Part shown: positions 1 to 64,000 of the stretch, piece after piece
How the letters are laid out: every line of letters begins with the position of its first letter
Position numbering within the stretch: the stretch's first letter is position 1
Origin: Bacteroidota bacterium
GTDB taxonomy: Bacteria; Bacteroidota; Bacteroidia; Flavobacteriales_D; UBA2798
Assembly: GCA_049322335.1 (NCBI GenBank)
Contig: JBMORL010000100.1
Span: 3,723-67,722, forward strand
Reading direction: 5' to 3'
DNA length: 64,000 nt
Notes under the pieces: generated by a model
Database searches by the model: none
The model's input: only the letters and a program-made list of their open reading frames with translations
What the model was told of the DNA's origin: nothing
Position numbers and translations under genes: made by a program

Positions 1-688
1 ACCTTCCATTAACCGGAAATTTTATCCCAACAGCAAAATAGTTAACAACCATGGTTTTGAAATCCAGTTAAGCGAATACTGGGACGGACAATACAAAGTA
101 ACCGAACGCGAATTACAATCCGAATATTTTGTCAATTTCCAGAATTCGGCAAGTATAACAGCGGGAGTCACCCACAATAAAGTGAAATTATTTTTCGACC
201 TGGATGTTACCTTTTCAGGCGACTCTGCTTTAACAGCCGGATATTATAATTATAATTATGCTTATCTCGAATTTAATTCCAACCTGCGAAAAAAATTCAA
301 TGTAACCGGTTATGCAGATTACGGAGCTTACTATACCGGAAAAAAAATAACCGGAAGCATTGATCTTAATTTTAGAAAACAACCCTGGGGAATTTTTGCC
401 ATAAGCGCGCAAGCCAACAGTATTAACATGCCTGAAGGTTTTGCAGATGTAAACTATTTACTGGTGGGCCCGAAATTTGAATTCTCTTTTACGCGATCGC
501 TTTTCTTTACCACATTTATTCAATACAATACCCAGATCGAAAACGTAAATATTAACTCGAGATTTCAATGGCGCTTCAAACCCATGTCTGATCTATTTAT
601 TGTTTACACCGAGAACTATAATTCCTACAATATCGGCATCAAAAACCGGGCGCTGGCAGTGAAGCTGGTGTATTGGCTGAATGTTTAA
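1..688 (+). CDS. C-terminal part of an outer-membrane beta-barrel protein (DUF5916-like); 5' truncated by the window
   Basis: Frame is open from position 2 (PSINRKFYPNS...) to TAA at 688; alternating beta-strand pattern; C-terminus NINSRFQWRFKPMSDLFIVY...KLVYWLNV resembles DUF5916 proteins. Confidence 0.7.
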   Translation, partial: PSINRKFYPNSKIVNNHGFEIQLSEYWDGQYKVTERELQSEYFVNFQNSASITAGVTHNKVKLFFDLDVTFSGDSALTAGYYNYNYAYLEFNSNLRKKFNVTGYADYGAYYTGKKITGSIDLNFRKQPWGIFAISAQANSINMPEGFADVNYLLVGPKFEFSFTRSLFFTTFIQYNTQIENVNINSRFQWRFKPMSDLFIVYTENYNSYNIGIKNRALAVKLVYWLNV

Positions 689-871
689 GATTTTTTGGGC
701 AGGGTTAAAGCTTAAGCGGTTTTAATTTTAAAACCCCCGTTGCATAACTACAGTCAGCCAACTGAAAACTACCAGCTTTAATTCTTCAATAAACTCAGAA
801 ACAGCTTACAAATCCCCCTTCTATCTACTCAGCCTCCATACAAAAAAAGAATACATACTTATCAGCAATTA

Positions 872-900
872 ACTGCCTCCTGCCACTGCCAACTGCTGCT
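872..900 (+). repeat. CTGCC-family short repeat tract (ACTGCCTCCTGCCACTG)
   Basis: 16/17 identical to 27081-27097; related copies on the opposite strand at 25239-25255 and 26621-26637. Confidence 0.7.
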
Positions 901-978
901 ATCCCCTAATCAACACCTGTTAATAAGTCGCCTTAACAGAACCCTGATTTTTACTACTTTTACGCCTTAACCGGACAC

Positions 979-1425
979 ATGTCGCCATCGGAGACAAAAG
1001 ATACCGTAAAACAGATTTTTCAGGGGTATTTAGAGCAGCACGGCCACCGCAAGACTCCTGAACGTTTTGCCATACTCAATGAAATTTACGATTACGAAGG
1101 GCATTTTGATATCGAATCATTGTATATCAAGATGAAAAATAAAAAATACCGCGTGAGTCGCGCCACCCTTTACAATACCATCGAATTGCTGCTGGCCTGC
1201 GATCTGGTAACCAAACACCAGTTCGGAAAAAACCTGGCCCAGTTCGAAAAATCCTATTCAAAAAAGCAACACGACCATGTCATTTGTACCGATACCGGTG
1301 AAGTACTCGAATTTTGCGACCCCAGGATTCAGCACATCAAAAAAACCATCGAAGATATTTTTGGTGTCACCGTTATGCATCATTCCCTTTATTTTTACGC
1401 TACCAAAAACACTTCAAAAAAATAA
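979..1425 (+). CDS. fur: Fur family transcriptional repressor
   Basis: [22 protein letters not shown] winged helix, HDHVIC metal site; upstream of purA as usual in Bacteroidota. Confidence 0.93.
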
Positions 1426-1430
1426 CCGCT

Positions 1431-1778
1431 ATGGAATTCAGTTTTAAAATCACCAGCGAAACCCCGGTTGTAAAAATCGAACTTTACGGCCGCCTGATGG
1501 ATAAAGCCCATGCCAGCGAATTGCTGTCGAAAATGGATGCGCTGATTTTGGAAGGAAAAAATAGATTCATTCTTAATCTCACCGCCATGGATTATATGAA
1601 CTCCTCCGGATTGAATACCATGGTGAATATGCTTACCAAGGCACGCAGTAAAGGCGGAGAAGTACTGGTGGCCAACGTGTCGAAAAAAGTGAAGGAACTT
1701 TTCATCATCACCAAACTCAACACACTTTTCACCGTAACCGAAAACATGGAAGAAGCAGAAAAACATTTTTCAAATTAA
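1431..1778 (+). CDS. STAS-domain anti-sigma factor antagonist
   Basis: LNLTAMDYMNSSGL phosphoacceptor motif; ATG at 1431 preferred over the longer ORF that overlaps fur. Confidence 0.88.
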   Translation: MEFSFKITSETPVVKIELYGRLMDKAHASELLSKMDALILEGKNRFILNLTAMDYMNSSGLNTMVNMLTKARSKGGEVLVANVSKKVKELFIITKLNTLFTVTENMEEAEKHFSN

Positions 1779-1828
1779 CTTCTGCCAACTTAATAACTTT
1801 TTCAATTTTTAAACTATTCAACTATCAC

Positions 1829-3112
1829 ATGAAAGCAGACGTTTTATTAGGATTACAATGGGGTGACGAGGGCAAAGGAAAAATTGTGGATGTACTCACA
1901 CCCAAATACGATATTATCGGACGGTTCCAGGGAGGCCCCAATGCAGGACATACACTTGAGTTCAACGGCATCAAACACGTTTTACATACCATTCCCTCGG
2001 GAATATTTCATGAAAACGTTATTAATCTCGTGGGCAATGGTGTGGTGATTGACCCCGTGGTGCTGAAAAAAGAAATTGATGCACTGAAAAAGCTGGACGT
2101 GGATGTAAAAAACCGGCTGCTGATTTCCAAAAAAGCACACCTCATTCTTCCCACCCACCGCCTGATTGATGCCGCTTCAGAAGCATCAAAAGGAAAAGAA
2201 AAAATCGGAAGCACACTGAAAGGAATTGGCCCCACTTACATGGATAAAACCGGACGTAACGGCCTGCGTATTGGTGATATTTTTTCACCCAACTTTCCTA
2301 ACAAGTATAAAGCACTGGTGGAAAAACACGAGAAAATACTTTCTTTTCACCACTTCGAATATAACCTTGCTGAACACGAACCCGCTTTTTTTGAAGGCAT
2401 TGAAATGATCAGGCAACTGACGGTGACAGACAGCGAACTGTTCATCAACAAACAACTGGCTAACGGTAAACGGGTTTTAGCAGAAGGAGCGCAAGGTGCA
2501 TTGCTCGATGTGGATTTTGGTTCATATCCTTTTGTCACTTCCTCCAATACAACAACAGCGGGCGCATGTACGGGTTTGGGTATTGCTCCCAATAAAATTG
2601 GTGATGTAATCGGCATTTTTAAAGCTTATTGCACCCGCGTGGGCAGCGGCCCCTTTCCTACCGAACTGCACGATGAAACAGGCGAACAGTTGCGCAAACA
2701 GGGAAATGAATTCGGTTCCACTACCGGACGACCGAGACGTTGCGGATGGATCGATCTTCCTGCACTTCGTTATGCCATTATGGTAAATGGTGTAACTTCG
2801 CTGGCTATGATGAAAGCCGATGTGCTAAACAACTTTGAAACCATAAAAGTATGCACTCATTACGAAATGGATGGAAAACCCGTTGATGAAATGCCTTACG
2901 ATCTTGTAAATGTGGAAGTAAACCCAATTTATAAGGAACTCAAAGGCTGGAACTGTTCTACTGATGGTATTTCAGAATTTGACAATCTTCCTGCAGAACT
3001 CAAAAACTACATTCATTACCTTGAAAAAGAACTAAATGTTCCCATCACTGTAGTGTCGGTAGGCCCCGACCGCCTGCAAACACTTGTCCGCGGATCGTTA
3101 GTAAATGCCTGA
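1829..3112 (+). CDS. purA: Adenylosuccinate synthetase
   Basis: QWGDEGKGK, GGPNAGHT, EGAQG, TTGRPRRCGW motifs. Confidence 0.99.
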   Translation: MKADVLLGLQWGDEGKGKIVDVLTPKYDIIGRFQGGPNAGHTLEFNGIKHVLHTIPSGIFHENVINLVGNGVVIDPVVLKKEIDALKKLDVDVKNRLLISKKAHLILPTHRLIDAASEASKGKEKIGSTLKGIGPTYMDKTGRNGLRIGDIFSPNFPNKYKALVEKHEKILSFHHFEYNLAEHEPAFFEGIEMIRQLTVTDSELFINKQLANGKRVLAEGAQGALLDVDFGSYPFVTSSNTTTAGACTGLGIAPNKIGDVIGIFKAYCTRVGSGPFPTELHDETGEQLRKQGNEFGSTTGRPRRCGWIDLPALRYAIMVNGVTSLAMMKADVLNNFETIKVCTHYEMDGKPVDEMPYDLVNVEVNPIYKELKGWNCSTDGISEFDNLPAELKNYIHYLEKELNVPITVVSVGPDRLQTLVRGSLVNA

Positions 3113-3132
3113 TCTAAAAACATTAACGCGGA

Positions 3133-4479
3133 GTGGCTAAACTTCGGAAAAATAGTTTTACCGATAAAAAAGAAGTCAACCGCCTTGCTGTACCGGCTAT
3201 TATTGCTTCTACTTCCGAACCCATTATTTCGTTTATAGACAATGCCATTATCGCCAATTCCAGCAATGGCGACTCTACTTCACTGGGAGCAGTAGCGCTC
3301 GGTTCTTCCTTTTTTCTTTCCCTCATCTGGGTGTTTTCACAAACCCGAACAGCCATGTCAACCATCATGGCCCGCTACTTTGGTGCCAAAAAAATTAATG
3401 ATGTAAAATCACTCGTCCCACAGGCTATAGTGATGAATTTTTTATTGGGCGTTTTTATTTATTTTCTTACCAATACTTTTATTTCACTTATTTTTTCGAT
3501 GCAAAATGCCACGGGAGAATTACTGGAAGAAACCATTTCCTATTTTTCCATCCGGTCCATCGGTTTTCCAATTGCACTGGCAACATTAATGATGTTCGGA
3601 ATTTTTCGTGGCATTCAAAATACATTATGGGCTATGATCATCACTCTTATCGGTGCCGGTTTGAATATCATTCTTGACTTGCTTTTCCTTAACGGCTATG
3701 AAGGAATTATCGAGCCAATGGGAGTACGGGGAGTAGCGCTGGCCAGTTTAATTTCACAGGTAGTGATGTTTTTACTTTCGTTCTGGGTGCTGTTTAAAAA
3801 AACACCATTTCGTTTCAAGCTGGAATTTATGCTGCATCCCGAAGTGTTCACTTTGCTTAAAATGGCTTTAAACCTCGTGGTTCGTTCCATTGCTGTAAAC
3901 ACCTGTTATCTTGTTTCAGGTTCCGTTTCTGCTTCCTATGGCGAAGATTATATTGCCGTACAGGGAATCTTTATGAATATCTGGTTGTTCAGCGCATTTT
4001 TTGTAGAAGGTTATTGTATTGCAGGAAATGCTCTTGCAGGAAAATATTATGGTGAAGGAAATATGGACAAGCTCAGCGTGCTATCAAAATATATGTTGCG
4101 AAATTCTGTTTTATTAGGCGTTTATCTTGCCTTGTTTTGCTTTGCCACTTATTGGTTTATCGGCCAGCTGTTCCTGGAAACAGATAGCACTCTCACTATT
4201 TTCTATTCAACATTTTGGCTGGTTATTCTTGTAATGCCGCTCAACGCCTATGCCTTTACCTATGATGAATTACTGAAGGGTATCGGCAGTGTCCGCTACA
4301 TAAGAAATACCATTATCCTGGCCACTACAACCGGTTTTATTCCCACTATTTTCCTTTTTCACTATATGGGGTTTAAACTTCATTCCGTTTGGATCGCTTT
4401 TTGCGTATGGATGATTTTCAGGGGAACAAGGCTCATGCGATATTTTAATGTAACTTACGGACAGAAAACTGCAGGATGA
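3133..4479 (+). CDS. MATE family (DinF-like) efflux transporter
   Basis: About 12 hydrophobic segments; LAVPAII..EP...D and GIFRGIQNT motifs. Confidence 0.9.
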   Translation: MAKLRKNSFTDKKEVNRLAVPAIIASTSEPIISFIDNAIIANSSNGDSTSLGAVALGSSFFLSLIWVFSQTRTAMSTIMARYFGAKKINDVKSLVPQAIVMNFLLGVFIYFLTNTFISLIFSMQNATGELLEETISYFSIRSIGFPIALATLMMFGIFRGIQNTLWAMIITLIGAGLNIILDLLFLNGYEGIIEPMGVRGVALASLISQVVMFLLSFWVLFKKTPFRFKLEFMLHPEVFTLLKMALNLVVRSIAVNTCYLVSGSVSASYGEDYIAVQGIFMNIWLFSAFFVEGYCIAGNALAGKYYGEGNMDKLSVLSKYMLRNSVLLGVYLALFCFATYWFIGQLFLETDSTLTIFYSTFWLVILVMPLNAYAFTYDELLKGIGSVRYIRNTIILATTTGFIPTIFLFHYMGFKLHSVWIAFCVWMIFRGTRLMRYFNVTYGQKTAG

Positions 4480-5699
4480 AAAAATGGACAGTAATTATAT
4501 TGCTGATCGTTTCAGCTGAACTTTCGGCACAAAAGAAAGATTCGGTGGAAAAAGCCATTTCTTTGCTCGAAAAAGAATTGCACGACCTGCATTCGGCTAC
4601 TTCACAAAAACAGGATCAACTCGAAAAATTAAAATTCCTTTTCATTCATTCGCTGATTAATGAAACCGGAACTCCTCTGCGATCTTCACAAAAAACCACC
4701 GTCATCAAACATCGCGCAATGGTTTTATCTTATAACGAACACCACGAACAAAGCGAATGGGTGATGCACGTTATATTGCCCGATATCGCCACCGGAAACG
4801 TTAGCCGCACCAACGATTTTCGCGAAGATAGTTTGGTTGCCACCGGAACAGCTGTAAAAAGTGATTACTGGTATAGCGGTTACGATCGCGGCCACCTTGC
4901 CCCTTCAGCCGATTTCCGCTGGTCGGCTACGGCACTCAGCGAGTCTTATTTCTATTCCAACATGTCGCCTCAAAAACCCGAACTCAACCGCGAAAGATGG
5001 TCGCAGGCGGAGGACCTTTTGCGTGCTTATGTAATAAAACACAACTCTCCTTTGATTGTAGTTACCGGCCCTGTATTACATGATACACTGAAACAGATAG
5101 GAGATAACAAAGTATCGGTTCCGGCACTTTTCTATAAAGCCGCCTTTGACCCAAAAACCGGGAATGCAATTGGACTGGTGATGCCCAACCTCGAATGCGA
5201 ATACCCCGTTTTAAGCTACCTGGTTCCCATCGACAGTATAGAAAAACTCACCGGGCTTGACTTTTTTTCATCGGTTTCAAAAGAAAAACAAAATGCTTTC
5301 GAAGCGTTAAAAAATCCTGATCCGTGGAAAACCGCCAAAGAAGAGGGAAACGCCTTACCTCTTGATCCTGAGAAGCTTCCCAAAGGAAAACTCAATACTA
5401 TCCAGGCTCAATATCATATTGGCGAAAAGGTAACGGTTTGCGGGACAGTTGTTTCTACCAAGTATGCTGAAAAATCGGGAGCAACCTTTATCAACCTCGA
5501 CCGTCAATTTCCTGACCAGGTGTTCACAATAGCCATTTGGAAGCAAAACCGGGCTAATTTCTCGTATAAGCCCGAAGAATACCTGAAAGGGCATGTTATT
5601 TGTGTGACAGGGGAATTAAAGGACAATAAAGGAAAACCCCAGGTGGAAATTAACAACGAGAGTGCGATAATAATTGTGGAGATGGATGGGGATGAATGA
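4476..5699 (+). CDS. Secreted DNA/RNA non-specific endonuclease with a C-terminal OB-fold-like domain
   Basis: Signal peptide; DRGHLAP and NMSPQ motifs; C-terminal HIGEKVTVCGTV...TFINL...GKPQVEI OB-fold pattern. Confidence 0.9.
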   Translation: MKKWTVIILLIVSAELSAQKKDSVEKAISLLEKELHDLHSATSQKQDQLEKLKFLFIHSLINETGTPLRSSQKTTVIKHRAMVLSYNEHHEQSEWVMHVILPDIATGNVSRTNDFREDSLVATGTAVKSDYWYSGYDRGHLAPSADFRWSATALSESYFYSNMSPQKPELNRERWSQAEDLLRAYVIKHNSPLIVVTGPVLHDTLKQIGDNKVSVPALFYKAAFDPKTGNAIGLVMPNLECEYPVLSYLVPIDSIEKLTGLDFFSSVSKEKQNAFEALKNPDPWKTAKEEGNALPLDPEKLPKGKLNTIQAQYHIGEKVTVCGTVVSTKYAEKSGATFINLDRQFPDQVFTIAIWKQNRANFSYKPEEYLKGHVICVTGELKDNKGKPQVEINNESAIIIVEMDGDE

Positions 5700-5743
5700 A
5701 AAATTTGTAAATTAGTGCTCACTTAAAATAAAAATTAAAAGCT

Positions 5744-6109
5744 ATGAAAAACATACGCGCCCTTTTACTTGGATTAGTTGCCGTTTTTGCATTGAATACT
5801 GCAATGGCAGGCGAAGAAAAAACCAATGAAATGAAGGCTAAGGACAAAACCAAAACCCTTACCGCCCAGGTTGGTTTAACAGCAGAACAGGTTCCACAGG
5901 TAGAAGCTCTGTATCTGGAAGGATTCAACAAACTTGACCAGGTGAAGGCAGAGAAAACTACTGTTACCAACGAAGATAAACAAGCTATTATTGCTGAGCA
6001 GGAAGCGAAACTGAAAACCATTCTTTCTGAAGAACAATGGGCTAAATATGAATCAGTGAAAGCACGCAGAGCTGAAAAAGCCACAAAAGTTACTACAACT
6101 ACAAAATAG
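5744..6109 (+). CDS. Small secreted helical hypothetical protein
   Basis: Signal peptide; LGLTAEQ and LKTILSEEQWAKYE (LTxxQ-like helical repeats). Confidence 0.75.
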   Translation: MKNIRALLLGLVAVFALNTAMAGEEKTNEMKAKDKTKTLTAQVGLTAEQVPQVEALYLEGFNKLDQVKAEKTTVTNEDKQAIIAEQEAKLKTILSEEQWAKYESVKARRAEKATKVTTTTK

Positions 6110-6129
6110 TTTTTCCCTTATAAAAACCG

Positions 6130-6158
6130 AAAGGGACGCTTTGGCGTCCCTTTTTTTA
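6130..6158. terminator. Intrinsic terminator, probably bidirectional
   Basis: AAGGGACGC-TTTG-GCGTCCCTT perfect stem followed by a T-run, between convergent genes. Confidence 0.88.
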
Positions 6159-6341
6159 TTAGTTAATAATCAGTTGATGGTGTTGTTTCCCGAAAGTTTT
6201 GAGTACCCAGGCTTTTAACTCTTTCACATCTTCTTCCACGAGTTTGTTAATGGCTTTGTAGTACTCTTTCTGAAACAACTTCTGGTCGAAGCTCACTCTC
6301 TCGAGAATAAACTTCGTGTACTCCAGGGCGGTTTTCTTCAT
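6159..6341 (-). CDS. Conserved small Bacteroidota hypothetical protein
   Basis: LEYTKFILERVSFDQKLFQKE resembles a recurrent small-protein family; ECF-like promoter upstream and terminator downstream. Confidence 0.7.
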   Translation of the reverse strand: MKKTALEYTKFILERVSFDQKLFQKEYYKAINKLVEEDVKELKAWVLKTFGKQHHQLIIN

Positions 6342-6374
6342 GCTTGCATTGGTTTGTGGTCTTCAAAATGTTTT

Positions 6375-6400
6375 AACGAAGGAAACGGGGTTGGGTTTCA
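6375..6400 (-). promoter_or_regulatory. Putative ECF sigma promoter TGAAAC-N16-CGTT
   Basis: Minus strand reads TGAAAC ccaaccccgtttcctt CGTT, 33 nt upstream of the ATG at 6341. Confidence 0.55.
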
Positions 6401-6485
6401 AAAATTTTATTTTTTTAAAAAAAATGTTTTGGGCTATAGTTCGAAATGTGGGATTTACAATCCTTCGCCCCATCACTTTGGATTT

Positions 6486-7352
6486 TTAATCCAACACCAC
6501 CACCAAATATTTTGAAATACTCCAGAAATCCTCTGCATCCAGGATCTCAATTTTTTCCTTATTGGAGTCTGTCCCTGTCACTTTATAGGAGGCGGGAGGA
6601 TGTGTTGTCAGTATCTGCATCTTTTTTCCACCGAGCATGATCTCTTTCACTTTGGTGATATCTACCTGGGTGAAATAATCTTTGTTCATATCCTCTCTGA
6701 GCTTTATCATTCTTCCCAAACCAATAAATCCGCCTTCTTTGGTGATAATGCCATTTTCCTTCAATTCTTTTGTAGAACCTATCACATAAAAAGCTTTGTT
6801 CAGTTCAGCTTCCTGGTCTTCCACAACAGCTACAGTTTCATTTAAAGTAGCGGTCAGTTCATCCATTGCAATATCGAACTGTGTCAATTCTTCACGCAAA
6901 GAAGCAATGATCTGGTCCTGGTCGTTAATCTTTGTCAACAGGTTTTCGATCATTTTTTCCAGTTCACCAATCTTCATATCACCTTTTTTGAGTTTTCCTC
7001 TCAGGTTGGCAATTTTCCCCTTATTTTCTTCCATCAGCGAGTTGATGATAGTGATCTCTTCGATGATGCGTGTCTTCTGGTCTTCTGCCAGCTCGGGGTC
7101 GTTGTTGCGGCTCAGGTTAATGATATTTTCCTTCTGGCGGATGAGCGAAAGGTTGTCTTCGATCTCATTCAATGTGCGAATGGACTCGTTATATGCCTCG
7201 TCTTTCTCGGCCAGTTCTTTTTTCAGTTTATCATTTTCCGTTTTCAGCTGATCCATTTCGGGATTGGAAGCTTCGCCCGTGCCGGTTTTGGTTTCGGCAG
7301 TACAGGAAAATAAAAATACTGCGGTGGCAGCAACAAAAAATAACTTCTTCAT
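6486..7352 (-). CDS. Coiled-coil lipoprotein, Cbp1-like (Bacteroides collagen-binding adhesin family)
   Basis: Lipobox LFSC; long heptad region; C-terminal FYVIGSTKELKE...THP..SY...FWSISKYLVVV. Confidence 0.75.
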   Translation of the reverse strand: MKKLFFVAATAVFLFSCTAETKTGTGEASNPEMDQLKTENDKLKKELAEKDEAYNESIRTLNEIEDNLSLIRQKENIINLSRNNDPELAEDQKTRIIEEITIINSLMEENKGKIANLRGKLKKGDMKIGELEKMIENLLTKINDQDQIIASLREELTQFDIAMDELTATLNETVAVVEDQEAELNKAFYVIGSTKELKENGIITKEGGFIGLGRMIKLREDMNKDYFTQVDITKVKEIMLGGKKMQILTTHPPASYKVTGTDSNKEKIEILDAEDFWSISKYLVVVLD

Positions 7353-7443
7353 GGGTTGACAGTTTTCACAAATTTAACAATATTCGCATTTGTGTACATT
7401 TACGGAAAATAGAACATTCGTCACACTTGATAAAGCAATGCCC

Positions 7444-9240
7444 ATGAAAGCCCTTTTCACCCTGTTTTTCCTCGGTTTTACGCTGGTTTCGCCTGCTGTA
7501 AAGATCAATTACATCCTTTCCATGGAAAATCCACACCAACACTATTTCAGGGTGGATATGGTGGTTACAGAGTTTAACGGAAAGTATGCCGATTTTAAAA
7601 TGCCCGTTTGGGCCCCGGGCTCATACCTGGTTCGTGAGTTTTCCAAAAACGTAGATTGGGTGGAGGCAAAAGCAGATGACCGCGGGCTGAAATGTTATAA
7701 AACAGACAAAAATACATGGCGGGTAGAAACCAATGGATCAAAACACCTGGTCTTTTCCTATAAAATCTACGCATACGAGTTGTCCGTTAGAACCAGTTTC
7801 CTTGATGCCGATCACGCGCATGTACACGGAGCCGGTGTGTTCATGTACCTGGATAAAATGAAAAACGTTCCGGGAGAACTCACTGTTCATATTCCGAAAA
7901 AATGGAAAAAAATCAGCTGTGGGTTGGAGCAAATCGTAAAAAAACAAAATCATGAAGGGCTGCGGGATGAAAGATTATATTTTTCTTTCCCGGATTATGA
8001 TGTGTTGATCGATGCTCCGCTTGAGATCGGCAATCACACTTCCTTTTATTTCGATGCAGCCGGATGCCGTCATGAAGTGGCTATGTTCGGTGAAGGAAAT
8101 TACGACACCACTCAACTGAAAAAAGATATGAAAATTGTGGTGGAAAAAGCTACTGAAGTATATGGCGAAAACCCCAATAAAAAATACGTTTTTATTGTAC
8201 ATAACCTCACCAACGGCAGTGGCGGACTGGAACACCTCAACTCCACTACACTACAGGTAAACAGATGGACTTATTCACCCGAAAAATACAATTCATTCCT
8301 TAGCCTTGTTGCGCATGAGTATTTTCATTTATGGAATGTAAAAAGAGCAAGGGCCAATACGTTAGGCCCGTTTGATTATGATAACGAAAACTACACCACT
8401 CTTTTGTGGGTTATGGAAGGATTTACCAGTTACTATGATGAATTATTGCTGAAACGTGCCGGTTATTACAACCAGAACGAATACCTGCGAACACTCACCG
8501 GCTCACTCTCACAACTTGAAAATTCTCCCGGAAGCAAAGTGCAGTCGGTGGCAGAATCAAGTTTTGATGCGTGGATAAAAGGGTATCGCCCCAATGAAAA
8601 CAGCAACAATACTTCTATTTCCTATTATACCAAAGGTTCGGTGCTGGGCGCATTGCTCGACCTTGAAATTATTACTTCCACAAAAGGAGAAAAAAACCTG
8701 GACGACCTGATGGATTATGTTTATGAAACCTACTACAAAAAAGAAAAACGGGGTTTCAATGAATCAGAGTTCAAACTGGCGGCAGAAAAAATAGCCGGAA
8801 AAAAACTCGATACTTTTTTCAACGATTATGTTTACAGCACCAAAGAAGTAAATTACAACTATTACCTCAACCAGGTGGGATTACAACTCGAAAAAAAATC
8901 ACGAATTACCGAACCCTGGCTTGGAATAAGAGCCAGTGATACAGATGGCAAACTCATCATCAACAACGTTACTGCCGGAGGTTCGGGATACGAAAGCGGG
9001 CTGAATGTAAACGATGAAATTATTGCCGTAAACAATTATCGTGTGGATAATGCCGGCATGAACAAACTGGTGGGTGTGCTGGACATAGGAGATGAAGCAG
9101 AATTTCTTATCAGCCGCGATAATGTTTTAAGAACCATAAAAGTAAAAATGACCGGTAATCCCATGCATGAATATAAAATTACCGCACTACCCTCTCCCAC
9201 CGAAGAACAATTACTACTCCAGAAAAAGTGGCTGGAGTAA
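7444..9240 (+). CDS. M61 family glycyl aminopeptidase with PDZ domain
   Basis: PVWAPGSY, GGLEH, HEYFHLWNVKR, LWVMEGFTSYY; C-terminal GLNVNDEIIAVN PDZ; signal peptide from ATG 7444. Confidence 0.93.
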   Translation: MKALFTLFFLGFTLVSPAVKINYILSMENPHQHYFRVDMVVTEFNGKYADFKMPVWAPGSYLVREFSKNVDWVEAKADDRGLKCYKTDKNTWRVETNGSKHLVFSYKIYAYELSVRTSFLDADHAHVHGAGVFMYLDKMKNVPGELTVHIPKKWKKISCGLEQIVKKQNHEGLRDERLYFSFPDYDVLIDAPLEIGNHTSFYFDAAGCRHEVAMFGEGNYDTTQLKKDMKIVVEKATEVYGENPNKKYVFIVHNLTNGSGGLEHLNSTTLQVNRWTYSPEKYNSFLSLVAHEYFHLWNVKRARANTLGPFDYDNENYTTLLWVMEGFTSYYDELLLKRAGYYNQNEYLRTLTGSLSQLENSPGSKVQSVAESSFDAWIKGYRPNENSNNTSISYYTKGSVLGALLDLEIITSTKGEKNLDDLMDYVYETYYKKEKRGFNESEFKLAAEKIAGKKLDTFFNDYVYSTKEVNYNYYLNQVGLQLEKKSRITEPWLGIRASDTDGKLIINNVTAGGSGYESGLNVNDEIIAVNNYRVDNAGMNKLVGVLDIGDEAEFLISRDNVLRTIKVKMTGNPMHEYKITALPSPTEEQLLLQKKWLE

Positions 9241-9261
9241 GAATCCGTTTAGTTATAAAAT

Positions 9262-9296
9262 AAAAAAACCGGATGAACATTCACCCGGCTCTTTTT
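9262..9296. terminator. Intrinsic terminator between convergent genes
   Basis: CCGGATGAA-CA-TTCACCCGG stem flanked by A and T runs. Confidence 0.7.
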
Positions 9297-9313
9297 AATT
9301 TCTTTCTTATTTA

Positions 9314-11926
9314 TTACCTCGTTAACGTAACGTGTCCTGTGTATTTGTGTTCCGTATTTTGTGAATCCATAAGTTGTATGATATAATAATAAACCCCTTC
9401 CGAAGCTTCTTTACCGTCTTTTTCGCCATTCCAGCTTCCGGTAAGTGTATCATAGCCATACATAAAAAGTCCCCAGCGGTCGTAAATTTCAACATGCAGT
9501 GTATTTACACCGGCAAGATCAAGCTCAAACACATCGTTTACCCCATCACCGTTAGGCGAAAACACATTGGGAATGATGATAAAGAAGTTGGGGACAACAT
9601 TAATAAGAACAGTAGCTGTGTCCGAACATCCGTCAGCATTCACTGCAATCATCGTCACCGTATAGGTGCTATCCGTTATATAGGTTTGGCTGGTAGTAGT
9701 AGAAGTGGTATTTTCAGTAAACCCGTTTCCGTAATCCCATGAATACGCTGTTCCACCGGTGGTAGTATTGGTGAACGTTACATTCAATGGAGAAACTCCC
9801 GAAGAAGGAGAAGCTGTAAAACCGGCATTCACATCCGACACAGTTACAGCTACCACATCGGGAGCGCTGGTACAACCATTCAATGTAGCCACCACCGTAT
9901 AGTTTCCTGCATCGGCTGTGGTTACCGGATCGATAAGCGGATTTTGTGAAGTGGAAGTAAATCCATTGGGGCCGGTCCACGCATAAGTAGCCCCGTTAAT
10001 AGTGTTGGCATTTAATTGCAGCGCGTCTCCTTCACATAAAGGAGAGTTGGAAGAAGCATTTACCACCGGAACAGGATTAACCGTCACTACCATATTATCC
10101 GGTGTGCTTGTACAACCGTTAAGTGTTACTACCACCGTATATGTTCCTGCATCGCCTGTAGCAGCAGGATTGATTACCGGGTTTTGCTGGGAGGATGTGA
10201 ATCCGTTTGGACCTGTCCACGAATAGGTCGCTCCATTTACTGTTGAAGCACTGAGATTGATCGTGTCTCCTTCGCAAACCGTTACATCACTTCCTGCTGT
10301 TACAACAGGATTGGGATTTACCGTTACGTTGGTGGTAGCGGTGGCCGTGCATCCGTTCAGTGTAACGGTAACCGTATATGCGCCCGATCCACTAACGGAT
10401 ATGGGACTGATGGTGGGATTTTGCTGTGAAGAAGTATAACCACCAGGGCCAGTCCATGAATAGGTGGCTCCTGTTACAGTGGGGCTCGATAAATTGATGG
10501 TTCCGTTTTCGCACACCGGCCCGTCATTGGAAGCAGATGCAGTGGGCATAGCGGGATTGGTAATAGTTGCCGTATTGGTACATGCCGGATCAGCCGAAAA
10601 AACTGCCGTTATAGTACAACTTCCTCCGTTGGCAGGTTGTCCGCCTAAAGTATAGGCCTGGGGACTTGTAAACGGTGCAAAAAATGTTTGTGAGCCTCCG
10701 CAGGAAGAACTAACGGTTAGCGAACCGCTGGAAGGCGCATTGGAAAACGTGATTTGGCCATTGGCATCGTATGTTTGATTGGCACAATTGATAGTTCCCA
10801 CGGATGCAGTTACAGAACTGATATTACAAATAGGCGAACAGTTAGCTGGCGCGGTGTAATTAGAGTTAGCCGTACATGCCGGATCAGCAGAAAAAACAGC
10901 TGTAATTGTACAGGAAGAACCATTGGCGGTTAATCCCGTTAAGTTATAATTGGCCGGAGAAACAAACGGAGCATTAAACACCTGGGAACCGCCACAGGAG
11001 TTGGAGACTGTTAATGTTCCTGAGGCAGGTGCATTTGTAAAAGTTACCGCACCGGATACGTCATAGGTATTGGTAGCAGGTACACATGCACCGGGCGTAG
11101 CTGTAAGTGATTGTATACTACACGATAAAGTACATGCTGGCGGTGCCGTATAAGTGGCAGAAGTATTACAGGTAGCATCTGCCGAAAATGTAGCACTAAC
11201 GGTACACGAACTTCCGTTGGCCGTTAGTCCGGTTAAGGAATAGTTTATGGGTGAAGTGAATGGCGCATTAAAAACCTGTGATCCTCCGCAACTGCTGGAT
11301 ATGGTAAGTGTTCCTGAGCCTGGCGGACTGGTTATTACGAGACTTCCTGAAACATCATACGTATTTGTTCCCGAATTACAGGCAGTAGGGTTTGCCGTAA
11401 ATGATTGCACGCCACAAATAATAGAACAATCAGCTGAACCTGCTCCACCGGTTTGTGAAAATGTAATGGTTCCGGGAACATTGGAAAAATTGGTTAATAA
11501 CAAAACATATACCTGACCTACAGAAGCGCTGGGAATCGTAGCTGTTTCCACCGCTGCTGTTGAATAACTGCAATCCACACCCGAAGTAGTCATCAGGCTG
11601 GTTGCACAGGCAGCTGACAAAGAAGAATAAGGTCCCCAGATAATAAAGTCGACATCAATTCCATTTCCGCCCCCGTCAACCTGGCTGATGTTAAAAGTCA
11701 TCGAACCATTTTGGTCGATTTCCATATAATACCATGCCGGATTGGGAGAAGAACCCAGGCAGTCTACAGCCCCAAGGTCTCCATTATTGGTGGAGTTGGG
11801 AAATGTGTAGGTAGTTCCCGTACAAAAAGGATCTGCAGAATTACAGTTTGCTCCCTGTGAAAAACCTTCGCTGAAGGTGGTTAGAAATAAAACGGAAAAC
11901 AGGAGAAAGGATAAATTTTTTTTCAT
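9314..11926 (-). CDS. T9SS type-B CTD (gliding-motility-associated) surface protein with Cys-rich repeats, Ig-like repeats and a PKD domain
   Basis: Signal peptide; C-terminal IPNVFSPNGDGVND...IYDRWG...WNG...GVYYY...GHVTLTR; internal repeats. Confidence 0.92.
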   Translation of the reverse strand: MKKNLSFLLFSVLFLTTFSEGFSQGANCNSADPFCTGTTYTFPNSTNNGDLGAVDCLGSSPNPAWYYMEIDQNGSMTFNISQVDGGGNGIDVDFIIWGPYSSLSAACATSLMTTSGVDCSYSTAAVETATIPSASVGQVYVLLLTNFSNVPGTITFSQTGGAGSADCSIICGVQSFTANPTACNSGTNTYDVSGSLVITSPPGSGTLTISSSCGGSQVFNAPFTSPINYSLTGLTANGSSCTVSATFSADATCNTSATYTAPPACTLSCSIQSLTATPGACVPATNTYDVSGAVTFTNAPASGTLTVSNSCGGSQVFNAPFVSPANYNLTGLTANGSSCTITAVFSADPACTANSNYTAPANCSPICNISSVTASVGTINCANQTYDANGQITFSNAPSSGSLTVSSSCGGSQTFFAPFTSPQAYTLGGQPANGGSCTITAVFSADPACTNTATITNPAMPTASASNDGPVCENGTINLSSPTVTGATYSWTGPGGYTSSQQNPTISPISVSGSGAYTVTVTLNGCTATATTNVTVNPNPVVTAGSDVTVCEGDTINLSASTVNGATYSWTGPNGFTSSQQNPVINPAATGDAGTYTVVVTLNGCTSTPDNMVVTVNPVPVVNASSNSPLCEGDALQLNANTINGATYAWTGPNGFTSTSQNPLIDPVTTADAGNYTVVATLNGCTSAPDVVAVTVSDVNAGFTASPSSGVSPLNVTFTNTTTGGTAYSWDYGNGFTENTTSTTTSQTYITDSTYTVTMIAVNADGCSDTATVLINVVPNFFIIIPNVFSPNGDGVNDVFELDLAGVNTLHVEIYDRWGLFMYGYDTLTGSWNGEKDGKEASEGVYYYIIQLMDSQNTEHKYTGHVTLTR

Positions 11927-12095
11927 CGCCTGAATGGAATTAGTGTTTAGCGCACTAATTTAAGTGAATAATATGAATCCGTACCACATCCGGCCTTCAA
12001 CATTTCCACAATTTTCAATATTGATGGGTTGGCCCATCAGTCAACAGCATGAATGTTTTTTGTGATTTCGGTTATATGCAATGAACCATAGAAAA

Positions 12096-12233
12096 TTAGC
12101 GATGCTTATGAGTATTGGATTTGTTTCCATAAGCCGGGCAATATACTCCTTTTGAACAGGAGGCAAATAAAATTGAAATGGCTAATAAAGCGGTTATCGC
12201 TTTAACGGCTGTAGTGGTTTTGATGGTCTTCAT
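12096..12233 (-). CDS. 45-aa micro-lipoprotein with CPAYG motif
   Basis: MKTIKTTTAVKAITALLAISILFASC-SKGVYCPAYGNKSNTHKHR; SPII lipobox; motif shared with the neighbouring ORF. Confidence 0.72.
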   Translation of the reverse strand: MKTIKTTTAVKAITALLAISILFASCSKGVYCPAYGNKSNTHKHR

Positions 12234-12373
12234 GGCTTCCTTGTTTTGGTTGTTTGATAATAAAGGGAGGGCTTTTATAAAATTCCATAAAACCAACCTC
12301 AAATTATTGATGATCAACAATAAAGAAAAAAATAATCTGCTTTTCATCTCCATAACCTCTCACGGGGAAACAT

Positions 12374-12409
12374 AAAAAAATTCCCCGCCACGATTTCCGT
12401 AACGGGGAG
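12374..12409 (-). terminator. Intrinsic terminator of the 63-aa lipoprotein gene
   Basis: Minus strand TCCCCGTTACG-GAAAT-CGTGGCGGGGA then T7; the G-U pairs fit the minus-strand RNA. Confidence 0.8.
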
Positions 12410-12433
12410 TAAATAGTATAACTATTAAAATGC

Positions 12434-12625
12434 TTAGATCTTCTTTTCGGATTCTATCTCTTTCACGTTTTCCATAAGCGCCCAAACAGCCTTTTTCTCC
12501 GGAAGAACCTGGCCTCCGTATGCGGGGCAGGTACCTTTATGACGGCATGAACTTAATAATACAGCGGTAACAAATAATCCCAGTGATAATCTGGCTACTG
12601 TTAAGGTAAAACGGCTTGCTTTCAT
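12434..12625 (-). CDS. 63-aa micro-lipoprotein with CPAYG motif
   Basis: MKASRFTLTVARLSLGLFVTAVLLSSC-RHKGTCPAYGG...; lipobox LSSC; has its own terminator. Confidence 0.75.
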   Translation of the reverse strand: MKASRFTLTVARLSLGLFVTAVLLSSCRHKGTCPAYGGQVLPEKKAVWALMENVKEIESEKKI

Positions 12626-12786
12626 TTGGCGTGTGTTTAAGTTATTTTAGTTTTCCCGGCTTGTTTTGCTTATTCAGGTCTGCTTTTTCAATTATTCCAC
12701 AAAAATATTTTAATTTTTTCAGTTAACGTTTGATTTTTACGGTAGTTATCAGTCAAATGACGGGCCATTTTGTTCATAAACCACCA

Positions 12787-12821
12787 AAAATCGGATGAAA
12801 TTTACCTAAAATCGGATAAAA
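12787..12821. promoter_or_regulatory. 21-bp-period direct repeat (LytTR/AraC-type binding-site geometry)
   Basis: AAAATCGGATGAAA (12787-12800) and AAAATCGGATAAAA (12808-12821), 13/14 identical. Confidence 0.55.
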
Positions 12822-12900
12822 CGAGAAATTTTAAAAAAGGTTTATGCAATTTTATAAAAAATAGCCCTAAATTGACGAAACACCAAAAATCAGGGCCCGG

Positions 12901-13488
12901 TTGATCATTGCACTGCTAAATAATTACGGACAGTATTCGGATGAATACCTGGTGGAGCATTACCGGCAATCGGGCAATTCCTTTTTTGTGGGCGAACTCT
13001 ATAAGCGGTATTCGCTTCCGGTTACAGCCATTTGCTTTTCTTATTTTAAAGAGCGTAACGAAACCGAAGATACTGTTATGGAGGTGTTTGAAATGGTACT
13101 GGCAGACCTTAAAAAGTATGAGGTTCAGAATTTTAAAGCCTGGCTCCTCACCTCTGTTAAGCATTACTGCCTCAAAAAGAAGGAGAAAAACCAGCGCAAG
13201 ACCGAAAAAGAGCGCGATTTCAAAAAAACCGAAAAACATTTTATGGAATTGCAGGAAGAACTATCCCCTACTGATAAAGAAGCCGATACAGAACGCGTGC
13301 TGGTGCAGCTTCAGCAAGCCATCAGCCAGCTAAAGGGCGAACAAAAAACCTGCCTTGAGCTTTTTTACCTGCAGGATCAATCCTACCAGGAAATTGCAGA
13401 AAGTACAGGCTACGACATTAATAAAGTGAAGAGTTATATACAAAACGGAAAAAGGAACCTTAAACTATTTATGGAAGAAAATGGCTGA
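12901..13488 (+). CDS. ECF (sigma-70 group 4) RNA polymerase sigma factor
   Basis: SDEYLV...GELYKRY, FKAWL region 2; LELFYLQDQSYQEIAESTGYDINKVKSYIQNGKRNLK region 4. Confidence 0.93.
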   Translation: MIIALLNNYGQYSDEYLVEHYRQSGNSFFVGELYKRYSLPVTAICFSYFKERNETEDTVMEVFEMVLADLKKYEVQNFKAWLLTSVKHYCLKKKEKNQRKTEKERDFKKTEKHFMELQEELSPTDKEADTERVLVQLQQAISQLKGEQKTCLELFYLQDQSYQEIAESTGYDINKVKSYIQNGKRNLKLFMEENG

Positions 13489-14575
13489 TGCCATCACACA
13501 TATTATTGCCGGCAAACCGGTTTCGGATGAACTGCTCTCGCGTTTTTTCAGGGGCGATCTGCAACCTGGCGAAATGTCGCGCCTGGAACAACTTATACAA
13601 TCGGATGAATTGTACAGGGAAGTATACGGGGTTATCAGCCACGAGGAATTTCTTTCGTGTATTTCCATCAACCAAAATGTTTGCAAAAAAATAAATGCTT
13701 CCTATCCTTTATCAGGCGGATGGAAATATTATCACTACCTGGGCATTGCCGCAGTTATCGCACTCCTGCTGGCCTGGTGGATGTGGCCCGCTGAAGCTGA
13801 CTCAGATAAGCATCTGCCTGTAACCGGCAAAAATTCTGTTGCCCCGGCAGGAAATGAAAATAAAAATGACAGTGAAATCAGCCATTGGACTCCTTATACC
13901 AATACCTGGCACGAAGAAGACGGGACTGAAAAAGCAAAGGAAAATGAGTCTGCCCTGGAACACGTGGAACCTGGAAATATTGATGATATCTATAAATCCA
14001 TTCCCGAAAATGTAACGGAAGAAACCGCACAGCAAAAACTAACTGGAAAAGAAAATAAAAATCCCGATAACAAAAATAACATCGTTTACCAGGGCGACAA
14101 CACCCGCAAATTTGATGAAAATGCTATTATATCGCTGGATGTAGCGGCAGCACAGGTAGTAATCAAAAACAACCTGGCAGAAATGGACAATACACAAACC
14201 GATCCCAATCACAAAGTAAACGACCCGAATATCGGCAACGCGGTGGTGACAAAAGGCAGGGATTTAAAATATAACATTGCCGATATGCCTTATTACGATG
14301 GTGGCGACCTCGTGCTCAATGTTTATGTTGAAAGCCATCTCGATCAGAAAATTTCTATCCGAAGAAAACAATTTGTGGAAAGTGTATTGGTAAAATTCGA
14401 CCTCACCGCCAAAGGAAAAATAGAAAATGTGGAAGTAATGGGTATTGACGTTCCCGAAAACATGAAAAAGGAAATTGAAAAAGTAATTAAAGAAGCACCG
14501 GGATGGCGTGCAGGGAAAAAATCAGGAAGAAAAGGTTCGATGCAGTATACCATAGCTATAAGCTTTTCTTATTAA
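13481..14575 (+). CDS. Putative anti-sigma factor: N-terminal anti-sigma domain, one TM helix, C-terminal TonB_C-like domain
   Basis: Overlaps the sigma stop codon; TM LGIAAVIALLLAWWMW; MPYYDGG...VLVKFDL..GKIENVEV...PGWRAG...YTIAISF. Confidence 0.78.
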   Translation: MADAITHIIAGKPVSDELLSRFFRGDLQPGEMSRLEQLIQSDELYREVYGVISHEEFLSCISINQNVCKKINASYPLSGGWKYYHYLGIAAVIALLLAWWMWPAEADSDKHLPVTGKNSVAPAGNENKNDSEISHWTPYTNTWHEEDGTEKAKENESALEHVEPGNIDDIYKSIPENVTEETAQQKLTGKENKNPDNKNNIVYQGDNTRKFDENAIISLDVAAAQVVIKNNLAEMDNTQTDPNHKVNDPNIGNAVVTKGRDLKYNIADMPYYDGGDLVLNVYVESHLDQKISIRRKQFVESVLVKFDLTAKGKIENVEVMGIDVPENMKKEIEKVIKEAPGWRAGKKSGRKGSMQYTIAISFSY

Positions 14576-14771
14576 GTTAGGGCTTAACAATAAACCGGAA
14601 TCATCACAACCGGATTTTTAGCTTCAGCATCATTTCATTGCTGCCGGTATTGGTTAAACAACCCTTTATCACCTGTTTTTAGCGGTTAATCTAAGCTAAG
14701 ATTTACATAAAACATCGTTAACAACAGCATAATCGCTGCGGCATAATTTTATACCATTAATTTATTCTTCT

Positions 14772-15632
14772 ATGCTGCAAACCGCTTTTAAAAAAAGTAA
14801 TCCGTTTCATGAACCGGAAAATCTTGAATACAGGTACGAGAAACTCCTTAAGGAAAACACTACAGTCAGAGATGGTATTCTTTATGCCTCTACTATTCAA
14901 AACGGGTTATTGCCCAAAACCCGCCACTTTAACCGCATGTGTGCCGAACACTTTATTATCTACCGGCCGCTGAATACCATTGGCGGTGATTTTTACTGGG
15001 TAGGCTCAAAGGATGGAAAAAAAATATTTGCCACTGCCGACTGCACGGGACACGGTATTCCGGGAGCCATGCTTACGGTGCTTGGTATTAGTTTTCTCAA
15101 TTATGTTGTTTTGGGAAAAGAATGGAACAGTGCTGGAGAAATTCTGAAAGAAATTGACAAGAAGTGGATTGAAACTTTTGATCCTCACTCTGACGGTGAA
15201 GGCAACAACGACTGGATGGAAATATCTGTTTGTGTATACGATACTCTTTCCCGAAAACTCTCGTTTGCCGGTGCCAACGGAAACTTATTTGCGGCAGACT
15301 GTAACGGGCCCCGTTTCTATGAAGGAAATTCTTACCCTGTGGGCGGCTGGCAACTGGAAAAAAACCGCAGGTATGACACTACTGATATTTCTCTTGAACT
15401 GAACACAAGGATTTACATGGGTTCAGATGGTTTCCGTCACCAGTTCGGTGGAGATTCGTCTTCTCATCCCCGCGGAAAAAAATTTTCACGCAAGCGCCTT
15501 TTTAATCTCCTTGCCGATGTATATAATTTACCTATGTATATGCAAAAACTGCTGATCGAAAATCAATTGGATGCATGGAAAGGCAGCTTCGAACAAACCG
15601 ATGATATCTGCATAATGGGTATCAGGCTGTAA
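14772..15632 (+). CDS. Stand-alone SpoIIE/PP2C family phosphatase
   Basis: IQNGLLP, IGGDFYW, ADCTGHGIPGA, SDGFRHQFGG, QTDDICIMG. Confidence 0.9.
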   Translation: MLQTAFKKSNPFHEPENLEYRYEKLLKENTTVRDGILYASTIQNGLLPKTRHFNRMCAEHFIIYRPLNTIGGDFYWVGSKDGKKIFATADCTGHGIPGAMLTVLGISFLNYVVLGKEWNSAGEILKEIDKKWIETFDPHSDGEGNNDWMEISVCVYDTLSRKLSFAGANGNLFAADCNGPRFYEGNSYPVGGWQLEKNRRYDTTDISLELNTRIYMGSDGFRHQFGGDSSSHPRGKKFSRKRLFNLLADVYNLPMYMQKLLIENQLDAWKGSFEQTDDICIMGIRL

Positions 15633-17067
15633 AAAATTTCTCATCAAAATTCACCAGGTATAATTTTTCAGTGGCGCGTGTAACGGCCGTATACAGCCAC
15701 CTGAGAAACTCTGCATTGATCATATCTTCCGTAAGATATCCCTGGTCGACAAACACTACCGGCCATTGCCCGCCCTGCGCCTTGTGGCAGGTAACCGACC
15801 ATGCAAACTTCACCTGCAGGGCGTTATAATGAGGGTCTTTAAATACTTTTTCACGAATTTCTTTTTTATCCCATTTTGTGCTTTCGGGATCGCTGGTGAT
15901 TTCGTTTTCCAGTTCAATAAATAACTTTTTCAGCTCTTCTGCCGGAAGGTTGGCACTTTCTGAATGCAGCGTGTTCAATAACAGTTTTACTTCCATTTCC
16001 GGATCTTCGGGATAATCAGGCATACGCACCTGCACATCGGCAAACCGGAAACCGTAGTGATCGTAAATCCGTTTTACCTTATTTACCTCAAGCAGGTCAC
16101 CGTTAGCAATAAACCCGGCCTGTGTTTTTTCATCCAGCCAATAATAATTATTTTTTACCACCATCAGCTGGTCGCCAGCATTCAGTTCGTTTTCAATCCA
16201 AAACACCCTTCCCCTCACCTCGCGGTTAAACAGGTTGGCCCTTTTATTGGAGCGGGTAATAATAATCACCCCGTTTCTCCCGGCATACGAAAAAGCGCTT
16301 TCCAACTCATCCTGCAATTCGGCACCATTTAATTTTTTTATATCGGGAAAAGCCATGTCGAGCGTGGGGAAGTCTTTATTTCCGCTTAGCAAAAGGTAGC
16401 GAAGCAGGGTGGCGTTATATAAAATTCCCGATTCTTCTTTCTGGCGCACCACCTCTTTCAACTCGCTTTGAAATACCTTCAGCCTGAAATTTTCTTCTAT
16501 GTATTTCACATCCAGTGCCGGGCTGTATTCCAGTCCAACAGGCGGCAACTGGGCATTATCGCCTACAAACACGGCATAACAGTTTTTTCCCCGGTAGATA
16601 TAACGGAGTACGTCTTCCAGCAGTGAGCGCTGATCGAAGAAAGCCGACTTTGAGTCTCCTTCATCAGAAATCATGGAAGCTTCATCAATAATAAACAGCG
16701 TATCGGTATGCAGGTTGGGCAGGAGCTCGAAAAAAAAATAACCGCCTTTCAGTCTCCGCTGGTAGATCTTTTTATGGATGGTAAAGGCCGGTTTACCCGA
16801 ATAGCCCGAAATCACTTTGGCCGCCCTTCCGGTAGGAGCCAGCAATATGGTTTTCATTTTCAGGGCCGGGGCAGCAGACACCAGTGCCGACATCATCGTG
16901 GTTTTTCCCGTCCCCGCATATCCTTTCAGAATAAACAACTTAAACCGGCTTTCATCGGCCATGAAAGCTGCAAAATTTTCCACAAACCCCCGTTGGCCTA
17001 CCGTTGGCTCAACCCTGAGCCTGCCATACAATATCCCCGCTGTTTTGTCCGTTTCCTGTGCAGCCAT
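15622..17067 (-). CDS. RecD-like SF1 ATP-dependent helicase
   Basis: GYAGTGKT Walker A, IIDEASM, VGDNAQLPPV, VVRQ, TCHKAQGGQW, YTAVTRA; start placed at MAAQETDK. Confidence 0.9.
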   Translation of the reverse strand: MAAQETDKTAGILYGRLRVEPTVGQRGFVENFAAFMADESRFKLFILKGYAGTGKTTMMSALVSAAPALKMKTILLAPTGRAAKVISGYSGKPAFTIHKKIYQRRLKGGYFFFELLPNLHTDTLFIIDEASMISDEGDSKSAFFDQRSLLEDVLRYIYRGKNCYAVFVGDNAQLPPVGLEYSPALDVKYIEENFRLKVFQSELKEVVRQKEESGILYNATLLRYLLLSGNKDFPTLDMAFPDIKKLNGAELQDELESAFSYAGRNGVIIITRSNKRANLFNREVRGRVFWIENELNAGDQLMVVKNNYYWLDEKTQAGFIANGDLLEVNKVKRIYDHYGFRFADVQVRMPDYPEDPEMEVKLLLNTLHSESANLPAEELKKLFIELENEITSDPESTKWDKKEIREKVFKDPHYNALQVKFAWSVTCHKAQGGQWPVVFVDQGYLTEDMINAEFLRWLYTAVTRATEKLYLVNFDEKFFTA

Positions 17068-17129
17068 TACCGCAAAGTAATCAACAATATGCTTATAACT
17101 AAATTCATATACGCATTTAAAAAAAATTG

Positions 17130-17137
17130 TAGATTTG
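17130..17137 (+). promoter_or_regulatory. Bacteroidota primary-sigma -7 element TAGATTTG
   Basis: Matches TAnnTTTG, 25 nt upstream of ATG 17163. Confidence 0.55.
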
Positions 17138-17162
17138 TCGCTGTTCAAAAAACCAATACATT

Positions 17163-18062
17163 ATGAGCTTCTGGAACGGAATTGGAAAACTTTATAAAAA
17201 GTATTTGTACTTCAGAAACAAGTATTTATTCCAAGTGTTTGTCATTGCCCTTGGCTTGGTACTTGTTAAAGTAGGAATAACTCCTGACCCAAAAGCTAAT
17301 TTGCCACAGAATGCCCTATTCCTATCTGGTGGGCTTGGTGTTCTTGGAGCTGGAATCATTTCAATATTATACGTTGCTGGTGTAATTAACAAGGTTTTAC
17401 ATAATTTGTTTATGTATTTGTTTCTGCCGATAGGTGTATTTGTTTTTGGTTACCTCGACTTTCGTTCCATCAACGATGAAATAAAATTCCGTGCCATGCA
17501 AAAGGAAATTCAGCGCGAAATCAAACAGCGCCTTCGTGATATCCGCGATGCACAGGTAGAATTTAAAAACAAATACGGAAAATATGCGGCCGATTTTGCA
17601 GAACTGAAAAAATTTATTCTCACTGACAAAACCATTACAGTGAAAAAAATAGGGGATATTCCTGACAAGATCACACAGGAAATGCTCGATTCATTGGGAC
17701 TGAAAGAAGCTCCTGAAAAAGGCTTAACAGAAGTACAGGCATGGATTCTGTCGAAAAAAGGAGTGATAAAAGGATTTGCGCGCGACACAACCTATCAGTC
17801 TGTAATGGAGCTGTTGTTTACCAATGAAAAAGCCCGGGCTACACGCTCAGCAGATTCGGAATACGCTTTCAATATTGATTCGCTTGACATTGTTCCATTC
17901 ACAGGTGGAAAAGGGAAATTCCAGATGAAAACCGATTTCCTTACCAAAAACAATATGCAGGTTCCTGTATTTCTTGTAATGGAACTGGAAACCATTAATA
18001 AAGACACATTACTGGTAGGTTCGCTTACCGAAGCATCCACCAGCGGAAACTGGGGCGAATAA
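17163..18062 (+). CDS. Conserved membrane-anchored hypothetical protein with three N-terminal TM helices
   Basis: RLRDIRDAQVEFKNKYGKYAADFAEL and C-terminal VGSLTEASTSGNWGE, typical of the gene preceding DUF3822-rsmD. Confidence 0.8.
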   Translation: MSFWNGIGKLYKKYLYFRNKYLFQVFVIALGLVLVKVGITPDPKANLPQNALFLSGGLGVLGAGIISILYVAGVINKVLHNLFMYLFLPIGVFVFGYLDFRSINDEIKFRAMQKEIQREIKQRLRDIRDAQVEFKNKYGKYAADFAELKKFILTDKTITVKKIGDIPDKITQEMLDSLGLKEAPEKGLTEVQAWILSKKGVIKGFARDTTYQSVMELLFTNEKARATRSADSEYAFNIDSLDIVPFTGGKGKFQMKTDFLTKNNMQVPVFLVMELETINKDTLLVGSLTEASTSGNWGE

Positions 18063-18066
18063 TTTT

Positions 18067-18870
18067 ATGGCTGATATTTCGCAGGCCAACTACCACTTAT
18101 CTGTTGAAGCAGGAAGTGGTTTTTTATTTGTAATGGCCTGCAACCGCCAGCAACGTTCATGTGAAGACATCGAAATCATTTCCACCGAAGCCAATACACC
18201 TCTGCGTTTTTCTTCTCTTCTTCAAAAATCACCGTGGCTCCAATCGCGGCCGTTTAGTGTTTCTTTCAGCCATTGCGACCTTAGATCTACCCTTGTTCCC
18301 CTTGAATTATTTGAACCTTCACAAAAAGAAAAATATTTATCCCTCAATTGCGAAATCAGCCCGGCTGATACGACCTGGCATTACACCATTCATAGCATAC
18401 AAAGCGAAATTATTTTTTCCATCGACACACAGCTTAAGCGCGATTTCGAAAAGACATTTCCTTCCATCGTATTCCGCCATTCTTCTTCGCTGATGATTGA
18501 TTATATCCAGTCGTTCATCAACGCAAAACCCACTTTTTATATTCAATTCTATCCCGGGCTCATGCAACTGGCCGTGATGGAAAACCGCAGGCTCTTGTTT
18601 TTCAATTCCTATACGCGCAAAACTCCTGAAGACACCATTTATTATACTCTTTTTGTTGCCGAACAATTAAAACTTCAGCCAAAAGACGTGCGCATTACAC
18701 TAATGGGTGAAGTGATGCCAAATGACGACACCCACCAGATGCTGAACCGCTATTTTGGCGATGTGGGATTTTGTGCCGGCCCGCAGGGAATAACCTTTGG
18801 TGAAAAAATGAAACATCATCCACAGCACCGGTTTATCCAACTCATTAACCAGTTTAAATGCGAATTATAG
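18067..18870 (+). CDS. DUF3822 family protein
   Basis: STLVPLELFE, LLFFNSY...EDTIYYTLFV; stop overlaps the rsmD start. Confidence 0.82.
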   Translation: MADISQANYHLSVEAGSGFLFVMACNRQQRSCEDIEIISTEANTPLRFSSLLQKSPWLQSRPFSVSFSHCDLRSTLVPLELFEPSQKEKYLSLNCEISPADTTWHYTIHSIQSEIIFSIDTQLKRDFEKTFPSIVFRHSSSLMIDYIQSFINAKPTFYIQFYPGLMQLAVMENRRLLFFNSYTRKTPEDTIYYTLFVAEQLKLQPKDVRITLMGEVMPNDDTHQMLNRYFGDVGFCAGPQGITFGEKMKHHPQHRFIQLINQFKCEL

Positions 18871-19391
18871 GCGGAACACTAAAAGGCCGTAAGCTCAACG
18901 CTCCTCACCTGCCCGATGCCCGGCCCACCACCGATTTTGCCCGCGAAAGCCTTTTTAATATTCTTCAGTCGCGTTATGACCTGGAGAGGATAAAAGTGCT
19001 CGATCTTTTTGCCGGTTCGGGAAGTATTGCCTTCGAGTTTATTTCGAGAGGAGCTTTTCAGGTAACCTGTGTCGACCTTTACGCACCGGGACTGGCTTTT
19101 ATCAGGAATACCGCCAAAGACTGGGAAGTGAACATAGAAACCGTAAAATCAGATGTTTTTCGGTTTTTAAAAGGGAAAACTACCCCATACGATATTGTTT
19201 TTGCCGATCCTCCCTTTGAACATAAAGGTGTAACCGAACTACCGGGGCTGGTTATAGATAATGGTTGGGTAAAGGAAAATGGCTTGTTTATTGCAGAACA
19301 CGGCAAAGCAGGCCAATTCAATGGATTTGGTAAATTTGTTGAAGAACGGACTTATGGAAAAGTCCACTTTAGTTTTTTTAAGAATGAATAA
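18858..19391 (+). CDS. rsmD: 16S rRNA m2G966 methyltransferase RsmD
   Basis: MRIIGG, RPTTD..RESLFNIL, LDLFAGSG, DPPF. Confidence 0.95.
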   Translation: MRIIGGTLKGRKLNAPHLPDARPTTDFARESLFNILQSRYDLERIKVLDLFAGSGSIAFEFISRGAFQVTCVDLYAPGLAFIRNTAKDWEVNIETVKSDVFRFLKGKTTPYDIVFADPPFEHKGVTELPGLVIDNGWVKENGLFIAEHGKAGQFNGFGKFVEERTYGKVHFSFFKNE

Positions 19392-19854
19392 TCCCCGCAT
19401 AGCCATTTTTCCCGGCACGTTCGACCCTATTACAAAAGGGCATGAAGCGTTGGTTCGCAGGGCTTTGCCATTGTTTGATAAAGTGATTATTGCAGTGGGA
19501 GTAAATTCCACGAAAAATGCCATGTTTGCCATGGAACAGCGTCAAAAATGGATATCGGAACTGTTTGCGGGCGAATCAAAAGTGGAGGTGGTTGCGTATG
19601 AAGGGCTAACCATTGATTTATGCAGAAAGCACAATGCCCGTTATATTTTAAGGGGGCTGCGCACTTCGGCCGATTTTGAATATGAAAAAGCTATCAGCCA
19701 GATGAACCGTGAAATGGCAAAGGATATTGAAACCGTTTTTATGGCCACCGACCCGGTGTATTCGGCCATTAATTCTACCATTGTAAGGGAAATCATTAAA
19801 AATGGCGGTGACATCAGTGCATTTGTACCTGCTGTTGTTTCTGTAAAAAAATAA
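19384..19854 (+). CDS. coaD: Phosphopantetheine adenylyltransferase
   Basis: FPGTFDPITKGH, RGLR..DFEYE, NSTIVREI. Confidence 0.97.
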   Translation: MNNPRIAIFPGTFDPITKGHEALVRRALPLFDKVIIAVGVNSTKNAMFAMEQRQKWISELFAGESKVEVVAYEGLTIDLCRKHNARYILRGLRTSADFEYEKAISQMNREMAKDIETVFMATDPVYSAINSTIVREIIKNGGDISAFVPAVVSVKK

Positions 19855-19866
19855 TACCGTGCGGTT

Positions 19867-21324
19867 ATGAGGAAAAGTGTTGTTGTATTGCTTTTATTTT
19901 TTTTACCGCTGCTGAATGCAGTGGCTGAGAAAACTGTGATCAACGGAAAAGCTCCTGCCTATGCCGGGAAAAAGATCACCCTGAATATTTACGAGGATTA
20001 CCTGTCGTTTACCCTGAAAAGATTAACTGAAACCACCATCAGCAGCGAAGGAAAATTTACTCTTGAATATGATTTTAGCGCAATCAGCGAAGTGGTGATG
20101 CGCATTGACGGGGTTTCGGCCTATATGTATGTGCAACCCGGAAGCACTTATTCCATCACCGTTAGTGATGTAGAGCAAGGCGTGCATAAAATATTTTACA
20201 ACAACGAAACCGAAACGAATTTCGATACGCTTGAAACCTACGATATCAATAACCTGATACTGGATTTCGATTACCGCTTTGATATGTTTATCAGGGAAAA
20301 ACATCTGATGATTGGAAGTCCCAATTTCAGAATTGAACTTGATACATTTAAAAATCAAATTTCGGGGTTGTATAAAGACATCAAAAATCCGTATTTCCGC
20401 GATTATGTATATTATTCTTTCGCCTCTACCGACCAGTTGGGCAACAGCGCCAAAATGGACCTGTCTATTCAAAAAGCGTTGTTGTTTAAAGAATACCTGT
20501 CGTCAGGAAAAATAAAATACGATCACGGGCAATTCATGTTATTCTTTAACCAGTTTTACACGGATGTTTTCAAACTCACTTTTGTTACCAATGAAACAGC
20601 GCTGGCAAAGGCGATAAATTCAAAATCGAGTCCGAAGATGCTGCACGATCTGCTAAAACAGGATGATTTTTTAAAAAACGAACAGGTGCGCGAACTGGTG
20701 ATCATTAAGGGACTGATGGAAGAATACTATACCAATAATTACTACCAGGAAAACATCATTACCATTCTCGATTCCATCCGCGATTTTTCGATTTATAACG
20801 ACAACCGGGTTATAGCAGGAAACGTAAGGCAGTTGCTTACTCATTTGGGCGTGGGTTATGACGCTCCTTTTTTCTCCATGAAAAACCAGAAAGACGAACC
20901 GGTTTCTATGGCTACATTCAGGGGAAAATATGTTTACCTGCAATTCTGGAGTACATGGAATACCACCAGCGTTACCGAAATGAAACTGGTGGCACAACTT
21001 AAAAAACGCTACGGGCAGGATTTTGAATTCATCAGCATCAGCCTGGACGAAGACAAAGAGGAATGGAAAAAATTTATGAAAGCGCATCCTGAATTTAACT
21101 GGACACAACTGCACTACAGTGATTATCCTGAAATCATTTCTGATTTCCGCATCAATTCGCTTCCTCAATATTACCTCTTTGGCCCCGATGGAAAATTCAT
21201 TCAGTCGCCTGCCTATCGCCCAACACCCAATGGCACATTTATTTCGATAGACAAAACCATGTGGGAAATTTCGATGAGATTACATCCGGATTATAAAAGC
21301 GGGGGAACACCAAGAGACAGGTAG
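19867..21324 (+). CDS. Secreted protein with a C-terminal TlpA/redoxin-like domain lacking CxxC
   Basis: Signal peptide; FRGKYVYLQFWSTWN (no WCxxC), ISISLD, INSLPQYYLFGPDGK. Confidence 0.8.
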   Translation: MRKSVVVLLLFFLPLLNAVAEKTVINGKAPAYAGKKITLNIYEDYLSFTLKRLTETTISSEGKFTLEYDFSAISEVVMRIDGVSAYMYVQPGSTYSITVSDVEQGVHKIFYNNETETNFDTLETYDINNLILDFDYRFDMFIREKHLMIGSPNFRIELDTFKNQISGLYKDIKNPYFRDYVYYSFASTDQLGNSAKMDLSIQKALLFKEYLSSGKIKYDHGQFMLFFNQFYTDVFKLTFVTNETALAKAINSKSSPKMLHDLLKQDDFLKNEQVRELVIIKGLMEEYYTNNYYQENIITILDSIRDFSIYNDNRVIAGNVRQLLTHLGVGYDAPFFSMKNQKDEPVSMATFRGKYVYLQFWSTWNTTSVTEMKLVAQLKKRYGQDFEFISISLDEDKEEWKKFMKAHPEFNWTQLHYSDYPEIISDFRINSLPQYYLFGPDGKFIQSPAYRPTPNGTFISIDKTMWEISMRLHPDYKSGGTPRDR

Positions 21325-21327
21325 GAG

Positions 21328-21440
21328 ATTATAGGTTTTAGGTTATACGTTTTATGTTTGTGGTTTGAAATTTGAAATTCACCTGCCCCTTTGTCCCATG
21401 TCCCCTTGTCCCGATTTTTTGTTTTAGGTTATGAAATTCA
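21328..21440. repeat. Degenerate 7-bp-period tracts (TTTTAGG / TTTGAAA / TTGTCCC)
   Basis: Tandem units visible between convergent genes; the 21385-21412 block matches 38891-38916 in reverse complement. Confidence 0.7.
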
Positions 21441-21473
21441 ATGAAAGTTTTTATTCTGCCTAAACTTAGAATT

Positions 21474-22079
21474 TCACACCACTTGTTTCAACACATCTTT
21501 TATTGATTCAAAAGTATTTTCGAAAACATCGTCCAGATCATTTTTTGCGCGCCATTCTGCTTTTTCTATTCCTTCTTCTTTTTGGGGAACTAAAGTCTCG
21601 TGGCCGTTATATTTCATTTTATACCACCAGGTGGTTTTAAATACCCATGAGCCGGTGAGCGGGTAACAATGGTAAGTAGGGATAAGTTTTTTTTCTATGA
21701 TATGGCCGTGAATTCCGCATTCCTCCTCCACTTCACGCAATGAGGCGGGTTCACTTATTTCCCCCGATTCGAGTTTTCCTTTGGGAAGATCCCATTTCCC
21801 GTTGCGGAAGATCAACAGTAATTTACCTTCATTGTTTTCCACTACTCCGCCTGCTGCTTCAATAAACTGGTGGTCGTTAAAAACAAATTTTACCAAACTT
21901 TCAGGGTCGGGATGAAGCAACAAAACCGGCTTTTTTATCGTCCCGTTTTTGAATTGCTGCACTACAGGTTTTCCCTCTTTGGGATCGCTGCAGGAAATTT
22001 TTACAACAGAATTTTCTGTTAACAACTTGTCGTCAGCAGCAAGGTAAAGGGGAATGTTGTTTATAAAAACTTTATACAT
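21474..22079 (-). CDS. NUDIX hydrolase
   Basis: AAGG, WDLPKGKLESGEISEPASLREVEEECG Nudix box. Confidence 0.93.
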   Translation of the reverse strand: MYKVFINNIPLYLAADDKLLTENSVVKISCSDPKEGKPVVQQFKNGTIKKPVLLLHPDPESLVKFVFNDHQFIEAAGGVVENNEGKLLLIFRNGKWDLPKGKLESGEISEPASLREVEEECGIHGHIIEKKLIPTYHCYPLTGSWVFKTTWWYKMKYNGHETLVPQKEEGIEKAEWRAKNDLDDVFENTFESIKDVLKQVV

Positions 22080-22082
22080 TTG
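22075..22082 (+). promoter_or_regulatory. -7 element TACATTTG for pyrE (near-leaderless)
   Basis: TAnnTTTG match 5 nt before ATG 22088; overlaps the NUDIX start codon. Confidence 0.65.
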
Positions 22083-22087
22083 CGGCC

Positions 22088-22741
22088 ATGTCGGTTAAAG
22101 ACGAATCAGCGCTAAAGGTAGCAGAATTTCTGTTGCAAATTAAAGCAGTAAAACTGCAGCCGGGCAAACCATTTACGTGGGCCAGCGGATTAAAATCTCC
22201 TATTTATTGCGACAACCGTATAACGCTTTCATTTCCACAGATACGCACATTTATCCGCCAGCAATTTGTAAAAGTGATAGAAAAAAACTTTGCCAAAGCC
22301 AATGTGATAGTTGGCGTGGCCACCGGGGGAATTGCACAGGGAGCACTTGTTGCACAGGAACTGGGATTGCCGTTTGCTTATGTGCGTCCGGAACCCAAAT
22401 CACACGGACTGGGAAACCAGGTGGAAGGCGTGATTGAAAAAGGGCAATCGGTAGTAGTAATAGAAGACCTTGTTTCCACAGGTAAAAGTTCGCTGAATGC
22501 TGTAGATGCCATTCTTGCTTCGGGAGGAATAGTAAAAGGTATGGCTGCTATTTTCACTTATGGATTTGATGATGCAACAAAAAATTTTAAGTCTAAAAAA
22601 ATTCCCCTTCATACACTTTGTAATTATGATATTTTATTGCAACAGGCGGTACAATCAGAATACATCAGCGAAAAAGACGTGGAATCGCTGAAAGAGTGGA
22701 AAAAAGACCCCAAAGCCTGGAGCGCGAAACATTCCAAATGA
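22088..22741 (+). CDS. pyrE: Orotate phosphoribosyltransferase
   Basis: FTWASGLKSPIYCDNR, VVVIEDLVSTGKS PRPP motif. Confidence 0.97.
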   Translation: MSVKDESALKVAEFLLQIKAVKLQPGKPFTWASGLKSPIYCDNRITLSFPQIRTFIRQQFVKVIEKNFAKANVIVGVATGGIAQGALVAQELGLPFAYVRPEPKSHGLGNQVEGVIEKGQSVVVIEDLVSTGKSSLNAVDAILASGGIVKGMAAIFTYGFDDATKNFKSKKIPLHTLCNYDILLQQAVQSEYISEKDVESLKEWKKDPKAWSAKHSK

Positions 22742-23145
22742 CTACTATTAACAGCAATACGGTAACCGTTAGAAATTCGGCAAAGGAAGTACATACCTGG
22801 TTATGCGATATGAATAATTTCAGGCAGTTACTTCCGGAGGACAAGATCAGTGACTGGCAATCGGACACTACACGGTGCAGTTTCAAGGTACAAAACGCCA
22901 TCAATATCCCGCTGGTATTCGTATCCAAAACCGATTACAGCCTCATACATATCAAATCAGGAGAAAAAGCACCATTTCCGTTTACCCTGGATGTACATAT
23001 TAAAGAAAAAGGAGAAAATGAATGCGAGGGGCATCTTGTTTTTAATGGTGAACTGAATGTATTCCTGAAAATGGTAGCCGAGCGCCCGCTTGAAAATTTA
23101 TTTAACCACATTGCCAAACGTGTGGTGGAAGTAAAATCGGTTTGA
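22738..23145 (+). CDS. SRPBCC-like hypothetical protein
   Basis: ATGA overlap with pyrE; DMNNFRQLLPE...LNVFLKMVAERPLENLF. Confidence 0.75.
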   Translation: MTTINSNTVTVRNSAKEVHTWLCDMNNFRQLLPEDKISDWQSDTTRCSFKVQNAINIPLVFVSKTDYSLIHIKSGEKAPFPFTLDVHIKEKGENECEGHLVFNGELNVFLKMVAERPLENLFNHIAKRVVEVKSV

Positions 23146-23290
23146 ACCCGGATTATGCATTAGGATTGTAATGTAGTAATGCGCAGAAGATTATCAAAAA
23201 AACGTATCCGGGTTTAACCCCGATGAAACGCAGTTTCCACCGGCCCTTGGCAAATTTTTCATTCTTCTAATGCAAAGTTTGGGTTGAAAT

Positions 23291-23323
23291 AAAAAACCCC
23301 GCACTGTTAAAACAGCCGGGGTT
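23291..23323 (-). terminator. Intrinsic terminator
   Basis: AACCCCG..CTGTT-AA-AACAG.CGGGGTT with A6 on the plus strand (U-tract on minus). Confidence 0.72.
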
Positions 23324-23343
23324 AAGTATAATTGTTTATTCTT

Positions 23344-23736
23344 TTATTTAGACACTAAGAAAACCTGTGTTCCTTTTCCGCATTTATCCGTAGTGTATTC
23401 ACATGTAATTTTACTTCCTTCACAGGAAACGATTTTCACTTTCACCACGTCACCTTTTTTAAGGCATCCGGCCACATTAGTCAGTTTTTTAAGTGTGAGG
23501 TGATACTCAGTATCACTGATCCATTTCATATCAGAAATAATTTTCGATTTACTATCGTTAAATATTTCTGTTTGCATGCCTTCCACACGCACCAGTTTAT
23601 ATTTTCCTTCCTGTCCCTGCAATGTATAATGCCCGGTATGGAATTTTTTGTGGCAATCATCGTCTGGCGGAACAAAGCTGTAAAGAATGATAGAAGGAAT
23701 CAGCAGCGCCAGGTAAAATAGTACGATCTTTTTCAT
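23344..23736 (-). CDS. Secreted hypothetical protein
   Basis: Signal peptide MKKIVLFYLALL; CHKKFHTGHY...W...EY.L pattern. Confidence 0.7.
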   Translation of the reverse strand: MKKIVLFYLALLIPSIILYSFVPPDDDCHKKFHTGHYTLQGQEGKYKLVRVEGMQTEIFNDSKSKIISDMKWISDTEYHLTLKKLTNVAGCLKKGDVVKVKIVSCEGSKITCEYTTDKCGKGTQVFLVSK

Positions 23737-24002
23737 GGTTTGAATGTGTTGAAGCACCTTTCTGACAACAAGGCATACACCTTATTCATCAGCCAGCTGC
23801 CCGGTTAATTATGCGGTTTATACTCTATTCGTTTTAGTATTGTTTCAAAATTAGTAAATATTTAGCAAAAAGAGGGCCAGGATTGCTATCCTAAAATGAT
23901 GTGAATCAATAAATTCTACCATGAATGATAATTTTTTTACCATAACCCCGGTTAGAGGATGTGCGTATCTTTATGCAGGTAACAACAATTAATTTACGCG
24001 CT

Positions 24003-25229
24003 ATGAAAAAATACATTTTTCTATTATTAACAGGGCTGGTGCCGGGTGCCGGCTCCAATGTCTACTCACAATGGCAGATCCTCAACTTTCCATCCAATAT
24101 GGCTCTCGACCGGGGATCCTTTCCAACCGCACAGGTTGGATTTGTAGCCAATTCCAACAACAATAAACTTTGGAGGACTATAGACGGTGGAGCAACATGG
24201 GACAGTATCACCTTTGCCAACAGCGTAAGAGATGTTGATTTCATATCAGCCGACACCGGGTTTGTAGTACATGGAACTCCTTCAACCTATAAACTAAGCA
24301 TTACTGTTAATGGTGGAAACACGTGGAGTGATGTAAATATACCTGTGCCCGCCTTTAACTATTGTAATATGGTTTATTTCACCAGTTACACGAATGGCGT
24401 TGTAACAATCTCCGAAGATTCGGTATTAATTACTTCAAATACCGGGGCGACCTGGACAAAAGCCGGATTGGGGGCTTATGGAATGATGGCCGAAAAAGAA
24501 CATATTAATAATGATACCTTAATTTTTACCGGTTCAGACGGAACCTTTGCCTACCGCGGAGCAATTTTCCGGTCGGATGACGGGGGAAATAACTGGCAAA
24601 CCATTATTCACGATTCGAGTTACACCGTTTTTACGGGAACCCATTTCCTGAACGGATCACTGGGATTTGCGGTGTATAACAACGGGTGGAATCCCGGAAT
24701 AAGTACGCTGATAAAAACAGATGACGGGGGCACAACATGGTCGGATTTTTACACTGATACCACCGTTATCTTCCAGGATGTTTTTATGAATTCGGTGAAC
24801 GGAGGATATATTATGGGAACCAATACCAATGGAACCAATGGCATTATATTAAAAACGAATAACGGCAGCACATGGACAACTGACTTCACTACTCCCTATC
24901 CCGCTGTAAGATTTATTAAAGGCGGCAATGCATTATATGGAATTGGCAATGGTGGTTTGGTGATTAAAAATTCTAACCCAAATGGTATAGAAGAATATAA
25001 AACAGAAGAAGGATTTTTGTATCCCAATCCATCAGACGGATTATATCAAACCGGTTTTACAGAAACCACTTCAGTAGCTATTTATAATGTATCAGGAAAA
25101 CTTTTAAAAACAGTTGTGCTTCCCGCTGGAGAAAAACTGGATGTGCGTGAGCTGAAAAACGGGATGTATATTGCCAGGTTTACTTCCAATAACATTAATG
25201 CAAAATCGCGACTGGTGATTGCGAGGTAG
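24003..25229 (+). CDS. BNR/YCF48-like beta-propeller protein with T9SS type-A CTD
   Basis: Repeated (S/T)xDGGxxW Asp-boxes; LYPNPS...IYNVSGKL...GMYI CTD. Confidence 0.9.
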   Translation: MKKYIFLLLTGLVPGAGSNVYSQWQILNFPSNMALDRGSFPTAQVGFVANSNNNKLWRTIDGGATWDSITFANSVRDVDFISADTGFVVHGTPSTYKLSITVNGGNTWSDVNIPVPAFNYCNMVYFTSYTNGVVTISEDSVLITSNTGATWTKAGLGAYGMMAEKEHINNDTLIFTGSDGTFAYRGAIFRSDDGGNNWQTIIHDSSYTVFTGTHFLNGSLGFAVYNNGWNPGISTLIKTDDGGTTWSDFYTDTTVIFQDVFMNSVNGGYIMGTNTNGTNGIILKTNNGSTWTTDFTTPYPAVRFIKGGNALYGIGNGGLVIKNSNPNGIEEYKTEEGFLYPNPSDGLYQTGFTETTSVAIYNVSGKLLKTVVLPAGEKLDVRELKNGMYIARFTSNNINAKSRLVIAR

Positions 25230-25235
25230 AGATTT

Positions 25236-25310
25236 GGGCAGTGGCAGCAGGCAGCAGGAAATCCCAATGACTATTGACTATTGACTTACTGACCAATGAC
25301 CACTAACAAT
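25236..25310 (+). repeat. Composite GGCAG / CAATGAC heptamer tract (left direct repeat)
   Basis: 25236-25279 is 36/44 identical, ungapped, to 25755-25798. Confidence 0.8.
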
Positions 25311-25313
25311 TGG

Positions 25314-25739
25314 TTAAATAATTTCCCACTCTTCTATTCCGCCTTTTACTATTTTAAACACCGGATGAGGTGAAAGTGTTTTCAGTTTTGAAATTTCCCT
25401 GAATTTTTCGGGATCGCGGGTTTTTAGTTTTTTAAGCAGGTGGGTGGTTTCAAATTCCATTTGCCCGCGGGTAACTTTCATTTTTACATTTTTAAACTTT
25501 CCGATTTTTTTTTGATTAAACTGATAGCCTCGTTTTTCTGCTTCAAAAGCGACAACGGATAAATAATAATTAACAGAAACTAACGGCTCAGGCATTGCTT
25601 TAAACCGGATGAGTTGGGGATGATTTTTATATCCTTTGGTTTTTCCTGCCAATACATGTTGCGCCAGCAGGGTTTCCCTCCACAAAGCTACCAGGCCTTT
25701 GGCATCAAGATATTGGGGATGGATGGACCAGATGCGCAT
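25314..25739 (-). CDS. Pyrimidine dimer DNA glycosylase / endonuclease V-like protein
   Basis: MRIWSIHPQYLDAKGLVALWRETLLAQ...GYKNHPQL signature. Confidence 0.88.
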   Translation of the reverse strand: MRIWSIHPQYLDAKGLVALWRETLLAQHVLAGKTKGYKNHPQLIRFKAMPEPLVSVNYYLSVVAFEAEKRGYQFNQKKIGKFKNVKMKVTRGQMEFETTHLLKKLKTRDPEKFREISKLKTLSPHPVFKIVKGGIEEWEII

Positions 25740-25754
25740 GATAATCAGTTAATC

Positions 25755-25798
25755 GGGCAGTTGCCGCGGGCAGTAGAAAACCCCAATGACCAATGACT
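25755..25798 (+). repeat. Composite GGCAG / CAATGAC tract (right direct repeat)
   Basis: 36/44 identical to 25236-25279. Confidence 0.8.
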
Positions 25799-25807
25799 TA
25801 AAAAACA

Positions 25808-26602
25808 TCACAACTCTGCTGCGCTGGCAATGAGTTCGGCAATATCGAGAACTTTTACTTCGTTTTCCTTGTTGAAGTTTTTTACCCCGTCTGTCATCAT
25901 GGTATTACAAAAAGGGCAACCCGTGGCAATGATGTTTGGTTTTAGTTCCAATGCCTCTTCGGTACGTTCTATATTTACTTCTTTATTTCCGTTTTCTGCT
26001 TCCTTGAACATTTGTGCGCCACCTGCTCCACAGCAAAAACCTTTTTGTTTGCATCGTTTCATTTCCACCAGTTCGGCATCCAGTTTCATAATCAGTTCAC
26101 GGGGAGCTTCATATACATCATTTCCGCGTCCGAGATAACAGGGATCGTGAAAAGTGATTTTTTTTCCTTTGAACTCTCCTCCGTCTTTCAGTTTCAGTTT
26201 CCCTGAATCGATAAGTGATTGCACAAATTGCGAGTGATGCACTACTTCATAATTTCCACCGAGTTCGGGATATTCGTTTTTTAACGTATTAAAACAATGG
26301 GGACAGGCTGTTACTATTTTTTTTATTTCATAACCGTTCAGCACCTGTATATTCTGCATAGCCTGCATCTGGAATAAAAATTCATTCCCCGCACGTTTGG
26401 CAGGATCTCCTGTGCACATTTCTTCTGTCCCCAATACTGCAAACTTCACGTTAGCAGCATTCAGGATTTTCACCAGTGCTTTGGTTATTTTTTTTGCGCG
26501 GTCATCAAAACTCCCGGAACAACCCACCCAGAATAGAATTTCGGGGCTTTCTCCGGAGGAGATCATTTGGCTTACTGTTTTTACTTCCAGGTTCTGATTC
26601 AT
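25808..26602 (-). CDS. (Fe-S)-binding protein with two CCG domains (C-terminal half of a FadF/HdrD-like oxidoreductase)
   Basis: WVGC, CTGDP, ACPHC, HDPCYLGR, CCGAGG, CPFC. Confidence 0.92.
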   Translation of the reverse strand: MNQNLEVKTVSQMISSGESPEILFWVGCSGSFDDRAKKITKALVKILNAANVKFAVLGTEEMCTGDPAKRAGNEFLFQMQAMQNIQVLNGYEIKKIVTACPHCFNTLKNEYPELGGNYEVVHHSQFVQSLIDSGKLKLKDGGEFKGKKITFHDPCYLGRGNDVYEAPRELIMKLDAELVEMKRCKQKGFCCGAGGAQMFKEAENGNKEVNIERTEEALELKPNIIATGCPFCNTMMTDGVKNFNKENEVKVLDIAELIASAAEL

Positions 26603-26616
26603 AATTCTATTATTTA

Positions 26617-26643
26617 GCAGCAGCGGCAGGAGGCAGCAGCAGT
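26617..26643 (-). repeat. CTGCC-family tract; one arm of an inverted repeat around the four-helix-bundle gene
   Basis: CAGCGGCAGGAGGCAGC is 14/17 identical to the reverse complement of 27081-27097. Confidence 0.65.
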
Positions 26644-26646
26644 TGT

Positions 26647-27039
26647 TTAGTTATCGTTATATTGTTTTTTCTTTGGCACAAATTTTTCGGGATTCTCACA
26701 CATACTCCCCAACATTCTTCCCACTTCTCTGTAACCTGAAATAATATCTTCAACTTCAGATACCGGAATATATTTACTGTCTCTTGCAAAATGCAACCAA
26801 ATAATTGTTTCCGTACATTCTCCATCAGCGTCAGACATTTTTGTAACGAAATGTTTTGGATAAATTCTCTTTCTGTATCCTTCGCCAATACAAACACATA
26901 TTGACCGGGAAGAACGTCTCACCTGATCCGTTAAAGAATATCTTTCCTCAGGAGGAAATTTCTTTGATAGTTCAAAAACTTCCATTCCAAGTTTATACGC
27001 TTTTTTGTATACAATCAATTCTTCGAATCCAAAACTCAT
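26647..27039 (-). CDS. Four helix bundle protein (23S rRNA intervening-sequence protein / Avd-like family)
   Basis: FEELIVYKKA, FPPEERYSLTDQVRRSSRSI...IGEGYRKR. Confidence 0.93.
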   Translation of the reverse strand: MSFGFEELIVYKKAYKLGMEVFELSKKFPPEERYSLTDQVRRSSRSICVCIGEGYRKRIYPKHFVTKMSDADGECTETIIWLHFARDSKYIPVSEVEDIISGYREVGRMLGSMCENPEKFVPKKKQYNDN

Positions 27040-27080
27040 TTTACCAACTATTAATTTTTAAACTGTTAAGCCTGCATTTC

Positions 27081-27108
27081 ACTGCCTGCTGCCACTGTAG
27101 CTGCCGCT
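27081..27108 (+). repeat. CTGCC-family tract; second arm of the inverted repeat
   Basis: ACTGCCTGCTGCCACTGTAGCTGCCGCT. Confidence 0.65.
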
Positions 27109-27118
27109 TTTTGTTTAA

Positions 27119-27535
27119 TTATTCTTCAAATACCTGAATTGTTACTTCCTTTTCTACCAAATCTGTAAACTTTCCTTCATATCTTGTGGCACGCACCATG
27201 TGATTATCGATCCAGTGATAGTTTCCTCCGCGGGGTTTGCCCATCAGCAGGCCGTGATAAAGAAAACCGTTTTTCTTCAGCCATTTTTCTGTTACCTCAC
27301 GGTGTTCTTCGGTTCGTGAAGTGAAAAATGTAATAACGTGTCCTTCCGTATACCACCGGTTAAGTGTTGTCAAAGCTTCGGGATAAAGCGCTGCTTCTTC
27401 CATTCTCCATGGTTCTTCATTGGGAATATCATCACAAATGGTTCCGTCAATGTCAATTAAATAATTTTTGATGTGCTGAGGCAGTACGGGACTTAACTTT
27501 TTTCCGTTTTCTTCGAGTTCAATGAGATTTTCCAT
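27119..27535 (-). CDS. HAD-superfamily phosphatase-like protein
   Basis: IDIDGTI motif I, FFTSR motif II, MGKPRGG..WID. Confidence 0.88.
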   Translation of the reverse strand: MENLIELEENGKKLSPVLPQHIKNYLIDIDGTICDDIPNEEPWRMEEAALYPEALTTLNRWYTEGHVITFFTSRTEEHREVTEKWLKKNGFLYHGLLMGKPRGGNYHWIDNHMVRATRYEGKFTDLVEKEVTIQVFEE

Positions 27536-27548
27536 TTTTTATTTTTAT

Positions 27549-27914
27549 CTATTTGGTTACTTTTCTTACCGTGTTATCAAAGGCTATGGCAGTGAGCTTT
27601 ACTTTATACAATTCCTTTTCTTCTTTTTCTTTTTTGTGGATAACCGTTATAGTAATTTCTTTATTCAGCATCTTCTTCGGAACGCGGATGAGGTATGTAT
27701 TTTCTCGTTTGTTCTTTACTACTTTGCAACCGGTTGCAGATACTGAAAGTTCGGTTTGTTCTATTTTTTCGGGAGCAATGATTTTTACCCGGTTTTCATA
27801 CCCCACAATCAGATTTTTTTTATTGGGATAAATTTCAATATACACCGAATCATTCTGCGCATACAGTGATCCTGATGTTATGAATATTGAAATAAAAAGC
27901 AGTATTGTTCTCAT
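27549..27914 (-). CDS. Small secreted protein resembling a GldM periplasmic Ig-like domain
   Basis: Signal peptide MRTILLFISIFITSGSLYA; NLIVGYENRVKI...LSVSATGC...YLIRV. Confidence 0.6.
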   Translation of the reverse strand: MRTILLFISIFITSGSLYAQNDSVYIEIYPNKKNLIVGYENRVKIIAPEKIEQTELSVSATGCKVVKNKRENTYLIRVPKKMLNKEITITVIHKKEKEEKELYKVKLTAIAFDNTVRKVTK

Positions 27915-27996
27915 AATTATCCTATTGATCTCCACACATATTGTTTTACCTGTTTTCATCTTCCATCTAATATCTCACAGTCTGATATCTTCTCTC

Positions 27997-29310
27997 TCAT
28001 TCATCTTTCCATTTCAACCGATCAGCAGCCGGGAACTGCCAGGGCGCCCCGTTGTTTTCTATATTGGTAAACATCAACGCCAGTTCCTGCGGTGCTTTCG
28101 ATTCTTCCATTACGAGGTATCTTCTCAGGTCAACGATAATCGAAAGCGGATCGATATTCACCGGGCATTCCTGTGTACAGGCATTACAGGAAGTGCAGGC
28201 CCATAATTCTTCGGGTAAAATATAATCTCCCAACAGTGATTTATTGTCATTAAAATCTTTTCCGTTCTTTTTTCTTCCTTCCACCACCTCTTCTATACGA
28301 TCGCGCGTATCCATCATTATCTTTCGGGGAGAAAGCAGTTTTCCGGTTTGATTGGCGGGACATGAAGAGGAACACCTTCCGCATTCGGTACACGAATACG
28401 CATCCATCAACTGCTTCCATGTTAAATCAGTCACGTCTTTTGCGCCAAAACGTTTGGGAGCTGCATCAGCCGGAGGAGCTGCATACGGATTGGCATTGGG
28501 GTCGAGCATGAGCTTCACTTCGCTGGTAACACTTTCGAGGTTGGTAAATTTTCCTTTGCGGTTAAGGTTAGAGAAAAACACATTGGGAAATGCCAGAATG
28601 ATATGAAAATGTTTGGAATAAGGAAGATAATTGAGAAAAGCCAGTATCCCCACAATATGAAACCACCAGCATAATCTTTCGATGAGCACCAATGCGCCTT
28701 CATTTATTCCCGACAATAACGGTGCAACGATGGTTGAACTAACGGGGAAGGAACCTGCGCTGATATAGTGATCCGCTTTCCCCTGGAGCAAATGGTCTGC
28801 TGCATTCATGGTAAGAAAAGCGGTCATCAGTAAAATTTCGGTGATAAGAATAAGATTCGCGTCCGATTTGGGCCATTTGGTCATTTCCCGGTAGTGAAAC
28901 CGTTTTACTTTTATAATATTTCTCCTGATAAGAAAAACTGCACAGGCAATCCACGTTAGAATGGCGAGGATTTCGAATGCACCGATCAAAAAATCATAAA
29001 ATCCTCCGGCAAAGGCGAAAGAACGATGAGCTCCGGTAACTCCATCCACCACTATTTCCAGCACTTCGATATTGATAATAAGAAAACCGGCATACACGAA
29101 GAAGTGAAGTACGCCCACCAGCGGCCTGGTCATCATTTTAGATTGTCCAAATGCCACACGCAGCATCGTTTTCCACCTTTCGGAAGAATGATCCGATCTG
29201 TCAATCGGTTGCCCGAGGCGAATCCCGGAAATGATATCACGTACTTTTAAGGAAAATAAAACGACTGCCGAGATAAAAAACGCGATGAATACTACGTTTT
29301 CTGCGCCCAT
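27997..29310 (-). CDS. Membrane Fe-S oxidoreductase (TM region plus 4Fe-4S dicluster; N-terminal half of a FadF-like enzyme)
   Basis: TM His residues, PYSKHFH, CTECGRCSSSCP and CTSCNACTQECP. Confidence 0.92.
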   Translation of the reverse strand: MGAENVVFIAFFISAVVLFSLKVRDIISGIRLGQPIDRSDHSSERWKTMLRVAFGQSKMMTRPLVGVLHFFVYAGFLIINIEVLEIVVDGVTGAHRSFAFAGGFYDFLIGAFEILAILTWIACAVFLIRRNIIKVKRFHYREMTKWPKSDANLILITEILLMTAFLTMNAADHLLQGKADHYISAGSFPVSSTIVAPLLSGINEGALVLIERLCWWFHIVGILAFLNYLPYSKHFHIILAFPNVFFSNLNRKGKFTNLESVTSEVKLMLDPNANPYAAPPADAAPKRFGAKDVTDLTWKQLMDAYSCTECGRCSSSCPANQTGKLLSPRKIMMDTRDRIEEVVEGRKKNGKDFNDNKSLLGDYILPEELWACTSCNACTQECPVNIDPLSIIVDLRRYLVMEESKAPQELALMFTNIENNGAPWQFPAADRLKWKDE

Positions 29311-29311
29311 A

Positions 29312-30352
29312 TTAATCTTTTAATAACTCTTTTAATTTCTTTTCTTCCTTAGCATCCAGCTTCAATCCCTTTTCCTTTCTTCCTATTACAGAAAAATGCA
29401 GGTAGCGGTTGGGATGTTCTTTCACATTTTCAATCAGCCTGACGAGTTGCTGATTGGTGGCATGCACTTCGTTATACAAACTATCTGTCATTACCAGTTT
29501 TCCAAACGAACCTTCTCCGTTATTGATCTTTTCCATTATGTTTGAAAATTTTTCGAGATTTTCTTTTACTTTATTGATAGTGGCTGTAATATCAGCACCG
29601 GCAATAGAATCGGAGATAGCGGCCATATTATCTATCGTTTTATCAATAGACGAATTATTTTTCTGGATATTGGCAGCCACGTTATCGATTTTACTCAGGA
29701 TAGAAGAAACTTTTCCCCGTTCAGTTTCCACCATCTCATCAATTTTAGCGGTAATGCTCTGCAGGTTATTGAGTGATTTTTTAATGGTCTGAATACTTAA
29801 TGCAAGATCTTCCTTATTATCTCCCAAAACCGAAGAAACCACTGTTACCATTGTATCAAGTGATGCGAGTAACTCTTCTGCTTTCTTTTTTATAGGCGCA
29901 ATCTGGGCATCTACTTTTTCGGTAAGCGATTGCTGGCCTTCACCAAAAAGTGTATCTCCTTTTTCGATATCCGGCCCCGGCATGGGAACTATTTCCATAG
30001 CACGGTTTAAGAAATCGGAACTGATAAGTCGCGCGATGCTGTTTTTTGAGAACTGAAAGTCATCATTATCGATTACAAACGTCACAAAATGTTTATACAC
30101 CAACGCTGGTTTTCCGGTAGAATCTTTCACTTCTACCTCAATCAGGTTCATTTCTGTTATCTGTCCAACTTTTAATCCATTATACAAAACAGGGCTTGCG
30201 GGAGTAATTCCATCCACACGGTCGTATATGGCGTGATATTCTCGCTGATTCATAAACAGGTCAATCCCTTTCAGGTAATTAATACCATAGATGAGAAAGG
30301 CTATCGAAACGATAACCACCAACCCGACTCTAATTTCTTTTGATCCTTTCAA
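29312..30352 (-). CDS. mlaD: MlaD/MCE family protein
   Basis: SKEIRVGL TM, GITPASPVLYNGLKVGQI, GEGSFGKLV..DSLY, HPNRYLHFS. Confidence 0.9.
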   Translation of the reverse strand: MKGSKEIRVGLVVIVSIAFLIYGINYLKGIDLFMNQREYHAIYDRVDGITPASPVLYNGLKVGQITEMNLIEVEVKDSTGKPALVYKHFVTFVIDNDDFQFSKNSIARLISSDFLNRAMEIVPMPGPDIEKGDTLFGEGQQSLTEKVDAQIAPIKKKAEELLASLDTMVTVVSSVLGDNKEDLALSIQTIKKSLNNLQSITAKIDEMVETERGKVSSILSKIDNVAANIQKNNSSIDKTIDNMAAISDSIAGADITATINKVKENLEKFSNIMEKINNGEGSFGKLVMTDSLYNEVHATNQQLVRLIENVKEHPNRYLHFSVIGRKEKGLKLDAKEEKKLKELLKD

Positions 30353-30370
30353 TGAAATCTGTATTCCGCT

Positions 30371-31522
30371 TTAGTCGATTCGTTTCCCGTTTTGGAATTT
30401 AATGATAAAGGCGTTTTTATATCCTTTATCCCGGGCTTCCGACATCAGCTTTTTTGCTTCGTCAAAATTATTACTTTTTCCGTAAGTGTACTTATAAATA
30501 TTATTATGCTGGTAAACTTCAACAGCAGTAAGGCCTTTAAAATTTTCAGCAGTTATTTCCAGCGGGTCGGATGAAGTGGCAATCTGCACTTTATACACTA
30601 TTTTTCCGTCATCGGCTATTGCGGGTTCCTCTTTTTTCAACACTGTATCTTTCACCACCGGGTTTTCGTCTGTATTGATTTTTACTCCGTTTTTGGTATC
30701 AATTTCATTTTTGTAATCAACAAAGGCTTTAAAAATAGACGCAGCAATATCTTCCTGGCTTTGTTTGTCATTTAACGTTTTTTCTTCTTCGGTGTTGGTA
30801 AGAAACCCCGTTTCTATCAGCACACTGGGCATATTTACCTGGTGAAGCACAAGAAACCCGGCCTGTTTCACTCCCCGGTCGGTGATTTTCGGGGTATTTA
30901 CCATATATGCCTGAATTTTTTCGGCAAAGCTCATGCTTTGTTTCATGTAAATAGACTGGGTGTAATTTAAGATAATCCATGTGTCGGGGTCTTTGGGGTC
31001 AAATCCTTTGTATCGTGATTTATAATCGTCTTCCATCATAATAACATCGTTCTCACGTTGTGCCACTTTAAGCTGTGATTCGGAGCGGTGTAATCCCAAA
31101 ACGTAAGTTTCTGTTCCTTTGGCATGCTCAGGCCCCGAATTGGCGTGAATACAAATAAACAAGTCGGCTTTTGCACGATTGGCAATATGGGCGCGTTCGG
31201 CCAGGTCTACAAACTTATCTTCGGTGCGGGTATAAATGATCTTAATTTTGTCTCCGTATTTTTCCTTTACCATTTCGCCAAACTTCAGCGAAATAGCCAG
31301 TGCCACATCGGCCTCATGGGTTTTGGCAGGCCCTATACAGCCGGGGTCTTTTCCTCCATGGCCGGGGTCAATTACGATAGTTCGTATCCCCAGTGAATCA
31401 TTTCCCGCCTTTAAAGGCTGTGAAAAAAAGTTAAAGCAAAGAAAAAAGGCAAGAAAAGCCGTGCAAAACCGTTGTGTTAACTGTGATGCGGAAACTATAC
31501 GATTGATGTTCAGCGTTTTCAT
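30371..31522 (-). CDS. N-acetylmuramoyl-L-alanine amidase (Amidase_3) with SPOR-like C-terminus
   Basis: IDPGHGGKDPG, ICIHAN, SVLIETGF; YKVQIA...AFII. Confidence 0.95.
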   Translation of the reverse strand: MKTLNINRIVSASQLTQRFCTAFLAFFLCFNFFSQPLKAGNDSLGIRTIVIDPGHGGKDPGCIGPAKTHEADVALAISLKFGEMVKEKYGDKIKIIYTRTEDKFVDLAERAHIANRAKADLFICIHANSGPEHAKGTETYVLGLHRSESQLKVAQRENDVIMMEDDYKSRYKGFDPKDPDTWIILNYTQSIYMKQSMSFAEKIQAYMVNTPKITDRGVKQAGFLVLHQVNMPSVLIETGFLTNTEEEKTLNDKQSQEDIAASIFKAFVDYKNEIDTKNGVKINTDENPVVKDTVLKKEEPAIADDGKIVYKVQIATSSDPLEITAENFKGLTAVEVYQHNNIYKYTYGKSNNFDEAKKLMSEARDKGYKNAFIIKFQNGKRID

Positions 31523-31588
31523 AAACAGGTTAATTAATTAGCTTTGTGCCAGTTAAAACACCAGGTTTACAAAATTAGTACCAACCCC

Positions 31589-34129
31589 TTGCAGGTGCCC
31601 CGGCTATTCATACTATTTATCCTCGTTGGCGTGTTGATAAACGTACAGGCGGCCACAATGGTTACAAGCCCGTTAGCCCGTAAATACACGCTTCCCGACA
31701 CTTTAAAAACCGATACTTTAAAAAAAGACAATCCGCTTAAATCAGAGTTATTTTATAAGGCCAAAGATTCCATTCGTTTTGAACTGGAAAACCAGGTAGT
31801 GTTTTTGTTTGGCAGTGCCGAAGTGAATTATGATGGCACAAAACTAACAGCGGGATATATCGAATACAATTTCAGGGAAGGAACTGTTTTTGCCACTTCA
31901 TTAAAAGACAGTGCCGGCCAGCCGGTGGGCAAACCCGAATTTGATGATGGTCAACAAACTTTAACCGCTTCTGAAATTCGCTACAACTTTGATACAAAAA
32001 AAGGATTGATAAAAGAAGTGCGTACCCAGCAGGGCGAAGGTTATATACATATGGACATTTCCAAGCGACAGCCCAGTGAAGAAGTGCATCTTGCCGGGGG
32101 AAAATATACCACCTGTAATCTCGACCATCCGCATTATTATTTCAAACTGAGAAAAGCTATTGTGATACCTGATGATAAAATCGTTTCAGGGCCGGTAAAC
32201 CTGGTGATTGCCGATATGCCTACTCCGTTAGCCCTTCCTTTTGGCTTTTTTCCGAATAAAAAACGAGAGTCGAAAGGCATCATTATTCCCCAATACGGAG
32301 AATCGCAGCAAATGGGATTTTACCTGCTGAATGGCGGTTATTATTTTCCTGTTGGAAAAAAACTGGATATGCAGTTGCTGGGCGATATCTATTCGCGGGG
32401 AAGCTGGGCTTTAAAAAATATAACGCGGTATATCAATCGTTATCATTACAGCGGATACCTGAATCTTTCGTTCAACGAAATGCGGAGAAGCGATCCTGAA
32501 TTTCCCGATTTTTCTGTGACCCGGTCGTTTTTTGTGAGATGGGATCATAAACAAGACATCAAAGCGCATCCTTACCGCAGGTTCAGCGCCAACGTAAATG
32601 CCGGAAGCACCAATAACTTCCAGAATAATTTCAATACCTATTCACAGGATTATCTTTCCAACGTATTCCAGTCGAACATCAGTTTCTCGTATATGTTTCC
32701 CAATAAGCCGTTTAATTTATCGGTGAACCTGAAACATAACCAAAGCACGCAAACCAAACTGGTGAACTTAACTCTTCCCGAACTGGCATTTAACGTTACG
32801 CGCTTTTATCCTTTCGGAAAATGGAAAACAAAAACCAACGCCATTGCCAAAGCCATCGGAAACATCGGGGTTTCCTATAATACGAATGCAAAATACGATA
32901 TCAGTGTGCCCGATTCGCTCATTCAACTGGATAACCTGGATACGCTAACCCGTTTTTCCCGTTCAGGAATAAAACACAACGCCTCCACCACTACTTCCTT
33001 CAAATTATTCAACCAGAAATTCACCTTCAATCCCGCGTTCAATTTTTCGGAACGATGGTACCTGCAAACATTAGGCAAATACTGGGATAATGATCTTCAA
33101 AAAACCATTACCGACACACTCAACGGTTTTAAGCGTGCGCATGAATACAATCTCAGCGCCTCACTCACCACAAAGTTGTATGGAATGTACAGCTTTAAAG
33201 GAAAACGCAATACAAAACTGAGGCATGTGCTTACACCGGTAGTGAATTTTACCTATCGTCCTGATTTCGGTTCGCAGGTTTACGGATATTTTGATAACAA
33301 TTCCACGGTAGATTCCTATTCTCCCTTCGATTTGGGAGTTTATGGAAAACCATCCGCCAATGAATCGGGACTGGTGTCGATGAGCCTGGTGAATAACCTG
33401 GAGATGAAAATGAAATCGAAAAAAGATACGGTAACCGGTTATAAAAAACTGGTGCTGATCGAAAACTTTACATTCAGTTCATCCTACGATCTGTTTAAAG
33501 ATTCTCTTAACCTCAGCAATATTATTTTAAGCGGCCGCACCAAACTGCTGAAGAACCTGAGTTTGGTATATAATGGTGTGCTTGATCCCTATGTGTATGA
33601 AAACGGAAGTATAACTAACGCATTGGCCATTAGCGAAGGAAAAGGTCCCGGGAGAATTACTGTAAATGATTTCAACCTGCAGGGAAGCCTGAAAAGCAAA
33701 AAGAAAAAAGCCAGCGAAAAACCAGCCGGTGCCGATGAAGACGAACTGGAAGAAATAAACCGTAACAGCGAAAATTATGTCGACTTTAACCTTCCCTGGT
33801 CGCTTACACTTAATTACAAGCTGCGCACAACGAGAAGTTTTGTAAATGATACCGACACCACTATCATCACACAGGCACTGGGCACTGCGGGCGACTTTTT
33901 ATTAACCCCGAAATGGAAAATCGGGTTTCTCGCCAATTATGATTTTACCCAGGGAGAATTCAGTTATGTTGAACTAAATGTTTACCGCGATCTGCATTGC
34001 TGGGAAATGCGTTTTAACTGGATACCTTTTGGCAACCGGCAAAGCTATATGATACAGATCAACATTAAATCTTCCCTGCTGCAAGACCTGAAACTAATGC
34101 GCAGAAGAAGCTGGGTGGATACAATTTGA
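31589..34129 (+). CDS. lptD: LPS-assembly outer membrane protein LptD (Bacteroidota type)
   Basis: YTTCNLDHPHY, PTPLALPFGFFP, RDLHCWEMRFNWIPFG; start moved downstream because TTG 31544 lies inside the TAGCTTTG promoter element (31539-31546); exact start uncertain. Confidence 0.88.
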   Translation: MQVPRLFILFILVGVLINVQAATMVTSPLARKYTLPDTLKTDTLKKDNPLKSELFYKAKDSIRFELENQVVFLFGSAEVNYDGTKLTAGYIEYNFREGTVFATSLKDSAGQPVGKPEFDDGQQTLTASEIRYNFDTKKGLIKEVRTQQGEGYIHMDISKRQPSEEVHLAGGKYTTCNLDHPHYYFKLRKAIVIPDDKIVSGPVNLVIADMPTPLALPFGFFPNKKRESKGIIIPQYGESQQMGFYLLNGGYYFPVGKKLDMQLLGDIYSRGSWALKNITRYINRYHYSGYLNLSFNEMRRSDPEFPDFSVTRSFFVRWDHKQDIKAHPYRRFSANVNAGSTNNFQNNFNTYSQDYLSNVFQSNISFSYMFPNKPFNLSVNLKHNQSTQTKLVNLTLPELAFNVTRFYPFGKWKTKTNAIAKAIGNIGVSYNTNAKYDISVPDSLIQLDNLDTLTRFSRSGIKHNASTTTSFKLFNQKFTFNPAFNFSERWYLQTLGKYWDNDLQKTITDTLNGFKRAHEYNLSASLTTKLYGMYSFKGKRNTKLRHVLTPVVNFTYRPDFGSQVYGYFDNNSTVDSYSPFDLGVYGKPSANESGLVSMSLVNNLEMKMKSKKDTVTGYKKLVLIENFTFSSSYDLFKDSLNLSNIILSGRTKLLKNLSLVYNGVLDPYVYENGSITNALAISEGKGPGRITVNDFNLQGSLKSKKKKASEKPAGADEDELEEINRNSENYVDFNLPWSLTLNYKLRTTRSFVNDTDTTIITQALGTAGDFLLTPKWKIGFLANYDFTQGEFSYVELNVYRDLHCWEMRFNWIPFGNRQSYMIQINIKSSLLQDLKLMRRRSWVDTI

Positions 34130-34180
34130 GTCAGTGGGTCATTGGTCATTGATCATTCGTCACTTTTCACTTTTCACTTT
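34130..34180. repeat. Heptamer tract (TTGGTCA drifting to TTTTCAC)
   Basis: gggtcat tggtcat tgatcat tcgtcac ttttcac ttttcac; the last units overlap the msrB stop. Confidence 0.78.
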
Positions 34181-34607
34181 CATCCACCGGTGGTTTTTCG
34201 CTGGCGGGCTCACTCTTTTCAAACTTTATCGACAGCGAATTCACGCAATACCGCAATCCCGATTCTGTTGGGCCGTCATTGAAAATATGTCCGAGGTGGC
34301 CTCCGCAGGAAGCGCAAACAATTTCGGTGCGGATCATTCCGTAACTGGTATCTTTTATTTTTTTGATTTTTTCACCGGCTCCAATCTCTCCGTCAAAACC
34401 TGGCCATCCGCAATGCGAATTGAATTTGGAAGAAGAATCAAACAATTCTTCCCCGCATCCCCGGCAGTGATATTTGCCACTTTCAAAATGCAGGTTATAT
34501 TCCCCCGAAAAAGGCCGCTCTGTACCTTTTTGCCTTAGCACATGGTACGCTTCGGGGCCCAGTTCTGCGAGCCATTCTTTTTCTGTTTTTTCTACTTTTT
34601 TACCCAT
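34167..34607 (-). CDS. msrB: Peptide-methionine (R)-S-oxide reductase
   Basis: GTERPFSG, CRGC, GHLGHIFNDGP, RYCVNS. Confidence 0.96.
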   Translation of the reverse strand: MGKKVEKTEKEWLAELGPEAYHVLRQKGTERPFSGEYNLHFESGKYHCRGCGEELFDSSSKFNSHCGWPGFDGEIGAGEKIKKIKDTSYGMIRTEIVCASCGGHLGHIFNDGPTESGLRYCVNSLSIKFEKSEPASEKPPVDESEK

Positions 34608-34676
34608 TTAATCAACAGGATTAGCCATTAAATAAAAACCTGAACCGTTCAAGCTGCTTTTCGTACATTAACTGCA

Positions 34677-35672
34677 ATGCTTACTTTTGCGCAAGTGGAA
34701 ACGAAAGATAGGAAAAACAAGCGATTCAGGCATGAGTTGGTAACGTTTTACACCCTTTTGCTGGTGCTGATCGTGCTATTGATCGCTTTTCCCCTTTTTA
34801 TCATTATCTACAATCATATTCCCCCTATCTACCTTCCTTTTACCGATGACGTAAGAATAGACCATATCCTTACATTCCTGGTTGTTTTTGCGGTACTTTA
34901 TTTCATAGCCCGTAAAATCAGGCATTTTCTTTACCTCGGATTCGGCACTTTTATATTCACATTGGTCATTTTAAATTATACCGGCCGCTACTCTTTTCAG
35001 CAGCTTTATCACGACTATTCATCTTTCGTCTACAGTCTCAACAAAACAGCTATCCGGTTCGAGTTTATTGACGATCCCAATGAAAAGCTCACCAGTTTTC
35101 CTCATGAAGCTGAATTTCGCGAAGCTATTGATTATACCCATGAAATTGTGCGTAATTATGCTGCTGAAATTGCTGTTGCCCATTTTGAGGAATACAGCAA
35201 TGTGAATAACATGCGGCTTATCCAGTTTTTTTCCATTTTTAAAGAAATAAGGAAAAAATGGAGATATGTATACGACCCCATCGACCAGGATTATTTTTCA
35301 AAAGCCAGCGAAACCGTTAACCAGTTACGGTCAGACGGAAAATTTAAAGGTGATTGTGATGATTACTGCATACTGATGTCATCCTGCATAAAAGCCGTGG
35401 GGGGAAGAGTAAAAATTGTGAAAACTATGGTAGAAACACCCCAGGGCCAGATCGGGCATGTATATCCCGAAGTGCTGGTAGGAAATGTTAAAGACCTTGA
35501 AAACATCACTTATCTTATCAAACAGGTGCTCTTTGTGCAGGAAAACAACGATAAATCCATCTATTATCACCTCGATAACGATAATCTTGTCTGGCTGAAT
35601 TTCGATTACAACGACTATTATCCCGGGGGGAAATATCAAAGTAAACTGCGTAAAGCCGAGATGGAAGTATAA
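34677..35672 (+). CDS. Membrane-anchored transglutaminase-like domain protein
   Basis: Three N-terminal TM helices; WRYVYDP, GDCDDY, GHVYPEV, WLNFDY (Cys-His-Asp triad). Confidence 0.82.
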   Translation: MLTFAQVETKDRKNKRFRHELVTFYTLLLVLIVLLIAFPLFIIIYNHIPPIYLPFTDDVRIDHILTFLVVFAVLYFIARKIRHFLYLGFGTFIFTLVILNYTGRYSFQQLYHDYSSFVYSLNKTAIRFEFIDDPNEKLTSFPHEAEFREAIDYTHEIVRNYAAEIAVAHFEEYSNVNNMRLIQFFSIFKEIRKKWRYVYDPIDQDYFSKASETVNQLRSDGKFKGDCDDYCILMSSCIKAVGGRVKIVKTMVETPQGQIGHVYPEVLVGNVKDLENITYLIKQVLFVQENNDKSIYYHLDNDNLVWLNFDYNDYYPGGKYQSKLRKAEMEV

Positions 35673-35746
35673 AATACCCGTAATTTTCATTTTTTTCAGT
35701 TCTTTGGTTGCCGGATATTTTATTATTTTGTGCCAAATAGCCGAAT

Positions 35747-36133
35747 ATGAAAAACACCGGTACCATCATTACCCTGCTTTTTGCTGCCGTAGTGATTCTG
35801 TCCATAGCCTGCCAAAAGGAAAAAGCCAATCCGCAGATAGAATGTCCCCGTGAATACAAATTCTCTGCGGATGTACTGCCGATTCTTACCACCAAGTGCC
35901 GTTTCCCCGGTTGCCATGGTGATGCTTCCAACAGCGGATTTACCATGAACACATATGCAGAATTCAAGTGGGCGGTAGAAAACAAAGGTGTTCTGGCGGC
36001 TATCAAACACGAGGGCCCGGTAAAAATGCCAAGGCTTTATTACAATCAACCGGCTCCCGATTCACTGAAACTGCATGATACACTTATACAAGCTATAGAT
36101 TGCTGGGTGAGGCAAGGAATGCTTGATAATTAA
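35747..36133 (+). CDS. Lipoprotein with CxxxxCH cytochrome-c-like motif
   Basis: Lipobox SIAC; FSADVLPILTTKCRFPGCHG; MP axial-ligand candidate; W.RQG. Confidence 0.72.
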   Translation: MKNTGTIITLLFAAVVILSIACQKEKANPQIECPREYKFSADVLPILTTKCRFPGCHGDASNSGFTMNTYAEFKWAVENKGVLAAIKHEGPVKMPRLYYNQPAPDSLKLHDTLIQAIDCWVRQGMLDN

Positions 36134-36162
36134 TAATAATACCGAAAAAAACAAGACTGAAT

Positions 36163-37074
36163 ATGAAATGGATTACAACAACAATTTTCTCAGCTTTAGC
36201 TATGCTGACATTCGCAGGTGAGCCCGGGGAAAAGAAAAAACCGGCAGAAGAAGATGAAATGGTGGAAGCCAGCCCGGTGAAAACGTTTAATACTACGCGC
36301 ACCGTTAATGCCCATTCGGTGGAGATGCTGGGTAAACGCGAACTGGATTTCCGTATCCTTCACCGTTTTGGCGATATGGCCACCTCGGGAGCCGGAAAAA
36401 CACTTTTCGGAATTGATAATGCTGCTGATATCCGCATTTCGTTAGAATATGGCATCACCAAAAAACTTAATATCGGTATCGGGCGATCAAAAGGTGCAGG
36501 CCCGCAAACACAGTTGTTTGACGGTTATGTTAAATACAATATCCTCCGACAAATGGACGATAACTCCGTTCCCCTGAGCCTGGCTATACTGGGAACCTCT
36601 TCTATTTCTACCATGACCGCCTCTACCGACTCCACCTCACCTGTTTCTTTTCATGACGGTGAATGGACACAACGTTTGTCTTACTGTTCGCAATTACTCA
36701 TCTCACGCAAATTCGGTGAGGCGTTTTCATTACAGGTTATGCCCACTTATGTTCACAGGAATTTTGTTGCTTATGAGGATAAAAACGGAATTTTTTCGGT
36801 GGGCGTGGCTGCCCGTTTGAAAGTGGGAAAAAGCATACACCTGCTGGCGGAATATTTTCACCTGTTCCCCTCCAACCGCGTTGTGAACGGAACCACGTAC
36901 TATAACCCTATTGGCCTTGGTGTAGAGTTTGTAACATTCGGACATGTTTTTCATGTTACCATTACCAATTCTGCCGGAATCGGTGAAACGCAATTCATTC
37001 CACATACTTTTTCCGATCTCTCACAGGGGCAATTCCGGTTAGGTTTTACCATTTCAAGGATTTTTAACCTGTAA
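36163..37074 (+). CDS. DUF5777-like outer-membrane beta-barrel protein
   Basis: NAHSVE, LDFRILHRFG, FGID, GHVFHVTITN, LGFTISRIF. Confidence 0.85.
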   Translation: MKWITTTIFSALAMLTFAGEPGEKKKPAEEDEMVEASPVKTFNTTRTVNAHSVEMLGKRELDFRILHRFGDMATSGAGKTLFGIDNAADIRISLEYGITKKLNIGIGRSKGAGPQTQLFDGYVKYNILRQMDDNSVPLSLAILGTSSISTMTASTDSTSPVSFHDGEWTQRLSYCSQLLISRKFGEAFSLQVMPTYVHRNFVAYEDKNGIFSVGVAARLKVGKSIHLLAEYFHLFPSNRVVNGTTYYNPIGLGVEFVTFGHVFHVTITNSAGIGETQFIPHTFSDLSQGQFRLGFTISRIFNL

Positions 37075-37079
37075 GCTGC

Positions 37080-39299
37080 GTGCGCAAATTAGTTTTTTTA
37101 CCGGTTGTATTTCTCCTTTCCATTTTTGTATCAGCACAGCCTGAACTGGATGCACTTTTTACCCAACTGGAAAATGCAAAAAGTGACGAAGAAAAATGCG
37201 ACCTGCTGAATGAAATTGCGCTTTTCACCATCAACATCGACCCCGACCAGTCGCTTAATTATGCCAAAAAAGCGAAAGAACTGGCAGAAAAAATAAATTA
37301 CAAAAAAGGACTGGGATTTGCCTATTACAATTTCGGGAATGTAAATTATTACCTGGACGAATACGAAGAAGGAATAAAAAACCTGGAAGAAGCGAGAAAA
37401 AATTTCGAGGAGGTAAAAGATGAAAAGGGATTGGGATATGTTTGCAATACCACAGGAGAAATACGCACACTTGAAGGAAAATATGAAGAAGCACTTTCTG
37501 CACTTTTTGAAGGGCTGGATCATTTTGAAAAAGCAAACGACAATGTAGGCTTATCACGTGTAAACAACAGTATCGGAATCATTCATCATCACCAGAAAAA
37601 TTATGAAGAAGCACTGAAATATTTCAACCAGGCGCTCGCTACTGCCGATGAACCCCGTAAAGGAGATGCTTCGTTATGGATAGGACGTGTGTATGTGGAA
37701 CAAAGTAAGTATTCGGAAGCCGAACGATACCTGAATGATGCGCTGAAAATCGGGGAGAAAAACGAAGACAATTATATTATTTCCGATTGTTATTACCTGT
37801 TGGGAAGGATTGATGCCTTTTATGGTGAAAATGAAAAAGCGCTTGATTATTATAAAAAATGTATTGAAATAAAAAACGAACTGGAAGACAGCCAGGGTAT
37901 CGCACTGGCTTCTATTCATACCGGGAAATTATACCTGTCGGCTAAAAACGCAACTGAAGCGCTCAGTTATTTCCGTAAAGCAAAACTCATCGCCAATGAA
38001 ATCGGTATCAAAGAAGAGTTAAAAGATGCTTATCTCGGCATGTCGAATTCTTTTAACTACCTGAAAAAATTCGACAGTGCCTATTTTTATCTTGATTCAC
38101 ACAACAAAATTTATGAAGAGCTGCTGAGTGAAGATGCTTCGAAAAAACTGGCGCAACTGGAAGCCTCACTGGCGGCACAAAAACGCGAGGATGAAATTGC
38201 CATGCAGAAAAAACTGGATGAAGCCAAAGCCGATGCCGAAAAACAAATGCATGAGAATGAAAAGAAAATGATCTTCTGGATTTCGGTAGCGGTAATTGTT
38301 ATTCTTCTTGGCCTGGCATGGGTTTTTTACAACCGCTACAAACAAAAACAAAAAGCCAACGAACAGCTGGAAAAATTCAACCGCGAAATAAAGGAACAGC
38401 GCGATATCATCGAAGAAAAGAACCGCGACATAATGGATTCGATACGATATGCGAAAAGAATTCAAACCGCTATTCTTCCTGCGCACGAAATGATGGACGA
38501 ACACCTGAATGAATATTTTGTATTGTACAAACCCAAAGACATTGTATCAGGAGATTTTTACTGGGCACAGATGGCAGAAGAACGAAACAGTAAAAAAATA
38601 TTATTTGCAGCTGTTGACTGTACAGGACATGGCGTTCCCGGTGCTTTTGTTTCTATTGTAGGTTTTAACGGATTGAACCGTGCGGTAAAAGAATTCAGGC
38701 TAAACCAGCCCTCACTCATTCTCGACAGGCTGAACGCCATTGTAGAAGAAACTTTTCGTCACCATGGCAAAGACGGTGAAGACATTAAAGACGGGATGGA
38801 TATTTCATTGTGCTCGCTGGAATACAAAGACAAAAACACAGCCACTGTGCAATGGGCCGGGGCAAATAACCCGTTGTGGGTGGTGAGGAAGGGACAGGGG
38901 GACAAGGGACAGGGGCAAGAGAATAGTGATGAGAAAAAGAACAACTCATCAATTGTCACTCATCAGTCATCACCCATTACCGACACATCATTATTCACCG
39001 AAATTAAAGCCGACAAACAACCCATTGGTGCTTATCTTGACAGAAAACCATTTTCCAATCATACATTTGAGCTTGTTAAAGGTGATACCTTATACATATT
39101 CACAGACGGTTATGCCGATCAGTTTGGCGGAGAGAAAGGAAAAAAATTCAAGTATACTTCCATGCGCGATTTGCTTCTCTCTGTTCAACATCTCCCTATG
39201 AAAGAGCAGCGCGAAAAACTCAATAACACAATTGATGCCTGGATGCATAACTCTTTTGAACAGATTGATGATATGTGTATTATTGGGATTAGAATCTGA
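37080..39299 (+). CDS. Periplasmic TPR sensor, TM helix and cytoplasmic SpoIIE/PP2C phosphatase
   Basis: Signal peptide, multiple TPRs, TM IFWISVAVIVILLGLAW, VSGDFYW, DCTGHGVPGA, DGMD, TDGYADQFGG, QIDDM. Confidence 0.93.
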   Translation: MRKLVFLPVVFLLSIFVSAQPELDALFTQLENAKSDEEKCDLLNEIALFTINIDPDQSLNYAKKAKELAEKINYKKGLGFAYYNFGNVNYYLDEYEEGIKNLEEARKNFEEVKDEKGLGYVCNTTGEIRTLEGKYEEALSALFEGLDHFEKANDNVGLSRVNNSIGIIHHHQKNYEEALKYFNQALATADEPRKGDASLWIGRVYVEQSKYSEAERYLNDALKIGEKNEDNYIISDCYYLLGRIDAFYGENEKALDYYKKCIEIKNELEDSQGIALASIHTGKLYLSAKNATEALSYFRKAKLIANEIGIKEELKDAYLGMSNSFNYLKKFDSAYFYLDSHNKIYEELLSEDASKKLAQLEASLAAQKREDEIAMQKKLDEAKADAEKQMHENEKKMIFWISVAVIVILLGLAWVFYNRYKQKQKANEQLEKFNREIKEQRDIIEEKNRDIMDSIRYAKRIQTAILPAHEMMDEHLNEYFVLYKPKDIVSGDFYWAQMAEERNSKKILFAAVDCTGHGVPGAFVSIVGFNGLNRAVKEFRLNQPSLILDRLNAIVEETFRHHGKDGEDIKDGMDISLCSLEYKDKNTATVQWAGANNPLWVVRKGQGDKGQGQENSDEKKNNSSIVTHQSSPITDTSLFTEIKADKQPIGAYLDRKPFSNHTFELVKGDTLYIFTDGYADQFGGEKGKKFKYTSMRDLLLSVQHLPMKEQREKLNNTIDAWMHNSFEQIDDMCIIGIRI

Positions 39300-39312
39300 T
39301 ATTGAAAAAAAC

Positions 39313-39624
39313 TCACTTATCTTTTTTCATCGGTAGTTTAGTCAGTAGTTCTGTTGTTGCTGCATCAGTAGAAATTCCATAGCCTGTGACCAATATACCT
39401 TTAATTCCCTTATCTGACTGAATGGCATAAACTGTCGCTTCATCAGCGGGGTCGGTATTTCCCTCGTAACGATAAATGTCAACAATTTCAAAACCGTCTG
39501 TTTTAAACTGATCGGATCTAAAAGCAATGCAATTTTCTTCCAGGTTAAAATCAGTGGTGAATCCTTTTTTCCGCAGCTCTTCGATAGCTACAGACACTGT
39601 TTCGTAATGTGATTCTCTTCTCAT
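39313..39624 (-). CDS. Conserved small Bacteroidota protein (often mislabelled phosphoribosylpyrophosphate synthetase)
   Basis: YETVSVAIEELRKKGFTTDF...YRYEGNTDPADEATVYAI...GILVTGYG. Confidence 0.8.
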   Translation of the reverse strand: MRRESHYETVSVAIEELRKKGFTTDFNLEENCIAFRSDQFKTDGFEIVDIYRYEGNTDPADEATVYAIQSDKGIKGILVTGYGISTDAATTELLTKLPMKKDK

Positions 39625-39818
39625 TGCCTGCTTTTTATTGTATTCTTTAAAACTATCGCATTCAATAACTCATACAATTTACGAAAATTAAACGGGCCCT
39701 GAAAGAAAAAGAGAAATATATTATCACCAAAAAAGAAAATGAAAAAATATTTTCATTTTGAAAATAAAAATAAAAATATCACGGTGCCACTATTGTTTTT
39801 TTACGCCAACAAACCGGG

Positions 39819-39830
39819 TGATATTTATCA
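39819..39830. promoter_or_regulatory. Putative Crp/Fnr-family box TGAT-N4-ATCA
   Basis: TGATATTTATCA upstream of a TAACTTTA -7-like element (39854-39861) and the universal stress protein gene. Confidence 0.55.
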
Positions 39831-39878
39831 TTCATAATCCGGAAACAATGAAATAACTTTAATCATAAACTTACGATT

Positions 39879-40697
39879 ATGAAAACTATTCTTGTTCCCA
39901 CAGATTATTCGGAAGTTGCGCGCAATGCGATGCAATATGCCGCTGAACTTGCAAAGTTCGAAAACGCGAAGCTTGTTTTATTTCATGCCTACAAGCCTCG
40001 TGTGCTGCTTTCTTCACTGACCCTGATGGATGGAGGATTTGAGGAGGAGAGTATGGAGATGCTCCGAAAATGTGAATCCGATATCCGGAAAAATTTGGGT
40101 GATCTTCCCGAAATTGAATTGGTCACCCGTTTTGGTTTTGTGGTGGAAGAAATCCTGGATATCATTAAAGAAAGAAAAATTGATCTTGTTGTAATGGGTG
40201 TTACAGGGGCAGGCCGCGTCAAAGAAACATTGATGGGAAGTACTGCTACAACTGTCATGCAAAAAACAAATGTCCCCGTATTGATAGTTCCCCCCACCAC
40301 CCGCTTCAAAGTTCCTGAAAAAATTGCTTTGGCACTTGAAAGCAATGTGTTTATTCACGCACCTATCAGGGAAAAAATAAAATATTATGTGAAAAAATTT
40401 GATGCCAGGCTGATGTTGTTCAATATGGTTTTGCGTGAGGAACCGGCTGTATACGGAAAAGAAAGTGATGAAGAATTATATCTCGATCATGCATTTGGCG
40501 ATATGGAGTATGAATTATGCCTTCGTTCGGGAGAAGACCTGGTAGAGGGCCTTAATGCATTTATCGACAGCAGGGGCGTAGATATGTTGATGATGATTCC
40601 GCATGCACACAAACAGTTGTTCGAGGTGTTTTTAAAAAGTAACACCAAAAAAATGGCGTTTCATACTCATATCCCGCTTTTGTCAATACATGAATAG
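39879..40697 (+). CDS. Universal stress protein (tandem Usp domains)
   Basis: MKTILVPTDYS, DLVVMGVTG...LMGSTA..V...PVLIVP. Confidence 0.93.
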   Translation: MKTILVPTDYSEVARNAMQYAAELAKFENAKLVLFHAYKPRVLLSSLTLMDGGFEEESMEMLRKCESDIRKNLGDLPEIELVTRFGFVVEEILDIIKERKIDLVVMGVTGAGRVKETLMGSTATTVMQKTNVPVLIVPPTTRFKVPEKIALALESNVFIHAPIREKIKYYVKKFDARLMLFNMVLREEPAVYGKESDEELYLDHAFGDMEYELCLRSGEDLVEGLNAFIDSRGVDMLMMIPHAHKQLFEVFLKSNTKKMAFHTHIPLLSIHE

Positions 40698-40764
40698 AAA
40701 AACCGGAAGCAGGGTAACCGTGGTTGGTTTAGTTTTAAATAATATAAACAGAAAGGAGTTTTTT

Positions 40765-41196
40765 ATGAATACCATTTCAAAAATTATTCATTGGGGCGAC
40801 ACGCATCATCCGGGATGGATGGATGGGCTGAGAATCTTACTGGGACTGATTTTATTTATCAAAGGAGTTCAGTTTGCCGGGGATCCAAAAGGATTGTATC
40901 AAGTTCTCGAAGGACATGACCTTACGCTTTATTCTTTTTTCCTTGTTAATTATATCGCCATGGCACATTTAGCCGGGGGAGTGCTTATTATCCTGGGGCT
41001 GCTTACACGGATTACAATTCTTTTCCAGTTGCCTATTTTGCTGGGAGCGGTAATTTTCAACGGTATGTCTACCGGCATTCTTGATTTTTATTCAGAATTT
41101 TATCTCTCCCTCTTCACATTGGGTATGCTGGTACTTTTCCTGGTATATGGTTCAGGTCCCGTGTCGATAGATGAACATATAAAACGTAATCCTTAA
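40765..41196 (+). CDS. DoxX family membrane protein
   Basis: LRILLGLILFIKG, HLAGG..IILGLLTR, QLPILLGAV, GSGPVSID. Confidence 0.87.
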   Translation: MNTISKIIHWGDTHHPGWMDGLRILLGLILFIKGVQFAGDPKGLYQVLEGHDLTLYSFFLVNYIAMAHLAGGVLIILGLLTRITILFQLPILLGAVIFNGMSTGILDFYSEFYLSLFTLGMLVLFLVYGSGPVSIDEHIKRNP

Positions 41197-41229
41197 ATGA
41201 TTGCCATAAAAGCACACAGGATCCGGAAA

Positions 41230-41712
41230 TTATTTCAAACACTTCTGCGCAATGGCAAATAATTCTGAGTCTTTGATATTGGTGGCTTTGAGGGGATCGG
41301 GAAAAAGAGCTATCATTTCTTCGAGGGCACAGGGACAGTAGATATCGGCATTTACTGAAGATCCTTTCAGTTTTTCCCGGCATGAGGCATCAAACTGCCT
41401 GCGAATCTCTGCCGACCACCATGCTCCGTACATGGTATTTTTTTCTTTGTTCTTCACCAGTTCATCCACACACTGTTTTGAGAGAGAATCTATCTCTGGC
41501 TGGCTGGCAGAAGCAGCTTCTTTCTCAGAAGAAAATCCGTTAACCATCTTTTCCATCAGGCAGTCGCAGTAAAAAGCAGCAGCTTCTTTATTAAATGAAG
41601 TGGCGGCAGACCCGTGACATTGTTTGCGCAGTTTTTCCTTTCCTTCGGCAGTCCACTGAGCGTTAGTAAACAAGGGGATGAATAATAATATGGTTATTCC
41701 ATATTTTACCAT
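41230..41712 (-). CDS. Secreted protein with two 4-Cys helical repeats
   Basis: Signal peptide MVKYGITILLFIPLFTNA; W..E.....C...YCxC...C occurs twice; overlaps the upstream stop codon. Confidence 0.75.
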   Translation of the reverse strand: MVKYGITILLFIPLFTNAQWTAEGKEKLRKQCHGSAATSFNKEAAAFYCDCLMEKMVNGFSSEKEAASASQPEIDSLSKQCVDELVKNKEKNTMYGAWWSAEIRRQFDASCREKLKGSSVNADIYCPCALEEMIALFPDPLKATNIKDSELFAIAQKCLK

Positions 41713-43589
41713 CTTGTGCCGATAAATAACCCGGCTGCCATATTCAGATACCACCCGGATAACGAAGTACGCGGAGAAAAGGGATCGATGCTTCCATTGG
41801 TCTTCCATTGTTTGTCGGTAACATCCAGCTGATAGCCACCATTTACACCCAGTGTAATCAATTTCCAGTTAAGCCGAAGATCAAGGCCGGCATCAAGCAT
41901 TAATGCGGGATTACGGTACTGAGCCACCTGAACATCATACTGATTGAAAAGAGAGGATGAAGGTGAGTTAGGAAATTCTTCACGGTAATCAAAACGAAGT
42001 GTGGAATAAGCAAGTCCTCCATAAACACTGAAATTGAACAGGCTTCCATAAGTGAGTTCTGCTCCCCCGCACAAACGGATCATCTCTCCGCCCAGCGACA
42101 TGGAAACTGAATCATTAAAATTGTATTGCTGAGTAGTATAAATATCAACACTCAGTGTGGCATAATCCAGTTCATTATAAATATACGTAAAGGCTCCGCC
42201 CACGGAAACCAGCATACCATCAAACGAAAAGGCGCCACCCGTTAGTGAGGCCAGCGACTCATTGAATTTTTTCAGCGAAACAGGCTTTATGCTGTAGGGA
42301 TGAAATTCAAAATTATAGAGATAATAAAAATCTTCATTCTCTTCCGAATACGGGTCAAACTTCTCTTCTTTTTTATCCTCTTTTTTTGAAACAACCGAAG
42401 GATCGTCAGATGGCTTTATCCGGCTGATAATTACATACTGGAATCGTCCACCGAATTTTTCATTGATCACCGAGTCTCCCTCCACGCGGTAGAGTGTTTG
42501 TTTTCCGTCTTCAGATTTATCTGTAATGTATTTCAGGTCTTCTTCGGCAGCCACTTCTGTTTCGTAAGTGTTTCCGTTGGGATAAAAATTGGCAATAGCA
42601 CACACTTTTCCGTTGATGTGGGTGTTATCGGAATTCCTGATGCGTGTAGCCAGCGTTTTGTAATAATAATATCCGCACCATTTATCCTGTAATTCCAGTT
42701 GTGTATGGCACCGGCCAAACTGCGCATAAAATTTCCCACCGGGATATTTTTCCACCATTTTTAAAAACTTATCGTACATGAATTGTTCGCGGTAAATGTA
42801 TTCCTGCACAGTAGAAGTATATTCTTCGCGAACCATCTGCGATTTGAGCCCTTCAATAATTTCATTAAACCCTGCCGCATTCTCACCGAGATAATTAACA
42901 TATACTTCTTTCTTTGTATCATAATCTTCGAGGATTTTTTTCAGCGAGCTTTTATCGGAGATGTAACGGTTTTCATATTTGTTTTTCGACCCGTCTTCTT
43001 CCAGTTCGTCACGATCGTTTTTATCATCGTGCATCAGCGCGAGCGCTTTCAGTGATTCTACTGTGAGGGAAATTTCTTCGGGAGCTTCTTTTTCGGGCAA
43101 CAACATGCTCAGCACTTTCAGCGGGGTAGCAACAGACCGCTCTATATCAATTCCGTCAACCGTCACTCTGTCGGCACTGTCGAGCGTTTTATTAAATTCC
43201 CATATCCCTTTATACAATAAAGCGTATTCTTCGTAGGAATAATCCTTGAGAATTTTATACAATGAAGTGTCACCGGTTTGTACATATTTATTCACCAGCC
43301 ATCCGCGGCTGTATCCAAACTCCAGGAACAGGTGACGCACACCTGCTTTTTTGTGCAGGTAACGCAGCATTTTTAACTGAAGCATGTAATTGCTTTTGCG
43401 AAACAGGTGGTTTTCGCCAGTAAAAAACACATTATAGTTGCCCACTACCGAGTCGAGCATGGCAAACGAAGAAAAATCATCGTTAGCGGTAATATCCAAT
43501 ACCGACTTATGGCTGTTTTTCTCCTGGGCTTCTCCCGCCCCGGGAGCCATTAAAAACAGAAAAAAGAGGGGTAAAAATGTCCTTGTCAT
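41706..43589 (-). CDS. Erythromycin-esterase (EreA/ChaN-like) domain fused to a C-terminal outer-membrane beta-barrel
   Basis: FTGENH, LFLEFG, GIDIE, REQFMY, FGRCH; charged linker; alternating strands ending GWYLNMAAGLFIGTRW. Confidence 0.72.
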   Translation of the reverse strand: MTRTFLPLFFLFLMAPGAGEAQEKNSHKSVLDITANDDFSSFAMLDSVVGNYNVFFTGENHLFRKSNYMLQLKMLRYLHKKAGVRHLFLEFGYSRGWLVNKYVQTGDTSLYKILKDYSYEEYALLYKGIWEFNKTLDSADRVTVDGIDIERSVATPLKVLSMLLPEKEAPEEISLTVESLKALALMHDDKNDRDELEEDGSKNKYENRYISDKSSLKKILEDYDTKKEVYVNYLGENAAGFNEIIEGLKSQMVREEYTSTVQEYIYREQFMYDKFLKMVEKYPGGKFYAQFGRCHTQLELQDKWCGYYYYKTLATRIRNSDNTHINGKVCAIANFYPNGNTYETEVAAEEDLKYITDKSEDGKQTLYRVEGDSVINEKFGGRFQYVIISRIKPSDDPSVVSKKEDKKEEKFDPYSEENEDFYYLYNFEFHPYSIKPVSLKKFNESLASLTGGAFSFDGMLVSVGGAFTYIYNELDYATLSVDIYTTQQYNFNDSVSMSLGGEMIRLCGGAELTYGSLFNFSVYGGLAYSTLRFDYREEFPNSPSSSLFNQYDVQVAQYRNPALMLDAGLDLRLNWKLITLGVNGGYQLDVTDKQWKTNGSIDPFSPRTSLSGWYLNMAAGLFIGTRW

Positions 43590-43649
43590 AGTTAGAATTA
43601 CCTAAATTTAGTGATTAGAACGGTGATTTTAAAAAAAATTACGGGGATT

Positions 43650-43675
43650 TGTAACTTTCTGCCAAATACAGGTTA
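43650..43675 (+). promoter_or_regulatory. Putative autoregulatory ECF promoter TGTAAC-N16-GTTA
   Basis: TGTAAC at 43650-43655 and GTTA at 43672-43675, just upstream of the sigma ATG at 43699. Confidence 0.5.
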
Positions 43676-43698
43676 TAACTACAGTTTAAAGGGAACAA

Positions 43699-44280
43699 AT
43701 GCTGCATACCTCAAAGTACCATAAAAACGAACAACAGCTACAGGAAGAGCTCAGGCAGATTGAGGCTGCGCGGCAAAACCCGGCACGGTTTGAACCTTTG
43801 TATAACGCTTATTATGAACCCATTTTCCGCTATGTATACCAGCGGGTTGAGGATAAGGAAAGTGCTTTTGATATTACTTCACAGGTTTTTTTAAAGGCTC
43901 TTACCAACCTGCCGAAATACCAGTATAAAGGTGTTCCTTTTGCCTCGTGGCTCTATCGCATTGCCACTAACGAGGTGTATGAATCTTTCCGGCAAAACCA
44001 GGCTAAACGGGCCATTAATGTGGACTCGGTTCACCTGTTTGATATGATAGACGATATGGAAGAAGCCCGGGGACAGGAAATGCATGATTTGTTGCTAAAG
44101 GTGTTACCCGAACTGGCCGAAGACGACCTGCAGATGATAGAGATGCGCTATTTTGAAAAAAGAAGTTTTAAGGAAGTCAGCGAAATACTGGATATCACAG
44201 AAACCAATGCAAAAGTGAGAGCACACCGGATAATAGAGAAACTTAAGAAAATTTTTCATAAACATTTAAAGGAACTCTGA
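43699..44280 (+). CDS. ECF RNA polymerase sigma factor
   Basis: FEPLYNAYYEPIFRY, DITSQVFLKA, FASWLYRIA, YFEKRSFKEVSEIL. Confidence 0.93.
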   Translation: MLHTSKYHKNEQQLQEELRQIEAARQNPARFEPLYNAYYEPIFRYVYQRVEDKESAFDITSQVFLKALTNLPKYQYKGVPFASWLYRIATNEVYESFRQNQAKRAINVDSVHLFDMIDDMEEARGQEMHDLLLKVLPELAEDDLQMIEMRYFEKRSFKEVSEILDITETNAKVRAHRIIEKLKKIFHKHLKEL

Positions 44281-44311
44281 ACGAGAACAGAGTTTCGCAA
44301 TATACATTACA

Positions 44312-46120
44312 ATGAAACCTAAAATAAATCTTAACCGTCCTTCAGTCAGCACTGAAGAAATATTGGCGGGAAAGAATTTCAATCAGCTGATGGGAAATTA
44401 TAAACTGCTGGCCAAACCGTTTTATAAATCCGCCTGGTTCATCTCAACGGCCGTTGCCACTGTTGCCACTGTTGCCGTTGTTGTTACCTTAAACCTTACC
44501 AGCGAAAATCCTCCGGCAAATGAGAACGCTGTTGTTGCCACCGAAACCGAAGATTCGGTGAAAAGAACTACTGCGATTGTGAAGTACGATGAAGATTCTC
44601 CCTGTATCAATGCGCCTGTAAAAGGAGCTGAAAAACCTTATTCCGTGTATACTTCGGATGCAGACAAAGAAATAAAATTCACTCATTTTACCGGAACAGA
44701 AGTAAAAATTCCGGCCGGTGCAATGACGGATGAAGCCGGAAAAACGGTAAACGGAAAAGTGGAAATAAAATACCGCGAGTTTCATGATGTAGTAGACATT
44801 TTCCTCAGCGGAATTCCCATGACCTATGATTCGGCTGGAATACAGTCGCACTTTCAGTCGGCAGGAATGATAGAGATACTGGCTTACCAGAACGGAAAGC
44901 CATTGCAGCTAAAACCCGAAAAACCTATCGAAATAAAACTCGCATCGCTGCAGCCGGGAACTGAATTCAACGTATATGCGCTGGATACCGCTTCCAAAAA
45001 CTGGGTGTTTAAAGGAAAAGATGTGGTGACCAATGCCGGAACTAATGCGAAACCCGTTATGAACGACACTTCTGCCCTGCTCGCTTTGCACAGGAAAAAA
45101 GATGTGGAGTTGGGAAAAATAAAATCTGAAATTCAGAAAGTAGAAAAAGAAATAAAAACATTATCGGCCGAAAAACCGGTGGAACCAAAAAAAGTAAATT
45201 ACGGAAAATATAATTTTGATATTGATGTAGACAAAAACGAGTTTCCCGAATTAGCCGTTTTTGAAAATACAAGATTTGAGGTAGGCCCTGAAAGCAGCCG
45301 CGATTTTACTTCTGATTATTATAAAACGGAATGGGAAGACGCACAGCTGAAACCGAACAAAAAAAACGTGAACTACCTGCTTACGCTGAAAAAAGGAGAT
45401 CTAAAGAAAACCGTGATCGTTTATCCCGTTTATGACGAGACCAATTACCCGGATGCAAAAGCGAACTTTGATGAAAAGATGAAGGGATACAGTGCGAAGC
45501 TGGAAGAAAAAGAAAAAAGAAAAAATGAACTCACCGAAGAAGAAAACGCCACCCGTTTGCGCTGGGAGAAAGAAATTATTTCCAACCGCCATAAGATGAT
45601 GAGCGAACTGGAAATGGAAAGGCAACAACGGGAAGTAAACAATAAAACCACCCTGTATGCCAGTGTGGGAAATAACCTGGGCGATTATGCCGCCAACTTC
45701 ACCCAATACCGTGTACTTGATGCCAACACTGCCGTAACGCGTACTTTCCAGGCCGATGGTTTTGGAGTATTTAATTGCGATAATCCCAAACAACTTCCAA
45801 AAGGAGAAAGAGTGATCGCTTCTTTCAGCAATAAATTTACCAATGTTTTTTGTAATCCCAATTTTGTTTACCTGATGGAAAGAAACACCAACTCGGTGTT
45901 TACGTATACCCCCGCCACGTATGGCGCATTTAAGTTTGATCCGGATCACGAAAATTTTATTATCACTACGCTGAGTGACGGAAGGGTAGCTGTTTTTAGC
46001 AGTAAAAGCTTTTCAGAGATGCCCAAACGTATGAGAGAATATAATTTCCAGTTGCATGTATTCAATGAAATTCCGCGAACCGAACAAAAAGTAAGGGAGA
46101 TGCTCGGCATATCTACGTAA
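44312..46120 (+). CDS. Single-TM protein with a large periplasmic region; candidate anti-sigma factor
   Basis: Short cytoplasmic N-terminus, TM, GTEVKIPAGA..KYREF..SAGMIEI domain, coiled-coil insert, FGVFNCD motif. Confidence 0.72.
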   Translation: MKPKINLNRPSVSTEEILAGKNFNQLMGNYKLLAKPFYKSAWFISTAVATVATVAVVVTLNLTSENPPANENAVVATETEDSVKRTTAIVKYDEDSPCINAPVKGAEKPYSVYTSDADKEIKFTHFTGTEVKIPAGAMTDEAGKTVNGKVEIKYREFHDVVDIFLSGIPMTYDSAGIQSHFQSAGMIEILAYQNGKPLQLKPEKPIEIKLASLQPGTEFNVYALDTASKNWVFKGKDVVTNAGTNAKPVMNDTSALLALHRKKDVELGKIKSEIQKVEKEIKTLSAEKPVEPKKVNYGKYNFDIDVDKNEFPELAVFENTRFEVGPESSRDFTSDYYKTEWEDAQLKPNKKNVNYLLTLKKGDLKKTVIVYPVYDETNYPDAKANFDEKMKGYSAKLEEKEKRKNELTEEENATRLRWEKEIISNRHKMMSELEMERQQREVNNKTTLYASVGNNLGDYAANFTQYRVLDANTAVTRTFQADGFGVFNCDNPKQLPKGERVIASFSNKFTNVFCNPNFVYLMERNTNSVFTYTPATYGAFKFDPDHENFIITTLSDGRVAVFSSKSFSEMPKRMREYNFQLHVFNEIPRTEQKVREMLGIST

Positions 46121-46128
46121 TTTTTCTA

Positions 46129-46926
46129 ATGAGGAAATGGTTTACGATACTCCTGTTCTTTTTCTCAGCTGTTGGCTGGGCACAGGAGCAATTTACCGGG
46201 ACCATCCGTGTACGTAAGCCGCAGGACGTTACACCAAAAATAGCTGGTAAGGCAGGGGGAGTTATCACTCCCGAAGAATTTTGCATATCAGACGGTATTT
46301 ATGTTACCGCCAAAGGAGTAAAAGTCACTTCATTCGAAATTGCTTATGGTGATAACGAAAGTTTCGTGGAAGGACACCAGATGACGCCAGCCATTTGCTC
46401 GGCAGTAGCAAAAATTCAAACCGGGCAAAAAATTTCCATCTACAATATCAGGGCAAAAGATTCGCTGGGAAGGGAAGTTACACTTACTCCAATGCTGTTT
46501 GAGATAGCTAATAATTTTAATGAAGTAACCCAACCCAAAGAAGTTATCTCTGTCGAAAAAACATGGGGACTCGCGCATCTCGGAAAATTTTTTGGCACCA
46601 ACGAAACGATGGGCGATGGATTAACAAGAATTTATCTTGTTTTCAATTCTGATTATACGGTTTGGTATTTTCATCATAAAACCCATCCCAATGCCGTAAA
46701 AGCCATGATTGATTTTGAAAAAGCAGACGGGAAAAAAAATCACGGCACATTTGAGATCACCGATAACAAATACATAAAAGTGAATTTGGATGATTCACTT
46801 TTCAAATTCGACCTTGACGGGGAAATTCTTAAAACCGGGATAAAATTCACCATCACCACGCTTACGGAAGATGAAGGTAATTCCTTTTTCGTCATTCCGC
46901 TGGGAGATCGGTTGATCTGGGATTGA
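46129..46926 (+). CDS. Secreted protein with a GldM C-terminal-like domain
   Basis: Signal peptide; IAGKAGGVI...VTSFEI...GQKISIYNIRAKDSLG...LTPM. Confidence 0.62.
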   Translation: MRKWFTILLFFFSAVGWAQEQFTGTIRVRKPQDVTPKIAGKAGGVITPEEFCISDGIYVTAKGVKVTSFEIAYGDNESFVEGHQMTPAICSAVAKIQTGQKISIYNIRAKDSLGREVTLTPMLFEIANNFNEVTQPKEVISVEKTWGLAHLGKFFGTNETMGDGLTRIYLVFNSDYTVWYFHHKTHPNAVKAMIDFEKADGKKNHGTFEITDNKYIKVNLDDSLFKFDLDGEILKTGIKFTITTLTEDEGNSFFVIPLGDRLIWD

Positions 46927-47074
46927 GAATTGATTGTTAGAAACTAGTGGAGGGAAAATGGATAATACTTTTCCACTATTCCTCTCCTCCTCCGTGTATT
47001 TCTCTGCGTCCTCCGCGGTTTCTGTATTTCACACGAATTATGCAACGAAGAAAAACTAATACAATGAAAACCCA

Positions 47075-47944
47075 CTAACCCAGCTTACCGAAAACCATCC
47101 TCTCTTTTTCCTGCATATCTTTCACTACTTCCACTTCACCAAAGCCATTCTCTTCCATTAGCTGCTTCACATCCTTCGCAAAATTTTCATGTACTTCAAA
47201 AAATAATTTTCCATTCCTTTTCAGTTTTTCTTTTGCAAAAAGAGAAATGGCTATGTAAAATTTTAAGGGCTCGTTATCTGGTGAAAAAAGAGCAATATGC
47301 GGTTCAAAATCCACTACGTTTTTGTGAAGAATATTTTTTTCCTTTTCGGGAATATAGGGCGGATTGCTTATAATAATATCCGCTTTTCCTTCCATAACAT
47401 CTTTCCCTGATAAAATATCATGATGAAAAAACTGTATTTCCACTCCGTTTATCTCCGCATTTTTTTTCGCCACCACCAGTGCAGCTTCCGAAACGTCCGT
47501 AGCCATCACCACCGAATCAGGAATAGTTTTTTTAAGTGCTGCAGGAATACATCCCGAACCTGTTCCTATATCAAGAATCACCGGTGAAGAAAGATGATTT
47601 TTTTTGCAATCATTTATAACAAGATGCACCAGTTCTTCCGTTTCCGGACGCGGGATAAGTACCGATTCGTTCACAAAGAATTTCAATCCGTAAAATTCCG
47701 TTTCACCTAACACATATTGCAAAGGTTTCCCGGTTTTTAATTCTTTCAGTGCAAAATGAAATTTCAGCAGCTCGGATTCTGAAAGCCCGGTATTTTCATT
47801 TTCTTTCAGCTGAAACCGGTTCCAGTTTTTGAAATGCTGAAAAACCAGGAAAGTGATATTTTCGGCCTCGCGGGAGTCGTATAATTTTTCCAGTTCATTG
47901 ATAAAAATCATCCGTATGTGGCCTGACTGGTTGGTGGAAAACAT
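47075..47944 (-). CDS. prmC: Release factor glutamine methyltransferase PrmC/HemK
   Basis: PLQYVLG, VLIPRPETEEL, LDIGTGSGCI, SNPPY. Confidence 0.96.
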   Translation of the reverse strand: MFSTNQSGHIRMIFINELEKLYDSREAENITFLVFQHFKNWNRFQLKENENTGLSESELLKFHFALKELKTGKPLQYVLGETEFYGLKFFVNESVLIPRPETEELVHLVINDCKKNHLSSPVILDIGTGSGCIPAALKKTIPDSVVMATDVSEAALVVAKKNAEINGVEIQFFHHDILSGKDVMEGKADIIISNPPYIPEKEKNILHKNVVDFEPHIALFSPDNEPLKFYIAISLFAKEKLKRNGKLFFEVHENFAKDVKQLMEENGFGEVEVVKDMQEKERMVFGKLG

Positions 47945-48017
47945 GTTAAATACCCCTTTGGGATAGTAAATTTGCAAAGAAAGTTTAACATTCGGTTGAA
48001 ATTCCTATATTAGTCCT

Positions 48018-49070
48018 GTGAATCAGCACGAACCCTTCATGCAGCGATGTTTCAGCCTGGCTTCCAAAGGCCTGGGAATGGTGGCGCCTAACCCTATTGT
48101 GGGAGCGGTGATCGTTCATGAAGGTAAAATTATTGCCGATGGACACCATTATGTTTATGGCGGCCCGCATGCCGAAGTGGTGGCCATACGCAATGTGTTG
48201 TTCGAAGAAATGGAATTGCTCCCCCACTCTACTTTGTATGTTAACCTTGAGCCTTGTTCGCATTTTGGAAAAACTCCGCCCTGCACGAATTTAATTTTGG
48301 AACATAATATTCCGCGGGTAGTGATCTCGTGTATTGATACCAACGAAAAAGTAGCCGGAAAAGGAGTGGAAAAGTTACAACAAGCCGGTGTGGAAGTTAC
48401 AACCGGTGTTCTCGAAAAAGAAGGAAGATTGCTGAACCGCAGATTTTTTACCTGCACCGAAAAAAAACGTCCCTACATCATTCTCAAATGGGCGCAAACC
48501 GCTGACGGTTATATTGACAAGGAAAGGACAGAAAACACTCCGCACCAGAATAAAATTTCAGGTGAACCCGCATTGAAAATGGTACACCAGTGGAGAACAG
48601 AAGAAGCGGCCATTCTCGTTGGAAAAAATACCATCCTCAACGACAATCCGCTGCTCACCGCACGTGAACAACCGGGAAGACAACCGTTGAGAGTGGTAAT
48701 CGATAAAAACCTGGAGATATCTCCTTTGTTCAACGTATTTAACCCTGATGCAAAAACACTTGTTTTCAATGCAGTGAAAGACCAGCAAATGGGACAGGTT
48801 AGTTTCAAAAAAATCGATTTCACCGATCCGTTGGCTGAAATCCTGTCTGCGTTATATGATATGGAAATTCAAAGCGTGATGGTGGAAGGTGGAAGATTTA
48901 CCCTCGATCGTTTCATTGAACATGATCTTTGGGATGAAGTGCGCGTGCTGACCAATAAAAAATTATTCTATAAAGGATTGAAAGCACCTGTTTTCAATGT
49001 TATTCCTGCGGCCGTTACCAAGGCTGGTGAAGATATGTTGTCGGTTTACTATAACAAACTGCTGAAGTGA
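48018..49070 (+). CDS. ribD: Bifunctional riboflavin biosynthesis deaminase/reductase
   Basis: PNPIVGAV, HAE, LEPCSHFGKTPPC, VMVEGG. Confidence 0.97.
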   Translation: MNQHEPFMQRCFSLASKGLGMVAPNPIVGAVIVHEGKIIADGHHYVYGGPHAEVVAIRNVLFEEMELLPHSTLYVNLEPCSHFGKTPPCTNLILEHNIPRVVISCIDTNEKVAGKGVEKLQQAGVEVTTGVLEKEGRLLNRRFFTCTEKKRPYIILKWAQTADGYIDKERTENTPHQNKISGEPALKMVHQWRTEEAAILVGKNTILNDNPLLTAREQPGRQPLRVVIDKNLEISPLFNVFNPDAKTLVFNAVKDQQMGQVSFKKIDFTDPLAEILSALYDMEIQSVMVEGGRFTLDRFIEHDLWDEVRVLTNKKLFYKGLKAPVFNVIPAAVTKAGEDMLSVYYNKLLK

Positions 49071-49936
49071 TTTTTCTTTTTCTCAGCATATTTTTTTCTA
49101 CCATTCTTCTTGTGTATTTCAAGTTTTTTGAAAAATACAGGGTGAATTTATTGCAAGCCATTGTTTTTAATTACATCACTGCTTCCGTCACCGGTTTTCT
49201 TATGAGCGGAATCACTCCCGAGCCTCAGAAATGGCTCGCCTCTCCCTGGTTTTTTTATGCTGCACTTATCGGATTGATTTTTATTGTCCTCTTTTTTATC
49301 CTGGGAGTAAGCTCGCAAAAAGCAGGCATCACCATTACATCTGTAGCCAACAAAATGTCGCTGGTGATACCCGTTACTATTGCGTTTATCCTGTATAACG
49401 AACCGGTGACTGCTTATAAGATAGCCGGTATTGCTCTTGCATTGGCAGGAATCTGGTTTACCTCTCAAAAATCCGGAGCATCCTTACTTACTGATAAACG
49501 TTCATTGTTGCTTCCCCTGCTTATTTTTGCAGGAAGCGGTATCTCGGATGCATTGATCAATCACGTGAATAAAAACTTTTCACTGATGGTCACCCCCGAA
49601 TATTTCACTGCTGTTCTTTTCACCTCCAGCGCCTTTTTCGGAATAATTTTCCTGAGCTTCGACCTGCTGAACAGAAAAAATAAATTACAACTGAAAAATA
49701 TCCTGTGGGGAATCGCATTGGGAGTTCCCAACTATTTTTCCATTCACTTTCTGTTTTTAGCGTTAAAAGAATCTCCCTGGGACAGTTCGGTAGTGTATCC
49801 GCTCAACAACATGGGAATCGTAGTGCTTTCCGCCTTATTCGGAATAGCTATTTATAAAGAACGTTTTTCCATTGTCAACTGGATCGGTATTCTTATTTCA
49901 ATAGCCGCTATCGCCATAATTTCTTTCGGGCAATGA
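49067..49936 (+). CDS. EamA/DMT family transporter
   Basis: About 10 TM helices, duplicated halves, KMSLVIPV. Confidence 0.85.
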   Translation: MIFLFLSIFFSTILLVYFKFFEKYRVNLLQAIVFNYITASVTGFLMSGITPEPQKWLASPWFFYAALIGLIFIVLFFILGVSSQKAGITITSVANKMSLVIPVTIAFILYNEPVTAYKIAGIALALAGIWFTSQKSGASLLTDKRSLLLPLLIFAGSGISDALINHVNKNFSLMVTPEYFTAVLFTSSAFFGIIFLSFDLLNRKNKLQLKNILWGIALGVPNYFSIHFLFLALKESPWDSSVVYPLNNMGIVVLSALFGIAIYKERFSIVNWIGILISIAAIAIISFGQ

Positions 49937-50532
49937 TCACCACCTATAAAACCATAGCGTTTAAAAGTGAAGGATTGTATAAGGAAAAAGGAAGTAAATT
50001 CATCGCTTATGCATTCCCCGTTAGTAGTGAAAAGGAAATAAAAGAAATAGTAGCGACATTAAAAAAAGAATTTCACGATGCCCGCCACCATTGTTTCGCT
50101 TTCCGGCTGGGCGCAGATATGAATTTTTTTCGCAGTAATGATGATGGCGAACCTTCGGGAACAGCAGGAAAACCCATCCTCGGACAAATTCAATCGTTTG
50201 GTGTTACTAATGTGCTGATTGTTGTGGTTCGCTACTTTGGCGGAACCAAACTGGGCGTTGGCGGACTTATTCAGGCTTATCGTGAAGCGGCAAAGGATGC
50301 GCTGGCAAAAGCAGAAATAATCGAAAAAAATGTGGAGAAACAGTATGAACTGGAATTCAGCTACGAACAACTACCGGAAGTGATGAAAACACTAAAATCA
50401 GTGAATGCCGGCATTACAAAACAGGAAACCGGTGAAAAATACCTGCTTTTTTGTTCCGTTTCCCTTATAAACAGCCCGGTTTTCGAAGAAAAATTAAAGC
50501 GATTGCCTAACTTTGAAATGAAATTCCACTGA
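49933..50532 (+). CDS. yigZ: YigZ/IMPACT family protein
   Basis: KGSKFIA, DDGEPSGTAGKP, VVRYFGGTKLGVGGL. Confidence 0.93.
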   Translation: MITTYKTIAFKSEGLYKEKGSKFIAYAFPVSSEKEIKEIVATLKKEFHDARHHCFAFRLGADMNFFRSNDDGEPSGTAGKPILGQIQSFGVTNVLIVVVRYFGGTKLGVGGLIQAYREAAKDALAKAEIIEKNVEKQYELEFSYEQLPEVMKTLKSVNAGITKQETGEKYLLFCSVSLINSPVFEEKLKRLPNFEMKFH

Positions 50533-50535
50533 ATA

Positions 50536-52230
50536 ATGCGGTATTTTCTGCTCCTGCTAATGTTTTCTGCCACAACGGTTTTTTCGCAATCGTTTAAATC
50601 GTCATTGCCTGACATTACTACTGAAGAAAAAACACCCCCCCTGTTACAGGAAAAAGTGTTTTACGGAACAGATGCTTTTATTATTGAAAAAAAACTGGAA
50701 GAACGTTTTCACTGCCAGTTGAAACAAGACTATTTTATTGAAAGTCCCTATGCGTTGCATTATACGTTCCGTCAAACCGTCAGCGAAATTCCGGTTTATG
50801 GAAAATTTATAAAGATCAATCTTGACAAAGCAGGAAATTCAGTTTCGTTATCCGTCCAATTATCCTGTTCTCCTGTTGCTGCTTCAGTTCAAACAGGAAA
50901 TGTTTGGATAGAAAAAGAAAATAAATTAATTCCGGGAATAAAAAAAATAATTTGTTATGACCAGTTTTGCGAGGACATTGTTTATGGCCAAAATGGTGAA
51001 ATAATAAGCAGAATTCCATTGAGTTTATCTAAAACAAAAGGAAGAAGTACAGACACCACCATTTCTGTCACCGTTTTTATTCCCGATCCGCTTACATCGG
51101 CCAATGTGAATTATGGCGCACCTTATTCCGATCAGAATAATGCAGAAGTAACCGAACTGAACGCACAATTGTTTCCGTCAGCCACCACCGGTTCTATTTC
51201 CAATGATACATTTTACCTCGAAAATTCATTTGTAAAAATTACCGACCACAGTTTACCTTCCGTTGCCCCACCGTGGAGTATGAATTCTTCTTTTCTTTTC
51301 ACAAGAGGAAACGCGAATTTCGAAGAAACCCATATTTTGTTTCATATCACCCGGCAGCAGCAATGGATACAATTACTGGGTTTTACCAATCTCGTCAACT
51401 ACCAGATTCATGCTGATGCACACGGATTAAATGGTGCAGACAATTCCAATTTTAATCCCGCTTCTTCTCCACCGCGGCTTACATTTGGTGACGGAGGCGT
51501 TGATGATGGCGAAGATGCCGATGTTATTCTCCACGAATACGCGCATGCCGTTAGTTACTCGGCAGCACCCGGAACAACCGTGGGAAATGAACGCCTTGCC
51601 ATTGAAGAAGGAAACGCTGATTATTTTGCCGCTTCCTGGTCCAAAAGCATCGATCCGTATAACTGGCAAAATGTGTATTCGTGGGACGGACACAATGAAT
51701 TCTGGGCCGGAAGAATGGTGCAAAGTATCAAAACCTATCCCGCAGATATTACCGGTAATTTTTACCAGGATGCGGAAATATGGTCATCAACACTGATGCA
51801 GATATGGGATGACATCGGCAGAACCAACACCGACCGAATACTGCTGCAATCCCTTTACAGTTATACTTCCAACATGACTATGCCACAGGCCGCCACATTA
51901 TTTATTCAGGCTGACAGCTTATTGAACGGTGGTGCCAATTATATTGCTATCTGCACCCGTTTTTCTGATCGTGGAATTTTAAACTGTCCGCTTGAAATTT
52001 CTGAACAAAATAATGATTCGCCTGTTATTTTGTTTAACAACGGACTTGAAGTAATCTTTCCATCCTCCACACTTTCAGAGATCATGATTTATGATATTAC
52101 CGGAAAACTGGTTTTGCAGAAAAAATATAATTCGGACAAACTAATTATCCAATTACCCGAAACCGGTGTTTATATTGCTAAAGTTTTATTTGAAGGAAAA
52201 GTGCTGCACACGAAATTCGTACAATTATGA
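50536..52230 (+). CDS. M4/M36-like metallopeptidase with T9SS type-A CTD
   Basis: DADVILHEYAH, EGNADY; IYDITGKLV...GVYI CTD. Confidence 0.87.
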   Translation: MRYFLLLLMFSATTVFSQSFKSSLPDITTEEKTPPLLQEKVFYGTDAFIIEKKLEERFHCQLKQDYFIESPYALHYTFRQTVSEIPVYGKFIKINLDKAGNSVSLSVQLSCSPVAASVQTGNVWIEKENKLIPGIKKIICYDQFCEDIVYGQNGEIISRIPLSLSKTKGRSTDTTISVTVFIPDPLTSANVNYGAPYSDQNNAEVTELNAQLFPSATTGSISNDTFYLENSFVKITDHSLPSVAPPWSMNSSFLFTRGNANFEETHILFHITRQQQWIQLLGFTNLVNYQIHADAHGLNGADNSNFNPASSPPRLTFGDGGVDDGEDADVILHEYAHAVSYSAAPGTTVGNERLAIEEGNADYFAASWSKSIDPYNWQNVYSWDGHNEFWAGRMVQSIKTYPADITGNFYQDAEIWSSTLMQIWDDIGRTNTDRILLQSLYSYTSNMTMPQAATLFIQADSLLNGGANYIAICTRFSDRGILNCPLEISEQNNDSPVILFNNGLEVIFPSSTLSEIMIYDITGKLVLQKKYNSDKLIIQLPETGVYIAKVLFEGKVLHTKFVQL

Positions 52231-53150
52231 GATTACTTAAACAATTATGTTCCATACAGGCCACCAGCGGAGACGAATCGGCCATGGCAGACTTTTTGCT
52301 CGATTATATAAAGAAAAATTCGAAAAACTGGAAAGTAAAACCGGTGATTTACTCAGGTGAACAGTGGCAGGAAAACATTATTCTTGTATTCGGCCAACCG
52401 AAAACAGCTGTTTATGCGCATATCGATTCCATTGGCTATACAACGGGGTACAACCGCAACCTGATCAAAATAGGCGGCCCGCATAATATAGACGGAACAA
52501 AACTCGTTGGAAAAGATTCGAAGGGAAAAATTGAAGCCGAACTGATGGTAATAGAAAACCAGGATGGCTCGCGCACACTGGAATATTTATTTAAACGCGA
52601 TATTGAAAGGGGAACTCCGCTTACATTCAAACCCAACTGGCGGGAGACAAAAGATTTTGTGCAATGCTGTTACATGGACAACCGTCTTGGTGTTTGGACT
52701 GCGCTAAAAATGGCAGGAACACTGGAAAACGGGGCAATCGTTTTTTCCACTTATGAAGAACATGGCGGAGGATCGGTGGGATACATTGCGCGTTTTCTGC
52801 AGGAGAAATACGGTATCAGGCAGTCACTTGTAGCTGATATCACGTGGGTGACCAAAGGCGTAAAACACGGAAAAGGTGTAGCTGTTTCCATGCGCGATTC
52901 GGGAATACCCAGAAGAAAATTTGTAAACCGGATCATTACTCTCGCAAAAAAAAGTAAAATTCCGTTTCAGCTGGAAGTGGAAAGTGCGGGAGGAAGCGAT
53001 GGTACCGAGATCCAGAAAAGCAATAACATCATCGACTGGTGTTTTATTGGCGCTCCCGAAGACCATGTACATTCTCCTGATGAGATCGTACACAAAAAAG
53101 ATATCAAAGCCATGGTGGATTTATACATTTACCTGATGAAACATTTATAA
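52227..53150 (+). CDS. M42/M20/M28-clan metallopeptidase
   Basis: AHIDSIG, DNRLG, EEHG, GGSDG, HSPDE. Confidence 0.87.
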   Translation: MRLLKQLCSIQATSGDESAMADFLLDYIKKNSKNWKVKPVIYSGEQWQENIILVFGQPKTAVYAHIDSIGYTTGYNRNLIKIGGPHNIDGTKLVGKDSKGKIEAELMVIENQDGSRTLEYLFKRDIERGTPLTFKPNWRETKDFVQCCYMDNRLGVWTALKMAGTLENGAIVFSTYEEHGGGSVGYIARFLQEKYGIRQSLVADITWVTKGVKHGKGVAVSMRDSGIPRRKFVNRIITLAKKSKIPFQLEVESAGGSDGTEIQKSNNIIDWCFIGAPEDHVHSPDEIVHKKDIKAMVDLYIYLMKHL

Positions 53151-54010
53151 TGGAAAAAGTAAAAATCATAGAATGTCCGCGCGATGCCATGCAAGGCATA
53201 ACGGAATTTATTCCCACCGAAAAAAAAATCAGCTACATCAATCAATTACTGAAATGCGGCTTCGACACCATTGACTTCGGAAGTTTTGTCAGCCCGAAAG
53301 CCATTCCGCAGATGCGTGATACTGCTGAAGTACTGGAGTCGTTAGACCTCGGAGCAGGCAATTCAAAACTACTGGCCATTGTAGCCAACACCCGCGGAGC
53401 AGAAGACGCCTGCCGTTTTGAGGAAATAGACTTTCTTGGTTTTCCCTTTTCCATTTCCGAAACCTTCCAGCAGCGAAATACCAACTCTTCTATTGCTGAA
53501 TCGATGGTGCGTGTGCAGGAAATTCAGAACCTTTGTGTAAAACACAACAAGCAATTAGTCGTTTACATTTCCATGGCTTTCGGAAATCCCTATGGCGACC
53601 CCTGGAACAGTGATGTGGCTCTTCACTGGGTGAAAGAACTGCACGAAAAACAGGGGATAAAAATTATGGCACTTTCTGATACCATAGGTGTATCCGATCC
53701 GGAAAACATCCGTTATATGTTCAGCTCGCTGATTCCCGCTTTCGGAAAAGTAGAATTCGGGGCGCACCTGCATACTACTCCTGATAAATGGGAAGAAAAA
53801 GTTCATGCTGCCTGGCAATCGGGATGCAGGCGTTTTGACGGAGCCATAAAAGGATTCGGAGGATGTCCTATGGCAACAGATAAACTAACGGGCAATATGC
53901 CTACCGAGCAGATGTTAATTTATTTTAACAAACATAAAATTGAAACCGGGGTAAGTGAAAAAGAATTCGCTGCAGCAATGGCTATGACAGGAGAAGTTTT
54001 TCCGCATTGA
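53150..54010 (+). CDS. Hydroxymethylglutaryl-CoA lyase
   Basis: ECPRDAMQ, GSFVSPKAIPQM, SDTIG, HLH, GGCPMA, GNMPTE. Confidence 0.93.
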   Translation: MEKVKIIECPRDAMQGITEFIPTEKKISYINQLLKCGFDTIDFGSFVSPKAIPQMRDTAEVLESLDLGAGNSKLLAIVANTRGAEDACRFEEIDFLGFPFSISETFQQRNTNSSIAESMVRVQEIQNLCVKHNKQLVVYISMAFGNPYGDPWNSDVALHWVKELHEKQGIKIMALSDTIGVSDPENIRYMFSSLIPAFGKVEFGAHLHTTPDKWEEKVHAAWQSGCRRFDGAIKGFGGCPMATDKLTGNMPTEQMLIYFNKHKIETGVSEKEFAAAMAMTGEVFPH

Positions 54011-54063
54011 ACCTTTCAGGTTAAAAATCCGTATAAATATTGTGAATATTATTAAACACATCA

Positions 54064-54143
54064 TTCTGCGAAAGTCTGCGCCATCAGCGGGAAACCAATA
54101 CACCCGGATTTTTCTCCCGCAGATGACGCAGATTCGCGCAGAA
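54064..54143. repeat. REP-like imperfect inverted repeat built of 10-bp TCTGCG units
   Basis: TTCTGCGAAAGTCTGCGCCATCAGCGGGA pairs with TCCCGCAGATGACGCAGATTCGCGCAGAA. Confidence 0.75.
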
Positions 54144-54812
54144 AAATTTTTGTTTTTTTCTATACTCTTCCTGTATTTTTTCCTTTATACTACTTCTTCC
54201 GATGCCCAGCGGCTTTACAGTACACGAAAAGGATCTGGAAATTGTTTTTGTGATGCGGCATCAAAAAACAAGGGCAGCTGGTATGTATCCCTCACATTTC
54301 AACCGGCTATGAATTTTTATTCGGGTGATGTGCAGAATGAAAACAAAACTACATTGGCGCCCGGATTAAAGATCGGTACCAATATCTCCAAAAAAGTTTC
54401 TGTGCAGTCAGGAGTAGATTATTACAGCATTTCAGGTGTCAACCGCGATGATTTTTACACCAAAGGAGATTTCACTTATCTTGATATTCCGGTTACATTC
54501 ATTATCCGTTTTCCCAATGAAAAAAACGGGTTTATTCCTTATCTCGGCATCAGCGGGATCAATAACCTGCATCTGAAACAACGATATTATTTCGACCCCG
54601 ATACTGGTCAAACCGAAATTGTAAATGGAATCTCTTATAATACTTTTTATGCCGGCCTTCACGGGGGAATGTTTTTTGTACTGAAGAATAATCTTTCCTT
54701 CTTCACCGAAGTAAATGTCCGCCAGTCGCTGGCCGGAATGGGCAAAACCGGGGCCGTTGATAATTATGTTAATCAGGCCGGACTCGGACTGGGTTTCAAT
54801 TTCCACTTTTAA
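54123..54812 (+). CDS. Outer-membrane beta-barrel (porin-like) protein
   Basis: Signal peptide, YLDIPV, terminal LGLGFNFHF; start uncertain (54042 GTG or 54123 ATG). Confidence 0.75.
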   Translation: MTQIRAEKFLFFSILFLYFFLYTTSSDAQRLYSTRKGSGNCFCDAASKNKGSWYVSLTFQPAMNFYSGDVQNENKTTLAPGLKIGTNISKKVSVQSGVDYYSISGVNRDDFYTKGDFTYLDIPVTFIIRFPNEKNGFIPYLGISGINNLHLKQRYYFDPDTGQTEIVNGISYNTFYAGLHGGMFFVLKNNLSFFTEVNVRQSLAGMGKTGAVDNYVNQAGLGLGFNFHF

Positions 54813-54841
54813 CGTTATTTTTGTTTTCTAAAACAACATAA

Positions 54842-55456
54842 ATGAAGCGAGCCGGTTTCTTATTCATGGTCGTATGGTTTTTTGCCTCCTGTTCGGGAGA
54901 AGAAAAAAAGAAACCTGTTAGCAGCAGCGGGGTTCCTTTTAAATCAGAAAAAATTCTTATTGATACTGCCTTTCCTCCATTTGAAAGTGATTCCATTTCA
55001 CTTGTGCTGGAACAAATAGGAGTTTGCCTTGCCACTGCCGACACCACTCTTCCCGATTCCATCCAATTACCTTTGTGCCGCCACGACTGGTTCCGGATTT
55101 TCAGGAACACAAAAAATCCATCGTGGAGAGCCGGTTTTATTCTCGAAATAAAAGAGGGAATTTATTCACATGTGCCGCAGGTGATAAATGTCGTTCCTGC
55201 AGGAAACGGGAAATTTAAAGTCACCAATTCCTACAAAGGCGAATTACTCGAAATGCGTACCACACCCGGTGGCTGCTTCGATCTGATCATCCGTTATATT
55301 GATTCCGCTATCGGCACCCTGGCTATTTTACATGAATGGAATAATAATAAATACATACCGGTAACCGTAGTGGAAATAAACGACCGTTTTGTAAAAGAAG
55401 AAAAAATGGATTCCCTGAACAGCATTTACATTGATAATTTTGTTTGGGGATACTAG
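54842..55456 (+). CDS. Hypothetical lipoprotein
   Basis: Lipobox FASC; open 204-codon ORF in operon orientation. Confidence 0.72.
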   Translation: MKRAGFLFMVVWFFASCSGEEKKKPVSSSGVPFKSEKILIDTAFPPFESDSISLVLEQIGVCLATADTTLPDSIQLPLCRHDWFRIFRNTKNPSWRAGFILEIKEGIYSHVPQVINVVPAGNGKFKVTNSYKGELLEMRTTPGGCFDLIIRYIDSAIGTLAILHEWNNNKYIPVTVVEINDRFVKEEKMDSLNSIYIDNFVWGY

Positions 55457-55589
55457 TCAGTGGGCAGGCGGCAGTGGGCAGTAGGAAGCAGGAAGAATGT
55501 CTATAGAAATTTTTATTTGAAAATAACGTAATGAAACACATACTCTTATTTATACCGGGAACTGCAGACTGCCAACTGAAGACTGAAAA
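55457..55589. repeat. Opposed heptamer tracts (GGCAGTG ... ACTGCCA) around an AT-rich spacer
   Basis: cagtggg caggcgg cagtggg cagtagg at 55458-55485 and actgcag actgcca actgaag actgaaa at 55561-55588. Confidence 0.68.
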
Positions 55590-56201
55590 TTGCGTTTCGA
55601 ATCTAAAATAGCGGTTACAGGAATACTCACCTGGGTGGTATTCGGTTTGTTTAACCTGTTTGGACAACCGGGAGAATTTGTTCCGCCTTTGTTTTTCGAT
55701 TATTTGTTTTTGTGCGGACTTACTATTGTTTTTCTCTACCGGCTAAAACCCGGACTCGATTTTTTTTCCATCACGGGACTTTGTTTTTCACTTACCATTG
55801 CCGGACTCATTGAATATGGTATTGAAGCGGTTCATCCACTTGCCGTAACGGCTATTATTGTTCTTGTTCTTTCTTTCATTTTCAATGCTGCTTCGGTATT
55901 GATGGAGCTTAAAAACTTTACTTCGGGGATGAAATTTATCACCGCTCTTTTTTACTTTCTTCTTACCGGTTTCTGTACAAGTTTTTTTATTCTTGCTTCA
56001 AAAGATATCATTGACAAACCAGTTGCATTCGATCTGATGCCCTGGTTTTATTGGTCTACAGGATTGATAGCAGCGTTACTTACATCAGTTCCGGCCTACA
56101 ACCGCCAGCTAAATACCGGTCAAATTCGTTTTTTCACCCTTATTTATCTCTCCGCCTTTTTTGATTTCATGACCTGGTTTTCCTTAAATCTTTTGCGATG
56201 A
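55590..56201 (+). CDS. Hypothetical multi-pass membrane protein
   Basis: 6-7 hydrophobic segments; ATGA overlap with the next gene. Confidence 0.65.
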   Translation: MRFESKIAVTGILTWVVFGLFNLFGQPGEFVPPLFFDYLFLCGLTIVFLYRLKPGLDFFSITGLCFSLTIAGLIEYGIEAVHPLAVTAIIVLVLSFIFNAASVLMELKNFTSGMKFITALFYFLLTGFCTSFFILASKDIIDKPVAFDLMPWFYWSTGLIAALLTSVPAYNRQLNTGQIRFFTLIYLSAFFDFMTWFSLNLLR

Positions 56202-56905
56202 CCAAAGCCATTTTTTGCTGGAGCGGGGGAAAAGATTCGGCCATGGCATTGCATAAAGTGATGCAGGAAAAAGAATTTGAAGTGGTATCGCTGCTCACCA
56301 CCGTTAATAAAAATTTTGGCAGAATTGTAATGCACGGAGTGCGTGAAGAATTACTCGACAGACAGGCTAATTCTATCGGTATTCCGCTTTTAAAAATTTA
56401 TATTGAAGATGGAACCAATGCTGAATATGAGACGAAAATGAAAAGCGCACTGGAGCAATTCAAACAAAAAGGAATTGAACACGTGATCTTTGGAGACATT
56501 TTTCTTGAAGACCTGAGAGCCTACCGCGAAAAAAACCTGGAAAAAACAGGGATGAAAGCCGTTTTCCCCCTCTGGAAAATTCCGACAGATCAACTGATTT
56601 ACGATTTTATACAAACCGGTTTTAAAACCATTACCTGTTGTGTGGATGAAAAACACCTCGGAAAAGAATTTGCGGGAAAAATTATTGATGGTGATTTTGT
56701 CTATTCCCTTCCAAAAACAGTCGATCCCTGCGGAGAAAACGGAGAGTTTCACACCTTCGCTTTCGATGGCCCGGTTTTTAAAAAGAAAATATCATTTTCA
56801 AAAGGAGAAATTGTAAGAAAAACCTATTCTTCCAGAAATGCCGATGGAACTACTGCGGAATATGGGTTTTGGTATTGTGATCTCATTAATGATCCCGATA
56901 CGTAA
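56198..56905 (+). CDS. Dph6-like (diphthine-ammonia ligase family) PP-loop ATPase
   Basis: WSGGKDS, FGDIFL, FPLW, DPCGENGEFHT. Confidence 0.92.
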   Translation: MTKAIFCWSGGKDSAMALHKVMQEKEFEVVSLLTTVNKNFGRIVMHGVREELLDRQANSIGIPLLKIYIEDGTNAEYETKMKSALEQFKQKGIEHVIFGDIFLEDLRAYREKNLEKTGMKAVFPLWKIPTDQLIYDFIQTGFKTITCCVDEKHLGKEFAGKIIDGDFVYSLPKTVDPCGENGEFHTFAFDGPVFKKKISFSKGEIVRKTYSSRNADGTTAEYGFWYCDLINDPDT

Positions 56906-57051
56906 CGCCAGGGAGCGTAACAAGATAGACCTGGTGATATTTTGGTCCCTATATGCTTGTAGGTGATAATTGGATGTAAACCTGATCCTCGGCAAATAAA
57001 CTTCACTTGTCCCTTTTGCCTCATGGCTAGTGGCTCATGGCTTCATAAAAA

Positions 57052-57447
57052 CTACTTCAACTTCTCTCTCCACATCTCCGGCACTTCGATAGTTTGTTTT
57101 TTCATGTAGTCGTAGCAAACGATAATTGATTTTCCTTTTACGCGGACAACTCTTTCATTTCCGCTCATCACATAAGCCACATATTCAAAATCCATGCTTT
57201 TGTTTCCTATTCGTGTGCAGGAAGTTTCGATATGTAATTCATCCATCAGCACTGTAGGAGAAACATAATCAATTTCATTTCTCGCCAGCAGGATACCGCT
57301 GTTGATCCAATCCCACTGTTTGCCGATGGCTGCCGCAAAAAAATGCATACGCGCCTGTTCGAAATAATTGAGGTAAACTGCATTGTTCACATGGCCCATC
57401 ACATCAATATCAACAAAACGTATCTCTATTTTTATAGTGTGTTTCAT
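57052..57447 (-). CDS. Acyl-CoA thioesterase (4HBT/YbgC-like)
   Basis: IRFVDIDVMGHVNNAVYLNYFEQAR. Confidence 0.92.
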   Translation of the reverse strand: MKHTIKIEIRFVDIDVMGHVNNAVYLNYFEQARMHFFAAAIGKQWDWINSGILLARNEIDYVSPTVLMDELHIETSCTRIGNKSMDFEYVAYVMSGNERVVRVKGKSIIVCYDYMKKQTIEVPEMWREKLK

Positions 57448-57845
57448 TATGAAATCGGATTTAGCACCACACTATAAACGATAATTGAATTAAGATCGCG
57501 GCCATAGGTAAGTTTATCGAGCGCATCAAACACATTTTTTGCACGAAAATAGGAAGTGTGCAATTCATTCTCCCCGCGCAGCGACCACTGGATAGTATAG
57601 CTGCTTTCTTTTTCCTTGTAGGTTTTTACATACTCCAGCATTTTTCTCAGTGCATCGGGCTTGTCGTATCCCTGCACCGAGTGAAAAAGAAAAGATTGCC
57701 GGTGGCGAGGATTAACGGTAACGATATCCAGTTTCGTTTTTCCGTCCATTTCCGAATATTCAAAAGCCAGCGAACCGGTTTCAAGCCCGCCAATGTAGCC
57801 TGAAATTTCTTCCTGTAGTTTGGTGATCTCAGCAGTTGTGCTCAT
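57447..57845 (-). CDS. Conserved Flavobacteriia-type hypothetical protein
   Basis: TVNPRHRQSFLFH, YTIQW, LHTSYFRA; tight operon spacing. Confidence 0.78.
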   Translation of the reverse strand: MSTTAEITKLQEEISGYIGGLETGSLAFEYSEMDGKTKLDIVTVNPRHRQSFLFHSVQGYDKPDALRKMLEYVKTYKEKESSYTIQWSLRGENELHTSYFRAKNVFDALDKLTYGRDLNSIIVYSVVLNPIS

Positions 57846-57855
57846 TCTTTTTTAA

Positions 57856-59730
57856 TTATAATTTATCAAGTGATTCGTAGGGAGAATTGTTGCTTTTGTA
57901 TTCGGGAACAATGTCTTTCATTTTGGCAACAAGTAAAAAATTATCCTGTGCGCTGAATAAAGCAGTGAGTTCATCCACTTTTCCGCAGATCTCTTTCCTG
58001 TCGTACTCACGTACTTTGGATATCAGCACCTGTTTGTTATGTGTGGGCAAAGTATTTTCTTTATCGCTCAGCACTTCTTCATATAATTTTTCCCCGGGGC
58101 GAAGTCCGGTAATTTTAATTTTAATATCTTTTTCCGGTTCAAATCCCGAAAGGCGGATCATATTTTTGGCTAGGTCGATGATCTTCATCGATTGTCCCAT
58201 ATCAAACACAAACACTTCTCCACCCTTTCCCATGGCTCCCGCTTCCAACACCAACTGGCAGGCTTCGGGAATAGTCATAAAATACCTTTCCACATCCGGA
58301 TGCGTAATGGTAACCGGCCCGCCACCTTCAATCTGTTTCTGGAATAAAGGAATCACCGATCCGTTCGATCCAAGCACATTCCCAAAGCGTGTGGTGATGA
58401 ATTTTGTTTTTCCCTCCTTATTGGCCGATTGCGCATAAATTTCTGCAATGCGCTTGGAAGCGCCCATCACATTTGTGGGATTCACCGCTTTATCCGTACT
58501 CACCAATACAAACCGCTCCACGCTAAATTTTAATGCAAGATCTACCAAAACTTTAGTCCCGTATACGTTAGTATTTACCGCTTCGGTAGGATTATCTTCC
58601 ATTAGCGGAACATGTTTGTAGGCCGCTGCATGAAAAACTACCTGCGGTTTGAAATGGGTAAATAATCTTTCCATCCGGTCGGGCTGGGTAACGTCTCCGA
58701 CAGCTACTTCACAATTTTTGTTTTTTCCTGTCGAGATCAGTTCCATTTCAAAATCATACAGTGCCGATTCTGCCTGGTCGAGTAAAATAATTTTTTTTGG
58801 TTCGTATTTCACTATCTGACGAACGATCTCACTGCCAATTGATCCGGCAGCGCCCGTCACCAACACCGTTTTGTTATTTAGCACAGATGAAATATTGGTT
58901 TCATCCAGCCGGATAGGCTCGCGGCCCAATAAATCCTCAATTTTTACTTTTTTGATTTGTTTAAAACTCAGCTCACCGTTGATCCAGCTTTGAACCGGAG
59001 GAACAGTAAGGGCCAGCACGTTATGTTCCAGGCAAAAGTCCACTACTTTTTTACGGTTACCGGGATCGGGATTTTTAATGGCAATGATCAATTGTTCAAT
59101 GGGACGGTTTTCAATAATATGTTTCAGTTGCGAAGTATGGTAAATGCGCGTACCTTCCAGCATTTTTCCTTCCATTTTTTCGTTGTCGTCAATAAAAGCC
59201 GCCACTTTATAACGTGAGGCCGTATCACGGTCAAGGGCGCGTTTGGCGATGAGTCCCATTTCTCCTGCACCATAAATCACAATTTTCATTTTCTCGCGGG
59301 TGGGATTCACCTGTTCGGCATACAATAGTTTTACGGCAATACGCGAAGTGATCATCAGGAAAATGGTGATGAAATAATCCATCAGCATAATGGAAATGGG
59401 AAAAAGATAATAACCATCGTACCAATAGCGGATGGGAGAAAGAACAAGAAAAATAAGCGACCCCGCTGTTACGGTAAGAAAAATTCGTTTTGAGTCCTGT
59501 GTACTGGTATACCGAACAATGCCCTGGTAGGTTTTTCCAAAATAAAAAGTAGCCATTCGAACCACCAGGAAAACGGGTAAAGAAATTTTCAGTACGGGGA
59601 ATTCTTCATCCACGGGGAAATTCACAAAGTCAAAACGCAGGAGATAAGCAAAAGCGAGGGAGAAAACGCTGATCGCCACATCAATAAAAAAGATGATCCA
59701 GCGGGGCGTGTTTCCTTTGGGAATGAGCAT
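57856..59730 (-). CDS. Polysaccharide biosynthesis protein (CapD/PglF-type UDP-sugar 4,6-dehydratase)
   Basis: N-terminal TM helices, YGAGEMG, IEDLLGR, TGAAGSIGSE, HAAAYKHVP, STDKAVNP, RFGNVLGSNGSV; ATG 59730 follows a TAATTTTG promoter element (59734-59741, minus strand). Confidence 0.95.
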   Translation of the reverse strand: MLIPKGNTPRWIIFFIDVAISVFSLAFAYLLRFDFVNFPVDEEFPVLKISLPVFLVVRMATFYFGKTYQGIVRYTSTQDSKRIFLTVTAGSLIFLVLSPIRYWYDGYYLFPISIMLMDYFITIFLMITSRIAVKLLYAEQVNPTREKMKIVIYGAGEMGLIAKRALDRDTASRYKVAAFIDDNEKMEGKMLEGTRIYHTSQLKHIIENRPIEQLIIAIKNPDPGNRKKVVDFCLEHNVLALTVPPVQSWINGELSFKQIKKVKIEDLLGREPIRLDETNISSVLNNKTVLVTGAAGSIGSEIVRQIVKYEPKKIILLDQAESALYDFEMELISTGKNKNCEVAVGDVTQPDRMERLFTHFKPQVVFHAAAYKHVPLMEDNPTEAVNTNVYGTKVLVDLALKFSVERFVLVSTDKAVNPTNVMGASKRIAEIYAQSANKEGKTKFITTRFGNVLGSNGSVIPLFQKQIEGGGPVTITHPDVERYFMTIPEACQLVLEAGAMGKGGEVFVFDMGQSMKIIDLAKNMIRLSGFEPEKDIKIKITGLRPGEKLYEEVLSDKENTLPTHNKQVLISKVREYDRKEICGKVDELTALFSAQDNFLLVAKMKDIVPEYKSNNSPYESLDKL

Positions 59731-59739
59731 GGCCAAAAT

Positions 59740-59824
59740 TAGTTGAAAAGTTGCAGGTTAGCAAGTTGGGAAAGTTTCAAGTTTTGAAAGTTAACAAGTT
59801 GAGAAAGTTAGCAAGTTGTCAAAG
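59740..59824. repeat. Octamer tract (AAGTTnnn, about 10 units) with an inverted partner at 60015-60033
   Basis: CAAGTTGAGAAAGT (59795-59808) is the exact reverse complement of 60015-60028. Confidence 0.8.
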
Positions 59825-60025
59825 CCGGGTGTTTTGGGAAGATTGGAGCCAAAAATCGAATTGCATATATGATTTAAACCGCACCGGAGACTCCTGAAAA
59901 GTCACAGGCACACTTTATGCTTGAGACATGTAAGAATAGCCGCCTGACTTGCGTCAATTTTGTAATTATTTGAAGAAAATACGGATATTGGCTTTCGCTT
60001 TCAAAACTCTAAACACTTTCTCAAC

Positions 60026-60613
60026 TTGCCAACTCATAACCAACACTACTGGGATAACCGCTGGAAAAACAACGAAACCGGGTGGGATATCGGGCATATT
60101 TCCACTCCCCTGAAAGAATATTTCGACCAGTTGAAAGACAAAAACCTTTCTATCCTCATACCGGGATGCGGCAATGCGTATGAGGCGGAATATCTTCATC
60201 AGCAGGGCTTCAAAAACGTATATGTAGCTGACATTTCACCGCTGGCCCTGGAAGCATTCAAAAAAAGAGTGCCCGGTTTCCCTGAAAATCACCTGATGTG
60301 TGTCGATTTTTTCAACATAAAAGAAAAATTTGACCTCATAATTGAACAAACTTTTTTCTGCGCCCTGCATCCTTCTGAAAGAAAAAAATATGCGGATAAA
60401 ATAGCCGGATTGCTGAATACCGGGGGAAAACTAGCGGGATTGCTGTTTGATGATGTACTGAATACCGATCATCCTCCCTATGGCGGAAATAAAGCAGAGT
60501 ATGCTGCAATTTTTGCTGAAAAATTTGTAACGCATACGATGGAAACCGCTTATAATTCTATAAAACCCCGAGAGGGACGCGAATTGTTTATAAATCTGCG
60601 GCTAAAAAGATAA
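60026..60613 (+). CDS. TPMT-family SAM-dependent methyltransferase
   Basis: YWDNRW..ETGWDIG, ILIPGCGNAYE, EQTFFCAL, PPYGG. Confidence 0.9.
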   Translation: MPTHNQHYWDNRWKNNETGWDIGHISTPLKEYFDQLKDKNLSILIPGCGNAYEAEYLHQQGFKNVYVADISPLALEAFKKRVPGFPENHLMCVDFFNIKEKFDLIIEQTFFCALHPSERKKYADKIAGLLNTGGKLAGLLFDDVLNTDHPPYGGNKAEYAAIFAEKFVTHTMETAYNSIKPREGRELFINLRLKR

Positions 60614-60656
60614 ATATTTTTTATTGTGAAAAAACATAAGGCCGGATATATGTTAT

Positions 60657-60854
60657 GGCCTCTTTTGCGTGCCGTAGTATTTTCGAAAATCCTTCGTGCG
60701 GTGGGCCCGTGAGTAGTGACCCACGAGGCCCGCCAGCCGGATACAAACGCCTGGCGGGACGGCTTGGGTCTCGTGAGGAGAAGGATTTTCAGAAAATCAA
60801 GGCGTGCAAAAGAAGCCTTGACTTTTTGTTTCTTTTGTGTCAAGACAAAAGAAA
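60657..60854. ncRNA. Candidate structured RNA or non-autonomous palindromic element with a terminal pseudoknot
   Basis: Nested long stems (60657-60673/60801-60817; 60679-60695/60780-60797) and a terminal 10-bp hairpin whose loop is complementary to an upstream CTTGAC. Confidence 0.6.
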
Positions 60855-60936
60855 GAACGAAAATAGATTTCAAAGGAAAAGTGCGTTTAAACAGGATAAA
60901 ACCTTTGAAGAGTTAAATAATATTGTTTCATTTTCC

Positions 60937-60944
60937 TAAATTTG
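60937..60944 (+). promoter_or_regulatory. -7 element TAAATTTG (near-leaderless NlpC/P60 gene)
   Basis: TAnnTTTG 4 nt before GTG 60949. Confidence 0.6.
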
Positions 60945-60948
60945 CATC

Positions 60949-61524
60949 GTGAAAGCCAGGTATTTGACATATTTTCTCCTGCTTTTTTGTATTTCGGTTT
61001 CTGCCCAAACAGATTCCACCGTTGCCGATTCGCTTATATTTTCATCTGTCAAAGCGCATTACACTGAAAAAACAGATAAAAAAATACCTTCCGACAGCGA
61101 ACTGGTGTCCTTTTTCCAAAGCAAAGGTGTTGTCTTCGATCCCGAATGTTCGCGACTGGATTTATACCGCGAAATTTACGGTTGGCTGGGCGTGAAATAC
61201 AAATATGCCGGCCTCACCAAATCGGGAGTGGATTGTGCAGGATTTGTGAAAAATATCTGTAATCCCGTTTATGGCACAAAACTTTCAGGCAGCGCGGGCG
61301 ACCATTTTAACCGGTGCATTCCCATTGAGCGCGAAGACCTGGAAGAAGGCGACCTTGTTTTTTTCAAGATCAACAAAACCTATATCTCGCATATAGGTAT
61401 TTATCTCGGTAACGGTAAGTTTGCACATGCAGCCGTTCATGGTGGCGTGATGATAAACGATCTTTCTGAAGAATATTACAACAAATACTATTACATTAGC
61501 GGAAGATTAAAATCCAACGGATGA
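60949..61524 (+). CDS. NlpC/P60 (C40) peptidase
   Basis: WLGVKYKYAG, GVDCAGFV, GDLVFF, HIGIYLG..F.HA. Confidence 0.92.
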   Translation: MKARYLTYFLLLFCISVSAQTDSTVADSLIFSSVKAHYTEKTDKKIPSDSELVSFFQSKGVVFDPECSRLDLYREIYGWLGVKYKYAGLTKSGVDCAGFVKNICNPVYGTKLSGSAGDHFNRCIPIEREDLEEGDLVFFKINKTYISHIGIYLGNGKFAHAAVHGGVMINDLSEEYYNKYYYISGRLKSNG

Positions 61525-62030
61525 CAGCAGCCACAAAAACCATCGTTTTACAGAACGAACAAATACGGCAAAAAATCAACCGCATTGCTTACGAAATTTA
61601 CGAGAACAATATTTCCGCCAAAACGCTTTACGTGGTGGGAATAGAAAAGCAGGGATATGTTCTTGCTGAAAGGATTTGCACTTTGCTCAAAGAAATTTCT
61701 CCCATTGATGTGAAACTGGTGAAACTGGAAATGCATAAAGACGAACCACTGGAACACCCGATAAAACTTTCTGTGCACGTAAATGATCTGGCCGACCAGT
61801 CGGTGATACTGGTAGACGATGTACTGAATTCAGGAAAAACGCTGATCTATGCTGCGCATTATTTGCTCCAATCTCCATTGAAAAACATGAATACGGTTTG
61901 CCTGGTGGACCGCCTGCACCGGAAATTTCCGATACGTGCCGATTTTGTGGGAGTAACACTTTCCACCACGTTGCAGGAACACATCCAGGTGGAATTTGAA
62001 AACGGAAACGATATTGTTTATCTCGAATAA
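61521..62030 (+). CDS. PyrR-like phosphoribosyltransferase family protein
   Basis: KINRIAYEIYE, VILVDDVLNSGKT, LVDRLHRKFPIRADFVG. Confidence 0.88.
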   Translation: MTAATKTIVLQNEQIRQKINRIAYEIYENNISAKTLYVVGIEKQGYVLAERICTLLKEISPIDVKLVKLEMHKDEPLEHPIKLSVHVNDLADQSVILVDDVLNSGKTLIYAAHYLLQSPLKNMNTVCLVDRLHRKFPIRADFVGVTLSTTLQEHIQVEFENGNDIVYLE

Positions 62031-62033
62031 ATC

Positions 62034-62684
62034 ATGAGTCACCTTATTGCCCCTTCTGTCCTCTCTGCCGATTTCGCCAACCTTCAGCGCGATGCGGAAA
62101 TGATCAACAACAGCAAAGCCGACTGGTTTCACGTAGATGTGATGGATGGTGTGTTTGTTCCCAATATTTCTTTTGGCTTTCCCGTGATCAGCGCTTTAAA
62201 AAAGCATGCCCGTAAACCGTTAGACGTACACCTGATGATCGTGGAACCCGACAAATACATTACTGAATTCAAAAAATGCGGGGCAGAAATTCTCACCGTA
62301 CATTATGAAGCCTGCACACACTTGCACCGCACCCTGCAGGCCATCCGTGCTGAAGGAATGAAAGCGGGAGTAGCCTTGAACCCACATACACCCGTTCATC
62401 TTATAGCCGACATCATCCACGAAATAGACCTGCTGCTGGTGATGAGTGTAAATCCAGGTTTCGGGGGACAAAAATTTATTGCGCAGAGTCTTGATAAAGT
62501 AAAAGAAGCAGCAGAAATTATTCATGAGAAAAAAGCGAAAACACTGATAGAAGTAGATGGCGGAGTAACGGACAAAAACGCCAAACAACTTATTGAAAGT
62601 GGCGCCAATGTTCTTGTGGCGGGAAGTTATGTTTTTAATTCTGCGGATCCGGGGAAAACTATTGAGGGGTTGAAAACAATCTGA
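62034..62684 (+). CDS. rpe: Ribulose-phosphate 3-epimerase
   Basis: IAPSVLSADF, HVDVMDGVFVPN, MSVNPGFGGQKF, EVDGG. Confidence 0.98.
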   Translation: MSHLIAPSVLSADFANLQRDAEMINNSKADWFHVDVMDGVFVPNISFGFPVISALKKHARKPLDVHLMIVEPDKYITEFKKCGAEILTVHYEACTHLHRTLQAIRAEGMKAGVALNPHTPVHLIADIIHEIDLLLVMSVNPGFGGQKFIAQSLDKVKEAAEIIHEKKAKTLIEVDGGVTDKNAKQLIESGANVLVAGSYVFNSADPGKTIEGLKTI

Positions 62685-62704
62685 GACCAAAACCCCTGTC
62701 AACT

Positions 62705-63964
62705 TCACTCATAGTTACTCTCTTTAATCAACAAATAATTTGCTACCCATTGAAATACCACAAATCCCAACACAAAAACACCGGTCATGCTATTGAACAT
62801 TTTTCCGGTGTTGAAAGTTATTGCGATTGCTGAAATACCCGCAATTGTCATAACTATCGAGTAAATGAGCAAAGAGTTCGGATACTTTGAAGGTGAAAAC
62901 ATGACGCTGAAAGGCAACATCATGGAAAAGCCGAAAACAGCAATGGTTAAAAATCTTTCATCAGTTAAAGCGAAATATAGAATTAACCCGGTAAAAAAAG
63001 TTGTCAAACCGAGCGCAACAAAGTTTGAGCTCATTTTTTCTTTTTTATCGAGAAGTAATTGTCCGTATTTGTTGAATCGTAAAAACAAATTACTGATCGG
63101 AACAATTACCCAGGTTGAAAATGCAATCAAAGCAAGTGCGATGATTAAAGGAGTAAGATAAGGTTGAAGTTCTTCGTTATTCCGTGCCAGTGTATTCAAT
63201 CCCCGCATTCCGAAATAGAAACCAACAATAACCGCCCATTGATATTTTGAAGTCAGGTTTCCCATCCAAAAAGAATACTTCAGAAAAACGCGGTAAACAG
63301 GGTTTGATGCTTTTATGGCCTGAAGCATTCCCGATTGGGCATAATCCAGGTTAGGATCATTTTTTAATGCCTCTTTAAAATGCTCCAGTGCTTTTTTATG
63401 CTGACCCTTTTCCAAAAGTCCCCAACCGTAATTGGCATGTGTAAAAGCATTGTTCGGATCTTCTCTTAGCGCACCTTCAATGGTTTGAAAAGATTCTTCG
63501 CTCCTGTTAAGTTTATTTAATGCCGTGCTTCTTATGTTTAATGCCAGCAGGTTTTCTGCATCGATTTCCAAAGCACGGTTTGCGGTTTCCAACGCCTCAT
63601 CAAATTGCTTACGTGCCAGTTGAATATTGGAAAGTAATGCGAAATATTCAGCGTAATAAGGATTTAATTTTATAGCCTGTTGAATGTTTTTTTCTGCCTC
63701 ATTTATATTATCTCCCTCGATAGCTATTCGGGATTTCATATAAAATAAGTGCGGATAATCGGGTGCCAGGCCGATTGCATTATCAATTATCCTGTTTGCA
63801 ACATCCAATTGGTTTTGTTGCAGATTCACTTCGGCCAATAATGACAAAAAATGAATGTTATTAGGGTCAGCAGAAAGCAGGTTTTTTAGAATTTTTTCTG
63901 CTTCAGCATATTTTTTTTGCTCAATTAAAATTTCAGCTTTAGACAGCCTGATGTCTTCCGTCAT
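62705..63964 (-). CDS. TPR-repeat protein with C-terminal TM helices
   Basis: About 6 TPRs followed by about 6 hydrophobic segments. Confidence 0.87.
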   Translation of the reverse strand: MTEDIRLSKAEILIEQKKYAEAEKILKNLLSADPNNIHFLSLLAEVNLQQNQLDVANRIIDNAIGLAPDYPHLFYMKSRIAIEGDNINEAEKNIQQAIKLNPYYAEYFALLSNIQLARKQFDEALETANRALEIDAENLLALNIRSTALNKLNRSEESFQTIEGALREDPNNAFTHANYGWGLLEKGQHKKALEHFKEALKNDPNLDYAQSGMLQAIKASNPVYRVFLKYSFWMGNLTSKYQWAVIVGFYFGMRGLNTLARNNEELQPYLTPLIIALALIAFSTWVIVPISNLFLRFNKYGQLLLDKKEKMSSNFVALGLTTFFTGLILYFALTDERFLTIAVFGFSMMLPFSVMFSPSKYPNSLLIYSIVMTIAGISAIAITFNTGKMFNSMTGVFVLGFVVFQWVANYLLIKESNYE

Positions 63965-63965
63965 A

Positions 63966-64000
63966 TTATTTTTTTATTTTGAGGTAATTTAAGATATCAT
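63966..64000 (-). CDS. 3' end of an upstream gene (DILNYLKIKK*), possibly an AAA ATPase
   Basis: Stop TAA 1 nt before the TPR ATG; only 10 codons visible, so the product is a guess. Confidence 0.4.
   Translation of the reverse strand, partial: DILNYLKIKK

Follow-up and report, generated by a model that had tools for sequence, protein, structure and literature searches.

Two very short open reading frames (ORFs), transcribed away from the genes of an ECF sigma factor and its anti-sigma factor, raise the question whether they are genes at all, whether the adjacent sigma factor controls them and what their products may do. The locus studied occupies positions 12096-14575 of the window, the whole 64,000-nt stretch of DNA that was analysed. 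It is taken from contig JBMORL010000100.1 of assembly GCA_049322335.1 (3,723-67,722, forward strand; Bacteroidota bacterium, Flavobacteriales_D, UBA2798), a genome of 4.27 Mb that is 99.98% complete (G000 below). All coordinates are positions in the window (Table 1).

Layout of the locus

An earlier note on this DNA described the two ORFs (45 and 63 aa) as having a lipobox followed by C-x5-CPAYG and predicted mature lengths of 20 and 37 aa, all of which was confirmed from the sequence. The open frame of ORF1 begins 40 codons upstream of the ATG at 12233, but this ATG is favoured as the start because both the promoter position and the homologs fit it. The two ORFs are 30% identical, and the location of ORF2 matches that of the single sigma-adjacent copy of relatives. 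The note also placed a terminator between the ORFs. A hairpin was found there at 12408-12382(-), with -21.3 kcal/mol computed for 12370-12433, but the terminator scan overall gave 2 against 3.7 in shuffles, no excess over shuffled sequence. Contigs from four studies revealed 8 variant sites, none within coding sequences, a weak result because the ORFs are unevenly covered and one run hardly differs from the window. Rfam gave two chance-level matches in window positions 11800-13000, and in four loci of relatives no match that reached gathering level.

Table 1. Features of the locus, in window coordinates
Feature	Position	Strand	Remarks
Micro-lipoprotein ORF1	12096..12233	-	45 aa, mature 20 aa, lipid-Cys-x5-CPAY
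Predicted ECF255-type promoter of ORF1	12264..12291	-	TTTATGGAAT-N15-CCT; ends 31 nt before ATG
Terminator-like hairpin and T run, 3' of ORF2	12382..12408	-	intrinsic-type
Micro-lipoprotein ORF2	12434..12625	-	63 aa, mature 37 aa
Predicted promoter of ORF2	12676..12703	-	TTTGTGGAAT-N15-CCT
Predicted autoregulatory promoter, sigma operon	12841..12868	+	TTTATGCAAT-N15-CCT; one -35 mismatch
ECF sigma factor, ECF255-like	12901..13488	+	TTG start, exact start uncertain
Anti-sigma factor, 364 aa	13481..14575	+	single predicted TM helix and TonB/TolA-like C-terminal domain
Anti-sigma strand, residues 216-231	14126..14173	+	conserved; predicted on ligand-binding edge of own TonB_C

A family of micro-lipoproteins

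By their sequences, ORF1 and ORF2 are members of an unnamed micro-lipoprotein family, which a profile search for CPAY homologs, as the earlier note had proposed, recovered across Bacteroidia. The architecture of the family is a lipid-Cys, a basic linker of 4-12 residues and then C-[P/D]-A-Y. Mature lengths among 95 members are 17-45 aa; a net basic linker is present in 79 of them, and only two have a third Cys. The lipobox Cys is invariant in the alignment (33/33), a basic n-region and a hydrophobic h-region are present, and the signal peptide features of SPII lipoproteins are thus found both in the sequences and in the alignment. The motif which the note regarded as conserved is so in its CPAY core, but not in its spacing or its final G: the distance from Cys to CPAY varies from 4 to 12 residues among the 95 members.

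ORF1 and ORF2 are almost certainly real genes. Orthologs were found in all five same-family relatives with complete upstream DNA, and the codons of the motif vary synonymously (13 genes checked), so that both the ORFs and the motif exceed chance. A frameshift in ORF2, whose alternative frame reads CLGAYG, was considered and rejected; the close homologs P0008, P0009 and P0019 keep the ORF2 frame to the end.

The family was recovered through synteny and profiles only; single-sequence searches with ORF1 returned ORF1 itself, besides one unaligned 809-aa match. Neither ORF has a family match above cut-off in Pfam and NCBIfam. BamJ/K, PG1828, TrbK and LptM were rejected as identities, with scores far under cut-off from mostly signal-peptide matches. 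The ESM Atlas gave unnamed clusters only (0.89-0.90), and a metagenome scan gave no close relatives. A literature search, with subscription journals mostly outside its reach, found nothing on such a lipoprotein family or circuit. By their labels, one close lipoprotein homolog belongs to Flavobacteriales and the relatives of the sigma to Bacteroidota.

The tandem arrangement stressed in the earlier note is present here, but same-family relatives have one copy each, and a third copy in this genome lies far from any ECF pair, at an omp85-ung-osmC-lipA locus. Most family copies examined occupy this same locus, away from ECF sigma genes, and the commonest order among them is omp85/POTRA, ung, peptide(s), osmC, an unnamed 250-aa protein and lipA. 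Cytophagales- and Sphingobacteriales-type matches have other neighbours, and the omp85 link is therefore not universal. The CPAY-type motif is also found at the head of longer lipoproteins (L158, L349). None of the copies examined adjoins gld genes.

Probable control by the ECF sigma factor

The sigma factor matches TIGR02937 above cut-off (E 2.8e-20). In the tree it falls within a 19-row clade (support 100/96.7), sister to sigmas with the published ECF255 motif. In the literature searched, group ECF255 was found in a single paper, a computational classification (Casas-Pastor et al. 2021, PMC7826278). According to the part of that paper available to us, its promoter is TATGGAT (-35) and GCATCT (-10), a vWA/DUF3520 protein is usually encoded at -1, and no characterised member or peptide of the present kind is named there. 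Judged by sequence, the sigma/anti-sigma pair resembles ECF255: a Bacteroidota ECF sigma, a single-TM anti-sigma with TonB_C at +1, a target gene adjoining the sigma gene and a -35 element, TATGGA(A)T, close to the published TATGGAT. It differs in its -10 element, which is CCT(A) throughout the clade instead of GCATCT, in having micro-lipoproteins at -1 instead of the vWA/DUF3520 protein, and in its anti-sigma, where no carboxypeptidase-regulatory domain was detected.

New here is a conserved bipartite promoter-like motif, TTTRTGGAAT-N15/16-CCT, before each ORF and the sigma gene. The motif is present upstream in all six same-family relatives, where no other intergenic similarity was found. 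A matrix was built from 31 sites of relatives, which are partly orthologous positions and include a few probably chance sites, and was scored on the intergenic positions of the 4.27-Mb genome. Genome-wide, the ORF1 site ranks first (28.4 bits), the sigma site second (21.5) and the ORF2 site third (18.1). At 13-17 bits the true spacer gave 15/9/3 matches and wrong spacers 12-19/6-12/1-6, no excess. The top sites alone are therefore conspicuous, and a wider regulon is not seen here. Similarly, a simple-pattern scan of the genome revealed neither spacer enrichment nor a broad regulon.

The earlier note suggested scoring co-occurrence with this ECF group. Among 80 related sigma loci, three of which duplicate relatives already counted, a lipoprotein lies within 4 kb of the sigma gene in 7/8 clade loci compared to 0/72 others, the clade loci representing perhaps three lineages and thus not being independent. 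In the eighth clade locus the contig ends at the expected ATG. The -10 element follows the same division: it is CCTA-type and shifted in 7/8 clade loci (one site not located) and in 0/72 others, of which 24 have the CATC-type of the sister sigmas and 48 are without a site. Exact-consensus sites precede the sigma gene in genomes G006, G011, G024, G038 and G048. In three of these (G038, G048, G024) unlinked lipoprotein copies retain the promoter, the clade sigma having the same site. The promoter precedes 11/15 copies in genomes with the clade anti-sigma, compared to 1/22 in genomes without. In four clade genomes (G040, G028, G104, G148) other genes adjoin the sigma gene, and the copies examined are without the promoter. 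Other promoter-led genes of clade genomes encode mixed envelope proteins (vWA/YfbK, DUF4139, PepO-like), including unlinked vWA genes in G031.

A second ECF255-like sigma in the genome (G000:C81) might be the main reader of these promoters, or the linkage might be inherited synteny without regulation. The TATGGAA -35 element is common to both sigma types, the wider gene order around the locus is conserved within the family, and G058 (93% complete) has a promoter-led copy although the clade anti-sigma was not found in it. However, the -10 class follows the sigma clade, the site is absent in 21/22 copies where the genome has no clade anti-sigma, and the sigma-lipoprotein pair persists at loci with unrelated flanks; we consider this alternative improbable. 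Regulation by the adjacent ECF255-type sigma is likely because of the promoter ranks, the clade-specific linkage and the unlinked copies keeping the promoter, and both lipoproteins are likely transcribed under its control. The suggestion that the lipopeptides are outputs of the ECF system thus gains computational support. The label of a new module is justified in part only, since the regulatory pair matches the described ECF255 and most lipoprotein copies examined are independent of it.

Small exported Cys peptides under ECF control are also known as bufferin/chryseobasin-type peptides, which are MNIO-modified. The present peptides resemble these in size, export, Cys content and position next to an ECF/anti-sigma pair, but differ in being lipoproteins with one free Cys. 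No DUF692/MNIO enzyme (PF05114) was found in G000 at its 99.98% completeness.

The anti-sigma factor

The anti-sigma factor has a helical N-terminal domain (residues 6-74), a hydrophobic stretch predicted as TM helix (81-100), a disordered linker (106-208), an extra beta-strand (216-231) and a TonB/TolA-like domain (about 270-364). The match to TonB_C at residues 301-363 (E 4.4e-5, 24.3 bits) is just under the Pfam cut-off of 24.6. The C-terminal model has a TonB/TolA CTD fold, with 1tol (g3p-TolA fusion; VIA) as best structural match (Z 7.0, rmsd 3.6, 92 aligned, model 222-364). With the TIGR02937 match, this bears out the earlier reading of the pair as an ECF sigma and a TonB_C-type TM anti-sigma. 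No Pfam match to a carboxypeptidase-regulatory domain was found in the protein at E<=0.1, and the region is predicted to be disordered. Residues 216-231 form a block of high pLDDT flanked by disordered segments, and their hydrophobic pattern is kept in the alignment. In the model, this strand is predicted on the ligand-binding edge of the protein's own TonB_C.

A strand on the ligand edge of a TonB/TolA fold would fit a feedback loop, in which the peptide tail mimics a TonB box and binds the anti-sigma TonB_C. Several promoter-led copies have a Val/Ile-rich, strand-like stretch behind the basic run. However, ORF1 and the L185 copy are without such a tail, the tails are not conserved in the alignment, and the invariant CPAY core is also present in copies of genomes where the clade anti-sigma was not found. 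A complex prediction of anti-sigma residues 205-364 with mature ORF2 (0.02; mark 0.32) speaks neither way. We regard this feedback loop as a rather improbable explanation.

Possible partners of the lipopeptides

By analogy, the lipopeptides may best be likened to the basic, Cys-containing tails of PorP/SprF barrels. In this genome 6/24 of these barrels end in C-P-x-[F/W/Y/L], mostly behind a basic stretch, and the remaining 18 are without this end. PorG has a C-terminal tail with a single Cys, and GldK has a GCF cysteine motif. As far as the accessible portion of Liu et al. (2025, PMC12635249) describes, SprF and PorG tails form disulfides with GldK/PorK, in GldK at Cys343; GldK is in large excess, and its reactive Cys faces the outer membrane. 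The peptides here, in contrast, are without barrel or cargo; ORF1 and ORF2 (45 and 63 aa) do not classify as outer-membrane beta-barrels. Furthermore, F. johnsoniae SprF and PorG have a CxC pair and not a single Cys, whereas the peptides here are N-terminally lipid-held with one free Cys. A PorG-like tail at G000:C36:14952 was rejected, its ORF being antisense to a real gene.

As best explanation we tentatively propose that the lipopeptides are transcribed by the sigma factor and that their basic linker and free Cys mimic the barrel tails that bond to GldK. The membrane-anchored anti-sigma would hold the sigma factor, and its TonB_C, on a disordered linker of ~100 residues, would reach the outer membrane. 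A cue at the outer membrane would free the sigma factor, possibly a TonB-box-like strand displacing anti-sigma strand 216-231. The freed sigma factor would then transcribe its own gene and both lipopeptides. These would likely sit at the outer membrane on its periplasmic side, where they may cap the reactive cysteine of GldK, or compete for it, and thereby tune T9SS export or gliding. That GldK in particular is the disulfide partner is a conceivable but somewhat doubtful part of this proposal, the suggested link resting on a resemblance of four residues. GldK is present in 63/63 same-class genomes sampled and profile-verified peptides in 12/63 (own genome included), a co-occurrence confounded with class. 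The full combination is on the unlikely side: a subclade of ECF255 that uses a promoter code of its own, senses the state of the outer membrane by way of an anti-sigma whose TonB_C is self-occluded, and responds with cargo-less lipopeptide decoys that form disulfides with the GldK track.

Alternatively, the Cys of CPAY in the sigma-induced lipopeptides could dock another outer-membrane protein, or homodimerise, the peptide being an envelope repair or assembly factor. LptM and VirB7-type lipoproteins would be analogues of such a general factor. Candidates for docking would be two proteins encoded next to the housekeeping copies, the barrel of the Omp85 family and an unnamed protein of 250 aa, the omp85/POTRA locus being the commonest among copies examined. 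The motif at the head of L158 and L349, and the mixed envelope proteins encoded by other promoter-led genes, point the same way. However, the differing neighbours of Cytophagales- and Sphingobacteriales-type matches argue against it, as do the LptM, BamJ/K and PG1828 models, which match the signal peptide region only, far under cut-off. We judge such a factor unlikely, though worth serious consideration.

Phage T5 Llp/Cor (8a60) is likewise a small lipoprotein with a lipid-Cys followed by C-x-A-Y, and the lipopeptides might act on TonB-dependent transporters from the periplasmic side and block them, in the way in which Llp and Cor block FhuA. Llp (8a60_B, E 0.057) is the second-best PDB match of the family profile, via lipobox and C-x-A-Y, but the match is not significant. 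ECF255 anti-sigmas are proposed as sensors of Ton-box transporters in the available part of PMC7826278. Llp, as described in the portion of bioRxiv 10.64898/2026.03.26.714494 at hand, is a folded 7-kDa four-strand domain with an internal C11-C58 disulfide, in which C11 is the Cys aligned with that of the family motif. The peptides here are shorter, with mature lengths of 17-45 aa, and have no counterpart of C58: 93/95 family members are without a third Cys. Transporter blocking is therefore very unlikely.

Significance

The locus is predicted to give ECF255 a concrete circuit, in which the promoter is particular to the subclade, the sigma factor regulates its own gene and the output is small and defined. 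It also assigns to a widespread but unnamed family of micro-lipoproteins a regulator whose type is already known. Should the peptides bond GldK, the disulfide-linked track behind gliding and type IX secretion, itself a recent discovery, would have its first regulators, and the occupancy of the excess GldK cysteines would be seen in a new light. If the decoy reading is true, the lipopeptides would act on gliding and type IX secretion in Bacteroidota as a covalent clutch or cap that can be induced.

The micro-lipoprotein genes and their family

Both minus-strand micro-lipoprotein genes described in the earlier note (ORF1 and ORF2; 30% identity to each other) were recovered, as was the terminator between them, found as a terminator-like hairpin. 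The divergent gene matched TIGR02937 and is an ECF sigma. The next gene encodes the anti-sigma, and the transmembrane segment and TonB_C-like domain ascribed to it were also borne out: a helical N-terminal domain, with RslA and RsiW as weak structural matches (Z 3.3–3.4), is followed by a predicted transmembrane helix (81–100), a disordered linker (106–208) and a TonB/TolA-like C-terminal domain. A second frame inside the end of ORF2 might be left over from an internal duplication; in close homologs it is the frame of ORF2 that is kept. Directly downstream of ORF1 lies the PKD/Ig protein gene. None of the five relatives whose upstream DNA is complete has it there; in them the peptide gene adjoins the M61 peptidase.

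Coordinates of features in the window, elsewhere in its genome (G000; contigs C36, C37, C81) and in loci cut from genomes (L numbers, own coordinates)
Feature	Location	Strand	Description
ORF1	window 12096-12233	-	45 aa, lipobox and C-x5-CPAYG
ORF2	window 12434-12625	-	63 aa, lipobox and C-x5-CPAYG
Second frame in ORF2 end	window 12360-12500	-	CLGAYG, then charged run
PKD/Ig protein	window 9314-11926	-	870 aa, T9SS type B tail
Third peptide copy	G000:C81:77949-78098		omp85-ung-osmC-lipA locus
Kindred tiny lipoprotein	G000:C36:30812-30961		CPAF or C-x-C-P
vWA-like lipoprotein	G000:C81:99676-101463 = L348:1177-2964	-	595 aa, T9SS type A tail
GldJ-like gene	G000:C37:68262
Canonical ECF255-like unit	G000:C81:6700-9230		TTTATGGAAT/GCATCT site first
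Longer lipoprotein	L158:1477-2127		216 aa, opens with lipid-Cys-x4-CPAY
Longer lipoprotein	L349:1252-2217		321 aa, opens with lipid-Cys-x4-CPAY
Clade anti-sigma	L185:4544-5611		H-x3-C-x2-C
Clade anti-sigma	L197:4535-5635		H-x3-C-x2-C
Clade anti-sigma	L209:4533-5177		H-x3-C-x2-C; short ORF, 214 aa
Clade anti-sigma	L211:4540-5628		H-x3-C-x2-C

The peptide genes are real and belong to a family without a name. Searches with either sequence alone found nothing useful, and neither Pfam nor NCBIfam offered a fitting family. By synteny, six of 11 same-family genomes carry an ortholog of the anti-sigma; all five of these with complete upstream DNA have one CPAY lipoprotein each, divergent from the sigma, and the sixth contig stops at the expected lipoprotein start. 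The profile search for homologs with conserved CPAY that the earlier note had suggested returned many further members in the order, its weaker matches being no more than signal peptides; within the class, it gave verified members in 11 further genomes (phylum sample, n = 251). Both cysteines, the Ala and the Tyr/Phe are invariant in 95 distinct members, partly due to how these were collected, and the motif codons vary synonymously. The second motif position is Pro in 75 members and Asp in 14, and 79 have a linker with net positive charge. The x5 spacing shared by the two window ORFs does not hold across the family, in which the spacer is 4–12 residues long. Bacteroidota lipoproteins exported to the surface carry acidic residues just after the lipid-Cys. 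Since only 1/95 members has two acidic residues there, the peptides would stay on the periplasmic side.

The motif also serves as an N-terminal module, as two longer lipoproteins begin with it (L158, L349; no NCBIfam family for either). Kindred tiny lipoproteins with CPAF or C-x-C-P occur at L299, L301, L314 and in G000; those of genomes G024 and G038 are preceded by a TTTRTGGAAW-type promoter motif, and the G000 gene is not among the promoter matches listed. The vWA-like lipoprotein starts with lipid-Cys-x5-APAYGG, shares S-x-TGW-x-Y with the N-terminus of the GldJ-like gene, and has a weak promoter copy (13.5 bits, background level).

Predicted promoter motif and linkage to the sigma clade

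The sole feature common to the aligned upstream regions is TTTRTGGAAW-N15/16-CCT(A), found ahead of both window ORFs and in 6/6 relatives; a third window site, with one mismatch, is directed at the sigma gene. A matrix of 31 sites, all from relatives, some of them at orthologous positions and a few probably there by chance, ranked ORF1 first (28.4 bits), the sigma second (21.5) and ORF2 third (18.1) among G000 intergenic positions. Further down the ranking, sites were no more frequent than with wrong-spacer controls, which makes for a small predicted regulon in G000. Intergenic pattern matches precede a PorG-like gene (L339, G148) and a PorE/OmpA-like gene (L340, G104), and another match precedes a T9SS cargo gene (L313, G031); as counts in these genomes were near control level, a T9SS-related regulon is only hinted at.

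A tree of 106 related sigmas places that of the window in a 19-row clade (support 100/96.7 in the careful tree). The co-occurrence proposed in the earlier note was found: among the best 80 of 593 confirmed loci from a GTDB scan (3/80 repeating relatives already counted), 7/8 clade loci and 0/72 others have a family lipoprotein within 4 kb of the sigma, the clade loci representing few independent lineages. The same split holds for a CCTA-type -10 (7/8 versus 0/72); the published CATC-type occurs in 24 of the 72. Furthermore, the site precedes 11/15 peptide copies in genomes with a clade anti-sigma and 1/22 in those without. The site is also retained by unlinked peptide genes in G038, G048 and G024, where it precedes the clade sigma as well. 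Against the link, in four clade genomes, which belong to another family, the sigma has other neighbours and the peptide copies examined are not preceded by the site; G058 (assembly 93% complete) has a promoter-led copy, yet no clade anti-sigma was found.

Most of the copies examined are found at an omp85–ung–peptide–osmC–unnamed protein–lipA locus, where tandem pairs are also seen. These copies often have a TAnnTTTG element, which we take to be a housekeeping-type promoter consensus.

Instead of the neighbouring sigma, the likely regulator, a paralog sigma could transcribe the peptides. A second G000 sigma, canonical and ECF255-like, has the same -35 element, so cross-talk is possible. In its unit the TTTATGGAAT/GCATCT site is followed by a gene like the barrel-less CarboxypepD_reg and Plug protein of genome G001, the sigma, and an anti-sigma resembling the TPR-bearing ones of relatives.

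Four clade anti-sigmas carry a zinc-binding-type motif (H-x3-C-x2-C) that the window anti-sigma lacks. About 50–130 nt past the stop codon of the lipoprotein, the same four loci share a conserved non-coding block whose GU-rich core, CATGTGTTTCATGTGTTTG, precedes a terminator-like hairpin. In L185 and L211 the 5' leader of the sigma includes a complement of this core, GCAAACAC; no copy of the core turned up in G000, and the block had no Rfam match. It is a candidate 3'-UTR sRNA that may feed back on the sigma.

Proposed working and possible partners

In the usual ECF logic, an anti-sigma holds its sigma until a signal arrives. Here it would do so at the inner membrane, its TonB_C domain predicted to reach toward the outer membrane. 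Residues 216–231 were modelled as a confident strand, and the best structural match was a g3p–TolA fusion (222–364; Z 7.0, a middling score; rmsd 3.6; 92 aligned). The model suggests that this strand fills the TonB_C ligand edge until an outside strand displaces it. A rival role for the peptides would be feedback on the anti-sigma.

GldK, the gliding/T9SS track protein, is a possible partner of the peptides. In G000, 6/24 PorP/SprF barrels terminate in C-P-x-[F/W/Y/L], mostly behind basic residues, PorG ends in a single-Cys tail, and GldK carries a GCF cysteine. Six long ORFs have C-P-x-[F/Y/W] close to the C-terminus (1.3 expected); five are PorP/SprF, and the sixth was rejected as an antisense artefact. 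Liu et al. (PMC12635249) show that GldK Cys343, which faces the outer membrane, forms disulfides with the tails of SprF and PorG, that GldK is in large excess, and that in models the contacts do not extend beyond the residues near the disulfide. Such a geometry would suit a basic CPAY peptide anchored by its lipid. Since the similarity spans few residues, the carriers of F. johnsoniae have CxC, and only a minority of the GldK-bearing genomes sampled yielded verified peptides, we advance a disulfide with GldK only tentatively; docking on another outer-membrane partner is the rival. It seems unlikely that the peptides form an inducible cap, a covalent clutch, on the GldK track. Blocking of transporters, as by T5 Llp, would agree with a weak PDB match to that protein, but the Llp Cys is bonded internally.

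Relation to known systems

Membership in PorP/SprF or PorG (no barrel-type protein), in Llp/Cor (third Cys in 2/95 members) and among MNIO RiPPs was rejected. As described in PMC7826278, ECF255 comprises sigmas of Bacteroidetes whose anti-sigma has a single TM and a TonB_C domain and whose promoter is TATGGAT/GCATCT. The window pair resembles ECF255 in its workings and most probably represents a subclade of it, although it lacks the carboxypeptidase-regulatory domain and a vWA gene at -1, and the -10 element of its clade differs. Literature searches, within limited journal coverage, found no description of the peptide family or circuit. Judged from sequence, the system is a real and new variant of an ECF group known from computational classification, and its putative output is a lipopeptide not described before.

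Follow-up and report, generated by a model that had tools for sequence, protein, structure and literature searches.

Several described systems share part of their design with the repeat reported here; they are cited from the accessible portions of their texts. The closest is TwoAYGGAY (RF01731), in which one common stem carries two AYGGAY-loop hairpins; it is catalogued as a probable RNA (PMC2864571). According to a preprint (10.64898/2026.09.22.753630), its extended form consists of an elongated basal stem followed by a 3' pseudoknot and is largely confined to Pseudomonadota; the word 'triplex' is absent from the portion of the preprint text available. The REP, BIME and REPIN repeats, which go with RAYT (Y1 HUH) proteins, are non-coding, intergenic, multi-copy hairpins without target duplication that occur in pairs, arrays and mosaics (PMC3733652). 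Repeated intergenic sequences of the TM-ECO/PIT/BoxC type can adopt an intrastrand triple helix, and intrastrand triplex repeats in bacteria have been linked to genome instability (PMC4666352). The knots of telomerase RNA, SAM-II/SAM-V and preQ1-II place a U-rich first loop in the major groove of an A-U-rich second stem; these functional RNAs are single-copy and have a ligand or a protein as partner (PMC7583470). The mobile or repeat candidates of the Breaker GC-IGR work, MRSC-65-2 for example, are multi-copy, covarying, inconsistent in orientation and possibly DNA-acting (PMC11109978).

How does the present locus compare? The element lies in a 64,000-nt stretch of a Bacteroidota contig (JBMORL010000100.1); that stretch is called the window below. 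The element is a dispersed ~200-bp non-coding repeat, one strand of which forms a rod that varies and a 3' pseudoknot head that is conserved (Table 1). As far as the preprint text goes, it has the architecture of extended TwoAYGGAY, a long basal stem and then a 3' pseudoknot, and shares with it the many intergenic copies, the occurrence in pairs, the association with REP-like repeats and the suspected mobility; unlike TwoAYGGAY, its rod has no RF01731 match and its host belongs to the Bacteroidota, not the Pseudomonadota. It is likewise an intergenic, multi-copy palindromic repeat found in pairs, arrays and mosaics, as REP/REPIN sequences are, and differs from these in its length of ~200 nt and in its knot and predicted triplex (PMC3733652). 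The terminal GTAG or CGTC tag of REP/REPIN is absent; the element ends in G[G/A]C[C/A]T and the A-rich arm, and GTAG occurs in the window's rod family in an internal loop only. Like TM-ECO/PIT/BoxC it is a repeat in which an intrastrand triple helix is possible, and its strand order (third strand, pyrimidine, purine) corresponds to class IV of PMC4666352; those repeats form a different triplex class, and membership was rejected because the triplex predicted here is of the pyrimidine motif with class IV order. The head has the U-rich first loop and A-U-rich second stem of the telomerase and riboswitch pseudoknots, but in the element, a dispersed repeat, the unpaired third loop that is usual in H-type pseudoknots with triples is missing (PMC7583470). 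MRSC-65-2 is a single stem with UYCCGG repeats, unlike the element; overlap with the other 249 candidates is possible (PMC11109978, accessible portion). Two further candidates were rejected: the ncRNA arrays of UG27 reverse transcriptases, which lie beside the RT and two accessory genes in prophages (copies of the element are dispersed among housekeeping genes, with no RVT_1), and Y RNA (no Rfam match and no Ro60/TROVE PF05731 match, in a search whose controls gave a signal in only 2 of 14 cases).

Structure of the element in the window

The element lies between a TPMT-family gene and an NlpC/P60 gene, in a spacer of 335 bp.

Table 1. Features of the element and its flanking genes (window coordinates)
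Feature	Position	Strand	Remarks
Whole element	60657..60854	+	Rod 60657-60817 and 3' pseudoknot head with predicted triplex, 60817-60854
Outer stem, 5' strand	60657..60673	+	Starts with the conserved end motif G[G/A]C[C/A]T
Outer stem, 3' strand	60801..60817	+	Terminates in AG[C/T]C
Second stem, 5' strand	60679..60695	+	Partner 60780-60797, one bulge
Second stem, 3' strand	60780..60797	+	Partner 60679-60695
Inner GC-rich arm	60716..60772	+	Helices 60716-60722/60766-60772 and 60727-60735/60752-60760, internal loop
Pseudoknot stem, 5' strand CTTGAC	60817..60822	+	Pairs with the head loop
T-run linker	60823..60828	+	Predicted third strand on 60846-60850, then G linker
Head hairpin	60829..60854	+	10-bp stem (60829-60838/60845-60854), loop GTCAAG 60839-60844, A-rich 3' arm
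TPMT-family methyltransferase (host gene outside the element)	60026..60613	+	PF05724, E=1.9e-27
NlpC/P60 protein (host gene outside the element)	60949..61524	+	PF00877, E=3.5e-23

An earlier note on this DNA had described the outer stem with two G-U pairs, the second stem with one bulge, and the terminal hairpin with a loop complementary to CTTGAC; all were located as claimed. The window copy also has a C60660.A60814 mismatch in the outer stem, absent from that description, and one mismatch in each inner helix. The folding z-score is -7.8 on the + strand and -6.8 on the - strand, with 0 of 200 shuffles equally stable, and the core is indeed more GC-rich than its surroundings (69% in 60696-60779 vs 38% and 35% in the flanks). 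The earlier note did not recognise it as a tRNA, SRP, tmRNA, 6S or a named riboswitch; in an Rfam scan nothing overlapped the element at E<=10. Scans of ten loci with other copies gave 20 matches, all far under gathering scores, and for 20 loci with divergent heads the sole match was a group II intron. No terminator-like site was detected in 60500-61000 and no promoter upstream of the element. A TAnnTTTG box, the Bacteroidota -7 promoter consensus, is present at 60937-60944, just before the start of the NlpC/P60 gene, which is therefore probably transcribed from a promoter of its own that lies downstream of the element.

Copies in this genome and covariation of the rod

BLAST of the genome revealed nine full-length copies, all intergenic and beside unrelated housekeeping genes, so that the element is multi-copy, not single; in addition, two matches cover part of a head and one is a duplicate at an assembly gap. 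The matches of the eight other copies start at or within a few bases of 60657 and stop at the A-rich arm. At one locus (L393, G000:C81:53400-54100) a ~25-bp near-copy of the downstream gene's start is found just upstream of the element, which is followed by an assembly gap with a second head.

Eight copies, with pairwise identities of 69-92%, were aligned; the ninth carries an insertion and was excluded. Of 510 cells in the consensus structure (five nested helices and the knot), 99.0% are paired. Compensatory change is present: two-sided change is seen in 22 of the 64 consensus pairs, 0 of 500 shuffles attain this support, and sliding the register drops pairing to 44-57%. RNAalifold recovers the nested helices of the consensus, including both of the inner arm. 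The outer stem is paired in 97.5% of cells with two-sided change in 8 of 15 pairs, the second stem in 100% (5 of 17), the two inner helices in 98.2% and 98.6% (two two-sided pairs each) and the head hairpin in 100% (4 of 10). The earlier note had also drawn partly mutually exclusive inner stems. The complementary strings exist, but CACGAGGCCC/GGGTCTCGTG is paired in 87.5% of cells with no two-sided change across copies, and GTGGG/CCCAC in 82.5%, a value matched by 328 of 500 shuffles. As neither stem has support above shuffles, there is no evidence for a switch.

The 3' pseudoknot

Knot pairing was measured in 135 heads retrieved by a pattern that fixed the T-run and the hairpin arms only and thus did not select for it. 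The hexamer before the T-run pairs 6/6 with the loop in 95 of these heads and at least 5/6 in 115; permutations gave a mean of 42.7 perfect pairings and a maximum of 55 (1000 permutations). Heads with unrelated hexamers keep the pairing too. The CTTGAC/GTCAAG pseudoknot of the earlier note is supported, with one qualification for the window copy. Here the outer stem and the pseudoknot both lay claim to C60817, and the loop joins the hairpin arms with zero unpaired linker bases in between, so that full pairing of one knot helix may preclude full pairing of the other.

A predicted triple helix in the head

Read in parallel register, the T-run that follows CTTGAC is a mirror of the A-rich arm. 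The earlier note missed this feature, which predicts a pyrimidine triple helix in the head, in the window copy with T60823-T60827 on C60846-A60850. At the level of sequence the head fits the pyrimidine motif, in which the third strand runs parallel to the purine strand with T on A and C on G. Four copies in the genome have four extra bases jointly in the T-run, the hairpin 5' arm and the 3' arm. Among 51 distinct heads from searches that left the run lengths free, the T-run equals the A-run plus one in 42 (rho 0.77). Counting the parallel register in 148 distinct heads (L447-L460 excluded), which are related and in many cases come from fixed-run-length patterns, gave T/A 700, T/C 65, C/G 18, T/G 11, C/C 7, T/T 3 and C/A 0; the 18 C-on-G cases compare with 5.5 in permutations (maximum 9 of 2000 permutations). 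In a forward test, C-T in the linker was answered by G-A at the predicted place of the unconstrained arm in 14 of 14 matches, which come from 4 of 251 genomes. Two orthologous pairs show foreign palindromes that entered where the T-run ends, and in one case behind the loop, without disrupting the knot or the predicted triplex. The inserts (L419, L438, L400, L401) are small palindromes or hairpins of 24-54 nt, and the T-run end may be a hotspot for a second repeat family.

Downstream of the head at L454 (G280) is a second head type, whose alternating AG purine tract is mirrored by a CT-alternating linker; from its sequence it would be a strong natural triplex variant. MT839992.1 (L446) is filed as a bacteriophage and resembles a host chromosome fragment with an integrase; its long-form head has five T, C, five T opposite four A, G, six A. 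In the literature searched, mostly open-access, no paper on a triplex-pseudoknot bacterial repeat was found.

Distribution and modular design

Only the 3' head could be aligned in relatives, with matches in 15 of 41 genomes, this one included. Exact head patterns occur in 21 of 401 genomes of the phylum (0 control matches), and one exact pattern in 57 of 151 genomes of the order (4 control matches). A scan of the collection gave at least 123 loci, mostly Bacteroidota-titled; an isolate of the Fusobacteriota, Propionigenium maris DSM 9537, has 34 heads. No match to the element was found on plasmids or in scans of viral sequences, and phages gave one head-only match in an unannotated host-like scaffold plus two weak matches. 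The supplementary files for B. thetaiotaomicron that were searched contained no head motif.

The rods differ by lineage yet close alike. An upstream G[G/A]C[C/A]T partner is present for 129 of the 148 heads preceded by AG[C/T], against a mean of 39 and a maximum of 53 in permutations; other heads have rods without the G[G/A]C[C/A]T / AG[C/T] closure. The median rod is 160 nt, and the pair at closure position 2 is G:C in 92, A:T in 37 and other in 3 (n=132), the partner having been chosen by energy, which favours pairing. Rod families are genome-specific, with near-identical copies; copies are also found as tandem arrays, as tail-to-tail pairs and in mosaics with palindromes of other kinds. For instance, two rod types form fixed tail-to-tail pairs in G005 (L025, L027, L028), three tandem copies are spaced ~386 bp apart in G216, and G510 has a cluster of six. 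Some copies stay in place. Seven loci (L103, L127, L131, L145, L225, L230, L231), four of them Chryseobacterium-titled, keep a copy at one site, flanked by a CoA-transferase-like gene on one side and a gene of unknown function on the other, where domestication is possible, and copies are conserved at purT in two genomes.

Relation to TwoAYGGAY

The RF01731 model gave no match on the element or its copies, and 0 matches both in this genome and in 61 genomes of the class of another (G552), with controls likewise silent in each search. At a genuine TwoAYGGAY locus (L598, an Rfam model match), a head of the same design lies just downstream. At Rfam-confirmed Pseudomonas TwoAYGGAY loci it starts ~36 nt downstream and comprises a short knot strand, a T-run, a G, a hairpin with a knot-complementary loop, and an A-rich arm. 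A pattern taken from L598, in which the A-rich arm was not specified, retrieved 23 loci, mostly one chromosomal site; 10 of the 20 scanned, and L655, are Rfam-confirmed TwoAYGGAY with an A-rich arm. None of 120 AYGGAY-pair loci gave a head in a generic scan, which missed L598, a locus with an insertion in the loop of its head. The 3' knot of the preprint is most likely a head of the type described here, in which case the window element would not belong to TwoAYGGAY but would be a variant from Bacteroidota whose rod is different.

Empty sites and target sequences

The earlier note had proposed looking for empty sites between the TPMT and NlpC genes. TPMT and NlpC/P60 are neighbours in four relatives, and in all four the spacer between them is without the element; four further loci are not syntenic. 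Six sites were compared between G004 and G008: two are filled in one and empty in the other, two are filled in both and two gave no call. Both filled/empty indels take in ~70 nt of the 5' flank, and their ends do not coincide with the conserved boundaries. They therefore do not define insertion ends, and imprecise loss explains them as well as precise insertion does.

Sequencing runs were compared over window 60608-60923. Contigs of runs X2, X6 and X8 continue from TPMT into the element, and two runs from different studies, X1 and X7, have other sequence just upstream of 60924, with loose ends of 146 and 116 nt and similar last bases. The end motif common to the X1 and X7 sequence is absent from this genome, and the sequence suggests an alternative allele of the spacer. 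Parts of the spacer have no read cover in run X1, which proves nothing by itself.

The earlier note saw no target-site duplication, and none emerged over many loci: the mean longest flank match is 4.65 vs 4.50+-0.10 permuted (n=127). The 3' end is formed by the head and does not repeat the 5' end in inverted orientation. A MITE of a DDE insertion sequence was accordingly rejected, as there are neither terminal inverted repeats at both ends nor a target-site duplication.

Search for a partner enzyme

A search for an autonomous partner found no mobile gene recurring beside 335 heads (415 adjacent ORFs), and ten paired or clustered loci contain no cargo. Strong Y1_Tnp matches are present in 16 of 19 copy-rich vs 7 of 21 pattern-negative genomes, a comparison in which the threshold was set post hoc and related genomes are not independent. 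None of 29 Y1 loci carries a head, and a Y1 match is absent from G475, which has 23 copies, and from G005. No clear link was seen for Y2_Tnp (3/19 copy-rich vs 2/21 pattern-negative genomes) or for RVT_1 (11/19 vs 8/21), and this genome has no RVT_1.

In REP/REPIN systems with a RAYT the repeat flanks its cognate Y1 gene; in this genome other palindromes stand beside the Y1 genes. There are five of these RAYT-like Y1 genes, and each of them, like a GIY-YIG gene (L403-L407, L410), has its own flanking palindromic repeats, in units that are REPtron-like and unrelated to the element. Among the five loci listed, the GIY-YIG genes of this genome likewise have other palindromes beside them. It is of note that G144, with 33 Y1_Tnp and 13 Y2_Tnp matches, has no head by exact patterns. 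A group II intron near one G280 copy was rejected as a partner; it starts ~135 nt past the head, after another hairpin.

Which strand matters, and as DNA or RNA?

Both neighbours were called for 158 heads. Co-directional spacers hold 51 sense and 42 antisense heads, so orientation is unrelated to host transcription; 41 heads lie in convergent and 24 in divergent spacers. Within 40 nt upstream, TAnnTTTG, the Bacteroidota promoter box consensus, was found in only 3 of 123 cases. Replication-strand bias, which in its lagging-strand form is a hallmark of IS200/IS605-type elements, was not detected (80 positive and 84 negative of 167 loci).

One strand matters: G-U/G-T pairs persist while A-C pairs have been removed, with ratios of 16:0 for the alignment and 15:3 for the knot. 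With RNA parameters the + strand folds better in 114 of 132 rods; for the window copy the gap between strands is ~10 kcal/mol as RNA and <1 as DNA. The 5' boundary is a pyrimidine followed by G (88% pyrimidine at -1), which resembles a transcription start. C(GNA)G mini-hairpins, which are very stable in DNA, occur in 27 of 84 clustered rods on the folded strand vs 12 on the other; shuffles gave 12.8+-3.2 (maximum 19 of 30 shuffles), an enrichment of about twofold. GNRA loops are not enriched in these 84 rods and C(TTCG)G is present in only 2. At the predicted tips, GNA accounts for 10 of 26 triloops, GNRA for 2 of 38 tetraloops and UUCG for none; the tip of the window's own rod family is not a GNA loop.

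Discussion

The earlier note had proposed a non-autonomous mobile element or an undescribed ncRNA. Its general outline stands, given the many covarying copies, the empty orthologous sites, and the lack of an Rfam match and of a target duplication. 'Undescribed' does not stand entirely, as the head design matches that 3' of Pseudomonas TwoAYGGAY and the available preprint text reports a 3' pseudoknot there. What is new is the predicted triple helix and the cross-phylum reach; the architecture of rod plus 3' knot is already in the preprint, in the portion available.

We tentatively favour a non-autonomous single-stranded-DNA mobile repeat, similar to REP/REPIN and moved in trans, probably by an HUH (RAYT-like Y1) nuclease. 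One strand would be exposed as single-stranded DNA in replication or transcription, and rod and head would fold on it; the head and the G[G/A]C[C/A]T/AG[C/T]C junction would serve as the handle for an enzyme, and this putative enzyme would cut and rejoin the strand to give new copies, which would also explain how one head comes to sit on unrelated rods. The nine intergenic copies, the empty orthologous sites, the indifference to host transcription, the GNA-type loops, the REP/BIME-like arrays and mosaics and the more frequent Y1_Tnp in copy-rich genomes speak for such a mobile DNA, and we infer transposition. Against it are the lack of a recurring enzyme gene, the Y1 loci without heads, the Y1-free G475 and G005, and the absence of replication-strand bias. 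The empty-site indels fit imprecise loss equally, the retention of G-U/G-T and purging of A-C pairs suits RNA at least as well, and the GNA enrichment is only about twofold and missing at the tip of the window's rod family.

It is possible, though doubtful, that the element acts as RNA instead, as a read-through module or a structured transcript that carries a U.A-U triple helix at its 3' end. Like that of the telomerase knot or an ENE, this helix would protect the 3' end or bind a protein, and the element would be copied via an RNA intermediate or recombination. The strand preference under RNA parameters, the tolerance of G-U but not A-C pairs, the start-like 5' boundary and a head at the 3' end with its A-rich strand last all agree with this, H-type knots with U.A-U triples are known in RNA (PMC7583470, accessible text), and TwoAYGGAY itself is listed as a probable RNA (PMC2864571, accessible text). 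An RNA is harder to reconcile with an orientation independent of host genes, the missing upstream promoter box, the lack of enrichment of RNA-type tetraloops, and RVT_1, which is absent from this genome and has no clear link to copy number. That some copies stay at one site across several Chryseobacterium-titled records suggests a host role. A host-retained DNA structural element (a protein-binding site, polymerase roadblock or recombination hotspot), multiplied by recombination or gene conversion with no dedicated transposase, would account for this and for the conservation at purT, for convergent spacers being commoner than divergent ones and for the imprecise indels, and has a precedent in the triplex repeats tied to instability (PMC4666352, in part). 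We nevertheless consider it improbable, as the patchy presence across the order and the genome-specific rod families of near-identical copies are more easily explained by active copying. A cis-regulatory switch, intrinsic terminator or self-cleaving ribozyme of the neighbouring genes is very unlikely: riboswitch classes do employ H-type knots with triples (PMC7583470, in part) and the conserved non-canonical junction at the rod base could be an active site, but the neighbours are unrelated housekeeping genes in all orientations, neither an Rfam match nor a terminator-like site was found, and the mutually exclusive stems do not covary.

A broader reading, speculative and on balance doubtful, is that of a cross-phylum superfamily of mobile single-stranded-DNA elements, in which the triplex-pseudoknot head would be the transposase recognition end and the interchangeable rods its cargo. 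TwoAYGGAY would then be just one of these rods, and a number of orphan 'RNA motifs' would turn out to belong to mobile DNA. A natural triple helix backed by three-way covariation across phyla is rare, and here it is predicted in an abundant bacterial repeat. Should the element act as RNA, it would constitute a widespread bacterial triple-helix RNA module; should the mobile DNA explanation that we favour be true, the head would represent an unrecognised way of marking mobile DNA, and orphan motifs of the TwoAYGGAY type would be recast.
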